Below are positions 1 through 64,000 of a stretch of DNA of 64,000 nucleotides, one piece after another. Both the position numbers and the translations under genes were made by a program. Below the pieces are notes generated by a model. The model did no database searches. It was not told where the DNA came from and saw only the letters and a program-made list of their open reading frames with translations. Position 1 is the stretch's first letter. Each line of letters opens with the position of its first letter. The stretch is taken from NCBI GenBank assembly GCA_001661245.1, contig KV454015.1:1042924-1106923 (forward strand), given 5' to 3'. The DNA is from Pachysolen tannophilus NRRL Y-2460 (taxonomy: Eukaryota).

Positions 1-312
1 AATATCTTTTCTATCTTGATAAATTTTATGATATTTCTTCATCACTTCAGAAATTCTGCTATAACTCAGATCCTTGTCAAGTTCAGTATGATATTCAAAT
101 AACAATTTTTCAAAATCATAACAGTTTCTTAAATTATCATATATATGAAAGCTCGATTTCAAATTTCTATTCGCTTTAAACTCTTTCCTTACAATGTATA
201 AAATTTCTTCATTTATAGTTGAAGGTAAGTGAATTGAATGTCGTAAAAGGGTTCTGTATAATACCAATACCGCTGCCTTATGCATCAGGCTCTCTCGAAG
301 AGGTAAAACCAT
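1..312 (-). CDS. RRG1: Rrg1-like LYR-motif mitochondrial protein, N-terminal part (runs off the window start)
   Basis: Not in the ORF track. Manual translation from ATG 312 gives MVLPLRES.MHKAAVLVLYRTLLRHS...IVRKEFKANRNLKSSFHIYDNL, open to base 1. It resembles the Rrg1 N-terminus (HKSYVLSLYRTVLR...KSSWSVY). RRG1 neighbours RPS13 and AIM7 in S. cerevisiae. Confidence 0.75.
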   Translation of the reverse strand, partial: MVLPLRESLMHKAAVLVLYRTLLRHSIHLPSTINEEILYIVRKEFKANRNLKSSFHIYDNLRNCYDFEKLLFEYHTELDKDLSYSRISEVMKKYHKIYQDRKDI

Positions 313-656
313 TCTATGTTTCTCTCAGGCACATCATTCATATAAGTATCTAAATGAACACAAGCACCATCCATTTAAACCGCAAGAAGTTTCGTCTATC
401 TAATTTACTACTGCTGCTGTAGTAAATGAGCTTGAAAAAAAATCGATCTTCTCCAAAAAGCCAAATTTTTCTCCGCTTCTTCTCTTTAGTTTTCCGTTAC
501 GGAGAAGCAAGTAGAAGTTTTATTGATAAGTCGGAGAAGATTGTTTTTTTGTGAGGAAGTTCTTAGTGTCTTCTTCACCTATAAACAAAGTTATAGTTAT
601 AGATAATTTGTAAACTTGTTGCTCAGTTAATGATTTAAAGACTGTATATCAGAAAA

Positions 657-1282
657 ATGGTGAGTGATTATTTTTTCATTGTTTAAAATATTGGGTAGGA
701 ATTATACTAATAACTAATTGTGTTGTAATTTAGTCGCCTCAAATACCTTCAAAGAGTATTCCTTTGACATTAAAGTTGAAGAATAATTCATATACTTTTT
801 TCTTATTGTCAAGCATAAATGATACCATCAAAGATTTGAAAATACAATTGGCGGAGATGGTTAATGAATCTGGAGGGTATATAAGAGATTCAAAACCTGA
901 GATTATGAGCGATGGTATAAGTAAAGGACGGGATACAGAAGATGGTGTGGATGATGAAATAGAGATTCCCAAACCTTCGTTTGATCTTGCCTCATCTGAT
1001 GAAGAAGTAGAGGAAGGAGATGAAGACGTTAAGATGAATGAAGATGAAAGCTCTACTAAAGATATTAAGAAAGGAGTTAGAGTAAAACCTGAAGATTTAA
1101 AAATTGCAATTTCGAAAAACAAATCAAATTTTTATGATTATAAGAGTATTTTAATTTTGGACAACGATAAGGAAATATTAAATAATGTTGAAAATATTCA
1201 AGAAAATGGAATATTATTTTTCGGTTTACAAGATGAAGAAATTGTAGTTGTTGAACCGTTTGATGATAGAGATCAAACTTAA
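657..1282 (+). CDS. Uncharacterised acidic protein; exons 657-659 and 734-1282
   Basis: ATG 657, donor GTGAGT 660, branch-like TACTAAT, acceptor TAG 731-733. Exon 2 joins in frame with the ORF at 764 (MSPQIPSKSIPLTLKLK...). Confidence 0.7.
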
Positions 1283-1376
1283 TTTTGTAAAAATCTAGTG
1301 TTAGAGAAAAAAATCATTTTTTATTGTTATTACCAATATATATATAAAAAAAAACATAAAAAGCACATTTAGCAAC

Positions 1377-2213
1377 TTAGTTAACCAAAGCTGAAGCAGT
1401 TGCAGATTCGTACTTCCAGTTTGGAGGTAAAACTGAAACAGTTCTGTAGTATCTAGCTAATCTGTGGATTCTTGATTCGATTAAAATTAATCTGAATTTA
1501 GAATCTTTGTCTTTTCTATTTCTGTCTAAATGTTTTCTAACAGAGACAGCTTTCTTGATTAAGTAGTATAAATCTTCTGGAATTTCTGGAGCTAAACCAT
1601 TTGACTTTAAGATTCTTAAAATCTTGTTACCAGTGATAACTTTAGCTTGAGTAACACCGTGAGAATCTCTTAATTGAACACCAATTTGAGAAGGAGTTAA
1701 ACCTTTTCTAGCGTATTTGATGATTTGTTCAACAACAGCTTCTTGGGACAATTTGAACCAAGCTGGAGCATTTCTTGAATATGGAATGGCACTCGATGAG
1801 ATACCTTTACCCTGTAATAAAAAAAAAATAAAAGTTAGTAAACTTATTTTAAAAATGAAAAACCTACTTGAATATAAATATATTACCTATAGAGTAAAGC
1901 TTAGCAATTTGGAAACAACCATTTTCGCAACAACAACAACAGCAAAAAAGGTTGTTGAACTCATTACTGAGTCAGCTCCCTGCCAAGTCAATATCTTGCA
2001 AAAATGATTTATTATCGCTTCCAAATACCAAAAATCTTTCTCCTGGGATTGATACATTTATTTCTAGTTCTCACACAAAACTGGTATCGAACAGTATATA
2101 ATGGACATCAGTTCAGCTCATTTTAGAACAGTATGTCGCCACCGAATCGATCCAAATTTTGTAATATATCAGAGGATTCAAATATTACACACCTTACTGT
2201 GCATACGACCCAT
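1377..2213 (-). CDS. RPS13: 40S ribosomal protein S13 (uS15); exons 2213-2193 and 1811-1377, intron 1812-2192
   Basis: Spliced product [29 protein letters not shown]...[16 protein letters not shown]. Donor GTGTGT, branch TACTAAC, acceptor CAG. Confidence 0.98.
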
Positions 2214-2329
2214 TTTGTATTGATTGTTATTTGATAAAAACTGATTTAAGCTAATGAATAAAAGAAATGAAAAAGAGAAATTAAATAGTATTTTTCAGCC
2301 AACCTTTGCAACACCAGTGCGAGAAAAGG

Positions 2330-2362
<33 letters not shown>

Positions 2363-2450
2363 TCACTTTTAATTATTTTCATCTACACTACCTTTTTCAC
2401 GGTGGAAAATTAATGAAAAAAATGTCTGGTGTTGGGTTGTACTATACAAA

Positions 2451-2466
2451 TAGGGTTACTAGCCCT
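2451..2466. promoter_or_regulatory. Tbf1-type palindromic ribosomal-protein promoter element
   Basis: TAGGGTTA-C-TAGCCCT about 240 bp upstream of RPS13; resembles the AGGGCTATAGCCCT Tbf1 element of Candida RP promoters. Confidence 0.6.
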
Positions 2467-2574
2467 CTTCTACTAATAATAACATTGACTAATAATAACA
2501 ATAATACCATCATCATCAAGTAAGTACATTAAATTATATTATCGATTTACTCATTTCATTGAAACATTTTTCAT

Positions 2575-3151
2575 TTATTCAACAATCTTTTCCTCGATAT
2601 CTTGGAATTCATCTTCATCTTCAATTTGTATAACTTTTGAAACTCCTGCTTTTTCTCTAAATAATTCCACTGCACCTGCGTATAACATCTTACTTTCCTG
2701 TGTTGATGTAGCCGGTCTATAGTATATTAACACTAGAGGTGATTTAATTCTTCCATCTTTCAACTTATAAGGATACGATAACACTATAAAACTTGGTGAA
2801 TTATCCGGTAATTCATCAACCAATTCATCAATACTTTTAGCAACTTGATTATCTGATTTTACTTCATATGTTTTCTTATCAATTTCATCTGTTCCAAAAA
2901 CTCGTTAATAATTGTTGTTAGCAGTTATTATCTCCATCAACACCCAATTAAAAATGAAAAATCATTACAAATATACTTACAAGTTATAGCTTCAAGTGTT
3001 GTAGCTCTTGAGCTTTGAAATCTAAATTTTTTTAGCTTGGTTAAAGTATCTTCAGAAAAACTATATAAAACTGAAGACTATAATAATTGTTAGTTTGATC
3101 AATTCATATGAGAAAAAAAATAATAATTTTTCCAATTCAATTACATACCAT
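2575..3151 (-). CDS. AIM7: Glia maturation factor (ADF-H family Arp2/3 debranching factor); exons 3151-3149, 3077-2981, 2888-2575
   Basis: Two introns (GTATGT..AACTAAC..TAG and GTAAGT..TGCTAAC..CAG) give M|SSVLYSFSEDTLTKLKKFRFQSSR...Y|EIDKKTYEV...ELPDNSPSFIVLSYP...KMLYAGA, a GMF signature. Confidence 0.93.
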
Positions 3152-3228
3152 AATTTACAAAATGCTAATCATCAATTCAATAAAAATAGATATTTTTTAT
3201 TCTAACCAATTGCCCCATATCAAGCAAC

Positions 3229-3262
<34 letters not shown>

Positions 3263-3479
3263 CTATGTATGATGATAATAATAATAATAATAATAACCTT
3301 TAAATGGAATTACTAACTAACCTAACCCGTAGAAAGCGCCGCCATTCTCGCCGAGCTTTAATAGCCGTGTGGCTAATCTGCAATCACATTTAGAACCTCT
3401 TAAAAAAAATAAAAAAAAAAAAAAAAAAAAGCCACATATTTCCCTTTTCATAACTAGGGTTTTAGGCTTTTATTGTTTT

Positions 3480-4030
3480 CTTATCATTTTTTCTTTTTTT
3501 TTGCTTTTTTAGTAAGCTGCTGAGCCGCAACGTCATCGTCATATATTAAAGCTGTACATCGCTACAGTCAAATTCCATGCTTAATTTTTTTAACTTTTTA
3601 ACTTTTTTTTTTTTCTTCTTTCCTTATCGGTGAAGAATAACTGGTCAACAGATAAACCAGCTAAAGCTACATTTACAATGCACCCGGAATCGGCAAATCA
3701 TCAAAAAAAACTGTCTGCTTTTTTTTTTTTTTTTTACAATCCATTAGCCACTTTTTTTTTTCTCTCTTTCTTTGCTCTTCTGTAAACGCTTTAAAAACTT
3801 ATCCTGGGGTGAAAATCAAGCCGGTAAAATTGGTGTAAAAAAAAAATTTTTTTTTTTTTGTCTTCATGCAGTATCTATCTATCTATCTATCTAATATGCA
3901 GCTCGAGCGAAATTAATCAATCATACCTGACTTAAACATTTTGGTCTGAAAATCAAAGATTTGATGATAGATTTTATCAGACAAGTGATATTGATTGATC
4001 ATCAGTTTTCTTTTTTTTTTTTTTTTTATC
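3480..4030. promoter_or_regulatory. GATA-factor (nitrogen catabolite repression) sites in the DUR3 promoter
   Basis: Several CTTATC/GATAA/TTTATC copies (about 3480, 3623, 3651, 3798, 3974, 4025) upstream of a urea permease; TATA-like TATATAAA near 4058. Confidence 0.6.
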
Positions 4031-4171
4031 TTTCTCCAATTTTTTTTTTTCAAAAAATATATAAAAGGTTATAAACTGCTGTAGAGGGAAGAGATCAAAT
4101 AAAATTTTTTTTATATTTGGAATACCCATAATTGAAATTTTTTCAAAAAAAAGGTATTGGATTTCGAGAAG

Positions 4172-6334
4172 ATGTCAACGTCAATTGCAGCTCTTCCGCA
4201 AGGAGCAGGTTATGCTGTTGTTGTTGGTTTGGGGTTTGTTTTTTCCCTTGGTATGATTGGAACCACTTATATCTTGCGTCGTTATCAAAAGGAAATTATT
4301 ACAGCAGAAGAGTTTTCTACAGCTGGTAGAAGTGTGAAAACAGGTCTTATTTCAGCCGCTGTTGTTTCTTCATGGACTTGGGCTGCTACTTTACTTCAGT
4401 CATCAACTGAAGCTTACGAGCATGGTGTTAGTGGACCTTTCTTTTATGCTAGTGGTGCTACTGTTCAAATTGTATTATTTGCATTTGTTGCAATTAAGGC
4501 AAAACAACTTGCTCCTGAGGCTCATACTTATTTAGAAATAGTGAAAGCTCGTTATGGTTCTACTGCACATTGGGTTTATATGTTTTTCGCAATTGCTACA
4601 AATATCCTCGTTACTGTAATGTTACTTACAGGTGGATCTGCTGTAATATCTGATTTGACTGGAATGTCAACTCCAGCTGCTTGTTTCCTTTTACCTGTTG
4701 GTGTCATGATTTATACATTGTTTGGTGGTATAAAAGCAACTTTCTTGACAGATTATGCTCATACTATAGCAATTGTGATTATAATTTTAACATTTGCATT
4801 CACAACATACCTGACAAATGAAACTTTGGGATCTCCAGGTGCAGTATGGGAACTTATCAAGAAAAGAGGTGAAGAATCACCAGTCTCAGGTAACGCAGGA
4901 GGTTCATACCTTACAATGCAATCCAAATCAGGTGGTATCTTTTTCGTCATTAATATTCTGGGTAATTTTGGTACTGTCTTTTTAGATAATGGTTATTGGA
5001 ACAAAGCCATTGCTAGTTCACCAGCATCTGCTTTACCAGGTTACGTTCTTGGGGGTCTAGCTTGGTTTGCAATTCCTTGGCTTACATCCACAACTATGGG
5101 TCTTGCATGTCTTGCCTTGGAAGATCAACCTTCATTCCCAACATATCCAAACAGATTGACTTCAGATCAAGTCTCTTCAGGATTAGTTTTACCAAGTGCT
5201 GCAGTTGCATTAATGGGTAAAGGTGGTGCTGTAGCAAGTTTAATTATGGTTTTCATGGCATGTACCAGTGCTTTGTCAGCTGAATTTATTGCAGTATCTT
5301 CAATTTTTAGTTATGATATTTATAAAGGTTATTTCAATCCTAAAATAACTGGAAAAAAATTGATTATGACTTCACATTTTGCTGTTGTTGCATTTGGTAT
5401 TTCTATGAGTGGATTTTCAACTGGATTATATTATGCTGGTGTTAGTATGGGTTATCTTTATGAACTTATGGGTGTTATTATTTCTGCAGCTGTTATACCT
5501 TCTACATTAACATTAATGTCAGCAAAACAAAATAAGGCTGCAGCAATTTTATCTCCAATTTTAGGTACTGCTGTAGCAATTGCAGCATGGTTAGGCTCTA
5601 CTAAATCACTTTATGGCTCCGTAAGTTATGAAAATACCTTTGAAGATGATCCTATGTTAATTGGTAATGTGGTTGCATTACTTTCTCCAATTATATTTAT
5701 ACCTATTCTTACGATAGCTTTTAAACCTCAAAACTTCAATTGGGAAATATTGAAAAACATCAAACGTGTTGATGAAACAGTTGAGATCCTTGAAGCTGAA
5801 AGCTCAAATAAAAAAGTCGATGATAATGAAAAAATGGAACCAGTGACTTCTACAATAACTGAATATGCCCATGGAATTGCTGAAGAACGTCGTCTGATTG
5901 CCATGAAAGAAGAAGAAGAAAATTTAAGAAAAGCTTCAAAAACAGCTGGTATCATATGTTTGGTTCTCTTACTTTGTTTTGTCATTTTATGGCCAATGCC
6001 AATGTATGGAACTGGGTATATTTTTTCAAAGAAATTCTTTACTGGTTGGGTCGTTGTTGGAATTATTTGGATATTTTTCACTGGATTCATGGTTTGTATA
6101 TTCCCATTATATGAAGGAAGAGAAGGCATATACACATCTCTTCGCGGTATATACTGGGATCTCACTGGACAAACTTATAAACTTAGAGCATGGCAAAACG
6201 AGCATCCAGAGAAACTTCATGCAGTTCAAAGTCAAATTTCTGCAGAAATACACAGAAATGAGAATATTGAACAAATAATGGATCCAACTAGCTCTCCTAG
6301 AATTGATGAAAAAGAATCTGCTTCCACTTCTTGA
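4172..6334 (+). CDS. DUR3: Urea/polyamine active transporter (sodium:solute symporter family)
   Basis: Motifs [37 protein letters not shown] and [17 protein letters not shown], with many TM helices. First ATG at 4172. Confidence 0.95.
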
Positions 6335-6587
6335 GTTGATTTTCTCTTTTTTTGAATATTTTGTTTTCTTTTTTTTTTTGCCTTTCTTTTCTCTAAATTT
6401 TGTGTTTTTTTTCTTTTGTGTGAGTAGTTCTACTTTTGAATTATTAGTGAAAAATAGTAATTGAGCTTCTAAGTTGTGTATTATAAATTACCAATGTATA
6501 TTCTATAGTTGTTCAACATCTATTTACAACTCTTTGCAAAAAAAATAAAGGAAAAAAATAAATAAAAATCAATCAATCTTTAAATCT

Positions 6588-7898
6588 TCAAGCTTCACCA
6601 ATTGCTCTTAATTCATCGTATTTAATAACGGCATTCAATAAAGTCTTAAACCCATTCTCACATTGTTCTGGAGTACTATACTCTTCTGGATTATGACTAA
6701 CTCCATCTTTACTAGGAATGAAAATAAAACCTGTTGGAACTCTAGCTGATGTAGAACATGAATCATGGCCAGCACCACTAATCATTTTGATGCAGTTTTC
6801 TTCTCCAAATAATGCATTTGAACTTTCTTCGACACATTGAATACATTTTTCATTAAAATGAACAGCAGGAGAAGTATAGATATGTTCAAATTCGACTTTT
6901 AATGGCTTTGAAGTTTTTGATCCGTTACCTTTTTCTGCAATAAGTTCAAATTCCTCTTTGAGCTCATTGATAATTGTAGCTAACCCTTGATCTGTCTCAT
7001 GTCTGGCATCTAATGTAAAACTGACTTTATTTGGAATTACATTTGCTACAGCAGGCTCTAAGTTTAAAATACCAACAGAGCATAAACCAGAATTTTTGTG
7101 AGCAATTTCATTGGCCTTGACAACCATTTGAGATGCGGTCAAAAGCGCATCTGCTCTACTATTCAAAGGAGTAGTCCCAGTATGTTGTGCTTTACCTTTA
7201 ACAATAACATTATACCATACGTATGCCTGAACACCAACAACAATTCCAATTTCCTTTTTTTGTTCTTCCAAGATTGGACCTTGCTCGATATGTAATTCAA
7301 AATGAGCAGCAATTGGATTCAGTTCATAATTTGCTGGAATATCTCCTAAATACCCAATTCTTTCTAATTCATGTTTAACTGTAACAGGTTTGGAATCTGT
7401 AACAGATTCCATCTTGTAAATCTCTTCTTTTGTTTGTAACCCAGCCCAGACAGAAGAAGCCATTAAACTTTGTGGGAAACGAGCACCTTCCTCATTCATC
7501 CAGTTAATAACTCCAACGGGATAGTTAGGAGTAAACCCATTGTCTTTAAAAGTTCTCAAGACTTCTAAACCAGATAAAACTCCCAAGATACCATCGTATC
7601 TACCACCAGTTGGTTGAGTATCAAGGTGAGAACCCATGCATGTTGGTGGACCTGTATTTTTACCCGGATAAATTGCAAACATATTTCCAACTTCATCAAT
7701 CTTAATTTCACAACCCAATTTTTTAGTCTCTTCATAAAACCAATCTTTAACTTTCTTATCTTCATCACTTAAAGCTAATCGGCAAACTCCTGTTTCTGTA
7801 CTGGCGCTACCCCAAGCAAATTTGGCACCAAATTGTGCAGTTTCATGAATAGTCTTGATTAGCCTTCCAGGAGCTATTGTCAAAGCCTTAGCTGGCAT
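6588..7898 (-). CDS. PYD3: M20-family Zn amidohydrolase, beta-ureidopropionase / N-carbamoyl-amino-acid hydrolase (Pyd3-like)
   Basis: GSHLDTQP..G.YDGILGVL, NEEGARF, HFELHIEQGPILE, SGAGHDS and SKDGVSHN motifs; collinear with L. kluyveri beta-alanine synthase. Orthologue versus paralogue is unresolved. Confidence 0.8.
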   Translation of the reverse strand: MPAKALTIAPGRLIKTIHETAQFGAKFAWGSASTETGVCRLALSDEDKKVKDWFYEETKKLGCEIKIDEVGNMFAIYPGKNTGPPTCMGSHLDTQPTGGRYDGILGVLSGLEVLRTFKDNGFTPNYPVGVINWMNEEGARFPQSLMASSVWAGLQTKEEIYKMESVTDSKPVTVKHELERIGYLGDIPANYELNPIAAHFELHIEQGPILEEQKKEIGIVVGVQAYVWYNVIVKGKAQHTGTTPLNSRADALLTASQMVVKANEIAHKNSGLCSVGILNLEPAVANVIPNKVSFTLDARHETDQGLATIINELKEEFELIAEKGNGSKTSKPLKVEFEHIYTSPAVHFNEKCIQCVEESSNALFGEENCIKMISGAGHDSCSTSARVPTGFIFIPSKDGVSHNPEEYSTPEQCENGFKTLLNAVIKYDELRAIGEA

Positions 7899-8606
7899 CT
7901 CTTCTCAATTGAAAAATTATTTTTGCAGTAAGAGAAACTCCATTCTACTTGCATTTTTGATTCAAGTTAAGTAATTCTTGTCTTTAAATATCCGGGGTCT
8001 ATTTTTTTTAGACTCGCCTATTTAACTGATAAGAATTTTAGTTCGCCTAAATTCAATTCAATTTGGTAATTCTATAGATAGGGGTACCAGATAAGAGATT
8101 GACCCCCCAACGGAAATCGGTGATCACCTGTTGTATCTTTGTGAACGACCGTATAAATGGGTTTTACAGAGTAATAGGAAACAACAAAATCACCCAATTA
8201 TGGGTTCTCTTGATGAAGGAATCAATTTTCATCTTGTTGGAGATATTCTGCTTGCTTTTGCTTTAATTTTACATATATATATATCCATATATCCATGTGT
8301 ACTTGTCTAGTATTTTAGTTGTAAATTTCACTATTGTATACATGAATTTGATCGTATCTGCATGAATAACTTTTTAAATATTCTAAATAGATAAGTAAGA
8401 AACAGCTCTGACATCTGATGCAAAGAGCGGTTATGATTTCTTTTTTGGAATGGTAAGGGTTTCCATTTCAAGAAAACGATGGGTAATATAAAAAGAATTT
8501 CATTTCCTTGGTCTTCTTTTTTTTTTTAGTATTCTAGCTCATTAGGTACTATTTTCCATCTATCACCGTATAATAGAAAAAAAAATTGAGATTTTTCCCA
8601 TAGGCG
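7899..8606. promoter_or_regulatory. Divergent promoter shared by the carbamoylase and the second permease, with GATAAG sites
   Basis: GATAAG at 8028, 8090 and 8390; CGGAAATCGG at 8111; TCGCCTA twice (about 8014 and 8043). Confidence 0.6.
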
Positions 8607-10646
8607 ATGAGCGAATATATTTTGAGTCAAGGCTATGGTTATGGTTACGCTGTTGGGTTAGGGGCACTATTTTGCTTCATTATGTTAACCATTACCAAAT
8701 TATTGACAAAATATATGGGCCAAGTACAAAATTCTGAAAGATTTTCTACAGCAGCTCGTAGTGTCAACTCTGGTCTTATTGCATCGGCTACAGTCAGTTC
8801 TTGGACTTGGCCAGCAACTTTACTTTCTTCTTCTACATGGTCGTATAGCCATGGTATAAGTGGTTCATATCTTTACGGAGTTGGTGGTACAATTCAAATT
8901 ATTCTTTTTGTCTTACTTGCTTTGGAAATGAAAAGAATAGCCCCAGGTGTACATACGATTGCAGAGTTAGTAAGAGTCAGATTTGGTAAAACTGGACATT
9001 GGGTTTACTTGTGTTACTGTGTAGTCACAAATATTTTGGTTTCTTCGTTATTATTATTAGGTGGATCACAAGGTTTTGAAAGTACGTGTGGCATGCATAT
9101 AGTTGCAGCAAGTTTCTTATTACCATTAGGTGTTTGTATCTATACATTATTTGGTGGTTTACATGCAACTTTTTTATCTGATTGGATTCATACTGTTATT
9201 ATCTATATGATTATTTGCATAATGTGTTTTGTAACTTATGGTTCTTCATCAATAATTGGTTCCATAGATAAAATGTACGATATGCTTGAAGCAGTACAGG
9301 AAAAATTCCCAAATGCTACTGGTAAAAATTATTTGTCATTTGATGATCCACAAATGATCATGTTGACTTGGTCTGTGATGATCGGTGGATTGTCATCTGT
9401 CTTTGGTGATCCTTCTTATGGTCAAAAAGCTATTGCTGCAGATGCTAAAGGTATTTTTATGGGATATGTCCTTGGAGGTGTATGTTGGTTGGTTGTACCT
9501 TGGGCTCTTGGGACAAGTGCTGGTCTCACTGCTAGAGCTTTATTGTTAAACCCAGCATCATTTACTTATCCAAACGAATTGACAGATGATGAAGTAAGTG
9601 CCGGTTTACCTGCTATTTATGCAATGGGTAGTATATTAGGTAAAAGTGGAGCTGCTGCAGGATTGTTAATGTTATTCATGTCTGTAACATCTGCAACTTC
9701 TGCGGAACTAATTGCATTTTCATCAGTTGCAACATATGATATTTATCGTAGTTACATTAAACCTGATGCAACAGGTAAGGAATTGATCAGGTTTACTCAC
9801 CTTGCTGTTATAGGTTTCAGTTTATTCATGGCTGCAATTTCTATAGTTTTCAACTATATTGGTGTTACAGTGGGATGGCTTTTAAGTTTCACAGGTATAA
9901 TTCTTTCACCTGAAGTTTTTGCTATTACAATGACTTTATTCTGGAAAAAAATGTCCAAATGGGCTTTGATTATTGGTTGTCCATTGGGCACTTTATCTGG
10001 TGTTGCTTGTTGGTTGGGAACAACTGCTGCTTATAACAACAATCTCTTGGATAAAGATACCTTAGCAACAAACCCGGCTAGTTTAGTTGGTAATCTTGTT
10101 TCTCTATTTTCGGCTCCTATTTATTTTGTTATAATATCGTACTTAAAACCTGATGAAGAACCATTTGATTTTACTGTTTACGAGACCGCTTTTATTGCGG
10201 GTGATGACGCAGACACGGAAGAAAAAGCAGCCATGAAAGTTTCAGATGAAGAGAAAAGAAAATTAAAAAGGTTATCTTATGTTTGCATTGTCTTAAATGT
10301 GATTTTATTATTTGGCGCATATATAATCTTACCTGTTTCATATCTTGGCACAGGTTATACTTTCAGTAAGCCGTATTTTAGACAATGGATTATAATTATG
10401 ATGATTTGGTTGGTAATTGCAGCAGCATATATTGTCATCATGCCATTGTATCAAGGTAGACATGTAATGAAAGAGTTGGTAAATGCTATATTTAAAGGAA
10501 GAGAAACAGAATACCAACAATCTTTACATACCACTACCACTACTCACTTGGATTCAATGACCAGTTCAAATTCTGGTGATAAGAATGTACAAGCAGAAAC
10601 TCACAAAGATCTTGCAAATGTGAAGGTTCGATCTGTTGAACTGTAA
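8607..10646 (+). CDS. Second DUR3-family solute symporter (divergent paralogue, substrate unknown)
   Basis: SERFSTAARSVNSGL, SSWTWPATLL and GGLHATFLSDW motifs; has SVFGDPSYGQKAI where Dur3 has [13 protein letters not shown]. Confidence 0.9.
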   Translation: MSEYILSQGYGYGYAVGLGALFCFIMLTITKLLTKYMGQVQNSERFSTAARSVNSGLIASATVSSWTWPATLLSSSTWSYSHGISGSYLYGVGGTIQIILFVLLALEMKRIAPGVHTIAELVRVRFGKTGHWVYLCYCVVTNILVSSLLLLGGSQGFESTCGMHIVAASFLLPLGVCIYTLFGGLHATFLSDWIHTVIIYMIICIMCFVTYGSSSIIGSIDKMYDMLEAVQEKFPNATGKNYLSFDDPQMIMLTWSVMIGGLSSVFGDPSYGQKAIAADAKGIFMGYVLGGVCWLVVPWALGTSAGLTARALLLNPASFTYPNELTDDEVSAGLPAIYAMGSILGKSGAAAGLLMLFMSVTSATSAELIAFSSVATYDIYRSYIKPDATGKELIRFTHLAVIGFSLFMAAISIVFNYIGVTVGWLLSFTGIILSPEVFAITMTLFWKKMSKWALIIGCPLGTLSGVACWLGTTAAYNNNLLDKDTLATNPASLVGNLVSLFSAPIYFVIISYLKPDEEPFDFTVYETAFIAGDDADTEEKAAMKVSDEEKRKLKRLSYVCIVLNVILLFGAYIILPVSYLGTGYTFSKPYFRQWIIIMMIWLVIAAAYIVIMPLYQGRHVMKELVNAIFKGRETEYQQSLHTTTTTHLDSMTSSNSGDKNVQAETHKDLANVKVRSVEL

Positions 10647-10981
10647 TTGATAAGCTTATATTTGTCTTCGTTTTTTCCTGCTTCTTATTTTGATGGTTAT
10701 AAATTAATACTTTAATATACGTTCCAGCTGCAAATTCAGTCATAATTCTACTTATTTGATTTAAAGAAAAGAATCCTTATATTTTTAAAGCGTTATCATT
10801 AACATCAATCATATCACTAAAGTCAGCAAAAAAAAAAAAAAAAAGAAATAAATAAATAAATAAAACAAATAAGTAATAATAAACTAAAAAATAAAACATA
10901 AGATGAGACCTAGCATTAACATTCATTGCTATTAAGGCAATAGGTTATTGTCTATCGTAGTTTTCCAACAACTTAAAGAAA

Positions 10982-12942
10982 CTAATCTTCTAAGTTCTCG
11001 ATCATGCCTCTTTCCTGAGCAATAATTTTCAAAGCCAATAATCTAGAATAATATCTAACAATAGTTAAATTTCCACCCAGATACCAAAAATTTGGATGTC
11101 CTGAATACCTATAGATAGCTCTAAATTCTCCTTCGTTATCCAACCCCCAAATTTCATTCAATTTACTGGCAACTTTTTCTCCAAAAATTTTTTCAGCTGT
11201 ATTTCTCATATTAGAGTAACCAGTGGCTAAGACAACAATTGAAACGTTATCGATACGTGAACCATCTTTGAATATGACGCCATCTTCAGTAAATCTTTCA
11301 ACTTCGACACCTTGTTTAACACGAATTTTACCGTCCGCAACTAACTTAGAAGCACCAACATCAATGCAGTAACCACCACCTCTTCTAAAATATTTACCGT
11401 ACATACCGGTACCTGCATATCCAGAATCTAGTTTGAATCCTTTTGCAGTTAATTTCTGAATCATATCTTTCTCCAAGGTACAAGCTCTCCTAAAATGTTG
11501 TTGATGAACCAAATTCATTAACTTATAAGGCATTGACATAGCAATCATATCTGCAGTTTCTGTTTTTGGACCTTCTTGATCATATACGCCCGCAAGACTA
11601 ACCTTGGCACCTTTTTCAGCGTTAATGATACATGTTGAAGATCTTTGAACCATGGTAACTGTTGCACCTTGCTCGTAGAAATCTTGAGCAATATCGTGTG
11701 CAGAATTGCACGAGCCAACCACAATAGCATTTTCACCATTGTATTCTTTACCTGTAGAATGTTGAGATGAATGAACAATTTTACCTTTAAATTTGTCCTC
11801 ACCTTTAAAATGTGGGATATTTGGTTCACCAGAGTGACCAGTAGCCATGACTAAATGTTTTGGTTTAAGAATTGATACCTCTTTAGAGTCATTATCAATG
11901 ATTTTAACTGTCCAGTTTTTTTTTCTTGATTGAACTCTGAACCTACAACTGTCTTATTGGTCCAATAATTCAATTCCAATGAATCTGCATAATTTTGAAA
12001 CCAATCACCCAATTTATCCTTTGGAGTATAAATTGGCCAAATTTCTGGGAAATTTAAATAAGCTAAATGATCTGCCCAAACTGGATCATGTAAAACTAAA
12101 AATGAATATCTTTTTCTCCAATTATCACCAATTCTTTGATTTCTTTCAATAATCAAAGAATCTAAACCCATAACTTTTAAACGAGCAGAAACACTAAGAC
12201 CAGCTTGACCACCTCCAATGACCAAGACAGTTGGTTGTTTATCACCACCGTATTCAAACGATTTCTTTCTTCTTTCCAACCAAGAAACTCTACCGACATG
12301 TTGACCATGGTTTACACCTAATGGTCTTCTTTCACCAAGTTGTTGTTCATTACCATATAATTCATCCAAAGTAGTGAATATAGTGAAAAGCCTAAGACCG
12401 CCGTTAAATTCCGAATCTTTCTCATCACTAGAAACCAATCTTAAAAGACCTCTACCTGTCCCATATTTTGTTTTAAATTTGATATAAACTTGAACCCATT
12501 CAATTGGGACTGGGTTATGATTTGAAGGATGATGAACCGTTTGTAAAGAGACACCAGTAGGGAATCTGTAATCAGCATCTTTATCAATTTCAATATTTGA
12601 AAGATCAAAATTTGGTACTCTTTCAGTTAAATTGGACTTTATTTTTTCTAAACCATACCATTGATGGAATGTCCATGAAAGACACATATGATCTTTCCAT
12701 GCTGAATGAGATGCAATTAACTTATCCAAATTATTAAAATTACGATTTTTAATAACATCTTTAAATTCGGAAAGCCAAATATTGGCAATTGGAAGTAAAT
12801 TATTCTCTTTAAGAATTTTTGGATTTGGAGTTAAATTCCCATAAACTTTAGACAGAGGAATATCATTTTCATTAGGACCATAAGTCAATGGTGGATTAAC
12901 CATATCGGCCATATCAAACATATTTTCAACCACTGCTGGCAT
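10982..12942 (-). CDS. Flavin-containing monooxygenase (type II FMO-like, long N-terminal extension), interrupted by one frameshift at 11916-11924
   Basis: Two track ORFs carry successive parts of one FMO: VIGGGQAG (FAD), GDNWRKRY, ATGHSGEP, F.GKIVHSSQH, VVGSCNSAHDI (NADPH), ATGY. Adding one A to an A9 run restores EKKNWTVKII...KHLVMATG. Confidence 0.85.
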
Positions 12943-13836
12943 TTTGAAGAAACAATACAACAAATTGAAATTTTAAAAATAAAAATTTTATAATAGAAAA
13001 AACGGGTGTGTCAATTGATAATAGAACAACAATTGGTACAATTCATTCTACCACATAAGAAAATATCGTCAATTCTTCTGATATTTATAATTACTAGTCT
13101 GTAATGGCAAGAAAAGGGGTAGTCTATCCATTTATCCATTTCGATCAAAAAGCATTAGATTTTGGAGTATTTTGGAGTAATTACTCACATGGAGTAATTA
13201 CACGAAACAAACATAAACCCCAAAAAACAATTAAAGCATTCAAATAATAACTACAAAGACTTAATTAAAAAAAAAAATAATAATTAACTTCCCCATCAAG
13301 AGTGGTTTAAGTTTTAAATTGTTTACCATTTCTAATAATTATGGGTGGGTTTTAAAATCCTGCGGAGAAGCAAGCATACATATATTATTCATGCAGATTA
13401 ATTTTTTATACCCACTTTAACTTGACATCTTATAGTATCTTTATCATATTGATTCTTAATTTTTTTTGCTTTTACTACCTTGATTTTAAAGCTTACACTA
13501 TATTTTGACTTCAATTATAAGTTACTTCATAGATCATTAATTTATTTATAAACTAGTCATGTTTTAAATACTCTCCCCCAATATGCGTTTTAAAGTTTCT
13601 TGAAACATGACGAAAATCTTTACATTGTTTTACACTTACTCAAAAACTATCTATCAACTAGACAAAAAATTTATTTTTTCATTTTTTTTTTTATATTCAA
13701 TAAACTAAGCACATAAATTAAAATCTTTATAATCTACTCCTAGATAAGCAAGCGATGAGCCATGTACTAAACTCTTTAATTAGTTAATCTCGCTATCTTC
13801 TTCATCACCAGTCTTTTCTCACTAAAAAAAAAAGGC

Positions 13837-14598
13837 AAAAAAACCCAAAACAAAAAGTCGTGCGTTTGGGCACAAAATATTTTGAAAATTGCCCAATTGA
13901 TAAACAATAATTAAAAGATGATAATTTGTAAAGAAGCCATAATTAATACTATTAATTTTTTTAATTTTTTTCTTTTTTTTTATCTTTTAAATTTTGAATC
14001 TTTAATCTTTTGAATCCATTGGCAATTATTGTCATATAATAGAGGTTTAGATTCTATTTCATAGAGAAAGACAAGGTTATATATTAAATTGAAAAAAAGT
14101 TTTTTTTTATTTTTTTTNNNNNNNNNNNNNNNNNNNNNNNNNNNNNNNNNNNNNNNNNNNNNNNNNNNNNNNNNNNNNNNNNNNNNNNNNNNNNNNNNNN
14201 NNNNNNNNNNNNNNNNNNNNNNNNNNNNNNNNNNNNNNNNNNNNNNNNNNNNNNNNNNNNNNNNNNNNNNNNNNNNNNNNNNNNNNNNNNNNNNNNNNNN
14301 NNNNNNNNNAAAAAACCCAAAAACAAAAAGTCGTGCGTTTGGGCACAAAATATTTTGAAAATTGCCCAATTGATAAAACAATAAATTAAAAGATGATAAT
14401 TTGTAAAGAAGCCATAATTAATACTATTAATTTTTTAATTTTTTTTCTTTTTTTTTTATTCTTTTAAATTTTGAATCTTTAATCTTTTGAATCCATTGGC
14501 AATTATTGTCATATAATAGAGGTTTAGATTCTATTTCATAGAGAAAGACAAGGTTATATATTAAATTAGTAAAAAAGTTTTTTTATTTTTTTTTTTTT
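13837..14598. repeat. ~280-bp direct duplication on either side of scaffold gap 14118-14309 (probable overlapping contig ends)
   Basis: 13837-14117 and 14310-~14598 are near-identical and differ mainly in homopolymer lengths. Confidence 0.85.
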
Positions 14599-14639
14599 GT
14601 TTGATTGATTGATTGTTTGTTTGTTTTTTCTAAAATAAT

Positions 14640-17600
14640 ATGATTCAACGTAAGTAATAGAAATACATAATTTTTTATTTTTACTTTTATAATTTTTGTT
14701 CAATCGTTTAAATATGAATTGATGTTAACATTGTGATTTCAAAAAAAATTTTTTTTTTTCCTTTTTCTGATTATAGCTAATTTACGTCAATCATTGACAC
14801 AAGAAGAACAAAAGATATATGGCCAATTATTTAAATCATTAGATCCTGAAGGTTTAGGTATTGTTACCGGGGAAGCCGCCAGATCCACTTTCGAGAAATC
14901 AGGGTTATCGCCAGCGGTATTGGGTGAGATTTGGCAAGTTGCAGATACTGAGAATAATGGGTTTTTGTCTCAATTTGGATTTAGTGTTGCAATGAGATTA
15001 ATAGGTCAAGTTCAACATACAGGTGCTTCGCCTAGTTTTGAATTAGCTCAAAACGCCGGTCCATTACCTAAGTTCCAAAGTTTACCATCTATATCACAGC
15101 TTAATGTTGGTAGTAGAGTTCCTTCTATACAAGCTGCACCTTCTTTGGGTGCATCACCACCTCAGCCAAATTTACCAGTTAATGCAGTTTTACCGCCATT
15201 GACTTCTCAAGATGTTATAAAATTCGGTCAATTATATGATCGTACAGCAAATAATGGTGTATTGGATGGTTCTCAAGCAAAAAGTATTTTTATAAAAGCA
15301 AAACTTCCAACTAGTGTGTTGGGTCAAATTTGGAATCTTGTTGATGAACAAAATCTGGGACAATTAACTAGACCAGAGTTTATCGTTGCTATGTATTTAA
15401 TTCAAAACACTTTGAATGGTTCCATAAAAAATTTACCACAAAGTATACCTACTGGTATATGGAATATTGCTCGAGGCGCATCTTCTAATTCATCTCCTCA
15501 AATTACAACAAGACTGCCAAGTTTAAGTCAACAAACAGGTAGATCGACAATAATTCCTACAAATCAATTGCAACTGAGAACTCCATCCCAATCTTCAGTT
15601 CAATCTGTTACATCATCTTCTGTTATTAATGATTGGGCAGTTTCTCCGCAATTGAAACAAGAATTTGATAAAATTTTTGATAACTTAGACACAAATCATA
15701 AAGGTGAATTAGGACCAACCGAGGTTGCTCAATATTTAATGACTTCAGGTTTACCTCAAGATATGTTAGCAGTCATATGGGATTTGGCAGATATACATAA
15801 TACAGGTGAATTTACTAAAAAAGAATTTAGTATTGCTTTATATTTAGTCAGAAAAAAATTACAAGGTCTGTCATTACCAGATGTTGTACCTGAAAGCTTA
15901 ATTGCTTCTGTTGGTATGTCACTTGATGTTAACCAATCATATCAACAACAACCTCAGCTGCCTCAATACAATCCAAAGTCTTCAATTGATGAATTGGCTG
16001 ATATTTTCTCTACACCTTCTCCAGTTACAAGTGCACCGGCTCCCCCAGCACCTAAATCAAGATTAACATCAACAGCTTCTAGTACTTCAAATCATACTAC
16101 AATAGTGAATCCGCTGTTAACTTCTTCTGTAACGGGTTCAAGAGCTGCATTTGTTCCATCTTCGAATTTTGGTCAAAAGATGGTTCTACAACAACAACAG
16201 AATGATGCAAATTCTAAAGAACCACCTTCTTTATTGCAAGAAAGTGAAGATAGTGGTGATGAAGAAGGTCCAATTCCTGCTGTTCCACTGAAAGAAAATC
16301 ATCAACCAACAATTCCGTCTCGTGAACAAAAACCACAATTTTCTGGCTCTGGATCAGCTCAAGGATCAAACTATGAAGTCTTTAGAAGTTTCAGTGAACA
16401 ACTGAATAATACCAGTGCTGGTTCCAGTGGTTCAGGTTCTTCTAAAACTTTCTCTAACCAACAATCATTACCTCAACAACTGCCAAATGTTAGTGATCGT
16501 CCACCTCCAGCTGTTGGTAACAAGGATTTATTAGCTGATGCTGATCCAGAAGTTTCTGGAAAATTATCACAAGCAACAACTGATATTGCAAATATTTCAA
16601 ATCAAATAAATTCACTTACATCTCAAACCACACAACTTAATGATAAAAGGGAGAGAGCAAGTAATGAATTAAAGAGAATTTTAGCTTTAAAAAATGATAT
16701 TGAAAGCAAGTTGACTAAATTGAGAGCATTGTATGATCAAGAAGTGAAACAGGTTCAAGAAGTCGAAACTGTTTTGATTAAATCGAAAAATGAAACTGAG
16801 GAATTGAGGAAAGAAGCATCATTGGTAGAGGCAAACTATCATGCTACTCAAGCAAAGTTACAAAACCTACAAATGCAATTTGAAGAAAGTCAAAAAGAAA
16901 ATCAATCTTTGAAGGAAAAATTAGGATTGGCTAATGCTGAAAATATTGAATTGACCAACCAATATGAAAACTTGGTAAAACAATCAAAACAACAAGAAAG
17001 TTTATTGTCTGTTAGTCAGCAACAGGTTAACGTTATCGAAACGAAGAATTCTGAGTTGAGAAAACAATTAGATCTGAAAAACAAAGAAATTGATCTGTTG
17101 GAAAATAATAGAAGCGAAAATGATGCAAGATTGATGGCATTGAAGGCCGAGGGCCCAATGCTTGAAGCTGCTCTTTCGGCAGCCCTAGCTACTTTTAATG
17201 CTACCAAGTCGCTGATATCAAATTCAAAAAAGGATATTGAATTCCACGAACAGCAAAATGACCAATATAGGAAACAGTTAGAGAGTCATTCAGCTTCTGA
17301 TACTACTAATTCTAGGAACGTTGAAGAAGAGCCGGTTGATATTCTGAAAGAGGTTTCAACAGGAAAATCCGAAAATTTTTTTGGTGGCCTCAAGGAGGCA
17401 AAAGAAGCTATAGATACAGCTGAAGAACTGCAGTCCCAGGGTGAAAAAGAATCTACTGCTACCTCAGGTCAGCAACTGAATGTAATGAGAAGTCCGACTA
17501 ATACCACTGTTGCAGCTTCCGAAAAGGAGACCGCTACGACGGAAACCCCTGCAACTAGCTCACAGCTTGATGAGGAGGAGCAAGATCCTTCACTGAACCA

Positions 17601-18984
17601 GCAATACCCAAATATTAATTGGCAATCTATTAGGCCTGAGTCTGCTACTTCGAGTGTTCAAAATAATGCTCCGTTGTCAGTCAGAGGTGAGGACAATATT
17701 TCAGAAAAGGATTCATCATCCGCTTCTAGCATCGCAAATGAAGAGGAATCTCCACTGGCCCTTGGTACTGCGCAACAACTAGAACAAACTTCTAATGACT
17801 TTGTTGATGAAACAGTAGCAGATGTAAGTGCGCCAACTCTTACTACAACTGTACCTGAAGAAGGAAAAGAAATTGATTCTATCGTACAAAATGTTTCATC
17901 GAGTGGAGAATCATATGAATTTGTCAATCCTCATGATGTAGATGAAAGTGGAAATGCAGCAGCTGCACCAGGGGCTGTCGGTTCTTCAGCTGCTAGAACA
18001 TCAAGTGACGAATTATCAAAAGACTCCCTGAAGCCATCTTTAACGGAAAATAAAGATGACGCAAAGGATGTCAAGAAGGAAGGGGAAGAGTATTCGGGTG
18101 TTGTTATGCCTGGTGGCCTTCCTGGTGAATTCGGTAATTCTGAGGGCGAATCAGTAAAGAAATCGTCAGATGATATTGTTGAGGGCACATCTACTACTTC
18201 AAGTAAGAGTCGGGTCACTTCTAAAAAGGACGACGAGGAGTTCCCTCCTATTAAGGAATTAGATTATCCTGAGAGTGATTCATCTGACGATGATGACCAA
18301 GAATTCCATGATAGTAAATTACCTGATGTTCAAAAGGTATCAGGTCAGTCACAAGTTGCTGTTGATCAGGTAAATAGTGCTACATTTGCCCCACAAACTT
18401 CAAGGCATTCCCAGGAAATAGTAGCTGATGATTTTTTCAATAATAAGGATTTTGAAGATTTGCAACCAGCTGTACAAACACAAGATGACGGTTTCCAGGA
18501 TAAATTTGAAGGTCTCCAAGAAGCACAAATTGAAAATGAAGACTTTAAGTTTAGTCCTGAAGCTGAACCACCTGCCACCACTGCATTTGATAATCAGTTT
18601 TTTGGATCATCAACTAGTGATGCGAATGCTTTACAGTCGCCTGGTGCGTTCGATGCATTTAACGAATTAGAGCCTGCCGTAAACGAAGAAAACAATGATG
18701 AATGGGAACAGTTGTTTGCTGGATTTGGCAATGCTCCACGCGACGGAAAACTACCACAACAATCTCAACAATCTCAAGAACCACAACTGGCTCAACTGCC
18801 TCCACATTCACAGAGTAGAACACTGTCACACTCAAAAATTGTGACCGGAGCACTGAATGCCCATGATTTGGCAATTCAGGAATTGGTTGGTATGGGATTT
18901 ACAGAAGACGCTGCGTTGAACGCTTTGAAACAGGAGAACTGGAATCTAGAGAACGCTACGAATTATTTGTTAGACAATGCTTGA
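14640..18984 (+). CDS. EDE1: EH-domain endocytic scaffold (3 EH domains, coiled coil, UBA); exons 14640-14649 and 14777-18984
   Basis: ATG ATT CAA C|GTAAGT..TGTTAAC..TAG|CT AAT joins in frame. Three EH repeats (LGEIWQVAD, LGQIWNLVD, LAVIWDLAD) and a C-terminal UBA (QELVGMGF...NWNLENATNYLL). Confidence 0.93.
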
Positions 18985-19401
18985 GACGAGTTAATTTAAG
19001 CCATGATCAGTTTTATCCATTCAAGTGGATTTGGAGAAAAATTTTTTTTTTTTTACTACAGGAATCTCATTATTTTTTTGTCCTTCTATTTTTTATTTTA
19101 TATACAAATATTTGTCTCACATACTTTTAATCATTTATCTTTATCTTGAGAAAATACAATGAAATCCCCATTATTGAACGTAGTTTCTGAAATAATTGTC
19201 GTCGTCACCAGGTTTTCACTTCCAGTATTAACATATTTCCAATGAAAACTTCCTTTTTGGGAAATTTATATTTATTTCTTTATTCGGAAGTCTGCATTAC
19301 TTGACTAGCCATTGAGTAATAGAAAGTTGAGGAGAGATATCTATTGACTGATAAGAGTATGTTCTTTATGTTAAAGATAGCATTAGGGTTTGATTATTGT
19401 T

Positions 19402-21411
19402 ATGGGTTTAAGCAATAGAGGAAGGTCTAAAACTACGTCTCCAAATTCAAGCTCAAGGCTTAAATCTATATCGCCTTTGGGTAGGAAAAGGTCGAAATCA
19501 ATAAATAATTTAAATGGAGCGGCTGGTGGTAATAACAACGTAAACAACATAAATCTTTGGAAACTTCTTTTACTGGAATTGAATGTTACAAGTCTATATA
19601 GTGGGAATAAGGATGATAAGGTACCCATTGTGAATAATGATTCTGCAAATCTGTCGATGCAACAGGTTGTGAATGCTATTAAGATCCCGATTTATTTGGA
19701 AAGTGTTATGTTGTATGGCTTGTTATATTGTTTGAATTCGTTTTTGACGTTGTTTATAATTATGCCAATACGCCTTACTATTAATACAGTTTTGATTGGA
19801 AGAGCTTTTTTCACAGCAAAGAGAGGAACGAGTTTAAACTTTAGGTTTTGTCAAAAGGATTATATTTACTTTGTTTTATTAGTTTGTTCTTTGCTAATTA
19901 TTAGAAATTTGGATACATCTAAAATTTATCACAATATTAGAATAGGTACTGCAATTAAATTATATGTTATGGTTGGTGTATTGGAAGTGTTGGACAAGTT
20001 ACTTTCCTCTATTGGTCAAGAGATTTTAAATATATTATTCAATATAAATTTATATCGCTATAGGGATTACATGAAATTTATTATTTTTTTGGTGCTGAGT
20101 TTGATATATTTATCATTCCATTCATATATATTTGTTTATCAGATTATGTCATTGAATGTTGCTATTAATTCATATTCCAACGCATTGTTAACTTTAATTC
20201 TCTCTGCACAATTTAGTGAAATTAAATCATCTGTTTTCAAGAAATTTGATAGAGAAGGATTATTTCAAATAACATTAGCTGATCTAACTGAAAGATTTCA
20301 CCTTTTCGTTATACTTTTCGTTATCTTACTACGGAATTTAAATACTAGTACCTCAAATAATGGAGTGGGGAGTGGTAATGATAGCGGAGTATACTTAAAA
20401 CCAAAGGCCTGGTATTCGAATTTGACTTACTCGTTATATTTAAATTATTGGATTGGTATTATAGTTGGTCCCACCTTTATAGTCATTGGATCAGAGATAT
20501 TGGTTGATTGGTTAAAGCATCTATATATTACCAAATTCAACAAAATTAAACCTTCAATCTATGAAAAATTTTTGAAAATATTAGCAATGGATTATATTAA
20601 TACTTACAAGAAGCTTTCATCTACTCATAATAACGAAGATGAAACGGCTCATATGTTTATTAATGACAATAATATAGATGAAATATTATTATGCAAAAGA
20701 ATTGGGTTACCGTTATTGACTATGGTGATTGTATTTTATAAGATGTCTGTAATCCCGATATTATCAACAACAATAATCACCACTTCAACCGATAACAGTG
20801 GTAAATACGACATAAGTGTATTTGGTATAATTTTAACGATTGTGTGTTTTGTCTTATTGTTGTTTATCAGATTAATACTTTCACTAATATTGTTAAAATG
20901 GTCGAATGCTACTATCAAGAGATCTCATCTGCAACAACAGCAGCTGTACAAGTCTGCTGTAATAGGGAACAATAATAATCCTAATAATTCTAGTGCTGTT
21001 CTTCCGCAACATTTCATGTTTAATGATTTTGTTCCTGGAGAACCCAACACTTCCCTGTGTGGAGATTTGAGTCCAACAGAACGTAAGAATTTATATGATG
21101 TGAATGAGACAGTTCCTCTTTCTCAAGAAGAGTTTAGAAATAAATCAATTTTAAGAAATTACAATAAGAGAAGACATGAACAACATAAAAAACAACTGAA
21201 GGATAAATTAAAAAGTTTTTCCATTGAATTTGAGAACGAAGATGGTGATTCAAAGGGAAATGAAGGTAAAGGAGATAAGGATTCTTCTCCTACAAAGCCT
21301 TCTTCATCAAGAGGTAATCTTGGAAGTAATGGTGGTTTTGTAGATGAAGATAAATTCGATGAATTAAATTCTGTGATGAGATATGAAATGAATTCTAAAA
21401 GAATATGGTGA
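19402..21411 (+). CDS. EMP65: ER membrane protein Emp65/TAPT1 family
   Basis: DTSKIYHNIR, KLYVM.GVLEV.DKL, LNVAINSYSNALLTL..S.QFSEIKSSVFKKF and GSEILVDWLKH.YITKFN motifs. First ATG at 19402. Confidence 0.9.
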   Translation: MGLSNRGRSKTTSPNSSSRLKSISPLGRKRSKSINNLNGAAGGNNNVNNINLWKLLLLELNVTSLYSGNKDDKVPIVNNDSANLSMQQVVNAIKIPIYLESVMLYGLLYCLNSFLTLFIIMPIRLTINTVLIGRAFFTAKRGTSLNFRFCQKDYIYFVLLVCSLLIIRNLDTSKIYHNIRIGTAIKLYVMVGVLEVLDKLLSSIGQEILNILFNINLYRYRDYMKFIIFLVLSLIYLSFHSYIFVYQIMSLNVAINSYSNALLTLILSAQFSEIKSSVFKKFDREGLFQITLADLTERFHLFVILFVILLRNLNTSTSNNGVGSGNDSGVYLKPKAWYSNLTYSLYLNYWIGIIVGPTFIVIGSEILVDWLKHLYITKFNKIKPSIYEKFLKILAMDYINTYKKLSSTHNNEDETAHMFINDNNIDEILLCKRIGLPLLTMVIVFYKMSVIPILSTTIITTSTDNSGKYDISVFGIILTIVCFVLLLFIRLILSLILLKWSNATIKRSHLQQQQLYKSAVIGNNNNPNNSSAVLPQHFMFNDFVPGEPNTSLCGDLSPTERKNLYDVNETVPLSQEEFRNKSILRNYNKRRHEQHKKQLKDKLKSFSIEFENEDGDSKGNEGKGDKDSSPTKPSSSRGNLGSNGGFVDEDKFDELNSVMRYEMNSKRIW

Positions 21412-22002
21412 TTGAATACTTGAATTGTTTGAAAATTTTTTTTTTTGTATATCGATCAGTTTATTTATTATATTATTTTTGGTCTCAAAACATTTTTGTT
21501 TCCCTAGTAAAAAAACGCGTTGCGTTAACATACAACAACTTTTTTAAATATTTTCAATCTAATTTTGTTAATAGTACGAATTTTTTTAGTTAAATTGTAA
21601 TTTTTAGTTTCAAAAAGTACAGCTAAAATTTATAATGAGGCTCCCATGAATTATAGTTCTCAAATATGGCTAGCTAAGAATAAAAATAATTGGATAAAAC
21701 AAATTTGGTTGGGTTATAATAAACAAAATTTTTGATACAAAAAAAAAAAAAAAAAGTATGAAAAAGAGGGCATAGAGAATATAACATATAAAATCAAGAA
21801 AAAATATATGAACAAAAAAAAAAACAAAAATATAAAAATAAAAAAAAAAATGAAACAAGGCCAAGGAGATCTACTCTCTTAAAACTTTAATCGAAAGAAG
21901 AGAGGAAGATAGAAAGAAATAACAGAAATTCAAAACGGAAAAATTTACACAATTGATAATAATAATACAAAAATAGACGAATTTGAAAAACGATAATTTG
22001 CT

Positions 22003-24219
22003 TCAAGCTGAACAATCATCTACTAAAGTATTTTTAGGAAAGTCATAACCAGCTTCACTCCAGGTGGTAGCATTATAATCTTGATAAGCGTCTGCATGGC
22101 CCTCAATATACAGAAATGTTGGATAATCAGTAGGATCACATGAGAGTGACACATTATCACTTGGTTGATATATTCTAACATTATCCACAGATAACGTTAC
22201 AGGGAAATCAATACTCAACCAATCTATATCGGCCCAACTGTTTGATATACCCAAATTTAAAATCATTGACATTGGCTCTTTAGAAATTCTTCTCCAATCA
22301 ATATTACCATTTGGCGATAAAGCATAAGCTTCAACAGTTAAAGTTGGATCATCACCAACATACCACCGTATATAACCATCATCATCATCATTCAAATATT
22401 CTACCGAATATTTTTGATAACTTCCACCACCATATTCATACCAATCTGTATTTAAAGTTGTGGTACCACTAACAGCTTGTTGATATGGTCCACCAGTATA
22501 TGTATTCATTGTTGTTACAGAAAAATTATATATTTCTGTGAAATTAGTATCAGGATAATACCATATATCCATTGGAGCAATTTGAACTGATTGGGATGCA
22601 ACACCATTACCTGTAGTGGAATCTACTTCACCTTCGATAACATCAATTTCTGGAGCACCTCTACCTGTTCCTTGATTTGGATGATCTTCACCTGAACAAG
22701 TACAAGAATTCAATTTTTGACCTGCAAGATATGAAATACCATCAGGGGATGATTGATTAGGAGTGATACCAACATCACATGCTTCATAAGAATATGGCCA
22801 AACACCTTCAGTTGTAGCCATATAACCTGGTCTACCTAAATTACCTAAAGACCACAGACCTGGCCATAAACCTGTGACATTACCATAATTGGGAAGTCTT
22901 AATGAAACTTCCATTATTCCTTGAGTGAAACACATTCTATTCCATGAATTTAACATTCCTGATCTATAAAACAAATTATGATTTTTAAAAGCATCCATTC
23001 TTAATAAAAGGGTTCCATTTTCGGTAGTGACAGCATCTGGATCATACCATTCAAGATCATCAGTGGCAGCATAGTTTAAATCTGGAGCATACCAAAATTG
23101 ATCATCACCATCATAAAAAGTTCTACCTTCTTCATTAAATTCATCACTAAATACCAAGGTCCAATTTGTACCATCTCTTGCAGTTCTTGTCATTGCTGAT
23201 GAAGGAGTATCTGAATCCACCAAAGAAGTTCTTATACCTGAAAGTTGTGGATATACATAATCTGTTAATACAGTATAACTATCTTCAACATAGACGGTAG
23301 TCTTATCAGCAATACCTGTATATGTGAAAAGTGGTAATAAAACAAATAATCCAATAGCACCCAATACTAGAAACAATAATCCGAAAAACCCACCTGCAGA
23401 TCTTTTATCTGCATTTTTAATATCATACATAAATCTGTTTTTATCATATTCTGCATCTGCAATAGGATCTGGGTTATGTAAATAATCATCAGGTTCTTTA
23501 TCTTCAACGTGTAATGGGAAAGCAGATGCAGGATATCCACCAAATGGAGAAAAATCCGGATCAATATTTAAGAAAGGATTTTTAGCAGAATCTATTTTAC
23601 TTGAATCACTAATTTTTTCATCAATAGCCCCAGCACCAATAGCAGCGGCTGCACCAGCACCAGCAGCACCAGCAGCACCAGTTTCTAAAGGCGGTCCTCC
23701 AGGTATTAAACTTGCCCTTGAAGATGAGATTGATCTTGCAGTAAATGAAGGGTATCTATCATATAACCCGGGTTGATCCAGTCTTTTAGCTCCTGAACCA
23801 AATATGTTTTGGACAAAATAATTTTTCCCACTAGCTCCACTACCACTACCGCTACCGCTACCACTACCACTACCACTATGATATGCCCCTGTGGAACTGA
23901 GCAACGCGTCATTTGCTTGCGGACTCCCACTATCCAAAGGATATGTAGTATTATTATTCAATTCATCATCATCATCAACTCCACGCACCGCAGCTCCATT
24001 ATTATAATTATCCAACTCATAATTAGCTATACTCGATGCTTCTTCTTCACTTGTACTATTATAAGAATTTTCATTACCAAATGGATTTCTTTGACTTAAA
24101 GGTTCTCTCGTATTATTGTTATTAGTTCTTGTAAGTGAATCTGCAGAAGATAAAGGATATTGATCGTGTTCGCCATCTTCCAAATAATTATTGCCTGTCA
24201 AATCTCTTGTTGCAGGCAT
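22003..24219 (-). CDS. KRE6: Beta-1,6-glucan synthesis-associated GH16 protein (Kre6/Skn1 family)
   Basis: EPDDYLHNPDP, a single TM helix, LVFSDEF, DLEWYDPDA, GLWPGLW and GRGAPEID.IE. Confidence 0.92.
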   Translation of the reverse strand: MPATRDLTGNNYLEDGEHDQYPLSSADSLTRTNNNNTREPLSQRNPFGNENSYNSTSEEEASSIANYELDNYNNGAAVRGVDDDDELNNNTTYPLDSGSPQANDALLSSTGAYHSGSGSGSGSGSGSGASGKNYFVQNIFGSGAKRLDQPGLYDRYPSFTARSISSSRASLIPGGPPLETGAAGAAGAGAAAAIGAGAIDEKISDSSKIDSAKNPFLNIDPDFSPFGGYPASAFPLHVEDKEPDDYLHNPDPIADAEYDKNRFMYDIKNADKRSAGGFFGLLFLVLGAIGLFVLLPLFTYTGIADKTTVYVEDSYTVLTDYVYPQLSGIRTSLVDSDTPSSAMTRTARDGTNWTLVFSDEFNEEGRTFYDGDDQFWYAPDLNYAATDDLEWYDPDAVTTENGTLLLRMDAFKNHNLFYRSGMLNSWNRMCFTQGIMEVSLRLPNYGNVTGLWPGLWSLGNLGRPGYMATTEGVWPYSYEACDVGITPNQSSPDGISYLAGQKLNSCTCSGEDHPNQGTGRGAPEIDVIEGEVDSTTGNGVASQSVQIAPMDIWYYPDTNFTEIYNFSVTTMNTYTGGPYQQAVSGTTTLNTDWYEYGGGSYQKYSVEYLNDDDDGYIRWYVGDDPTLTVEAYALSPNGNIDWRRISKEPMSMILNLGISNSWADIDWLSIDFPVTLSVDNVRIYQPSDNVSLSCDPTDYPTFLYIEGHADAYQDYNATTWSEAGYDFPKNTLVDDCSA

Positions 24220-25616
24220 ATTGCAAAGAAGAAAAAAAAATAATAAAAATGTTATTATTATTATTCTTTTCTAGTGTAAAAGTCTAAATCAAACTCCAGA
24301 AAAAAAAAATAAAAAAAAAAAAAAAAAAAATTATTATCAATATTTTAATAGCAAAAAAATTATTTTTATAAGATTATTTTAACATATATGAACAGCGCTT
24401 AATCGTTAGCTAATGGAGCTTCTAATTCTAGATTCAAATAATAATTTTTTTAAAAGAGCGGTTTGTATTTTTAATTTATAATTTATAAAATTAAATTTAT
24501 TTAATTGTTATACTTGTATTAAATAAAGTAAGAAAAAAAAAAAAAAAGAAAACCTTGTTTAAGTTTGTTTTTTTTTACTAATTTAGTAGGCACAACGCTA
24601 AAAAAACCAAAAAAAAATAATAAAATAAAAAAAAACAAGGGATCTGCCAAAAATTATTAAAAAAAATTCAAAGTTATTGAAACCCTGTTGACGTGTCACT
24701 GATGAAGAGACTAAAACAGAAAAAATTACAAAGCCTTATTTAGTAGCTTAACTAGTACGCACGACCCTGAAAAATTCAATTTCGTCATATATTATTGTTT
24801 TAGGCTTAAAAAAAAAATTATAGTTTGTCCCTTTATATAATACATATTAACTCTCATACCCCTGGAAGAAGATGGTGCATGCTTGAAAAAGAAAAATTGA
24901 AGATCATTTTTCTAAATATAGTTTCCCAGTTGAAAATACTTGAAAAAGTACAGCCTTCAGAAATTTCATCAAGTGTTTCTCTTATGATCTAAAGTTTGGT
25001 TTGGAAAAAAATAATAAACAAAAATAGATTGAATAGAAAAAAAAAACGATAATTATTTACGGATTTATAGGAAATGTATGTCCACTAAAATATAGTACCG
25101 TTTAATCACCCTACATTTTTTTTTTTAACCAAATATTAAATATCTAAATAGTTAATAGCAGTCAAAATAAATAAAATTAATAAATAAAGCGTGCATGTGG
25201 TGATAATAGTCCTTATTGGGGAAACAGACAAAATAAAAATAAAAAAATAAAATAAATGGGTAAATAACAAGTCGTGTATGGAAATAAGAGTATTCCTAAT
25301 GCGGTAATCTTTTTCTTTTTCGTTTTTTTTCGTTTTTTTCTTTCTTTTGTCGTTCACTCGATGCCAATTAGTTCCGAAAATAGTAACCAGTAATATTTTA
25401 AGCAGTGGTAATATTAACAAAAGAAAAAAAAATCATGTGGAAAAAAAAAATAAAAAGAAATAATTATATATGAGTATATATTTCCTTCTTCTGTATGAAG
25501 TTAGATATACTTATCAAGGCTCAAGCTTATATATTATAGATCTGGGTATCTGAGTGGTATTCGTGCCTTCATTTTTTTTTTTTTTTTTTTTTTTTATTTT
25601 TTTTGCTGTGTGTGAA

Positions 25617-27116
25617 ATGAGCTTGAGTAGGGCGGAGTTTTTTTTCATCAAGAACTCAGTAGTGCTTAGTTGTTTTAAAAAGCTGTCTGTACGGAATACG
25701 AATTATGTCCCAAATATATCTCTGAAATTTTTTTCAAGATTAACTGGGAATATCGGTATCAGAAAGTATTCTTCTACACGTTTAGAATCTTTGAAATGGT
25801 TTTCGTTTAATAGTTTTCCAAAAAGATTTTATTCTTCAATTTCAACATCAACTTCTTCTGTATTAAAAGTTAAATCACCATCAACAAGTTCTATTGTTAA
25901 ATCAAAATGGCCATTAAATTCACATAAATATGTTGGTTATTTATGTCTTTTCAATGCTTCATTAGTATTCTCCATAGTTATCTTGGGTGGTTTAACAAGA
26001 TTAACTGAATCAGGACTTTCCATTACAGAATGGAAACCAATTACTGGTAGTATTCCTCCTTTAAATGAAAAACAATGGGAACAAGAATTTGAAAAATATC
26101 AAGAAAGTCCAGAATTTAAACAGTTGAATTCACATATTACATTGGATGAATTTAAATTCATTTTTTTCATGGAATGGTCTCATAGATTATTGGGTCGTAC
26201 CATTGGAATGTTATTTGTATTACCATCATTATATTTTGTTGCTCGTAGGAAAGTAAGTTTACAAGTTGCTTTCAAATTAATGGGTATTTGTTCGTTAATA
26301 GGATTCCAAGGTTTCATTGGATGGTGGATGGTTGAAAGTGGATTAGATGCAGAACAATTACTGGAAAGAAATTCTAAACCTACAGTTTCACAATATAGAC
26401 TTACAACACATTTAGGATTAGCTTTTATAATTTATTCATCAATGATTTATACAGGATTACAAGTTTTAAAAGAATTTCAAATAATGAAAAATCCTGAAAA
26501 ATATTTAGTGATTTTTAAACAACTTAATAGTAACAAATTGAAATTTTTTAAAAAAACAGCTATTGGTCTTGCAATTTTAACTTTTATTACAGCAATGTCA
26601 GGAGGACTTGTTGCTGGACTCGATGCAGGTTTAATTTATAATACTTTCCCACACATGGGTGATAATTATATTCCTTCTACAAATGAATTATTTTCACCAG
26701 TATTTTCAAGATTAAAAGATCAATCTGATATTTGGTGGAGAAATATGTTTGAAAATCCAACAACAGTTCAACTAAATCACAGAATTTTGGCTTTAACAAC
26801 TTTCTTTACAGTTTTCGCTGCTCATATGTATTCACATAGAATCAAATCATTAATTCCTCGTAATGCTTATATTACAATGCAAGCAGCAATGGGTGTTGCA
26901 ATGGTTCAAGTTGGTTTAGGTATATGCACTTTAATATGGTTAGTTCCAACAGAATTGGCCGCTGCTCACCAGGCAGGTGCTTTAACTTTACTCACAACTA
27001 TGGTCATCTTATGTCAACAATTAAGGAAACCGACAATGAGTAATATGATTTTACTTAAAAGATTCTTGGAAAAAAATGTCACTGATCTTGCTAAAAAAAA
27101 CAATGTTCTCAAATAA
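25617..27116 (+). CDS. COX15: Heme A synthase
   Basis: GGLTRLTESGLSITEWKP, FFMEWSHRLLGR, VSQYRLTTHL, AGLDAGLIYNTFP and NHR motifs, with a basic presequence-like N-terminus. First ATG at 25617. Confidence 0.95.
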   Translation: MSLSRAEFFFIKNSVVLSCFKKLSVRNTNYVPNISLKFFSRLTGNIGIRKYSSTRLESLKWFSFNSFPKRFYSSISTSTSSVLKVKSPSTSSIVKSKWPLNSHKYVGYLCLFNASLVFSIVILGGLTRLTESGLSITEWKPITGSIPPLNEKQWEQEFEKYQESPEFKQLNSHITLDEFKFIFFMEWSHRLLGRTIGMLFVLPSLYFVARRKVSLQVAFKLMGICSLIGFQGFIGWWMVESGLDAEQLLERNSKPTVSQYRLTTHLGLAFIIYSSMIYTGLQVLKEFQIMKNPEKYLVIFKQLNSNKLKFFKKTAIGLAILTFITAMSGGLVAGLDAGLIYNTFPHMGDNYIPSTNELFSPVFSRLKDQSDIWWRNMFENPTTVQLNHRILALTTFFTVFAAHMYSHRIKSLIPRNAYITMQAAMGVAMVQVGLGICTLIWLVPTELAAAHQAGALTLLTTMVILCQQLRKPTMSNMILLKRFLEKNVTDLAKKNNVLK

Positions 27117-27509
27117 TTACTTACAACTTTATAGACATTTTTATCTCATTTCCTTTGTTTTTGATCACTACCTGTACATATACATATATATATATATTTA
27201 ATTACATATATACCCCATAAAAATTAACTATAAAATATCTATCTATAAGTTGACTGTCTTGAAATGAAGTTCTTCAAGGTCTTAACCGTATGGTTCTTTT
27301 AGTATTGTAAAACTCTGGTTAAGCAACACTTTTTCGTTTTTTTTTTCACTTTTTTTTTTTGATAATTTTTGGTATTTTTTCTGTACGTGAAGAATTTACA
27401 ATTTATTAGTGAATACATACATTTATAGTTAATTAATTAATTAATTAATAATTATATATTTATAAAAATATTTGAACTTGAACTGAATACGCCATAGGTT
27501 GTTGGTATC

Positions 27510-27815
27510 ATGTTATTTTTTTCATTTTTCAAGACTCTCGTTGATCAAGAGATAAGGGTTGAACTTAAAAATGATATAGAGATAAAGGGAACGTTAAAAT
27601 CGATAGACCAGTTTCTTAATTTAAAATTGGACAATATTTCTACAGTAAATGATGAGACAAAATATCCTCATTTAATTGCCATAAAGAGTCTTTTCATAAG
27701 AGGTTCAACAATCAGATATATTCATCTTAATCCCATGCTTGTGGATGCCAATTTGTTACAAGATGCTAGTAGGAGAGAAGCTTTAGCTAATTCAGGTAAT
27801 AGGATTGGTAGGTAA
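27510..27815 (+). CDS. LSM2: U6 snRNA-associated Sm-like protein Lsm2
   Basis: MLFFSFFKTLVDQE..VELKND..I.GTL.S.DQFLNLKL...FIRGS...LLQDASRRE. Confidence 0.97.
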   Translation: MLFFSFFKTLVDQEIRVELKNDIEIKGTLKSIDQFLNLKLDNISTVNDETKYPHLIAIKSLFIRGSTIRYIHLNPMLVDANLLQDASRREALANSGNRIGR

Positions 27816-27964
27816 ACAGAAAGAGAATAAACAAGTATAAAATCAAAAAATAAAGAAAAAATTATTTATTGAAATTTTTGGAATTTTAAAAGAAAGTATA
27901 TTTGTTAATAAATTCTTACTATATGAATGCAATAATGAATGGATATATATATATAAAATTTAAT

Positions 27965-28456
27965 TTAATTTTTTTCATTGCCCAATCGTATTGGACAAAT
28001 AGCTCTATTATGACCATTGTTAAAACAATAAGAACATGTCTTTTTCTTTGATTTTTTTTTAAAATTTTTGGGTATATTATTACTTTGGACATCATTACTT
28101 GTACCAGAATCAGTAGGTATATCAGTAGTAGTATCTTTATTAATTTTATGTATTATTTCCTCTTTATACAGCAATTTATTCAACGGCACTATTAGAAACT
28201 CTTTATCATCTCTTTTTTCATAGTACTGGATCAAATCATCTATATCTATTTCACCATTATCTTGGTCTTTGCTTTCTGGTAAATGTAATTGTTCTCGTAT
28301 GTTTGTTATCAATTCATTAACAAAATTTAATCTCTGAGTATACTTTGCAGTTAAATCATCCAACTCTTTTGTTTTAACACCAACTTTTAAAGCTAAAGAT
28401 TCTATTGTGGTTGCAAGTTCTTGCAGAGGTTCCGATGACGATGGCCGTTGAAACAT
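27965..28456 (-). CDS. Uncharacterised coiled-coil protein with C-terminal CCHC zinc knuckle
   Basis: First ATG at 28456; C-terminal CSYCFNNGHNRAIC (CX2CX4HX4C) follows a basic NLS-like patch. Confidence 0.7.
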   Translation of the reverse strand: MFQRPSSSEPLQELATTIESLALKVGVKTKELDDLTAKYTQRLNFVNELITNIREQLHLPESKDQDNGEIDIDDLIQYYEKRDDKEFLIVPLNKLLYKEEIIHKINKDTTTDIPTDSGTSNDVQSNNIPKNFKKKSKKKTCSYCFNNGHNRAICPIRLGNEKN

Positions 28457-28602
28457 GTTCACAAATAATAAGAAATGTTTAAAAAAAAAAATATATATAT
28501 ATAGTTAAAAAAAGAAAAAAAGTCTTACAAGTATAAAAACACACTAGAGAAAAAATTTTAAACTAAATATATATATATATAAACTATTTAAATTCATTGA
28601 AA

Positions 28603-29166
28603 ATGAACGCTTCTAAGTTAGATATCCAACTATCTAATATATACCAATGCTGCTCAGATGAAATAAGGAAAGATGTAATGTTAGATTATGCGGGAAATAG
28701 GAATGGGGATAACCCTTCATCAAAAAGAATCAAACTTTCTAATGTCAAATCTTTGGATCATAGATACAAGACACCAGTTGGAATATTAAATAGAGGAACG
28801 CCCATTCCACCAGACGAAATCTTAAGCGAAATATACATGAACTCTACAAAGAAATTACTAAAGATGAATAACAGCGATAAAAATGGTCAGATATCAATAC
28901 CTATAGTAGACCGCTATCATTTAAAAGACAATAAATCACCTTTAAAAAAACAACTACTACCATCTTTTGAATCCTTAAATACCTTGCACTACTACTTTGT
29001 ACACAGAATTAACAACGATTTGAAATTAAGTGAAAAGAATTTACACAAGATTGAGAAATCATTTGATGAAACAGCTTTATTAGCGCTTGGAATATTGATT
29101 GAAGAATGGATACAAGAACTTGTTGAAGAAGAAGGTTACAAGATATATATGGAACAAGAACAGTGA
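28603..29166 (+). CDS. RRN10: RNA polymerase I upstream activation factor subunit Rrn10
   Basis: NIYQCCS, PDEIL, LHYY and SFDETALLALGILIEEWI match Rrn10 (NVYEACS, ADEVL, VHYY, AFDETSLITLGLLIEKWV). Lies between LSM2 and NCL1, as in S. cerevisiae. Confidence 0.8.
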   Translation: MNASKLDIQLSNIYQCCSDEIRKDVMLDYAGNRNGDNPSSKRIKLSNVKSLDHRYKTPVGILNRGTPIPPDEILSEIYMNSTKKLLKMNNSDKNGQISIPIVDRYHLKDNKSPLKKQLLPSFESLNTLHYYFVHRINNDLKLSEKNLHKIEKSFDETALLALGILIEEWIQELVEEEGYKIYMEQEQ

Positions 29167-29239
29167 TTTGTGCCGGTAGTGCATGTGGCGTGCAAATTCT
29201 GAATTAGGAATTTTTGTTTTCTCTTTTTTTTTTGCTACT

Positions 29240-29307
29240 AAATTTTCACTTGCAATTTTTCTTCTGGGTGAAAATTTTTTTGGTTTTTTTTTTTTTTTAA
29301 AGATGAG
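29240..29307. promoter_or_regulatory. RRPE and PAC ribosome-biogenesis elements
   Basis: TGAAAATTTT at 29269, an inverted copy at 29240, and GATGAG at 29302, all upstream of NCL1. Confidence 0.7.
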
Positions 29308-29431
29308 GTCTAGATATAAATTAAAAAGAGTGTGATATATTTGATTGATAAGTAGACAAGGTGGGAATTTAAAAATATTCGCTATTTTTGCAATCAGATC
29401 AGCTCTTTCATCAAGAGCAATAACATTGAAA

Positions 29432-31540
29432 ATGGGAAGGTTCAATAAGAAAGGTGGTAGAAGAGGTAACAAGTTTGGGAGAGGAGGTGATAAGAATAAG
29501 AACTTTACTGGAGGTGATCGTGAAAGTTGGAAAGAAATTGAAAAGGAAAATTCTAAATGGGAAGCTTATTATAAGCTGCAAAATATTATTCCAGATGCTG
29601 AAGAATTTGAAATTTTTAAGAAACATTGTCAAGATCATTTACCTTTAACTTTCCGTATTACAGGATCAAGAAAACATGCCGATGAGATTAGGACGTTATT
29701 TAAAGAAAAACATTTACCTAATTTAACAAAAATTGATTCTATTGAAAATTATTCACCACCAAGACCAATGCCATGGTATCCAGAAGAATTAGGCTGGCAA
29801 ATAGATTTACCTAAATCAGTAATCAAGAAAAATGAGGAATATGCAAAGACACAAAGATTTTTAGTTTTGGAAACAGAAGTTGGAAATATTTCTAGACAAG
29901 AAGCTGTGTCCATGATTCCTCCATTAGTAATGGATATCAAGCCACATCATTATGTCTTGGATATGTGTGCAGCACCAGGTTCTAAAACTGCTCAATTGGT
30001 TGAGGCCTTACACGCTAATGACGATGGGGATTTACCAACAGGTTTTGTTATTGCTAATGATTCAGATTATAAAAGATCTCACATGTTGGTTCATCAAATC
30101 AAAAGATTAAATTCTGCAAATTTCATTGTAGTAAATCATGATGCTCAATTATTCCCAAAAATCAAATTGGAGGCAAATGATTATAATTTTATTAAATTTG
30201 ATAGAATTTTATGTGATGTTCCATGTTCTGGTGATGGTACTATGAGAAAGAACATTAATGTATGGCAAAAATGGGGGATTGGAAATGCTTTAGGGTTACA
30301 TCCTTTGCAAGTAAATATCTTAAATAGAGGATTACAATTATTGAAAAAAGGTGGAAGATTAGTTTATTCAACTTGTTCACTTTCACCTATTGAAAATGAA
30401 GCAGTTGTCGCTGCAGCTTTGAGAAAATGGGGAGATCAAATTAGATTAGTCAATTGCGATAATGAACTACCAAACTTGATTAGAAAAAAAGGATTAAATG
30501 ATTGGGTTGTGTTTGATAAGAGTGCTACTATAAAGACTAGAGAAGATAATGATGAAAATATACCAGAAACTTGTTTCCCGCCATCACAGGAAGAAATTTC
30601 AAAATTCAATTTAGAAAATTGCATAAGAGTTTATCCACATTTACAAAACACAGGTGGGTTTTTCATTACTGTTTTTGAAAAAATTGATAATAATAAAAGG
30701 GATATTGAAGAAGCTACTAATGGTGATTCACAGAACAATGACAACAAGAAATTGAAAACTGATACACTTGAGAAGAAAGATATACTGCCTCCATCATCTA
30801 CTACTCAGAAAAAGGAGAGACTACCAAGAGATGCTAATGAGGAACCATTTGTTTTCTTGGATGCCAATCACCCTGAATTACAAAAATGTTGGGATTTCTA
30901 TGATATTACTGATGATTTTCCAAAAGATTGTACGATTGTTAGGAATGCTTCTGGTGAACCAATAAGAAGTATTTATTTTGTATCTTCAATTATCAAAGAC
31001 ATTATCAAAAATAACGAACTTAAGTTAAAAATTGTACACAGTGGTGTGAAATTATTTGTTTCGCAAAAATCAGAATACAGTAAAGAAGTTTGTCAATGGA
31101 GAGTACAAAATGAAGGTTTATTTGTTATTAAAAAATTTTTATCACCATCAAGGCAAGTTTCATGCAGTCTAGATATTCTCGTAGTTTTATTAAAAGAGGC
31201 ATTCCCAAATTTGAGTAAATTGAAAGAAAACTATCCTGATGATGAATTTTTTGAAAAAATCAATGGGATCTCAGAAGGATGTTGTTTCATTAATATAAAG
31301 AGAGGAGAGCATGAGGAAGACTTGTTCTTACCGTTATGGAAAGGAAAAAATAATGTAAACTTAATGGTGAACAAGCAAGAAACCTATGAGTTGATGTACC
31401 GAATTTTTGGTATTGAGACGGAAAAAAACGCCGAGTACAAGCAAAAGCCAAATAATGTCCCAAGTACTAATGTAGAAGCCAAAGAAAAATCTGAAAATAG
31501 TGAAACTACTGAAATTAGTGTAGAACCAGAAGAAAGTTGA
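29432..31540 (+). CDS. NCL1: tRNA m5C methyltransferase Trm4/Ncl1 (NSUN2)
   Basis: GNISRQEAVSMIPP, LDMCAAPGSKT, FDRILCDVPCSGDG, VYSTCS and NTGGFF motifs. Confidence 0.97.
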   Translation: MGRFNKKGGRRGNKFGRGGDKNKNFTGGDRESWKEIEKENSKWEAYYKLQNIIPDAEEFEIFKKHCQDHLPLTFRITGSRKHADEIRTLFKEKHLPNLTKIDSIENYSPPRPMPWYPEELGWQIDLPKSVIKKNEEYAKTQRFLVLETEVGNISRQEAVSMIPPLVMDIKPHHYVLDMCAAPGSKTAQLVEALHANDDGDLPTGFVIANDSDYKRSHMLVHQIKRLNSANFIVVNHDAQLFPKIKLEANDYNFIKFDRILCDVPCSGDGTMRKNINVWQKWGIGNALGLHPLQVNILNRGLQLLKKGGRLVYSTCSLSPIENEAVVAAALRKWGDQIRLVNCDNELPNLIRKKGLNDWVVFDKSATIKTREDNDENIPETCFPPSQEEISKFNLENCIRVYPHLQNTGGFFITVFEKIDNNKRDIEEATNGDSQNNDNKKLKTDTLEKKDILPPSSTTQKKERLPRDANEEPFVFLDANHPELQKCWDFYDITDDFPKDCTIVRNASGEPIRSIYFVSSIIKDIIKNNELKLKIVHSGVKLFVSQKSEYSKEVCQWRVQNEGLFVIKKFLSPSRQVSCSLDILVVLLKEAFPNLSKLKENYPDDEFFEKINGISEGCCFINIKRGEHEEDLFLPLWKGKNNVNLMVNKQETYELMYRIFGIETEKNAEYKQKPNNVPSTNVEAKEKSENSETTEISVEPEES

Positions 31541-31767
31541 TAACCTCGACCATTTTTGTTGAAATAAAATTAAAAGAAAATATGTTTTCAATATAGATAT
31601 TAAACGAGTATCATTTATTGACCAGTTTATTATATATATATATATATATATATATTATATTATATACGAAAGAATATAGTTTAGTAAAGTTCTAAAGTAC
31701 TTATAAATGCATAATAATCTTTTTTAGTTATCTAATTATCTAGTTATAACAACGCGTCATAATATAC

Positions 31768-32346
31768 TTAATTATTAAATTTATGAGTGATTTTTGCAAC
31801 TCTAGCACCTAAAGATTCTGCAGTTAGTAAGTCAGTTTCTGGAGGAGCAAATTCGGCACTTTGATCAGCATTGGACTGAGTACCCAAACCAGTAAAAAAC
31901 CCACATCTATTTGGCTCATTTCCAGTAGATTGCGAATTATTGTTTAATGGCGGTAATCCTAATGGAACCCAAATCATTCCGTGCTGCGCAGCAAAAGTGA
32001 AAATTGAAAGCAAAGTCGATTGCTTATCACCAGAAAATGAAGCTGAATTGGTAAACCCAGCAGCAATTTTGTCTTGTAAGTTTCTTTGTCTAAAATAAAC
32101 AGGGGAAGTAGCTTCCATAAACTCTTTAAATTTAGCTGCGACATTACCCATATAAGTTGGGGAGCCAAAGATAAAACCATCAAAATTCTCAAGAGTGGCT
32201 ATCTCCTTTATTGCTTCATCTGACGTGAAAAGACGAGCAGTAACATTTGGAACCGACAATACACCTTTATAAACGTGTTCAGCTACTTTTTTAGTATGAC
32301 CCATACCACTATAATATATAATTGCAATTGAGACCTGTTTTGACAT
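31768..32346 (-). CDS. WrbA-related flavodoxin / NAD(P)H:quinone oxidoreductase of bacterial type
   Basis: YYSGMGHT FMN loop, FGSPTYMG, KIAAGFTNS.S.SGDK, AAQHGMIWV; no intron. Confidence 0.88.
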   Translation of the reverse strand: MSKQVSIAIIYYSGMGHTKKVAEHVYKGVLSVPNVTARLFTSDEAIKEIATLENFDGFIFGSPTYMGNVAAKFKEFMEATSPVYFRQRNLQDKIAAGFTNSASFSGDKQSTLLSIFTFAAQHGMIWVPLGLPPLNNNSQSTGNEPNRCGFFTGLGTQSNADQSAEFAPPETDLLTAESLGARVAKITHKFNN

Positions 32347-32466
32347 TTTGGTAAATATATAGTTTAAAATAATCTAAAGTTTTCGAACATGAACATATAA
32401 AAAGAAAAAATATATCAGCTTCAGAGTCTTACAAGTAGACAAAGGTTTTCTTATTTATATCATTCC

Positions 32467-32776
32467 TTAGTCATCTGCGATAAGCTCAAATTTTTCATTC
32501 AAAGTGAATTTATATTTGGAAATAATACACATGAAAGAGACATACATAAATCGCCAGTTTTCCCTGCAGTTCGTGCTAATTTAGTTAGCTTGATTTTAAT
32601 AAAATCTGCTCAAGAAGGTATTATGTCTGGCTTTCATAATATTTTAAAGTTCAATTTAGTCAATTAGTAATTATATCTTACACATACAGTTATTACTAAG
32701 GTGAGGCATAAGACTTATTAATCCCATTAATATTTACTATTACTAAACATACATAACATATAACAGATATTACTAA
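32467..32776. promoter_or_regulatory. Cluster of six Yap1/AP-1-type response elements
   Basis: TTAGTCA at 32467 and 32656, TTAGTAA at 32664, TTACTAA at 32693, 32740 and 32770, all upstream of the flavodoxin gene. Confidence 0.7.
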
Positions 32777-32875
32777 TACATTTTCAATTTTTTTGATATT
32801 CTCTATAATTACATTCTAAGTGCTATGATATGCCGATAAAGATGATAAATTGCAATGTAGATGTGTGCATCTCTA

Positions 32876-34591
32876 TCAACTAATTTTCTTCTTTGGTAAA
32901 ATTTTCTCTATAATCAACTTTCTTTCGATTATTAAGAATATGCATAATAATGTGAATCCTAATATTGAACTTTTTACAAAATCAGTAAAATTAGAAACTT
33001 GGGTGTTTTTAATAACCATGGAATGAATCAAATAAATTATTATGGCTGAGATGGTGCAATAAAAGTTATTTGAATCGTTTAATAAAAGATTAGAAAGTAA
33101 ATTCATATCTTTATCATTAATAAATTTAGATAAAAACTTAAAACAGTAAACTATTCTAAGAAGCATATTAATAATATTGGCAATGATTAAACCAACTATT
33201 GATAAATTGAAAAATTTTATCAAGACAATTGAATTAAATATAAAAATAACCGAGGTTAGAATCATATATTTGGAATAATTTAAAATTTCTATTGAATCAT
33301 CAGCGAGTGAGTAAAAAATTGCTTCCATGATACCATTGATAGATAAGAATGGTAAATATAACCAATAAATTTTAAAAGTCTTGATAAAAAATTCTGATGA
33401 CCAATTTTTACCAACTATTAATTCTAATAAAAATTTTGTATTTGGTGGTGCAAAAATTAATATGAAAAATGATAAATACAAATAAAATTTAATTAATAAA
33501 TTTAAGATATTTATTAATAAATTTTTTTTCTGTAATTGTAAATAATGTTGTTGTTGATCTGAAGAAAATAATTTTGTTAAATATAATCTTAATGTTTCTT
33601 CAATTGGTGCAAAAATTAATCTAGTTATTAATGATCCATAATTATTAATTAATGCAAATATACCTTGTTCATCAATTGAACATAAATAATTAATTATAAA
33701 TTTATCACCTTCAGTTAATAAATATTTGAAAAGTAATTGTATTAATATATTTTTCCAATATTCAATTGCCTTTTTATCAAAATAGAAAAAATTATTATCA
33801 TTATTATCATTATCATTATCATTATTATTTTGAAATATTTTTTTCAAAAAAATAGTATTTTCTTTATATTTCTTATGATATTTATAATTTAATAAATATA
33901 ATGAAAAATTTGTTAATGAATAAAAAAATTGACCAATTACAAAACTTAATACATAACAACCATTATCAAGTTTCCCATTTGATTTTTTGTTAAAATATAT
34001 AAAACATGAAAATTGTAAAATACATTTTATTATTAAACTAATGCTTTCAATTTTAGTTCTAATTTTAAAATTTAATTCAAATTGATTTAAATTATAAAAA
34101 GGTTCTAATATTAATTCTAATATAATTGATCCCCAAATTAAAATAAATGAAATATTATGAAATTTATAATTCCAAATATTTAGTTGTGAACTTAATAAAA
34201 TAATTGAAATTGGTAATCCAATAATTATTGGAATATATGATAAATTTATTATTTTTTGAATTGTTCCAATAAAAGTATTATCATATATTTGATTTTTTTC
34301 ATCATTTTTTTTAATTTGATCATTTTTATTAATTCTCTGACATGCTAACCTTATACCTTCTCTACTATAAAATAATGAACATGAAATTAAAAATTCAATA
34401 AAACTTGTAATACCAAAGACATTAGAAGAAATATAACGTAATAATAATTGATTTAAAATAAAAGTGAAAATTTTGGTAAAAATTTGACCCATCATAAGAA
34501 ATGTCGCTCCAATAGCAGATTTATTCAACAATTTCAGATCAAGATTTCCCATTGAAGGCATTTTTATATTTTCAACATTTGATCTATCCAT
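32876..34591 (-). CDS. RFT1: Rft1, ER Man5GlcNAc2-PP-dolichol translocation protein
   Basis: GATFLMMGQIFTKIFTFILNQ, FYSREGIRLA, KYLLTEGDK, NYGSLITRLIFAPIEE and LSINGIMEA motifs. Confidence 0.93.
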   Translation of the reverse strand: MDRSNVENIKMPSMGNLDLKLLNKSAIGATFLMMGQIFTKIFTFILNQLLLRYISSNVFGITSFIEFLISCSLFYSREGIRLACQRINKNDQIKKNDEKNQIYDNTFIGTIQKIINLSYIPIIIGLPISIILLSSQLNIWNYKFHNISFILIWGSIILELILEPFYNLNQFELNFKIRTKIESISLIIKCILQFSCFIYFNKKSNGKLDNGCYVLSFVIGQFFYSLTNFSLYLLNYKYHKKYKENTIFLKKIFQNNNDNDNDNNDNNFFYFDKKAIEYWKNILIQLLFKYLLTEGDKFIINYLCSIDEQGIFALINNYGSLITRLIFAPIEETLRLYLTKLFSSDQQQHYLQLQKKNLLINILNLLIKFYLYLSFFILIFAPPNTKFLLELIVGKNWSSEFFIKTFKIYWLYLPFLSINGIMEAIFYSLADDSIEILNYSKYMILTSVIFIFNSIVLIKFFNLSIVGLIIANIINMLLRIVYCFKFLSKFINDKDMNLLSNLLLNDSNNFYCTISAIIIYLIHSMVIKNTQVSNFTDFVKSSILGFTLLCIFLIIERKLIIEKILPKKKIS

Positions 34592-34669
34592 ATTTCATAT
34601 ACCTTCCATTCCTTAACAACAAGAACCTTAACAAACAAAAAAAAAAAAAAAGAGTATTACTAAATTTAC

Positions 34670-34982
34670 NNNNNNNNNNNNNNNNNNNNNNNNNNNNNNN
34701 NNNNNNNNNNNNNNNNNNNNNNNNNNNNNNNNNNNNNNNNNNNNNNNNNNNNNNNNNNNNNNNNNNNNNNNNNNNNNNNNNNNNNNNNNNNNNNNNNNNN
34801 NNNNNNNNNNNNNNNNNNNNNNNNNNNNNNNNNNNNNNNNNNNNNNNNNNNNNNNNNNNNNNNNNNNNNNNNNNNNNNNNNNNNNNNNNNNNNNNNNNNN
34901 NNNNNNNNNNNNNNNNNNNNNNNNNNNNNNNNNNNNNNNNNNNNNNNNNNNNNNNNNNNNNNNNNNNNNNNNNNNNNNNNNN
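34670..34982. other. Scaffold gap (N run)
   Basis: Run of Ns. Confidence 0.99.
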
Positions 34983-35170
34983 AGGTATTTAAAAAAAAAA
35001 AAAAAAAAAAAAAAAATCAAATTATTAGTAATTTTGAATAATTTATGGAATTAACAACTGTATATCTTGTTTAGATCCAAACCCTAACTAATTATACCAC
35101 CTATTTACCCATCATAGTAGTATATATATATACTATATATATATATATAGTATATTTCACCTATACTATA

Positions 35171-35470
35171 CTAGCCACATTTAAATATTCAAACTAGGAA
35201 ATTTTGAGCACCTTAAAAAAAATTTACATCACATTTACACGCCACCAAAAATACCATAACTTCCCAATTGGGACTTTAGCGAAAAAATTTTAAAAAAAAA
35301 GACAAAGTCAGTTACCGGAATAGGAAACTCAAGTTTTTTTCTTAGTGTTTTTGCTATTCCGGTTGTGGCGTGTGTCTCTTTCTCTCTAATTTTTTTTTCG
35401 TCTTTTTCGTTTTTGCGAGTGCAACAAGACCCATCACAAAAGAAGTGAAAGAGCTAGCATATTGCTATTA
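35171..35470 (+). ncRNA. Candidate structured non-coding element (unidentified)
   Basis: Nested inverted repeats ACACGCCAC/GTGGCGTGT, ACCGGAATAG/CTATTCCGGT, GACTTT/AAAGTC and CTCTTTC/GAAAGAG, downstream of AACCCTAA and a TATA tract. Confidence 0.3.
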
Positions 35471-35987
35471 CAGATAATAATAATTATATATGGAAAAGTA
35501 AAAGTAAAAAGTTAAAGGAAGAGGAAAACATTGTTGATCAATAAAGATTCTTTTTTTTTTTATTTTTTTTTAAGATAAAGTTTATATATAGGAGTACTCA
35601 TTAATAGAAAGAAACAAGTTAGAAATTCATCTATTAAAAGATTGAATATTGTTTTGTACTTTCTATAGAAATTGGTTAGCAAGAAATAAAAAAAAAGGTT
35701 TCTTCCTGGTAACGAACGATCCATTCAGTTTGGGAAATATATTTATATATATATATAAATTATTATTTTAAATATCTTTGATTTTTAAAAGATATTTATA
35801 ATTTTGGTTATTGGGGTGTGTGTTGTTGTTGTTGATCTAGGCGTTTTGTTGTATTCTTAAATATTATTAAAATTTAAGATTTTTGTTTGCTGTATTGCAA
35901 AAAAAAAATTTTTACTTTCTTTTCTTTTATTTGGTTTTGATTTTGGTTTCTTTTCATCTTGGACAATTAAATTGCTTTTAAAAAGTT

Positions 35988-38213
35988 ATGTTTTTGAAAA
36001 GAAGAGATAAACCTACAGTTTTAACACAACTTTTGGAATTATATAATGATGTTGCTAATCAATCATTATTTAATTTATCCTTGGAAGAAAATAATAAACA
36101 AGCAGAAGCTTTACAAGGTTGGAAATCTTTACATACATCATTATTATTTAAAATTGATACATTGGAAAAAATAATTAACCAATCTTCTTTAACAGCTGAA
36201 GAAAATAATCTTTTAGAAGAAATTAAGATTTTAAAAGCACAAAGTGATGAACATTTAGAAAGATTACAAAAAAAATTTGAAATTTATTTAAAATCTAATA
36301 ATTCTAATAATTCAAATATTAATAATAATCCTTCTTCTGCATCTTCAAGATATAATGTTCCAACATTAAGATCAAGTAATCCTCAATTGATGAAGAAATA
36401 TAATCAAAGTGCAAGAAAACCAATGATTAAAAGTTTAAGGCTGCAACAACCTTCTCATTCTTCATCATCATCATTATCAACTACTTCAGCAACACGAAAT
36501 GCTCAAACAGCTGCAACATTATCTTGGAAAAATGAAGATATTAATAAATTTTCAAATTGGTCTCCTTCAACAAGTTTAAACCCAAAAAATTCAAAATCAT
36601 ATTCTACAACAAATATTCAAAGTAGTAATAATGAAATTAATAATACTCATAATTATAATAATCATAATCAAATTAGTCAAAAAAATGGATCTAATGGGAA
36701 TGATTTTGATGATTTTAGTACTTTGGATATACAAACATTGAAAAGAAATGAAGCTTTAGAACAATTAGAAAAAATGGCAACTAGTTCCAAAAATGCAAGA
36801 CATTTATTTGATAATAAAAGTGATGAAAATATTAATCATCTTAATAAAAATTTTAGTACTTTAAGAGTTTCGAAAACTAATAATACAGGAACAACAAAGC
36901 AACCAACAAGAAAACCACCACCACCACCACCATCATCAACTTCATCTCCTCCTCCTCTTGCTCATGCTCCTGCTCCTGCTCCTCCTTCTGTGCCAAGTTC
37001 GAAATTACATCATCACACAGCTAAGACATCTAACTCCGCATCTAATCTTCAAGTAAAAAAACAAATGCAACAAGCTAAAGATGTTTCAAGATCAAATTCA
37101 AAAGAACATTTAATAAAACATCAATCACCATCTCCAGGGAGGCATAATAAGAAAGATAGAGTTAAGAACAATGATAAATATTGTGAAGATTCAGAACCTG
37201 ATAATGAATATTTGGATAGTACAGATTCTTTGGACTCAGATGAAGGTAATTCAACTGATGATTCTGATGAAAAATTAATAAGATCTTTAAGAGGAGTGGA
37301 TCCTTTCCTGGCAAAACAAATCTTGAATGAAATTGTGGTTCAAGGTGATGAAGTTCATTGGGATGATATTTCTGGATTAGAAGTTGCTAAAAATTCTTTA
37401 AAAGAAGCAGTTGTTTATCCATTTTTAAGGCCTGACTTGTTTAGTGGGCTTAGAGAACCAGCAAGAGGAATGCTTTTGTTTGGACCTCCAGGGACAGGGA
37501 AAACAATGTTAGCAAGAGCAGTAGCAACTGAGTCTAAGTCAACTTTTTTTTCAATATCGGCTTCTTCTTTGACTTCAAAATATCTTGGAGAATCAGAGAA
37601 ATTGGTTAGAGCATTATTTCAATTGGCTAAAAAATTGGCACCTTCAATTATATTTGTTGATGAAATTGACTCTTTATTATCATCTAGAAATAATGAGGGA
37701 GAAAATGAATCATCGAGAAGAATTAAAAATGAATTTTTAGTACAATGGTCAGATTTAACTAAAGCAGCAGCAGGTAAAGATCAAGGTGAAGATTTACAAA
37801 GAGTACTAGTACTAGCTGCCACTAATTTGCCATGGGCAATAGATGAAGCTGCAAGGCGTAGATTTGTAAGAAGACAATATATTCCTTTACCAGAACATGA
37901 AACAAGGAAGCAACAACTTCAAAAATTATTAGGATATCAAAATCATAGCTTAACACCAGATGATTTACATACATTAACTGAACTAACAGAAGGATTTAGT
38001 GGAAGCGATATAACGGCTTTGGCTAAGGATGCTGCAATGGGTCCTTTGAGACAATTGGGGGATAAATTATTGTTGACAAATAAAAATGAAATTAGACCTA
38101 TAAACATAACTGATTTTTCAAATTCATTAAACTATATCAGACCTAGTGTTTCAAAAGAAGGATTACTGGAGTTTGAAGATTGGGCCAAGCAATATGGCTC
38201 CTCCGGAGTATGA
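35988..38213 (+). CDS. SAP1: Spastin/fidgetin-like AAA ATPase Sap1/Yta6
   Basis: [32 protein letters not shown] and AARRRF motifs; adjacent to CAJ1 and TPA1, as in S. cerevisiae. Confidence 0.9.
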
Positions 38214-38238
38214 AATTCTTGTTTGTTGGTTGTTTTTT

Positions 38239-38296
<58 letters not shown>

Positions 38297-38853
38297 CTTT
38301 CTTTTAATATCATTATTTATTTTTGTTTTGCCTTTAATATTTTCGTTTATCTTCAAAAACTTTTTTTGCATAGACATTTGATGATACAGTTTAGAAAAAG
38401 CATATTTGGTTTTATAGGTAACCGTTGAGAGTTATTTCAACATGTTGTGATGTTATCAACACGAATTGGAAACCCCTGATTTTTATAGCTTTTTTTTGTT
38501 TTCTTTGCGTCTTGCAACTGATGATGCATATTCTTGTACCTTTCCTTTTGCTCATGTCCTTCATTATACTATACCCTAAAGATATTAATAAAATAATGTA
38601 ATTTATTATTCGTGTATTAAGTCTAACATAAATTCTCAAAAGTTTACATAGATGATCAATAATTACAAGTAGGTAAAAAGGTGAAACGATAAAAATAAGA
38701 AAATATAATAACAACAAAAACGAATTGTAAATAACAAATCTAAAGACTCAAAGCAATAGAAAATAGAAACAAAAGTTATAAACAAAAACAAAAAAAGAAA
38801 AAAAAAAAAAAAATATGCTCTTAAAAGTCAATCAACGTCTTTCAAACTTTAGA

Positions 38854-40176
38854 TTAAACATGAGTGCTTTTTGAATTCAATGAGTCGATAGGTTTTCCTT
38901 CTTCGTCGAGGTAAACATAAACTGTCTTTTGTTGTTGCTGTTGTTGTTGTCTAAACTTTTTAGCTTTTTTCTCCTTAGCTTCGTTCATCAATTCTTCGAA
39001 TACTTGAGCTTCTTTCTCTTCTTCTGGAGTTCTCTTGGCATTTTTAAATTCGGTACCAATAATTATCAATGCTCTTGCTCTTAATAATCTAATTTTAGGA
39101 TCCAATTTTTTATCGTTTAAAACATTATCACAAACTTTATTCAAAGTAGATTGTATTTCATATTTTGAAGATGACCAAGCAGTGGCTAAAAACTTTCCTG
39201 TTATTGTTCTTTCCATCTCTGCTCTTGTATAATCATCTAAGGAATCACCATTTGATTCTTGGAATTTGGCTAATTCTTCCATCGTCTGTTGTGCTTCCAT
39301 TGCTGTTGACAAGATATTCCAAAAGTTCTTGGCATTATCCGTTTTTTGTTTCATTGAAGTAAAAATTTTTGAAAATTTCCCAGTTACCATTTTTTGAGAT
39401 TTTATAAAAGAAGAGGCTTTGAAAATATAAATCTTACCGATTAAATGTAAAATATTTAATCCAAAAGATTCCATTTTTAAATCATCGATTTCCTTTGTTA
39501 ATTGTGACTTAAATTTTGAAAGCAGTTCTTCATTTATATCCTTACCGCTAGAAGAATCTATAAGATAATTTATTTTTGAAAGTAATTTTTCACTCAAATC
39601 TTTTATTCTTTGAAGTTTTTCGGCTTTTTGTTCTTCACGTAATTGCATCAATTTTTCTCTTTGCTCAGCAGTCATTCTCTTCTTTTCAGGATGTCCAGAA
39701 TTTGGAGATCCCGAAGTCTTATTATCATCCGGATGTAAAACGTCTTTACCAGATGCTGAACCCGTTCCGGTTACAGATGTTGCCGATTGATTCCCCTTTT
39801 CAGAACTTACATTTTCTTCAGTAATATCCAAAATTTCAGCACTCTTTGATAAATCTTTTAACATTGTTAATTCTCCAATCCAATCTCTAAATGCATCACC
39901 ACCAAAAATAGTTGCAAAAAATTCAGTAGGATCAGCAAAACCTTCTTCAGGTACAGAACTTTCCTTTCCGAGTTCATCATAATTTTTCCTTAATTTTGGA
40001 TCTTTTAAAACTTGATATGCTTCACCAATTTCTTGAAATTTTTCTTGAGCATCCTTCCCAGGATTCTTATCAGGATGATACTTCAATGCTAATTTTCTAT
40101 ATGCTTTTTTAATATCAGTATCTGAAGCATCAGTGGGAACACCTAAGATGTCATAATACTCTGTGTCCTTAACCAT
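38854..40176 (-). CDS. CAJ1: J-domain / DnaJ-X co-chaperone
   Basis: [15 protein letters not shown] motif, [13 protein letters not shown] and LKMESFG; synteny with SAP1 and TPA1. Confidence 0.88.
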
Positions 40177-40486
40177 TTTAAATTATTTCCAGTATTTAGA
40201 AAACCTATTTCAATCAGTAAAATTTAAATATCAAATCACCTTAATAAACAACCTGAATCTAAATTAATAATGAAAAAAAAAATTTTTCTTTATCTTAAGT
40301 TTTAGCAAAAGATAAATGTTCAACTTAACTTCAAAGGCAAATACTTAATTATTAAGACACTTTTTACTATAATAATGTTATTAACTCCTAAAAATACAAA
40401 AAAATACAAAAAAAAAAAAAAAAAAATTAAAATGAAAAATAAAACAGGTCGTGCATTCGTGAACCGAAATAGTCCGTTTTACCAAC

Positions 40487-42370
40487 TTAACAAGAATAGT
40501 TCTTTGCGTTCCATTGACCACTTATATCGAATCTACTTCCGTTTGCGTTGAAGCTAACGTATTTGATGAACTTTAAGACGTTGGGGTCCCTTAGGATCAA
40601 GGTTAGTTTGTTCCAGCAAGCCTGTGAAGAATAAACAACACTGTCACTATTTTCAGAGCTTCGATAAATTGCAGCATCGTCATCTTCACCATTTTCATCA
40701 TCGGTAATCATGCATAACTCATAGCCCCCAAATTCACCATTTTCCCATCCTCTTGTTGGGGTTAAATTTAAAGTAGCTTCTAAGATACAATCTAGAACCA
40801 GTTCGTCTTCATCCTTTGGTAATAGTGTTGCTAAGATAAAATCATGACCTGGTCTAAACCTTCTTATTAAAATTTGATCTTTTATAAGTACCAACTGTGT
40901 TATTAAAACTAACCATTTTCTAAAAGATTTTGATTTGAAAAAAGAAGCTAATTCACATAATTTTGAAGAAACTTGTGAACTTGAATCATCACCTGATGAA
41001 GCATCTGATGCAGTATTTGCTGAAGCATTTGATGAAGCATTTGATACGGCATTAATCAAGTTTTTAACTAAACTAAAATTTGGTAATTCTTGTGGCCCAC
41101 AATTATTCACAAAATTTATGTCATCTGCTGAATCAATTTTTTCCTCATGTTGACCATCTATATACAAAAATCTTTGCTTATGAGGAGGAACAGCTTGTTT
41201 CCAAGGAAATTTAACTTCTGATTGTCTCGAAGGCATTTTAGGTAATTCATTTAATTCAAAATCTCTAATTAATTTATGCAAATGTGTACTATATTTTGGA
41301 TTAATAAAATCTTTTATATCAATAAAACCTTGGTCAGCGAAAAAATCACTAATTTGAATCATTGTCTCTGTTTTTAATAAATTTGGACTCATAAATTTCT
41401 CCAAATATGAAATATCAGTAGTACTTAAATATTTATTAGAAATAGCATCTTTATTAACCAATTCATCATAAATTTTAATTTCCTCCTTACTTATATCATT
41501 TCTATTAATTTTTGGGAAATCATATTCTTGTAATTCTTGTGATTCCAATTGTTGTAACGTAGATTTGGCAGTTTCTTCTTGTTCTCCAGGTATAAATCCG
41601 TCTTCACCTTCCTGTGGGATATGAAACCATCCTTGAATAGATAATCTTTGTTTATCAACATAAACTTCTTCAACGTCATGAAATGATAAACCTGGTTGTA
41701 CAGTGAAAAAAGCAATTTGATTGAATTGAGGAGTCAATTTACAATGATAATCAGTTTTAGGAACATTTGGAACAACAGAATCAAATAATCTTAATGAACC
41801 TCCATAATGAGGTTTCCAAGTTTTATCAGGATCCGGTAAGTATAAGATAAAACTTACTCGTCTGGAACCAATTACATCATCATGGGTCAATAAATGACAT
41901 GATTTGGTGTAAGTATTTATGGACATATCTGTCTTTATACCACTTAATTTACCACACCCAGTAACATAAGAAATGAAATCTCTAAAAGTCTGAGAATATA
42001 TAGCAGATCTTAATTTATATAACGAAGGTAATCTGGATAAATCATCCCAATTTAAACCTGATAAATTGGCCAAATCTCCACTTTGGAAAACTTTATAAAT
42101 ATCAGTTTCTTTCTTAGTGAAATGAATCTCATTTAAAACTTCTTTCCTGACATTCCTAAGTAATTCATCGTTCATAAGTTCTCTTATTGTACCCCATTTA
42201 TAAGGTTGAGAATCTTTTACCTCATTTTTCAACTCATCTCTAAAATCTTGATTAAAAATTTTGGAACTAAAATATACTTCCACTTTTGAATTTACATCGT
42301 TATCTATCTTTTTTGAGGTCTCATTTATGATTTGACCATCATGTGGTCTTTTTCCATTGCTCTGTGTCAT
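40487..42370 (-). CDS. TPA1: uS12 prolyl 3,4-dihydroxylase (2OG-Fe(II) dioxygenase)
   Basis: FTKKETDIYKV.QSGDLANLSGL, HLLTHDDVIGSRR, SFHDVEEV and RLSIQGWFH motifs. Confidence 0.96.
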   Translation of the reverse strand: MTQSNGKRPHDGQIINETSKKIDNDVNSKVEVYFSSKIFNQDFRDELKNEVKDSQPYKWGTIRELMNDELLRNVRKEVLNEIHFTKKETDIYKVFQSGDLANLSGLNWDDLSRLPSLYKLRSAIYSQTFRDFISYVTGCGKLSGIKTDMSINTYTKSCHLLTHDDVIGSRRVSFILYLPDPDKTWKPHYGGSLRLFDSVVPNVPKTDYHCKLTPQFNQIAFFTVQPGLSFHDVEEVYVDKQRLSIQGWFHIPQEGEDGFIPGEQEETAKSTLQQLESQELQEYDFPKINRNDISKEEIKIYDELVNKDAISNKYLSTTDISYLEKFMSPNLLKTETMIQISDFFADQGFIDIKDFINPKYSTHLHKLIRDFELNELPKMPSRQSEVKFPWKQAVPPHKQRFLYIDGQHEEKIDSADDINFVNNCGPQELPNFSLVKNLINAVSNASSNASANTASDASSGDDSSSQVSSKLCELASFFKSKSFRKWLVLITQLVLIKDQILIRRFRPGHDFILATLLPKDEDELVLDCILEATLNLTPTRGWENGEFGGYELCMITDDENGEDDDAAIYRSSENSDSVVYSSQACWNKLTLILRDPNVLKFIKYVSFNANGSRFDISGQWNAKNYSC

Positions 42371-42554
42371 TGTCAGAATGTTTTAAAAAATTCATACAAG
42401 TTTGTACTCTAGAGATGAAAATAGAGAGAAACAAGAAAAATGAAAAAAAAGTGAAAAAATAAAAAAATAAAAAAATAAAAAAAAAATGAGATGATGTTAT
42501 AATTTTTTTGCGTTTTTAATGTCTGTTGTTTTATTATTAAAATTATAATTTACA

Positions 42555-43766
42555 CTACCTTGTTTTTTTCTTGATTCCACCATTATTAGCTACGTTTTTC
42601 CTTTTCTTTACCATTGAAGTCAAATCATTAACACCAGTTGGAATTTTTTGTTGTTTTTGTTGCAGTTGACTAGATCCAGAAACATTGCTAGCACTTTCTC
42701 CTAATAAATTTTTCATTATTATTTCCTTTTCCAGCTTCAATTCCTCTTCTGGATCTTTTTCTAAATCTTTCAATCTAGCTTCTAAATCCAGAATTAAATC
42801 ATCATCTTTTTCCTTTTGATTTTTAACAATAAGCAATGCATTTTGCATTTCTTTTGCAGCTCGAGGTCTACTTTGTGGATCATCAATACAAAATTCCAAA
42901 GCCAATGATAATTTATAATGACTTTCTGAAATTAATTTCGAATTTGATGGATATAATTTTTTTCTTAATCCTAAAGATTTTTCTAAATCAGCCAGAGATT
43001 GTTTAAAATTTTCCAGTTCCAATGAAACTTCACCCAAAATATCGTATGTTTCTGATAATTTTTTCAAAGTTTTTATATATTCATTTGATGAATTTTCATC
43101 ATCCGAGCTTAAAAAGGGCATTTCCTGAGGTATTAAAGAAGGAGATTTTTGCTTTTCTAGTTCTTCCAATTGATGTTCAAAAAGTGATCTGGTCATATCT
43201 AGTATTTCCCAAGCAAATTCAAAATCACCAGGTTCATCTTCTTCTTTTGATTCTTGTACTTCTTTTGCATCTTCTGTACTATCCTTTTCCTTTTCTTCTC
43301 GATCCCGAGCTAGCTCCTTTGCTTCTTCTTCTTCTTCTTCTTCTCCTTCTTCTTCTTCTTCCTCCTCCTCTGCTAAAGGAGCACCTTCACTGAATTGAAA
43401 GTTACCGCTGTTATCAGCGGTAACTTCTGTTTCTCTATCACCACCTTGAACCTTGCCTTGGCTTTTGCCTTTGCCTTTGCCTTCACCTTTTCCTTTTCCC
43501 AATTCCTCCTCTTCTTCCTCCACTTCTTCTTCTTCTTCACCTTCAGCATCTCCACCAACTCCGCCAAATACCTCACTTCGGGAAACACCATACTGAAATA
43601 ACGATTTCCCATATAAAAATAATAAATCAGCATCATCTTTACCATTCACCTCATTGTACAATTCGCAAGCCTCTCCATATTTTGAACAAGAATTCTCATA
43701 ATCCTTCAAAGCATAAAGCCTAGAAGCCTCTGTTAGCAACTTATTAATTTTTTCTGAATACAGCAT
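42555..43766 (-). CDS. HIF1: NASP/Hif1/Sim3 histone chaperone (SHNi-TPR)
   Basis: Interrupted TPR with acidic insert, DFEFAWEILD, LGEVSLELENF, ESHYKLSLALEF and C-terminal VNDLTSMVKKRK. First ATG at 43766. Confidence 0.88.
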   Translation of the reverse strand: MLYSEKINKLLTEASRLYALKDYENSCSKYGEACELYNEVNGKDDADLLFLYGKSLFQYGVSRSEVFGGVGGDAEGEEEEEVEEEEEELGKGKGEGKGKGKSQGKVQGGDRETEVTADNSGNFQFSEGAPLAEEEEEEEEGEEEEEEEAKELARDREEKEKDSTEDAKEVQESKEEDEPGDFEFAWEILDMTRSLFEHQLEELEKQKSPSLIPQEMPFLSSDDENSSNEYIKTLKKLSETYDILGEVSLELENFKQSLADLEKSLGLRKKLYPSNSKLISESHYKLSLALEFCIDDPQSRPRAAKEMQNALLIVKNQKEKDDDLILDLEARLKDLEKDPEEELKLEKEIIMKNLLGESASNVSGSSQLQQKQQKIPTGVNDLTSMVKKRKNVANNGGIKKKTR

Positions 43767-43859
43767 CTCTAACACTAACCGCCAATACAATCAAATAAAA
43801 TACTATTATTATAGCTTTGTTTAATCTATTTCTTTCTTTCTCTCTTTTTTTATTTTTTT

Positions 43860-43865
43860 ACGCGT
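43860..43865. promoter_or_regulatory. MCB element
   Basis: ACGCGT about 95 bp upstream of HIF1, in the divergent HIF1/CDC3 promoter. Confidence 0.5.
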
Positions 43866-44244
43866 TCTAAGTATTGGGGCGGGAAAAAAAACAGTTAAAA
43901 GAAAGAAAAAAAAAGTCTAGAAGAAAAGCAACCACGAGAAAAAGCCTCCAAAATCATTCAACAGCCCCTCAAAATCAACAGTCGTGTCGGCGGCTACAAA
44001 TGTTTTTTCTTTTTTTTTGAAATTCATTTTTGTGTAACGCTCAGCAAAAAAAACAAAAAAAAAAAAACAAATTCAGAACAAGCAAGATCAAAGAAAAAAT
44101 ATATATATAAAATCCCAATGTTATTAATAAATTTAATTTCTTAAAATTAAGACATAATTTAATTTATATAATTATATTTGTTCTGAGGTACTATCTATAT
44201 ATTATATATATATATATATATATTAGGGTATTAATTGGATAAAG

Positions 44245-46060
44245 ATGGCTTCAGGTATGTTGATAATATATATTATTTTGTATGGTGATAATGATTATGA
44301 TTAATAAATGGAGGTTAAATAATTCCCTCTTACGTTCCCAATTTTTTTTTTTTAATCGGCGCGTAATTTTATTAATACTATTATTATTATTATTATTATT
44401 ATTATTGAATTTTTTTTATTTTTTCTTTTTATTTTTAATAAAGAAATACATTACTAACATTGAATGTAATGATAATATGAGTAAAGTGGTTGAAACATCA
44501 GTGAATGGAAAAGATCCAAGTTTGGGCAAGCATCATGATTTCAATGATTCAGTTAACGAATCTTTAGATACAAGTACTACCACAAATACCTTGGGTACTC
44601 AAAAGGAGAATGGTGGTATTTCCCTTGGTGCAGGGGACGCAGCTGTTGATTCCAATGGTGCTAGCTCTAATGGTGCTTCCACTGCTTCTGGTACCAATAG
44701 TGGTACAAATGGTGCTGGTGCTGCCAATGGTGCTGGTTCTGCGGCTACGAAAAAACCAGAAGTCAAAATAATTCGTCGTAAATTGAATGGTTATGTTGGA
44801 TTTGCTAATTTGCCAAAACAATGGCATAGAAAATCAATTAGACGTGGTTTTAATTTAAACATTATGGTTGTTGGTGAAAGTGGTTTAGGTAAATCAACTT
44901 TAATTAACACATTATTTAATCGTGATTTGTATAGTCATAGACTGCAAAATGATGGTTCTCTTAGTTTGGGTCAAAAAGAATTGACTTCTACAACTTCTTC
45001 AGGTAATTTTAGTGGATTGATAACAAATGATGTTACCATTGAAAGTGTTTCTACAGATATTGAAGAAAATGGTATTAAATTACATTTGACTGTACTTGAT
45101 ACTGTTGGTTTTGGTGATGCAATCAATAATGAAGATTCTTGGAAACCAATTGTTGAAGATATTGAAAATAGATTTAATACTTATTTGGAAGCTGAAAATA
45201 AAATTAATAGACAAACTATTGCTGATAATAGAGTACATGCTTTACTTTATTTTATTGAACCAACAGGTCATTCTTTAAAACCTTTGGATATTAAATTTAT
45301 GAAAGAAATTCATGAAAAAGTTAATTTAATTCCAATTATAGCAAAATCGGATATTTTAACTGAAGAAGAAATTTATGAATTTAAACAAAGAATTATGGAT
45401 GATATTAATAATCAAGGTATAAATATTTTTAAACCTCCTCAATATGAAAATGATGATGATGAAACAATATTAAATACTCAAGAAATTATGTCAAAAGTTC
45501 CATTTGCTGTTGTTGGTTCAATAGATGAAATACAAACAAAAGATGGTAGATCTGTAAGAGGACGTAATTATCCTTGGGGTATTATTGAAGTTGATAATGA
45601 AAATCATTGTGATTTTATTAAATTACGTCAATTATTAATTAGAAATTATATGGAAGAATTAAAAGAAACTACATCAAAATATTTGTTTGAAAATTATAGA
45701 ACTGAAAAATTGAAAAAATTAGGTATTCAACAAGATAATTCTGTATTTAGAGAATTTGATCCTTCTTCAAGACAAGAAGAAGAAAAAATTTTACATGAAG
45801 CAAAATTAGCTAAAATGGAAGCAGATTTGAAAACAATTTTTCAAACAAAAGTAAGCGCAAAAGAGAAAAAATTACAAAGTCAAGAATCAGAATTATTTTC
45901 AAAACATAAAGAAATGAAAGAAAAATTAAATGCAAATATTAAAGCTTTAGAAGAGAAAAAACGTACATTAGAAGCTGCAGCTAAAGCTCGTCTGGAACAA
46001 CAAGCAGCAGCATCAGCTCAACCAACACATCAAAAATCTCGTAAAGGTTTTTTACGTTGA
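44245..46060 (+). CDS. CDC3: Septin Cdc3; exon 1 44245-44254, intron from 44255 to 44486 or 44501
   Basis: ATG GCT TCA G|GTATGT and TACTAAC at 44452. Motifs YVGFANLPKQWHRKSIRRGF, GESGLGKST and AKSD, then a coiled coil ending KSRKGFLR. Confidence 0.93.
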
Positions 46061-46160
46061 ATTGAAAGTTTGAAAATGTTTTATTTATCTCTTTTAAGTT
46101 TTTCTTTTTTTTTTTTCTTCTTCTCTTTTCCAAATTTTCTGAATTATCTTTTTTTTTTTT

Positions 46161-46573
46161 NNNNNNNNNNNNNNNNNNNNNNNNNNNNNNNNNNNNNNNN
46201 NNNNNNNNNNNNNNNNNNNNNNNNNNNNNNNNNNNNNNNNNNNNNNNNNNNNNNNNNNNNNNNNNNNNNNNNNNNNNNNNNNNNNNNNNNNNNNNNNNNN
46301 NNNNNNNNNNNNNNNNNNNNNNNNNNNNNNNNNNNNNNNNNNNNNNNNNNNNNNNNNNNNNNNNNNNNNNNNNNNNNNNNNNNNNNNNNNNNNNNNNNNN
46401 NNNNNNNNNNNNNNNNNNNNNNNNNNNNNNNNNNNNNNNNNNNNNNNNNNNNNNNNNNNNNNNNNNNNNNNNNNNNNNNNNNNNNNNNNNNNNNNNNNNN
46501 NNNNNNNNNNNNNNNNNNNNNNNNNNNNNNNNNNNNNNNNNNNNNNNNNNNNNNNNNNNNNNNNNNNNNNNNN
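46161..46573. other. Scaffold gap (N run)
   Basis: Run of Ns. Confidence 0.99.
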
Positions 46574-47056
46574 TATATATAATTTTTTTTTTTTTTTTTT
46601 TTCTGTTTGTCGGGATAATGTTACTTAAAGTCAGTTTAGTTGAACCTTTTGATTTGAAAACAAAAAAAGAAAAGACAAAAAAAAAAAAATTTTAGAAATA
46701 TACTCCTTTTTATTCCAATATATGTATAGATGTGTTTTAGTTAAGAAAATAGACATTGTTTTCTTGACATTTTTCTTTTTTAGGTTTCGTATTTTCCAAT
46801 ATTTATATTTCTAGTGTTGTCTGTTTGCTTTTTTTTTGAAAATATTTCTTTTATTTTTTTTTTTATTTTTTAAAAAAAATAATTTGAAATGAAAATAATA
46901 AATTTTAATTTATTTTAAAAACATAGGTAAAAAAAAAAATTTATTTTGCTTCTGCTTATCGTTAATTGCTATATTATTTATAATATAAATTCTTTATTTT
47001 TTTTTTTATTTTTTTTTATTATTTTAATATAACAATTAAAATAAATTTATTAGAAT

Positions 47057-47968
47057 ATGTCAGTTAATTCAGCAAAGGTTCAAAGACCATTATCGGAGAA
47101 ATTCATTGAATTGTTTCAAGTATGTGTATTTATGGATGGTGATCTACTTTATTAATTTTTTTTTTTTTTTTTTAAAGTTGATACTAACATTGATAATGTT
47201 TTATTTATTTAGACAATGCAATTTGTTTGGTATTCAGGTCATATAGTAACTCTAACAAGTGGATTTTTTTATATTTTAACTTTTAAGAAGTTTTGGTATC
47301 GATTATTATACCTTTCAGTATTGGAATCGTTTGGTGTTATCATTTATCAACTTTATTTCAAACCTAAAAACCCAATTTCTTTAAATTCACTGTTATTGGA
47401 TGATAATTTACAATATTTTGGTATTGCGTTTTTTTTTCTTATCAATTCAGTTTGTTATCCAATAACTATAATACCTTTTTTATTTTTTGCAGTTTTCCAT
47501 ACTTTAAATTATACTAGAACATGTATTTTACCATTATTGGTTGATCAAGAAAATGAAGAATCGATAAAAAATTCAAGAATTAATAGTATTTCAAATTCCA
47601 TTTTAAATTTTACCAAAAATTATAATGATAAATCAATGAAGCTTTCATCAAATGTGGAAATATTCACTTTTTTTTGGTTCTTGATCAAATCCATTTTTTT
47701 CAGAAAAAATGCATGGATAAGCTTGGTTGTTTATTCAATTTTTATCAAGTTGAGATTTGAAAATTCTATTTATATTAGAAATATTTTCAAAAACTATGAA
47801 GTTAGATTCGATGGTTTGATTTCTCATCCTAATGTACCACCTATCGTTAAGAAAATTTGGCTCAATATCAAAATTAGTATGAAGAAAATTGGATCGATAC
47901 CTTTAGCTGTTCCAAAATCTCAACCTTCATCCTCTCATTCTCAAGAGGAAACAACGAAAACAAAATGA
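47057..47968 (+). CDS. POM33: TMEM33-family nuclear pore/ER membrane protein; exons 47057-47119 and 47213-47968
   Basis: Phase-0 intron GTATGT..TACTAAC..TAG. QFVWYSGH, LLDDNLQY, PFLFFAVFHTLNY and FIKLRFE.S motifs; near HIF1 and SSA, as in S. cerevisiae. Confidence 0.85.
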
Positions 47969-48474
47969 ATTCTTTTTTCTTTCTTTCTTTATTATTATTT
48001 TTTTTTTTTTTTTTTGCTCTTCAGATTAATTCGTGAGAAGGAAGTAGTAATTTTTATAGGAGTCCTTTACAATATCATTCGTTTTGTAAAGTAATGTGTG
48101 TATTTTAATTGTTAAATATCCATGTAGTGATTCTTCATTCTCCATTTGAACCTCGGCCACTTTTTTTTCCGCTCAAATTTAGGCGGACATTCACCGCCTA
48201 AAAGTGGAGAGATGTAAAGAAAGAAAAAAAATTTTTTTTTTTTTTTTTTTGGTAATAATTATTTCATCACCGAACTAACTAACTGTACGCTTAAGCAAAT
48301 TGGAAATTTTATTTCAATGAATAATATAAATAAGGTATTATTTAAATAGAACAATTTTTTTTTATTTTTTGTGCTTCAGGTTATATTTAATTTTGGACTG
48401 GATAAATTTGGTATATTGTGCTTTAAGGAAACTAGGATTTAAATAGTTTTGATTGATATTATTCATTATACATT

Positions 48475-49443
48475 ATGGCCCCTCCACCAACTTTGAACAT
48501 AGATGCTCAAGCTGTAAGTGGGATAACAGGTTCAATATCTATAGCATGTTGGATAATTGTATTTGCTCCTCAGATATATGAGAATTTTATACGTAAATCT
48601 TCAGAAGGTCTTTCGTTATTATTTGTGGTGTTATGGTTAGCAGGTGATGTATTTAATGTGTTGGGTGCTATATTACAAGGAGTATTACCAACAATGATAA
48701 TACTTGCGATATATTATACATTAGCTGATATTGTCTTATTATGGCAGTGTATTGTTTATGGGAATCATAAGAATGTTGATCCTGTACATTTAAGCCCGGC
48801 AAATCCTTTAAATGAAAATGATAATTTATTAGAGAATGTTTTATCAAATGAATCTGATACTGAAGATAATCAAAGTTTTAGTAATGAAGAAGATATTGAA
48901 AGTTTTATTGATACTAATGGCTTTACAAATAATTTATCTGATAATAAATGGTCTATTTTTTATAATTGTTTAATGGTAGTATTGGTTATCATTGCAGGTG
49001 TTAGTGGTTGGTACTTTGGTAACCAAAAAAATCCAGATGATGGACATGATCATAAACCTAATCAAGATTTAATTTTTGATCCTCTTGCTCAAATTTTTGG
49101 TTGGTTATGTGCTGCTTTATATTTAGGTTCTAGGATTCCACAAATTTTATTAAATTTTAAAAGAAAATCTTGTGATGGTATTTCATTTATGTTTTTCTTA
49201 TTTGCTTGTTTAGGAAATTTAACTTATGTTATTTCAATATTTGCCATTGATTCTTCAAAAAATTATTTATTAATCAATAGTTCATGGTTAGCTGGTAGTT
49301 TGGGGACATTATTTTTAGATTTCATGATATTTGTTCAATTTTACATATATAATGAGAGTAACTTAATGTTGGATAATGAATCAGAATCATTCTTGGTGGA
49401 AAATGATACAAATAATAGTTCAGCACAATATGGCTCTATATAG
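48475..49443 (+). CDS. PQ-loop vacuolar cationic amino-acid transporter (Ypq1/2/3 family)
   Basis: SIACWIIVFAPQIYENF..KSSEGLS and YLGSRIPQILLNF.RKSCDGIS motifs. Confidence 0.92.
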   Translation: MAPPPTLNIDAQAVSGITGSISIACWIIVFAPQIYENFIRKSSEGLSLLFVVLWLAGDVFNVLGAILQGVLPTMIILAIYYTLADIVLLWQCIVYGNHKNVDPVHLSPANPLNENDNLLENVLSNESDTEDNQSFSNEEDIESFIDTNGFTNNLSDNKWSIFYNCLMVVLVIIAGVSGWYFGNQKNPDDGHDHKPNQDLIFDPLAQIFGWLCAALYLGSRIPQILLNFKRKSCDGISFMFFLFACLGNLTYVISIFAIDSSKNYLLINSSWLAGSLGTLFLDFMIFVQFYIYNESNLMLDNESESFLVENDTNNSSAQYGSI

Positions 49444-49887
49444 AATTTAAAAAAAAATAAAGACTTTCTGTAATTATTATTTTATTTAACAAAATTTTTA
49501 TCAATGAGTAGGTTTATTAAGCTGATAGATTGTGTAAAGTACCAGAACTACTACTACTACTACTACTACTACTATACAATGCATACATAAGGTAAAATGA
49601 TAGCTTTCAACGGAATTTATTCAATGAACAGATGATATATATATATATATATAATATACTATATAAATATTAATTTATTCATTCATTCTTTTCTTTATTT
49701 TTTTTTTTTTTATTTCAAATGCTAATAAATGCACAAGTTCATAAATTGTTCGTGAAAACTCGTTATTGTACATAAAAATCACAAAAATAAAAATCTAATT
49801 TGATAATGATAATAATTTTAACAAAAAAAAAATAAAAAAAAATTTAAAAAATTTAAAAGATTTGAAAAAAGGTACCTGTATCTTTAA

Positions 49888-51273
49888 TTAAACCCAGTCT
49901 CTTCCTTTGATTCCTTTCAATTCATCTTGTGTCTTGACCTTACCATTTGTGAAATAACCGGAAGCAATTTTAGCATCAATTTCTACTCTTGAATCAGGTG
50001 GAATCATTTCATCTGGAATAGCAACTCTTTCAAGTATTGGAATACCTTGTTCTACAATGGCATCATACTTCATATTTGACATGGATAACATTCTATCAAT
50101 TTTACGAATACCCAAAAAATGTAATATATCTGGCATTAAAGCTTGAAATCTCATATCTCTAACACCTGCAATACATTCTGTACGATGGAAATATTCATCA
50201 GCGGTATCACCAAAATTTTTTCTAGCATTATAAACTAAATATTTTGTAATTTCACCTAATGATCTACCTTCTTTTCTAAAATAAATAACACAACCAACAC
50301 CACCTTGTTGTGCTTGTTTAGCAGCTTCTATTATACCAAAGATTAAATATGGTCTACAAGTACATAAATCTGAACCAAAAACATCTGATGAATTACATTC
50401 ATCATGTACTCTTAAAGCTAATTTTTTTGAAGGATCTGATAAAAATTCAGGGTTACCAAAAATATAAGCAGTTAATCCACCAATTGGTGGTAAAAAAGTT
50501 TTTATATCAGGTCTTGTAATTAATTCAGGGTACATACCATTTGTATCTTCAAATAAAGCTCTTCTTAAAGTTGCTTCTGAAATATTAAATCTTTTTGCAA
50601 CACCAGGTAAATACCAAACTGGTTCCACTGCAATTTTAGTTATTCTTAAATCACCATTTTGATTGGTAACTATATCACCATCAACTAATAAATTTCCCTT
50701 AATAACTTCATCTTTTAATTCTGCCATTTGTAAAAAAGCTTTTGTGACAGCTATAGTTGGTCTAATTTCAACATTTTCCTTTTGAGATAATTCAGAAAAT
50801 AACCATGGTGCTAAATGACCAAAAGGATCCATAGAAACAATTTTTTCAACTCCTGACCATTGAGGTTGTTGTTTAAAATTAAAAGGTGGTTCTGCACCTG
50901 TATAATCAGCTTTATGATTTGGACTTAAATTATTAGTACCAACAGCCAAAGCATGATAAATTGAATATGGCCCAGAATGAGCTCCAATTGTATTATGCTT
51001 TATTAAACCATCCCTATATCTAGTGGCTACAATCGGACCTCTCATAAACGGATCCGAGGCCCCCCAGTTTAATGGAATAGGTTTCATATTAGGATCATCA
51101 GAATTTGTAGTTAACACAATATCATTACCAAAAAGCTTATCGCTTTCTTTAAAATCTAAAAATTTCTCATCTTTATTATTGTGATTATGGGCGCATGAAG
51201 TATCATGAACCGATGTTTTCTCGGAAATACAAACATAAGGATTGTATGGAGCAACAGCGGCAGCTGGAGACAT
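49888..51273 (-). CDS. URC1: GTP cyclohydrolase II-like uracil catabolism protein (Urc1/Urg1)
   Basis: N-terminal WGA.DP..RGP, IGAHSG.YS.Y and EPVWYLPGVA domain, followed by RVHDECN.SDVFGSD.CTCRPYL and YFRKEGR.LGE. Confidence 0.88.
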   Translation of the reverse strand: MSPAAAVAPYNPYVCISEKTSVHDTSCAHNHNNKDEKFLDFKESDKLFGNDIVLTTNSDDPNMKPIPLNWGASDPFMRGPIVATRYRDGLIKHNTIGAHSGPYSIYHALAVGTNNLSPNHKADYTGAEPPFNFKQQPQWSGVEKIVSMDPFGHLAPWLFSELSQKENVEIRPTIAVTKAFLQMAELKDEVIKGNLLVDGDIVTNQNGDLRITKIAVEPVWYLPGVAKRFNISEATLRRALFEDTNGMYPELITRPDIKTFLPPIGGLTAYIFGNPEFLSDPSKKLALRVHDECNSSDVFGSDLCTCRPYLIFGIIEAAKQAQQGGVGCVIYFRKEGRSLGEITKYLVYNARKNFGDTADEYFHRTECIAGVRDMRFQALMPDILHFLGIRKIDRMLSMSNMKYDAIVEQGIPILERVAIPDEMIPPDSRVEIDAKIASGYFTNGKVKTQDELKGIKGRDWV

Positions 51274-51924
51274 GATATATTTATGTTTATATAAAGATTT
51301 GTTTTCTTTTTTTTTTTTTCTATTTTTTTTTCTAAATAAAACAAAATAGAAAAAATTAAAATGAAATGAAATAAGTTTTAAATAATAATAATAATAAATT
51401 AAAAATTAAAATAATTAAAAGGAATTATTATCCTCTATTTATATCTATATTCAATAAACCTCGTTTCATCATACAGTACATACATATCTTATTTATTATT
51501 AATAAAAAGTTTAAAGAGATGATGAGTACTATAGTAATAAACCTGCTTAAACCGACTTTTTCTAAACTCCTTATCAAACCGCAGGAGAAAAATACAGGAT
51601 GACCCCACCTGCGCGATAAAGATAAATTGCAGTAAATTCCCATTTCAAAAGAGCATCCACATGGGTATATACTGCAAAGTGTGTGCAATGTAATTCCTGT
51701 TTATGCTGAGTAGTGGGAGGCCTGCGGAACAAGACGGTGTTGTGTTTTTACACTACTTTTAACTTTTAACTTGTTTTTTTGTTTTTCTGTTATTCCTACA
51801 ATTTTATGGCTTTAGGTTCACTACTGAAATTGATTGTTTGTTCGTACACAAATATGAAAAATTGATAGTACTTAACTTAACTTCACTGAATATGCGGTCT
51901 GCCCTTTTACTTCTATGTTGTACT

Positions 51925-54705
51925 TTAATGTTCAAAATGATCGTCAGTCAAGTACCGAAGTAGGTTTGCCTTTGGATTCCTTTGCTTTCTATTCAATATA
52001 GCAACGTGATCATCAATTTCTTTTATTAACATTGCGTTTGGATCTAATTTTGTAGTTAATAATGGTCGTGGTGGTTGAATTGGTTGTATAAAAGTAGATT
52101 CTAAAATGTCATCACCAGTACTGTGATTAGTTGTAGTGGAACTTGAAGCACGACTTGTAAGACCTTTAGAAGCAGCTTTTGTTGCTGTTGCTGTTGCTGT
52201 TGCCGTTGAAGTTGAAGTTGCGGTTGAGGTTGCGGTCGCAGTTGAGGTTGAGGTTAAAGTTGCAGACGCAGTTGCGTGCGCGGATGCAGATATGGATGCG
52301 TCTGCGGCTAAACCTTGATCACAGCTAGGTAAAGGAAATTTAAAATTAAAATCGATTTTAGCCGGAGGTCTATGATGTTGATGTTGTTGTTGTTTTGATT
52401 TTTGTTTGTGTTGTTTTTCATCGTGTTGTTGGTGTAAGAATGCAGACAAATTGTTCGCTATGTACTGGTTATCGAAAAATGATGAGAAACTATCGCCATG
52501 AGTATGTTTTGAAAAATACGAACTAATAACTCCATCGGCTGGATCCTCATCTTCATCTTCTATATCGTTGTTGACGTCGTTGTCGTTGCTGACATCATTG
52601 TCGTTGTCATTGTATTCGTCGTCGTCGATTTCCTCACTTGTTGAAGTTCTTGTATCGCTCAACAGACTAGATGACGTCATTGATTGGAAACTATTTCTGA
52701 ATTCAAATTGTTTACTATTACGATAATCTTTTATGCTATTAATTGATGAAACTGAATGTGCTGAACTATGTTTTTTAAATGAGCCTAATACAGATCTCGA
52801 ATGTTTTAATCGATCATAAGAAGAATGTCTTTTTGATAATGTAGTTGAAGCAAATTGGAACCCACTTGCTGAAAACGAAGTACCACTACGATGATGATGC
52901 GAAATATGGAATGATGAAGCTTTTTTCAAAGACTTTGAATTTCTTAATTTTGAATGACTTCTTAATCTTGTTAATTCTCTTTCACATGCCTCTTGATGTT
53001 TAGAATCATTCATTTCAACATAACATTTTGGAAAACATCTCAGAGATTGAACATCAAAAAATGTTTTATAACCACCTTCCAAGATTAAAATATCTGGATA
53101 ATATAAATTCGGATAATTGTCCTTATTCATTATTCTATCACATTTCCTCAAATGATTAGCTATTAATGGACCTCGATAAGAACTAAATTCACAATGGAAA
53201 ATAAGTAAAGTATCATTTTTCTTGGAATTCATATCTATTTTCAGCAAACAATCTTCTTTTAAAAATTTATTTTCTAAATCTTTTTGAGAAGAAATATTAA
53301 TTGCACCATCAATATGTCCTCCATTAAATTCATATTCAAATCTACAATCAATTATCAAAACTTTACTAAAATATTCATTATAAACACCATCCAAAATTTT
53401 GACAAATTGATTAACATCTATTCTTGGAATTAAATCACCTTTAACGTTAAAAGTTGAAATCGATGTTTTCTCTAAAGTTGAATTCCCCTTAGATACATCT
53501 TCAAATGTAAGTTTTGTCATATTATTACCAATTTTGGTTATTTGTAAAGAATTATCATCAAAACAAACATCTTGAGGAGTTTGAAACATTGAATGAGTTC
53601 TCCTAACTTTTGATCTACTACTAGAACGGACTTTCTGTTGTAAAGGTGATCCAACATTTCTTCTTAAACTTGGTGATTCTTCATCATGTATGAAATTTTC
53701 CTGACATGGATTATCTTTCTCCAATACTGGTGATGGAATACATAATGAATCTAAATTATTATCTATATTAGCAAAAGAAGTTAATGAATTTGAATGCGAA
53801 CGTACATGAAAAAATGAACCATTAATCATACTTGTGGTTCTATGATTAAACCCGGCAGTTGCTGTTGTTGTTGATTCTGCTCTTTTTGGACCTCTTCTTT
53901 GAGGAAAATTAAATTTTGGTTTATTATGATTAGATTGTGCTGCAGAAGAATGTGTTTCTGTAGATGTCAATAATGCTAAAGATTCGTTAGATTCATTAAA
54001 TATTTGGAAACTTGATGTCGAAGTATTTGATGATGAAAAGGAAGACATGAAATTTCTTGAAAATGTAGATGACGTTGTCGTTGTGACTGAACTTGATGAT
54101 ACTGTTTTAGAATTGGAAATCATACCCAATGGTCTACGAAACTGATAATCTTCATTATCATTGGTATTATCAATATTGTTAGTATGAACCATTTGTTCTT
54201 TTGAAACCAGTTGATTTTTTTCTGACGTCATAGCTGGTCTCATATTTTCACTATCTGAATCAATTATCATTGGTGATTTGACATTTTTTGAGCCAGCAAA
54301 TGACGATCTCATTGGAGTTATGGCCTCAATTTCGTTATTTCTAGTAATAAAATATTAGTTGGTTAGTTAGTATATACAAGAGAGAAAGAGAGCAAAAAAA
54401 AAAAAAAAAAAAAAAATTGACAAGTAAAAAAAACAAATTTCTACTCACTTTTCAATGTGGAAATTTTTAGATAAGTCAGACACCAATGATGTGGTTGGTG
54501 AATTCAAAGAAGGACTCAATGGTCTCTTAAAACTACTTTTCTTTGAATCCATATTACTTTTCAATTTATTTCTAGAATTGAATAGAGGTGATTTCACTTT
54601 TGAAAGAAATTCAATATCATCATTCATTTCTTGTTCAAAAAATAAACCTGAATTATGTTTTTCTTCGAGCTCTGCTTTATTTTTCAAACCAAAATCTAAT
54701 CTCAT
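51925..54705 (-). CDS. MIH1: Cdc25-type M-phase inducer phosphatase; exons 54705-54449 and 54340-51925
   Basis: IIDCRFEYEFNGGHI and HCEFSSYRGP motifs. A phase-2 intron 54448-54341 (GTGAGT..TACTAAC..TAG) joins the 86-aa upstream ORF in frame. Confidence 0.9.
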
Positions 54706-55686
54706 TATATTTGAAGTTTCCCCGTTAGAGACAATTCCTGATTTTAAAGAGCAAATAAATCAATTGAAAACTCAAGAGAAAAAAAAACCTTAAAATCAAA
54801 ACCAAAACGAAAACCAAAACCAAAAAAAAAAAAAATAAAATAAAAAAAATGAGTGTGAATTTAGATAGTATAGCGAGTGGAATGAATAATATCAATGAAA
54901 CAGATTAAACTAAATTTAGTCTTTATAATTAATTAATCAAAAACATTAGTTCATAAATTGAACTTTTTCTTTATTTTTGTGGTTTTGAAATCAATATAAT
55001 CAACTTATTATTAATTTACTTATTTCCCAATCTACCTATTTACCTATTTGCCTATTTACCTTAATTGATCAAGGTTTACCTTACCTTAAAATTAAACAGG
55101 TTGCTTTAAATTTATATATTTCCCAATCAAGTAAGTTCACGTGTCACTTCTAGGTACACAAGCTGCAGCCAAAATTGGCAGACTCTGGAAAAACTAAATA
55201 AAGTAGTGTCTGTAGCTTAAACATCCAAAAGAGGCAATTTTGTTTTTTTTCTCACTTTTTCATTTCAACTTTCTGTTATGATGCATTATTCTGTAAGTTG
55301 CTCTACTTAATTTCTGCACCTTTTTAAGTTTTGGTTATTATGGACTATTCGAAAGAAACCAATCACTTTAAAAGTTAACGGTGTATTATTGATTAATGTG
55401 GTTCTTTATGAAATAAAATAAAAAAAAGGAAAAAGAAAAGAAAAAAGGAAAAAGGTAATTATACTTTCTTGGTACTAGTGTAGGTTGTTGTTGAAGCTTT
55501 TTGCTTCCTTTTTAATTATTTGCTACAAGGATAGTTGCTCCCTTTCGGAATTAAAGTTTAAGTTTTTCCCTGATTATTCTATGAATTCAACTTTTGAAAT
55601 GATATATAAATAGACAACAGCTTGGTTAGTCACAAGCTACTATTTTTTATAACTTATTGATAATAATTTTAATATAAGTATTAGAG

Positions 55687-55992
55687 ATGTCAGACAGTAG
55701 GTATATTTGCCATATATTTTTTAATTTTTTTTTTTTTGTTTTTGTCGTCATGCAAGGTTGATGTATGCATATACTAACATTGTAAATTATCGTGGTTTTA
55801 TTAGAACAAAACATTGCAAGCAACGTCGAATCCAAGACTAAAAACTCTGAGAAATCACTTGTTGATGAGGCCAAGGGATTTCTTCAGAAAAATGTAAATC
55901 CTGATGATCTTGCCTCGAAGACCAATTCAGAAACGGCAAAGAATGCAATTCACAAGGCTGCAGATTCTCTTGGTCTTGGTGGTAAGAAATAA
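55687..55992 (+). CDS. 65-aa Hsp9/Hsp12/Wh11-like stress protein; exons 55687-55696 and 55805-55992
   Basis: ATG TCA GAC A|GTAGGT..TACTAAC..TAG|AA gives MSDKQNIASNVESKTKNSEKSLVDEAKGFL...KAADSLGLGGKK. TATATAAA upstream. Confidence 0.7.
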
Positions 55993-56168
55993 TTGAACAA
56001 GATTGAGAACGGTTCTATTATTTTCAATTGGTGATTTAGTTCAGCACTTTTTTTTTTTTAAAAAAAAAAATTTAGTTTTATTTAATTCGGATATATATGG
56101 TTTTCAATAATTAGTTTTCATAACTTTTGAATAATAAATATTTAAAAATATATATAAATGTTATTTTG

Positions 56169-57836
56169 TTATTTTTTAAACTTGATTTCGAAAAAAGATA
56201 GTAGTTCCAAATGAGGAAATGTTTTTTGAAAATCTTCAATTGTCTTTCCAAAAACGTTTAGAAGTTGGTATTTGTAGTTGTGTAGTATGATTTCTTCTCT
56301 TTGACTAAAAGTATTCAACTTAAATAAATTTGGTGATTGACAGTCATCAATTAATACTGTATTTAAGATATTATTTTCTAAATGTGTCTTTAAATTTTCC
56401 TTTATTCTCAATGATTCGTAATTACAAGTTTCAATAAAATCTTCTTTCCAAAAATCGTATAACATCTTATCTGAAGCAGTTACTAGTGAAATAAATGATT
56501 TTAATTTTTTCGGATTTGTCCATGAAAATTTCTTTAATGTTGAAATAAAAGGATAAAACATTTCCGGTTTTATTTTATAAATTTCCCATGTTGTTAAATG
56601 TATTGTTTCCAAGTTACGTGAAGACAAATTTCTGAAAAATTTTAAAATATGAGATTTCCCATATCCTAAGCAATCATAGTGACATATTTTGCAACTAAAT
56701 TTAATATTTAAAGCTAATTTTTTTAATCTGTTTAAATATGGAGCTAAATCTAATAATATTGAAATTTGTGAATTTAATTGACAACTATCATGATCATATG
56801 TTGTTAAAATATCAGTCAATTCCAATGATTCTAAAGTAAAAAATTCAATACTTCTTAACAATATATCTAAATCTCTAGATTCCATTAAAAGTTTTGTTAA
56901 AGTTAAATTTTTCAACTTCAATTTTCGGAAATTTGTAATTTGTTCCAAAATATTAATCCATGAACTTGAATTTGTAATTTTTTTTTGGTTGTCGAGTGAT
57001 TTTTCATTGTAAGTATTAATTGGAGTAGAAGTATATACTGTATTGTTCCCGCTTGATAAAATTCCATCACTAAAATCAACTTTGCAAGAAGATAAAGAAC
57101 TATTCTTGTTGTTACTTTGATAATTGCATGTCTTGAAATTTTGCTTAAATTTGTCTTTAAACGATATTTTATTTAATGATTTTCTCTTATTCTCAATAGT
57201 GGTGTCTTTAATATCATTTAACTTGATAGTTTCCTCGGAAACTTTATTATATTGTAAAGATTGATCTTGTGGAAATTGACTAGATCCATGTTGGAAGTTT
57301 GAATTTTCATTGTTGAAAATGTTAGTTGGTGAAATTGCATCATTACAATTCCCAGTTATAGTCAATTTTTTAATTTGATCTAAAGTTTCTCCCCAAATTA
57401 AAAAATTCGAAACTAATCCAATAAATGTTGGATCAGTCGAATTATCCAAATTAATAATCAAGTTTTCAACATTTGGGAAACTTAAAATGTCATTTTTATA
57501 AATGTTGGATACAGAATTATTATTATTGCAAAGTCCAACGCATAAAGTCTTGAGCTTTAATCTTATATCATTTGGTAATATTTGAAATTTAACTATTGGT
57601 AATCTTGGTATCATTAAAACTTCCAAGTTTTTAAACATAGACGAAGTAAGATACCAAGAATCATTTATTGTAAAAGATGAAGAACTTTCCCAATTTAGCT
57701 CAGCAAAACACCAAATTTCTTTTACAAAAGTTGCCAAGACTGGATCACCTAGTCTAATAGTATCAAAACATTGTATAATTTTTGAAACTGGAACTATAGT
57801 CGATGGTAACAAAGTGAATTGCTGTTTAGATGACTT
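56169..57836 (-). pseudogene. C-terminal (LRR-like) portion of an F-box protein, with no ATG at the start of the open frame
   Basis: Frame is open 57836-56169 and begins KSSKQQFTLLPSTIVP...CFDTIRLGDPVLATFVKEIW, typical of the segment following an F-box. First ATG only at 57638. Confidence 0.5.
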
Positions 57837-57947
57837 TCAGTATATATATTGGTCAACAAAGTTTTTCAGTTTCTACTTTTTTTTTTTGGCTCGACTTTTT
57901 TCAGTCTTTTTTTTTTTGATTATAACCACGAATAAATCAAGAGTATA

Positions 57948-58481
57948 ATGTCAAGTTTTTCGTTCGAGCATAAGAGCACAAAGTATTCTTCAAATTGTTC
58001 TGTCTACTTGGATGATGGTGACCTAAGCAAATATCTTAGGTCCGATAAAAGTTTTGATAACAGTTATTTTCTTAATTCACAGAACACGCTGCTATCTTCC
58101 GAAGAAAATTGTTCAGAAAATTCCTTATCTTTTATGACTCAAACGGAATTAGAATCAGAAGTTTTTTTCCCACAGGCTAGACAAGACTACTTTTTTGATG
58201 GTGTATTACCCAAAGTTGAAGTTCCTTCTCCACCAGTTCCCAGAAAACCAACAAACTTAATAAATTTACCTTCAAAAATTCTAGATCGTATTGCACAATA
58301 TATTTCACAGGAAGATGCAATAAATTTAGCTACAACTTGTTTCAAATTACTTGAACCTTGTAGAAAAAGAATTTTTAAAAAATTGGTTTTCCTGAATAGC
58401 GAAGAAGAGGTTAAGATCTTGAAAAAGGAAAAACATAGATATATAATTACAAGGCAGACAAAAAGATCAAATAATTATTGA
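57948..58481 (+). CDS. N-terminal F-box-containing fragment
   Basis: LINLPSKILDRIAQYISQEDAINLATTCFKLLEPCRKRIF is an F-box; the ORF ends about 30 aa later. Confidence 0.65.
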   Translation: MSSFSFEHKSTKYSSNCSVYLDDGDLSKYLRSDKSFDNSYFLNSQNTLLSSEENCSENSLSFMTQTELESEVFFPQARQDYFFDGVLPKVEVPSPPVPRKPTNLINLPSKILDRIAQYISQEDAINLATTCFKLLEPCRKRIFKKLVFLNSEEEVKILKKEKHRYIITRQTKRSNNY

Positions 58482-58822
58482 TGATGTATCGTAAATTCTT
58501 TGACATGCAGTATTGAATTTGTTTTACAAAATTTCTTTCTATTACATGATAAGAGCGCCGCAGAATATTAATATGCAACTTTGTACATAATCTTACATAT
58601 TTGTTCTTGCATGAAAAAATAAATATGTGAGACCGAATAAGACATTAAAATAGAATAGTAGACAAGTCCATACAGAGAGAGAAATTTAATTATCTAATAA
58701 CAAATTAAACAAGAAAAAAAAAAACAAAATGTAGAAAAAAACCGACAATTATAATCCTTTATAAAAACTTTATAAAATAACCTTTAGCCAAAAAACTGAA
58801 AAGAAACATAATATTACAGAAT

Positions 58823-60763
58823 CTAATCAACTTCTTCAACAGTTGGTCCATCAGCACCTGGTCCTTCAGCACCTGGAGCACCTGGGAAACCACCTGGGGC
58901 TGCACCAGCTTCAGCACCTGGAGCACCACCTGCTTGGTAGAATTTCATCATGATAGGGTTAGCAACTTGTTCTAATTCCTTTTGTTTGTCACCGAATTCT
59001 TCAGCAGTAGCAGTTTGGTTGTCATCTAACCAAGAGATAGTTTCTTCAATAGCCTTGGTTAAAGTTTCTCTTTCAGCAGCATCAACTTTTTCTTCGAAAG
59101 CCTTTTCAGAGACACTAGTCTTTAATGAATAAGAGTACGATTCCAAAGCGTTCTTGGCAGAAATTCTTGCAGCTTCTTTTTCATCTTCATCTTTGTATTT
59201 TTCAGCTTCAGCAACCATTCTTTCGATATCTTCCTTGGATAATCTACCCTTGTCATTAGTGATAGTGATCTTGTTGGTCTTACCAGTACCCTTTTCTAAA
59301 GCGGATACGTTTAAGATACCATTAGCATCGATATCAAAAGTGACTTCAATTTGTGGAACACCTCTTGGTGCTGGAGGAATACCAGATAATTCGAATTTAC
59401 CTAACAAGTTGTTATCCTTAGTTCTAGCTCTTTCACCTTCAAAGACTTGAATCAAAACACCTGGTTGGTTATCAGCATAAGTGGAGAAAGTTTCTGATTT
59501 CTTTGTTGGAATAGTAGAGTTTCTTGGAATCAATTTGGTCATGACACCACCAGCAGTTTCAATACCTAATGATAATGGAGCAACATCCAATAATAACAAA
59601 TCTTGTGTCTTTGATGAAGTATCACCTGATAAGATAGCAGCTTGAACAGCAGCACCGTAAGCAACAGCTTCATCTGGGTTAATAGATCTGTTTGGTTCTT
59701 TACCGTTGAAGAAATCTGAAACTAATTTTTGAACTTTTGGAATTCTTGTAGAACCACCAACCAAGACAATTTCATGGACTTGAGATTTATCCAATTTAGC
59801 ATCTTTTAAGACTTTTTCTACTGGATCAATAGTTGATCTAAATAAATCTTGACATAATTCTTCAAATCTAGCACGAGTGATTGAAGTGTAGAAATCAACA
59901 CCTTCGAATAAAGAATCAATTTCAATTGAGGTTTGAGCAGAAGAGGATAAAGTACGCTTAGCACGTTCACAAGCAGTTCTTAATCTTCTTAAAGCTCTTT
60001 GGTTTGAAGATAAATCTTTCTTATTCTTACGTTTGAATTCATTGATGAAATGGTTAACCAATCTGTTATCGAAATCTTCACCACCCAAATGAGTATCACC
60101 TGCAGTGGCTTTAACTTCAAAGATACCATCTTCAATTGACAATAAGGAGACATCAAAAGTACCACCACCTAAATCAAAAATTAAAACATTTTTTTCACCT
60201 TCACTTTTCTTATCAAGACCGTAAGCAATGGCAGCGGCAGTTGGTTCGTTAATGATTCTCATAACGTTTAAACCAGCAATTAAACCAGCATCTTTAGTAG
60301 CTTGTCTTTGGGAATCGTTGAAATAAGCTGGGACAGTAACAACAGCATCATTAACTTTAGTACCCAAGAAACTTTCAGCAGTTTCTTTCATCTTTGTTAA
60401 GATCATTGATGAAATTTCTTCTGGAGTGAAGATTTTGGTTTCACCTTTAAACTCAACTTGGATATTTGGTTTTCCACCTTGATCAACAACTTTAAATGGG
60501 AAATGTTTAATATCACCTTGAACTTCAGCATCAGAAAATTTTCTACCAATTAAACGTTTAGCATCAAAAACGGTATTAGCTGGGTTCATTGCAGCTTGAT
60601 TCTTAGCAGCATCACCAATTAATCTTTCACTATCTGTGAAGGCAACAAACGATGGTGTTGTTCTATTACCTTGATCATTAGCAATGATTTCAACTCTATC
60701 ATTACTGAAATGAGCGACACATGAGTACGTTGTACCTAAATCAATACCAACTGCTTTTGACAT
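58823..60763 (-). CDS. SSA1: Cytosolic Hsp70 (Ssa family)
   Basis: [17 protein letters not shown] and C-terminal GPTVEEVD; strong codon bias. Confidence 0.96.
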
Positions 60764-60959
60764 CTTTATAATAAATATTTATAATTATGACTTCTTTTCT
60801 ATTAAATTACTAGAAAAAGAATTGAATTGAAGATTAAGTTTCTTCTTTGGATCTATATCTTATTTATAGGCTTTCTGGATGAAAAATTCAAACTCTTAGG
60901 TTCGTCGAAAATTTTTGTGTGAACACAGTTTATCATCCCAAAGAGGAAACATAAAAATG

Positions 60960-60982
60960 TTCTATGAGCTTCCATGATATTC
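60960..60982. promoter_or_regulatory. Step-type heat shock element
   Basis: TTC-N7-TTC-N7-TTC (60960, 60970, 60980), about 200 bp upstream of the Hsp70 ATG. Confidence 0.65.
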
Positions 60983-61719
60983 CAAGCCAAAATTGATTTC
61001 CATGGCACTACTCGAAGTTGGAATCCATTTAGATGATCTCATTAGTTTATTGGAAAAGATGATGATTTGAAATTGATAATTGATTCAATATGTTATGATC
61101 AATTGATTAAATCTTTTAGATAAGATCTTCTTTTTGTTTACGGTACTTTTAATTATTTAAAAGAATAATTGTGTCTGAGTTTCCCTTTAAGGTAATCACT
61201 TAACTTTAAACTTTTCCAACCGTTTGTGGTGATGACTATTCTGCGGGCAAAAAAAATAAAAAATTAATTAAATAAATAGAAAATTGCATAAACGGATACC
61301 AATTAGGGAAGAATGAAGGGACAAAAAAAAAAAAAAAAAAAAAAAAGGGGCGGTTGTGAATGTGAATTTAATCAAAGAAAGAATAGATAGATATATTTAT
61401 CAATAGATTAAGATGGATTGTATCTACGCCGACACATAGAAATAAATTAAGCAATTAATTACTCATCAGCGAAGAACTGATTTATAGAATATGTCATATA
61501 GTGAAAAACAAAAAATAGACTAAATAGGAGTAAAAAAAATTTTCTTAAAAGAAAAAAAAAAATAAAAATAAAATAAAAGTTAAAAAAAGAGCCACACTTT
61601 CCTGAATAGGCAATCAAAAAAAAACACAAAAGAGAGAGAGAGAGATAAAGAGAGATAAAGAGAGAACTTGAACTCCAGAAGAACCAGCTTTTTATACCCA
61701 CCAACCAACTTTCTTGTAT

Positions 61720-63131
61720 CTAGTAACCGGAACCGTAGGCAGGATGAGGAATTTGCAGTTGCAGTTGCAGTTGCAGCTGCATTTGCGGTGGCTGCCGCTG
61801 GGGTTGTTGCAGTTGTGACTGGAGTCTGGTATTTCCTACTGGCGGATACCCACCGTTAAAGCTACTTTGATGTGAAGGTGGACCGGGAAACTGTTGTTGG
61901 ACTGGAGAAGGGACTTGGCCGGGGTAAACCATCTGCGGAGACAGTTGCAGTTGTTGCGGTTGTGGTTGTTGTTGTTGCTGCTGCTGCTGAGGAATTCCTG
62001 TTGGAGCAGATGAAATACGTGGCGACGCATAGGATTGTCTTGGAGGTTGCTGTTGTTGCTGCTGCTGGAATGTGTGTATCGATGCTTGATGCGGAGAGTT
62101 GGAGGCATACTGTACGGTCTGCTGTTGTGGTGGTTGGTACTGGGAAACATTTTGAGGTGCTCCTTGGATAGAGCCAGGGAATGAAGAGTGTTGTTGCTGC
62201 TTAAATGACTGTGGTACAGAAACGGTTCTTTGATTTACAGCAACATTTTGAATACTACCCTGAGAGTGACGGTTACGGTCGATATTCGTATCAGGTAGTT
62301 GTAACAGAGATGCAGACGTTCTCAGCGGTTGTTGATTGGGATATACTTGTTGATGTTGTGCAATAGGAGTTTGTGCAGGACCTGGAACGTTATTTGTATT
62401 ATTATTTTTTGGATAAGGTGCTGCGCCATTCAGTGCTGTGCCATTGTTTGTTGGATATGGCGCTGGTGGATACGTAGTTCGATTATTATTACTGATGCCG
62501 CTAATGCCGCTAATACCGTTGTTGTCGTTGTTCGTTTTATATCTATCAACGCTAACATCCATTAAATCGTTATAAATTCTTTCACTATTGACCAATTTTT
62601 CATTCAATAAAATCAAATCATCTTTTTTACTTGAATATTTTTCAATTAAATTACCTAATTTTGGCCTAAGCATTACCACATCATTATAAATTTTAAAAAT
62701 TTGCTGATTCTCTAATAAAGAATTTAATTCATCACTAGAAATCTTATTTGCCAATAATCGTGATTGGAAATTTGAAAGTAACGATAATAATTTTTCAATT
62801 TGTGTTGACTTATCCAATATTTCCTGTTCTTTTCTTAATTCTTCAACTAATTCCTCCATTGTAGGCTCTTTTAAAGGTGTCACATAGTTTAGTGGGAATA
62901 TACCAATTTGACCACGTAATGAACCTCTCCACCAATCTCTATAAACACTTTCTATAACAGTAATAACATCTCCTTTCCGGAAGGATAATTCATCAGGTTC
63001 ATATGATACTAAATCGTATAACGCACGAACACGAGAAACTGTGGCTATATTTGAACCTGAATTCTTGGTTTCACTTATTGGTACATTTTGCTGTTGTTGC
63101 TGTTGCGCCTGTTGCTGCTGAACAGGTTCAG

Positions 63132-63168
<37 letters not shown>

Positions 63169-63952
63169 GCTGTTGTTGTTATTATTGATAGTTGCTGCAG
63201 AAGAATATGGATGTCTTGAAGATTGTGCCAGGTCTTCAACTCCTTGTGGTAAAGAACCTGGATTTCTCCAAGTCTTGTGTTGTTCATATTCTTGTAAGGA
63301 CAACTTTAAAGCCATATTTAATTCTTCTTCTTCTTTCAAACGATCCATATCGGTGATTTCATGTTTCAAAGGTTTTGCTGGTTGAGTTCCACCAACACCC
63401 AGTTGATTTATTAAATCTGGCCTACTATGTTTTAAATCGGTATATGTATCTGAAATAATCCTTAAACTTGGATCTTTTGCAAACGATTGAGACAATTGAT
63501 CAATCATTTCAATGATCTTAATCTTGATCTGTTGATGGATAGTATTATCATTTATCAAACTCATCAATACATTAACAAATCTTGTAGTGGCAATTTCTTG
63601 CTTCATCTTTGAGCCGCAGTTCTCGGCAAGCGCAGTTATCAATGAAAGTGTCCTTAACAAAACATTACCATCTTTTATCTTCAATCGTTTTTCAATCGAT
63701 AATATTGCATTATGAGAACCATTTTCTGGGTCACAAGAAACTTGATCACAAGCATCTAATATATATTCCCAATTATCTGCTGTTAAAGTTTCATCCGTTG
63801 CCTTCCCTATAATTATCATCATTTATAGTTAGTAAAATAAACACACATATAGAATAAATCAAAATGATTTTTACAAAAAAATTTTAATTTAAATTAAATT
63901 ACTTACTGATTATCGGATCCAATGGATTGGGTCTTTCTGAAGATCCAAACAT
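61720..63952 (-). CDS. HSE1: ESCRT-0 subunit (VHS-UIM-SH3, Q/P-rich tail); exons 63952-63907 and 63806-61720
   Basis: Phase-1 intron GTAAGT..TACTAAC..TAG gives MFGSSERPNPLDPII|RKATDETLTADNW. UIM EEEELNMALKLSL; SH3 VRALYDL...WWRG...GIFPLNYV. Confidence 0.94.
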
Positions 63953-64000
63953 ATTCTATTCTATCTTTGATTTATATTGAATTATCAGTTATGATCAAAT

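Follow-up and report, generated by a model that had tools for sequence, protein, structure and literature searches.

The locus considered here raises the question of whether four adjacent genes of Pachysolen tannophilus NRRL Y-2460, a yeast in which CUG encodes alanine, form one nitrogen-scavenging unit and, if so, which compound such a unit would scavenge. The window, i.e. the whole stretch of DNA analysed, comprises 64 kb; the four genes occupy 8.8 kb of it, and an ORF scan placed no ORF between them. In the preliminary description these genes, lying between AIM7 and EDE1, were proposed to import, oxygenate and decarbamoylate an unidentified nitrogen source. Their positions, their AIM7/GMF-like and EDE1-like flanks and their family assignments are right, the families being established here by Pfam and structure-sequence matches. 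The cluster looks small and lineage-restricted rather than like a wholly new pathway. The preferred reading, held at a probability of about 0.45 and drawn from sequence, is a small, lineage-restricted nitrogen-scavenging neighbourhood that is probably co-regulated. The features of the locus are as follows.

About 2575-3077, minus strand: flanking gene in two exons (stop-to-stop frames), which we take from its sequence to be AIM7/GMF-like
3078-4171, plus strand: permease 1 upstream region, with three GATAAG sites and motifs M1, M2 and M3
4172-6334, plus strand: permease 1, canonical DUR3-type urea/H+ symporter, 720 aa (Pfam SSF)
6588-7898, minus strand: PYD3 ortholog, beta-alanine synthase/beta-ureidopropionase of the M20 family, 436 aa (Pfam Peptidase_M20 and M20_dimer)
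7899-8606: promoter region from which PYD3 and permease 2 diverge, 708 bp, with three GATAAG sites and M1-M3
8607-10646, plus strand: permease 2, of a distinct DUR3-like subfamily, 679 aa (Pfam SSF)
10982-12942, minus strand: flavin monooxygenase (FMO), the whole broken gene, two ORFs in different frames
10982-11917, minus strand: FMO downstream frame, from NWTVKII to the stop (Pfam FMO-like and Pyr_redox_3)
11916-11924, minus strand: nine-A run (coding strand) at the FMO frame break, read from the sequence
11925-12942, minus strand: FMO upstream frame, running on to a stop at 11851-11853, with the NTF2/SnoaL-like N-terminal domain and the FAD-binding part
12943-13760, minus strand: FMO upstream region, with M1-M3 and one GATAAG at 13743
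14992-18984, plus strand: EDE1-like flanking gene with EH, EF-hand and UBA domains (Pfam)

The hydrolase carries the M20 catalytic domain (PF01546 at 6.5e-27) with its inserted dimerisation domain (PF07687 at 2.3e-4) and matches the beta-alanine synthase of Lachancea (Saccharomyces) kluyveri, 1r3n, over residues 3-433 (E 1.4e-149, 502 bits). This match exceeds those to allantoate amidohydrolase, ureidoglycolate hydrolase and the L-carbamoylases, the weaker PDB matches scoring 302 bits (deacylase 5thw), 249 (8c46), 196 (3n5f), 171 (4pxe) and 146 (1z2l). The aligned motifs GSHLDTQP, YDGILG, NEEGARF, HFELHIEQG, FTLDxRH, GAGHDS and SHN are identical to those of 1r3n and presumably comprise the di-zinc ligands, the catalytic Glu and the substrate-binding Arg. 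Identity to yeast proteins, several of them named beta alanine synthase, is 60-81%. On these alignments the carbamoylase is orthologous over its full length to L. kluyveri PYD3 (PDB 1R3N, 2V8D and others), alike in dimerisation domain and in metal and catalytic motifs, its substrate is likely known, and the same conversion of N-carbamoyl-beta-alanine to beta-alanine, CO2 and NH3 would be expected in Pachysolen. A carbamoylase for an unidentified nitrogen source, as earlier proposed, is not borne out, and that candidate was rejected given the known natural substrate of the orthologous enzyme. The Pachysolen gene differs from L. kluyveri PYD3 in having its divergent promoter in common with a DUR3-like permease, a pairing of which no published description was found in the literature searched (a search that did not take in the L. 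kluyveri expression study PMC3910958).

Both permeases are SSF/LeuT-fold homologs of DUR3 (AtDUR3 structures 9J7C and 9J7D; S. cerevisiae DUR3). Fifteen AtDUR3 pocket, gate and proton residues were checked, i.e. W93, W95, A96, T98, Y117, Q124, H222, N305, D312, Y315, W338, P342, E402, Y461 and P474. Permease 1, at 501 bits to the plant DUR3 structures 9x5u and 9j7c, is by its residues a canonical DUR3, because all 15 are identical. Permease 2, 39% identical to permease 1 and scoring 387 bits to AtDUR3 9j7c, has 11 of the 15, the changes being A96P, N305G, Y461L and P474A. The same pocket differences run through its subfamily, which is widespread in yeasts and, by homolog search, also occurs in S. 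pombe: Tyr461 and Pro474 are absent from all 19 members examined, A96P is found in all 19 and N305G in 18. In ScDUR3, according to PMC11840088, Y461A causes urea-dependent growth to be nearly lost and a TM10 proline mutant has lower uptake; permease 2, changed at Y461 and elsewhere, is therefore classed as DUR3-like and not as a urea transporter. Compared with AtDUR3, Tyr461, Pro474, Asn305 and Ala96 are all exchanged in permease 2 and across its subfamily, giving a predicted outer gate that is larger and less polar and suggesting that these proteins may carry something other than urea, or something besides it. As 11 of the 15 urea-site residues are retained, urea may still be carried. Within this subfamily urea-transporter annotation is by similarity only. 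The yeast literature searched yielded no transporter for beta-ureidopropionate or dihydropyrimidines.

The FMO gene encodes a class B FAD/NAD(P)H monooxygenase domain (Pfam PF00743 and PF13738), and JsFMO (PDB 8acs) is the top PDB match for both of its halves. The upstream frame matches JsFMO residues 130-285, including LHDPVW, at about 175 bits; the downstream frame, holding the NAD(P)H-binding and C-terminal parts of the domain, matches residues 291-604 at 220 bits. For the AlphaFold model of residues 1-226 (pLDDT 85.5), Foldseek places 8acs chains on top (E 2e-8), followed by NTF2/SnoaL folds; no SnoaL Pfam match was obtained at E<=0.001. Equivalents of JsFMO His216, Asp217, Tyr458 and Arg571 are present (LHDPVW, the first Tyr of GGGYC, and an aligned Arg), chain indices 474 and 587 being Tyr458 and Arg571 under an offset of 16 deduced from His216 and Arg571 (PMC10028610). 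On alignment and model the protein is a long type II FMO, JsFMO-like and of the Baeyer-Villiger type, with an N-terminal NTF2/SnoaL-like domain. It resembles JsFMO and FMO-E, FMO-F and FMO-G of Rhodococcus jostii RHA1 in its class B domain, N-terminal domain and four residue equivalents, and differs from them in being eukaryotic, adjoining nitrogen-catabolic genes, being frameshifted in the assembly and having Cys at the Tyr459-equivalent.

The preliminary description had the FMO supply an oxidative step ahead of decarbamoylation. Under such a route the permease would import a cyclic ureide, cyclic amine or polyamine derivative, the FMO would oxygenate or ring-open it, and the M20 enzyme would decarbamoylate the product, the FMO thereby replacing a dihydropyrimidinase-type step. 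The retained catalytic His, Asp, Tyr and Arg equivalents favour this, as does the lack of a dihydropyrimidinase in the window; as had been noted earlier, a Pfam scan of 29 window ORFs shows neither that enzyme nor an allantoinase. For the preferred reading, the lack of a dihydropyrimidinase in the window is a point against. The route is nevertheless very unlikely. There is no chemical tie to the decarbamoylation step, the solved relative JsFMO being a Baeyer-Villiger/sulfoxidation enzyme and the characterised relatives oxidising ketones and sulfides, not ureides (PMC10028610). The PYD3 ortholog, moreover, already has a known natural substrate. Of 28 loci with bacterial FMO homologs, 8 have an acyl-CoA dehydrogenase alongside and 12 have ABC transport parts, and none of 80 such loci shows an M20 homolog, an SSS homolog or a hydantoinase association. 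The FMO itself is frameshifted, so that the route would be interrupted, at least as the genome is assembled; any part that the enzyme plays in the neighbourhood, its chemical role included, is putative.

The gene, counted earlier as one without mention of a break, is split into a 363-aa ORF (11851-12942) and a 288-aa ORF (10982-11848) in different frames, the open frame being broken by the loss of 1 nt in the nine-A run at 11916-11924 (coding strand). The public 641-aa model P0121 omits 12 residues here and masks the frameshift with a fake 35-nt intron, and is corrected accordingly. Whether the break is a homopolymer assembly error, with the gene intact in the living strain, or a real and very recent inactivating mutation is evenly balanced. 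Consistent with an error, the break is a single 1-nt difference in an A run, neither half holds a further stop or frameshift, all four JsFMO catalytic and structural equivalents are retained, and a run of ten A would yield a segment of 13 residues, exactly the length found in 10 of 10 full-length homologs. Against it, the four other nine-base runs in window ORFs (all T on the plus strand) break no frame, and there is therefore no sign of systematic homopolymer error in the window. Five sequencing runs also contain 98-99% of sampled words, the region being taken as a whole, and the Cys beside the catalytic Tyr, at a position where Tyr is invariant in 10 aligned sequences, would fit a relaxation of constraint. 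The window also has, between 44282 and 46582, three 12-base T runs that do not belong to genuine coding sequence.

Further information about a possible common regulation can be garnered from the promoter regions, in which the following sites occur.

3457-3464, minus strand: M3 (TAAAACCC), permease 1 upstream region
3480, 3623 and 3798, all minus strand: GATAAG, permease 1 upstream region
3863-3871, minus strand: M2 (CTGCATGAA), permease 1 upstream region
4124-4133, plus strand: M1 (ACCCATAATT), permease 1 upstream region
8028, 8090 and 8390, plus strand: GATAAG, PYD3/permease 2 divergent promoter
8159-8166, minus strand: M3, PYD3/permease 2 promoter
8196-8205, minus strand: M1 within the CC(A/T)6GG-like ACCCAATTATGGGT, PYD3/permease 2 promoter
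8358-8366, plus strand: M2 inside the 14-mer ATCTGCATGAATAA (8356-8369), PYD3/permease 2 promoter
13337-13346, minus strand: M1, FMO upstream region
13347-13354, minus strand: M3, FMO upstream region
13385-13398, minus strand: M2 as the 14-mer ATCTGCATGAATAA, FMO upstream region

The divergent GATAAG-containing promoter reported earlier for the carbamoylase and second permease is real, with 708 bp and three sites. Together the two permease/PYD3 promoters hold 6 of the 19 intergenic GATAAG sites on 1802 of 19090 intergenic bases (binomial p 0.0065). The idea of a co-regulated unit gains from the three motifs, which are common to all three promoter regions. Five 8-mers, three 9-mers and one 10-mer are common to these regions. 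Of 816 control triples drawn from intergenic chunks elsewhere in the window, no triple has as many as five 8-mers in common (maximum 2) or as many as three 9-mers, and three triples have a 10-mer in common, M1-M3 having been found post hoc and the control chunks being shorter on average than the three test regions. Clustered GATAAG sites in the permease/PYD3 promoters and the shared motifs suggest that a shortage of good nitrogen probably induces the genes jointly, a co-induction that we infer. The motifs also give a starting point for finding a pathway-specific regulator that may exist in the CUG-Ala yeast clade.

The same data could reflect a chance neighbourhood of four independent genes, three of them ordinary nitrogen-catabolite-repressed genes, with no common pathway or regulator and with motifs that are general promoter elements or coincidence. 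This is possible, if less probable than the preferred reading. In O. polymorpha DUR3 and PYD3 are induced by nitrogen depletion as a general response, according to PMC5720833, and TAAAACCC is not over-represented in the window (3 occurrences, 3.16 expected). Speaking against coincidence, no control triple equals the three cluster promoters in shared words, and CTGCATGAA occurs 5 times where 0.72 is expected (about 7-fold), with 4 of the 5 sites within the cluster span. Both ACCCATAATT and TAAAACCC occur three times in the 64 kb, once per promoter region. The FMO upstream region holds all three motifs within 62 bp on the minus strand, i.e. sense to the FMO, a point in favour of an oxygenation step in a common route; against such a step, and against the preferred reading as well, this promoter shows no GATAAG enrichment (one site in 2049 bp).

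Linkage in other genomes, which the preliminary description expected to be conserved and whose absence it counted against the cluster, appears to hold for one relative and not for most comparable named yeasts. The best homologs of PYD3 (81%), permease 2 (71%) and the FMO (61% to P0121 overall, 65% to the 288-aa downstream ORF) come from Logan assemblies whose longest contig measures 56,536 bp in each case, an equality that is a proxy for co-location within 56.5 kb, not for adjacency, in one relative only. The three homologs thus appear to lie on one 56.5-kb contig, which adds support to a co-regulated unit and, at 19-39% protein divergence, tells against mere coincidence; the FMO homolog's place in this contig class also favours an oxygenation step. 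PYD3 and permease-2-family homologs lie on different contigs in six of seven named species ([C.] railenensis, [C.] anglica, [C.] boidinii, H. burtonii, Sch. xylosifermentans and Cy. fabianii), and in K. capsulata only a 48% paralog is on PYD3's 1.64-Mb scaffold. PYD3 and the FMO share a scaffold only in Nadsonia fulvescens (729 kb), one of three comparable species; the shared scaffold again favours an oxygenation step, and its restriction to one species tells against the preferred reading. L. mirantina has its FMO and three permease paralogs dispersed over four chromosomes. Such scattering, and the unrelated neighbours of the bacterial FMO homologs, with M20 or SSS in 0 of 80 loci, fit four independent genes. 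Linkage appears to be restricted to Pachysolen and at most one relative.

Within the preferred reading of a lineage-restricted scavenging neighbourhood, the core would be the divergently transcribed permease-hydrolase pair, permease 2 and PYD3. PYD3 would hydrolyse N-carbamoyl-beta-alanine to beta-alanine, CO2 and NH3, and would probably act on related N-carbamoyl-beta-amino acids too; we infer that permease 2 is not confined to urea and takes up this ureido acid or some similar small ureide or amide. The canonical DUR3 urea permease would flank this core on one side and the long type II FMO (Baeyer-Villiger/heteroatom-oxidising) on the other. A bolder extension, which is unlikely, would make the whole permease 2 subfamily (Tyr461 to Leu/Ile/Met, Pro474 lost, N305G, A96P) ureido-acid/small-amide permeases and not urea transporters, with beta-ureidopropionate as substrate here; permease 2, PYD3 and the FMO would form a regulon under a dedicated factor binding ACCCATAATT, CTGCATGAA and TAAAACCC, and oxidative ring-opening or heteroatom oxidation by the FMO would feed PYD3 without a dihydropyrimidinase. 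On a metagenomic yeast contig a permease-2-family gene is divergent from an adjoining AS-family amidase. This amidase pairing, the position of permease 2 beside PYD3 and the subfamily-wide loss of two urea-relevant residues provide a concrete and cheaply testable hypothesis.

Permease-hydrolase nitrogen clusters are known in yeasts, e.g. the DAL allantoin cluster. DUR3-DUR1,2 pairs are described for P. stipitis and other yeasts, including S. cerevisiae and D. hansenii (PMC2784038). The Pachysolen locus resembles both in the adjacency of uptake and amide-bond-cleaving genes, divergent or in tandem, and in GATA-type promoter sites. It differs from both in that its hydrolase is PYD3, not urea amidolyase or an allantoin enzyme, in the inclusion of two DUR3-family paralogs and an FMO, and in its apparently lineage-restricted linkage.

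Within positions 4172-12942 an ORF scan finds four genes and no other ORF in between. These are listed together with two features of the upstream flank, whose names come from reading of the sequence.

1377-1886, minus strand: RPS13 (uS15)-like coding exon, upstream flank
2575-3077, minus strand: AIM7/GMF-like gene in two exons, upstream flank
4172-6334, plus strand: permease 1, DUR3-type
6588-7898, minus strand: M20 amidohydrolase (PYD3)
8607-10646, plus strand: permease 2, DUR3-like
10982-12942, minus strand: flavin monooxygenase (FMO)

The frame of the RPS13-like exon stays open beyond its most upstream ATG, implying that an intron and a short first exon precede it. The gene flanking the four on the downstream side is EDE1-like and encodes EH and UBA domains, and the 2-kb AT-rich gap ahead of it contains no tRNA gene and no further ORF of at least 60 aa. 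The public FMO protein shows Ala where the standard code predicts Leu, CUG being Ala in P. tannophilus, and table 26 was used for later translations for this reason. Elsewhere in the window, a 192-aa flavodoxin-like protein of the NADPH-dependent FMN reductase family is encoded at 31768-32346 on the minus strand, with no tie to the cluster seen.

The best reading of the locus is a lineage-restricted permease-hydrolase cluster that is probably co-regulated, combining PYD3 and a DUR3-like permease of predicted altered specificity with a canonical DUR3, a type II FMO being co-located. No paper in the searchable literature connects PYD3/beta-alanine synthase to an FMO or to a permease of the DUR3 family within a yeast gene cluster, a possibly relevant L. 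kluyveri transcriptome paper lying outside that scope.

PYD3 residues 3-433 match the L. kluyveri beta-alanine synthase structures at E 1.4e-149 and 502 bits, with scores against other carbamoylases, ureidoglycolate hydrolase and allantoate amidohydrolase far below this (146-302 bits). In the alignment to the L. kluyveri enzyme the motifs that we take to be metal-binding and catalytic are identical, and among its relatives at 60-81% identity are yeast proteins that bear the name beta alanine synthase. The structural match and the named relatives point to a known reaction, so that PYD3 would be expected to split N-carbamoyl-beta-alanine into beta-alanine, CO2 and NH3. On the minus strand at 49888-51273, some 37 kb away from PYD3, lies the gene of a 461-aa protein that combines a GTP_CH_N (PF12471) with a GTP_cyclohydro2 domain. 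This architecture is presumably that of URC1/urg1, which comes first in the URC pathway of uracil catabolism in yeasts, and would place two pyrimidine-catabolic genes on one chromosome arm.

The two permeases are 39% identical to each other and differ in their similarity to plant DUR3 structures, at 501 bits for permease 1 and 387 bits for permease 2. Fifteen pocket, gate and proton residues were compared, chosen from the available text of the AtDUR3 structure paper (PMC11840088). Permease 1 keeps 15/15 and is on that account, as judged from sequence, a canonical DUR3. Permease 2 carries the changes A96P, N305G, Y461L and P474A relative to AtDUR3. In an alignment of its subfamily, Tyr461 and Pro474 are each found in 0/19 members, A96P in 19/19 and N305G in 18/19; among the 19 are P0105, a third paralog in Pachysolen, two proteins of S. 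pombe and others from Lachancea, Zygosaccharomyces, Pichia and Candidozyma. Given these subfamily-wide changes, permease 2 is by its residues a member of a conserved, uncharacterised sister subfamily of DUR3 with a different outer gate. Within the same available text, ScDUR3 Y461A is described as almost abolishing urea-dependent growth, and a TM10 proline mutant as reducing uptake (PMC11840088).

The divergent GATAAG promoter proposed in the preliminary description was borne out. The window contains 45 GATAAG copies versus 33.8 expected; of the 19 that are intergenic, three lie in the 708 bp between PYD3 and permease 2, and the 1094 bp ahead of permease 1 contain another three (p 0.0065). The 2049 bp upstream of FMO contain one. 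Three short motifs, ACCCATAATT, CTGCATGAA and TAAAACCC, are common to all three promoter regions, and for both ACCCATAATT and TAAAACCC the three promoters account for all three copies in the window. CTGCATGAA is present in five copies versus 0.72 expected, four of them within the cluster span, including one within the permease 1 coding sequence at its 3' end (6216-6224, minus strand). As a control, all 816 triples from 18 other intergenic chunks of the window were compared: none shared five 8-mers (maximum two), none shared three 9-mers and three shared one 10-mer, figures to be read with the post hoc discovery of the motifs and the on average shorter control chunks in mind. CTGCATGAA extends to a 14-mer common to the divergent and FMO promoters, a length that is not exceptional for a pair (5/153 control pairs reach 14 or more). 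Long-range homology between the promoters was rejected, blastn returning only low-complexity matches and the 14-mer. In the divergent promoter ACCCATAATT makes a CC(A/T)6GG-like element, which may resemble an Mcm1/SRF site.

Co-location in other yeasts was approached by a proxy, the same size of the longest contig reported for each homolog. The best homologs of PYD3 (P0242, 81%), permease 2 (P0002, 71%) and FMO (P0143) come from Logan with a longest contig of 56,536 bp each, which points to a single contig of some related species. Contigs of PYD3 and permease-2-family homologs differ in size in 6/7 named species. By this proxy the linkage looked for in the preliminary description is indicated in one relative and not in most of the named species compared. 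Sch. stipitis and the Candidozyma species do not enter these counts, the two proteins being from different strains or species there. The 1.64-Mb scaffold of PYD3 in Kuraishia capsulata carries only a 48% permease paralog, and in L. mirantina the FMO and three paralogs of the permease are spread over four chromosomes. Nadsonia fulvescens has PYD3 and FMO on one 729-kb scaffold; in W. ciferrii and Sch. coipomensis the two do not share one.

A metagenome search with PYD3 as query gave no match, and one with the permease alignment gave a single yeast contig, L001. Its permease-2-family gene (50% identical to P0069, the first sequence of alignment A1, and 37% to permease 1) is divergent from an AS-family amidase, so that an amidase, not PYD3, adjoins the permease. 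DUR3-DUR1,2 pairs are reported in other yeasts in the accessible part of one study (PMC2784038). Together with the L001 pair, these indicate that DUR3-family permeases recur beside amide-cleaving enzymes, the hydrolase being different each time. Positions 1-15397 of L001 line up pairs for uptake and catabolism one after another, in the order amidase/DUR3-like permease, GH31 alpha-glucosidase with sugar transporter (a MAL-like pair) and nucleoside hydrolase.

The FMO, as read from its sequence, is broken in this assembly. Its frame is interrupted at nine consecutive A (11916-11924), the other frame continuing NWTVKII..., and PACTADRAFT_81553 of P. tannophilus NRRL Y-2460 is 100% identical to the downstream ORF. 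The four genes and their positions stand as first described, apart from the frameshift, which had been missed. Ten A would make the KTV-VKI segment 13 residues, its size without gaps in 10/10 full-length homologs. The public 641-aa gene model (P0121) bridges the break with a 35-nt GT..AG 'intron' that drops 12 residues (GSEFNQEKKTWT). These are present in 10/10 homologs, on which ground a genuine intron was rejected; the 'intron' reflects how the gene was annotated and is no biological feature. Programmed -1 frameshifting at A AAA AAA is likewise unsupported, as the 96 nt downstream form no unusual RNA structure (z 0.54, 141/200 shuffles folding as well). No other coding homopolymer of at least nine in the window breaks a frame. 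A septin and a 168-aa ORF at 46076-46582 were considered as a second frameshift and dismissed, since a normal stop ends the septin and the ORF is low-complexity, T-rich sequence. Five sequencing runs contain 98-99% of the sampled words of this region; no RNA run was among those listed.

Both FMO halves find their best match in 8ACS, the structure of JsFMO, which upholds the type II-like assignment first made; by sequence the protein is a long type II FMO. With a chain-index offset of 16 inferred from two anchors, it retains equivalents of His216, Asp217, Tyr458 and Arg571. At GGGYC (about 11380) the Tyr adjoining the catalytic Tyr458-equivalent, which is kept without exception in 10 aligned relatives and nearly so in 40, is Cys in Pachysolen. 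A model of residues 1-226 (12265-12942; m1999cbb0ecb5, pLDDT 85.5) retrieves 8ACS chains first (E 2e-8) and then NTF2/SnoaL folds. The nearest fold after that of JsFMO belongs to AtzH, an enzyme with an NTF2 fold from the atrazine/cyanuric acid pathway; at about 15% identity the likeness is probably just a common fold. The 8ACS enzyme is described, in the accessible part of its report, as carrying out sulfoxidation as well as Baeyer-Villiger oxidation of ketones, both linear and cyclic (PMC10028610).

Bacterial relatives were collected at 80 loci, with 45-100% identity to the first sequence of the FMO alignment, and at none of the 80 is PYD3, permease 1 or permease 2 represented by a homolog within 8 kb. 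Of 202 neighbour ORFs selected, 119 were run against Pfam; they come from 28 of the 46 loci whose flanks are complete. Acyl-CoA dehydrogenase was found at 8/28 and ABC transport parts at 12/28, with AMP-binding ligases, short-chain dehydrogenases and esterases near several; M20 and SSF were found among the scanned ORFs at 0/28. This context would fit ketone or organic-acid catabolism and lends no support to ureide oxidation. The originally suggested route of import, oxygenation by FMO and decarbamoylation has little support. The actinobacterial FMO repeatedly has a divergent acyl-CoA dehydrogenase before it and ABC transporter genes after it (L022, L029, L032, L033, L035, L036, L038, L039; ~6500-7900), a conserved context that hints at the native substrate class of the long type II FMO family.
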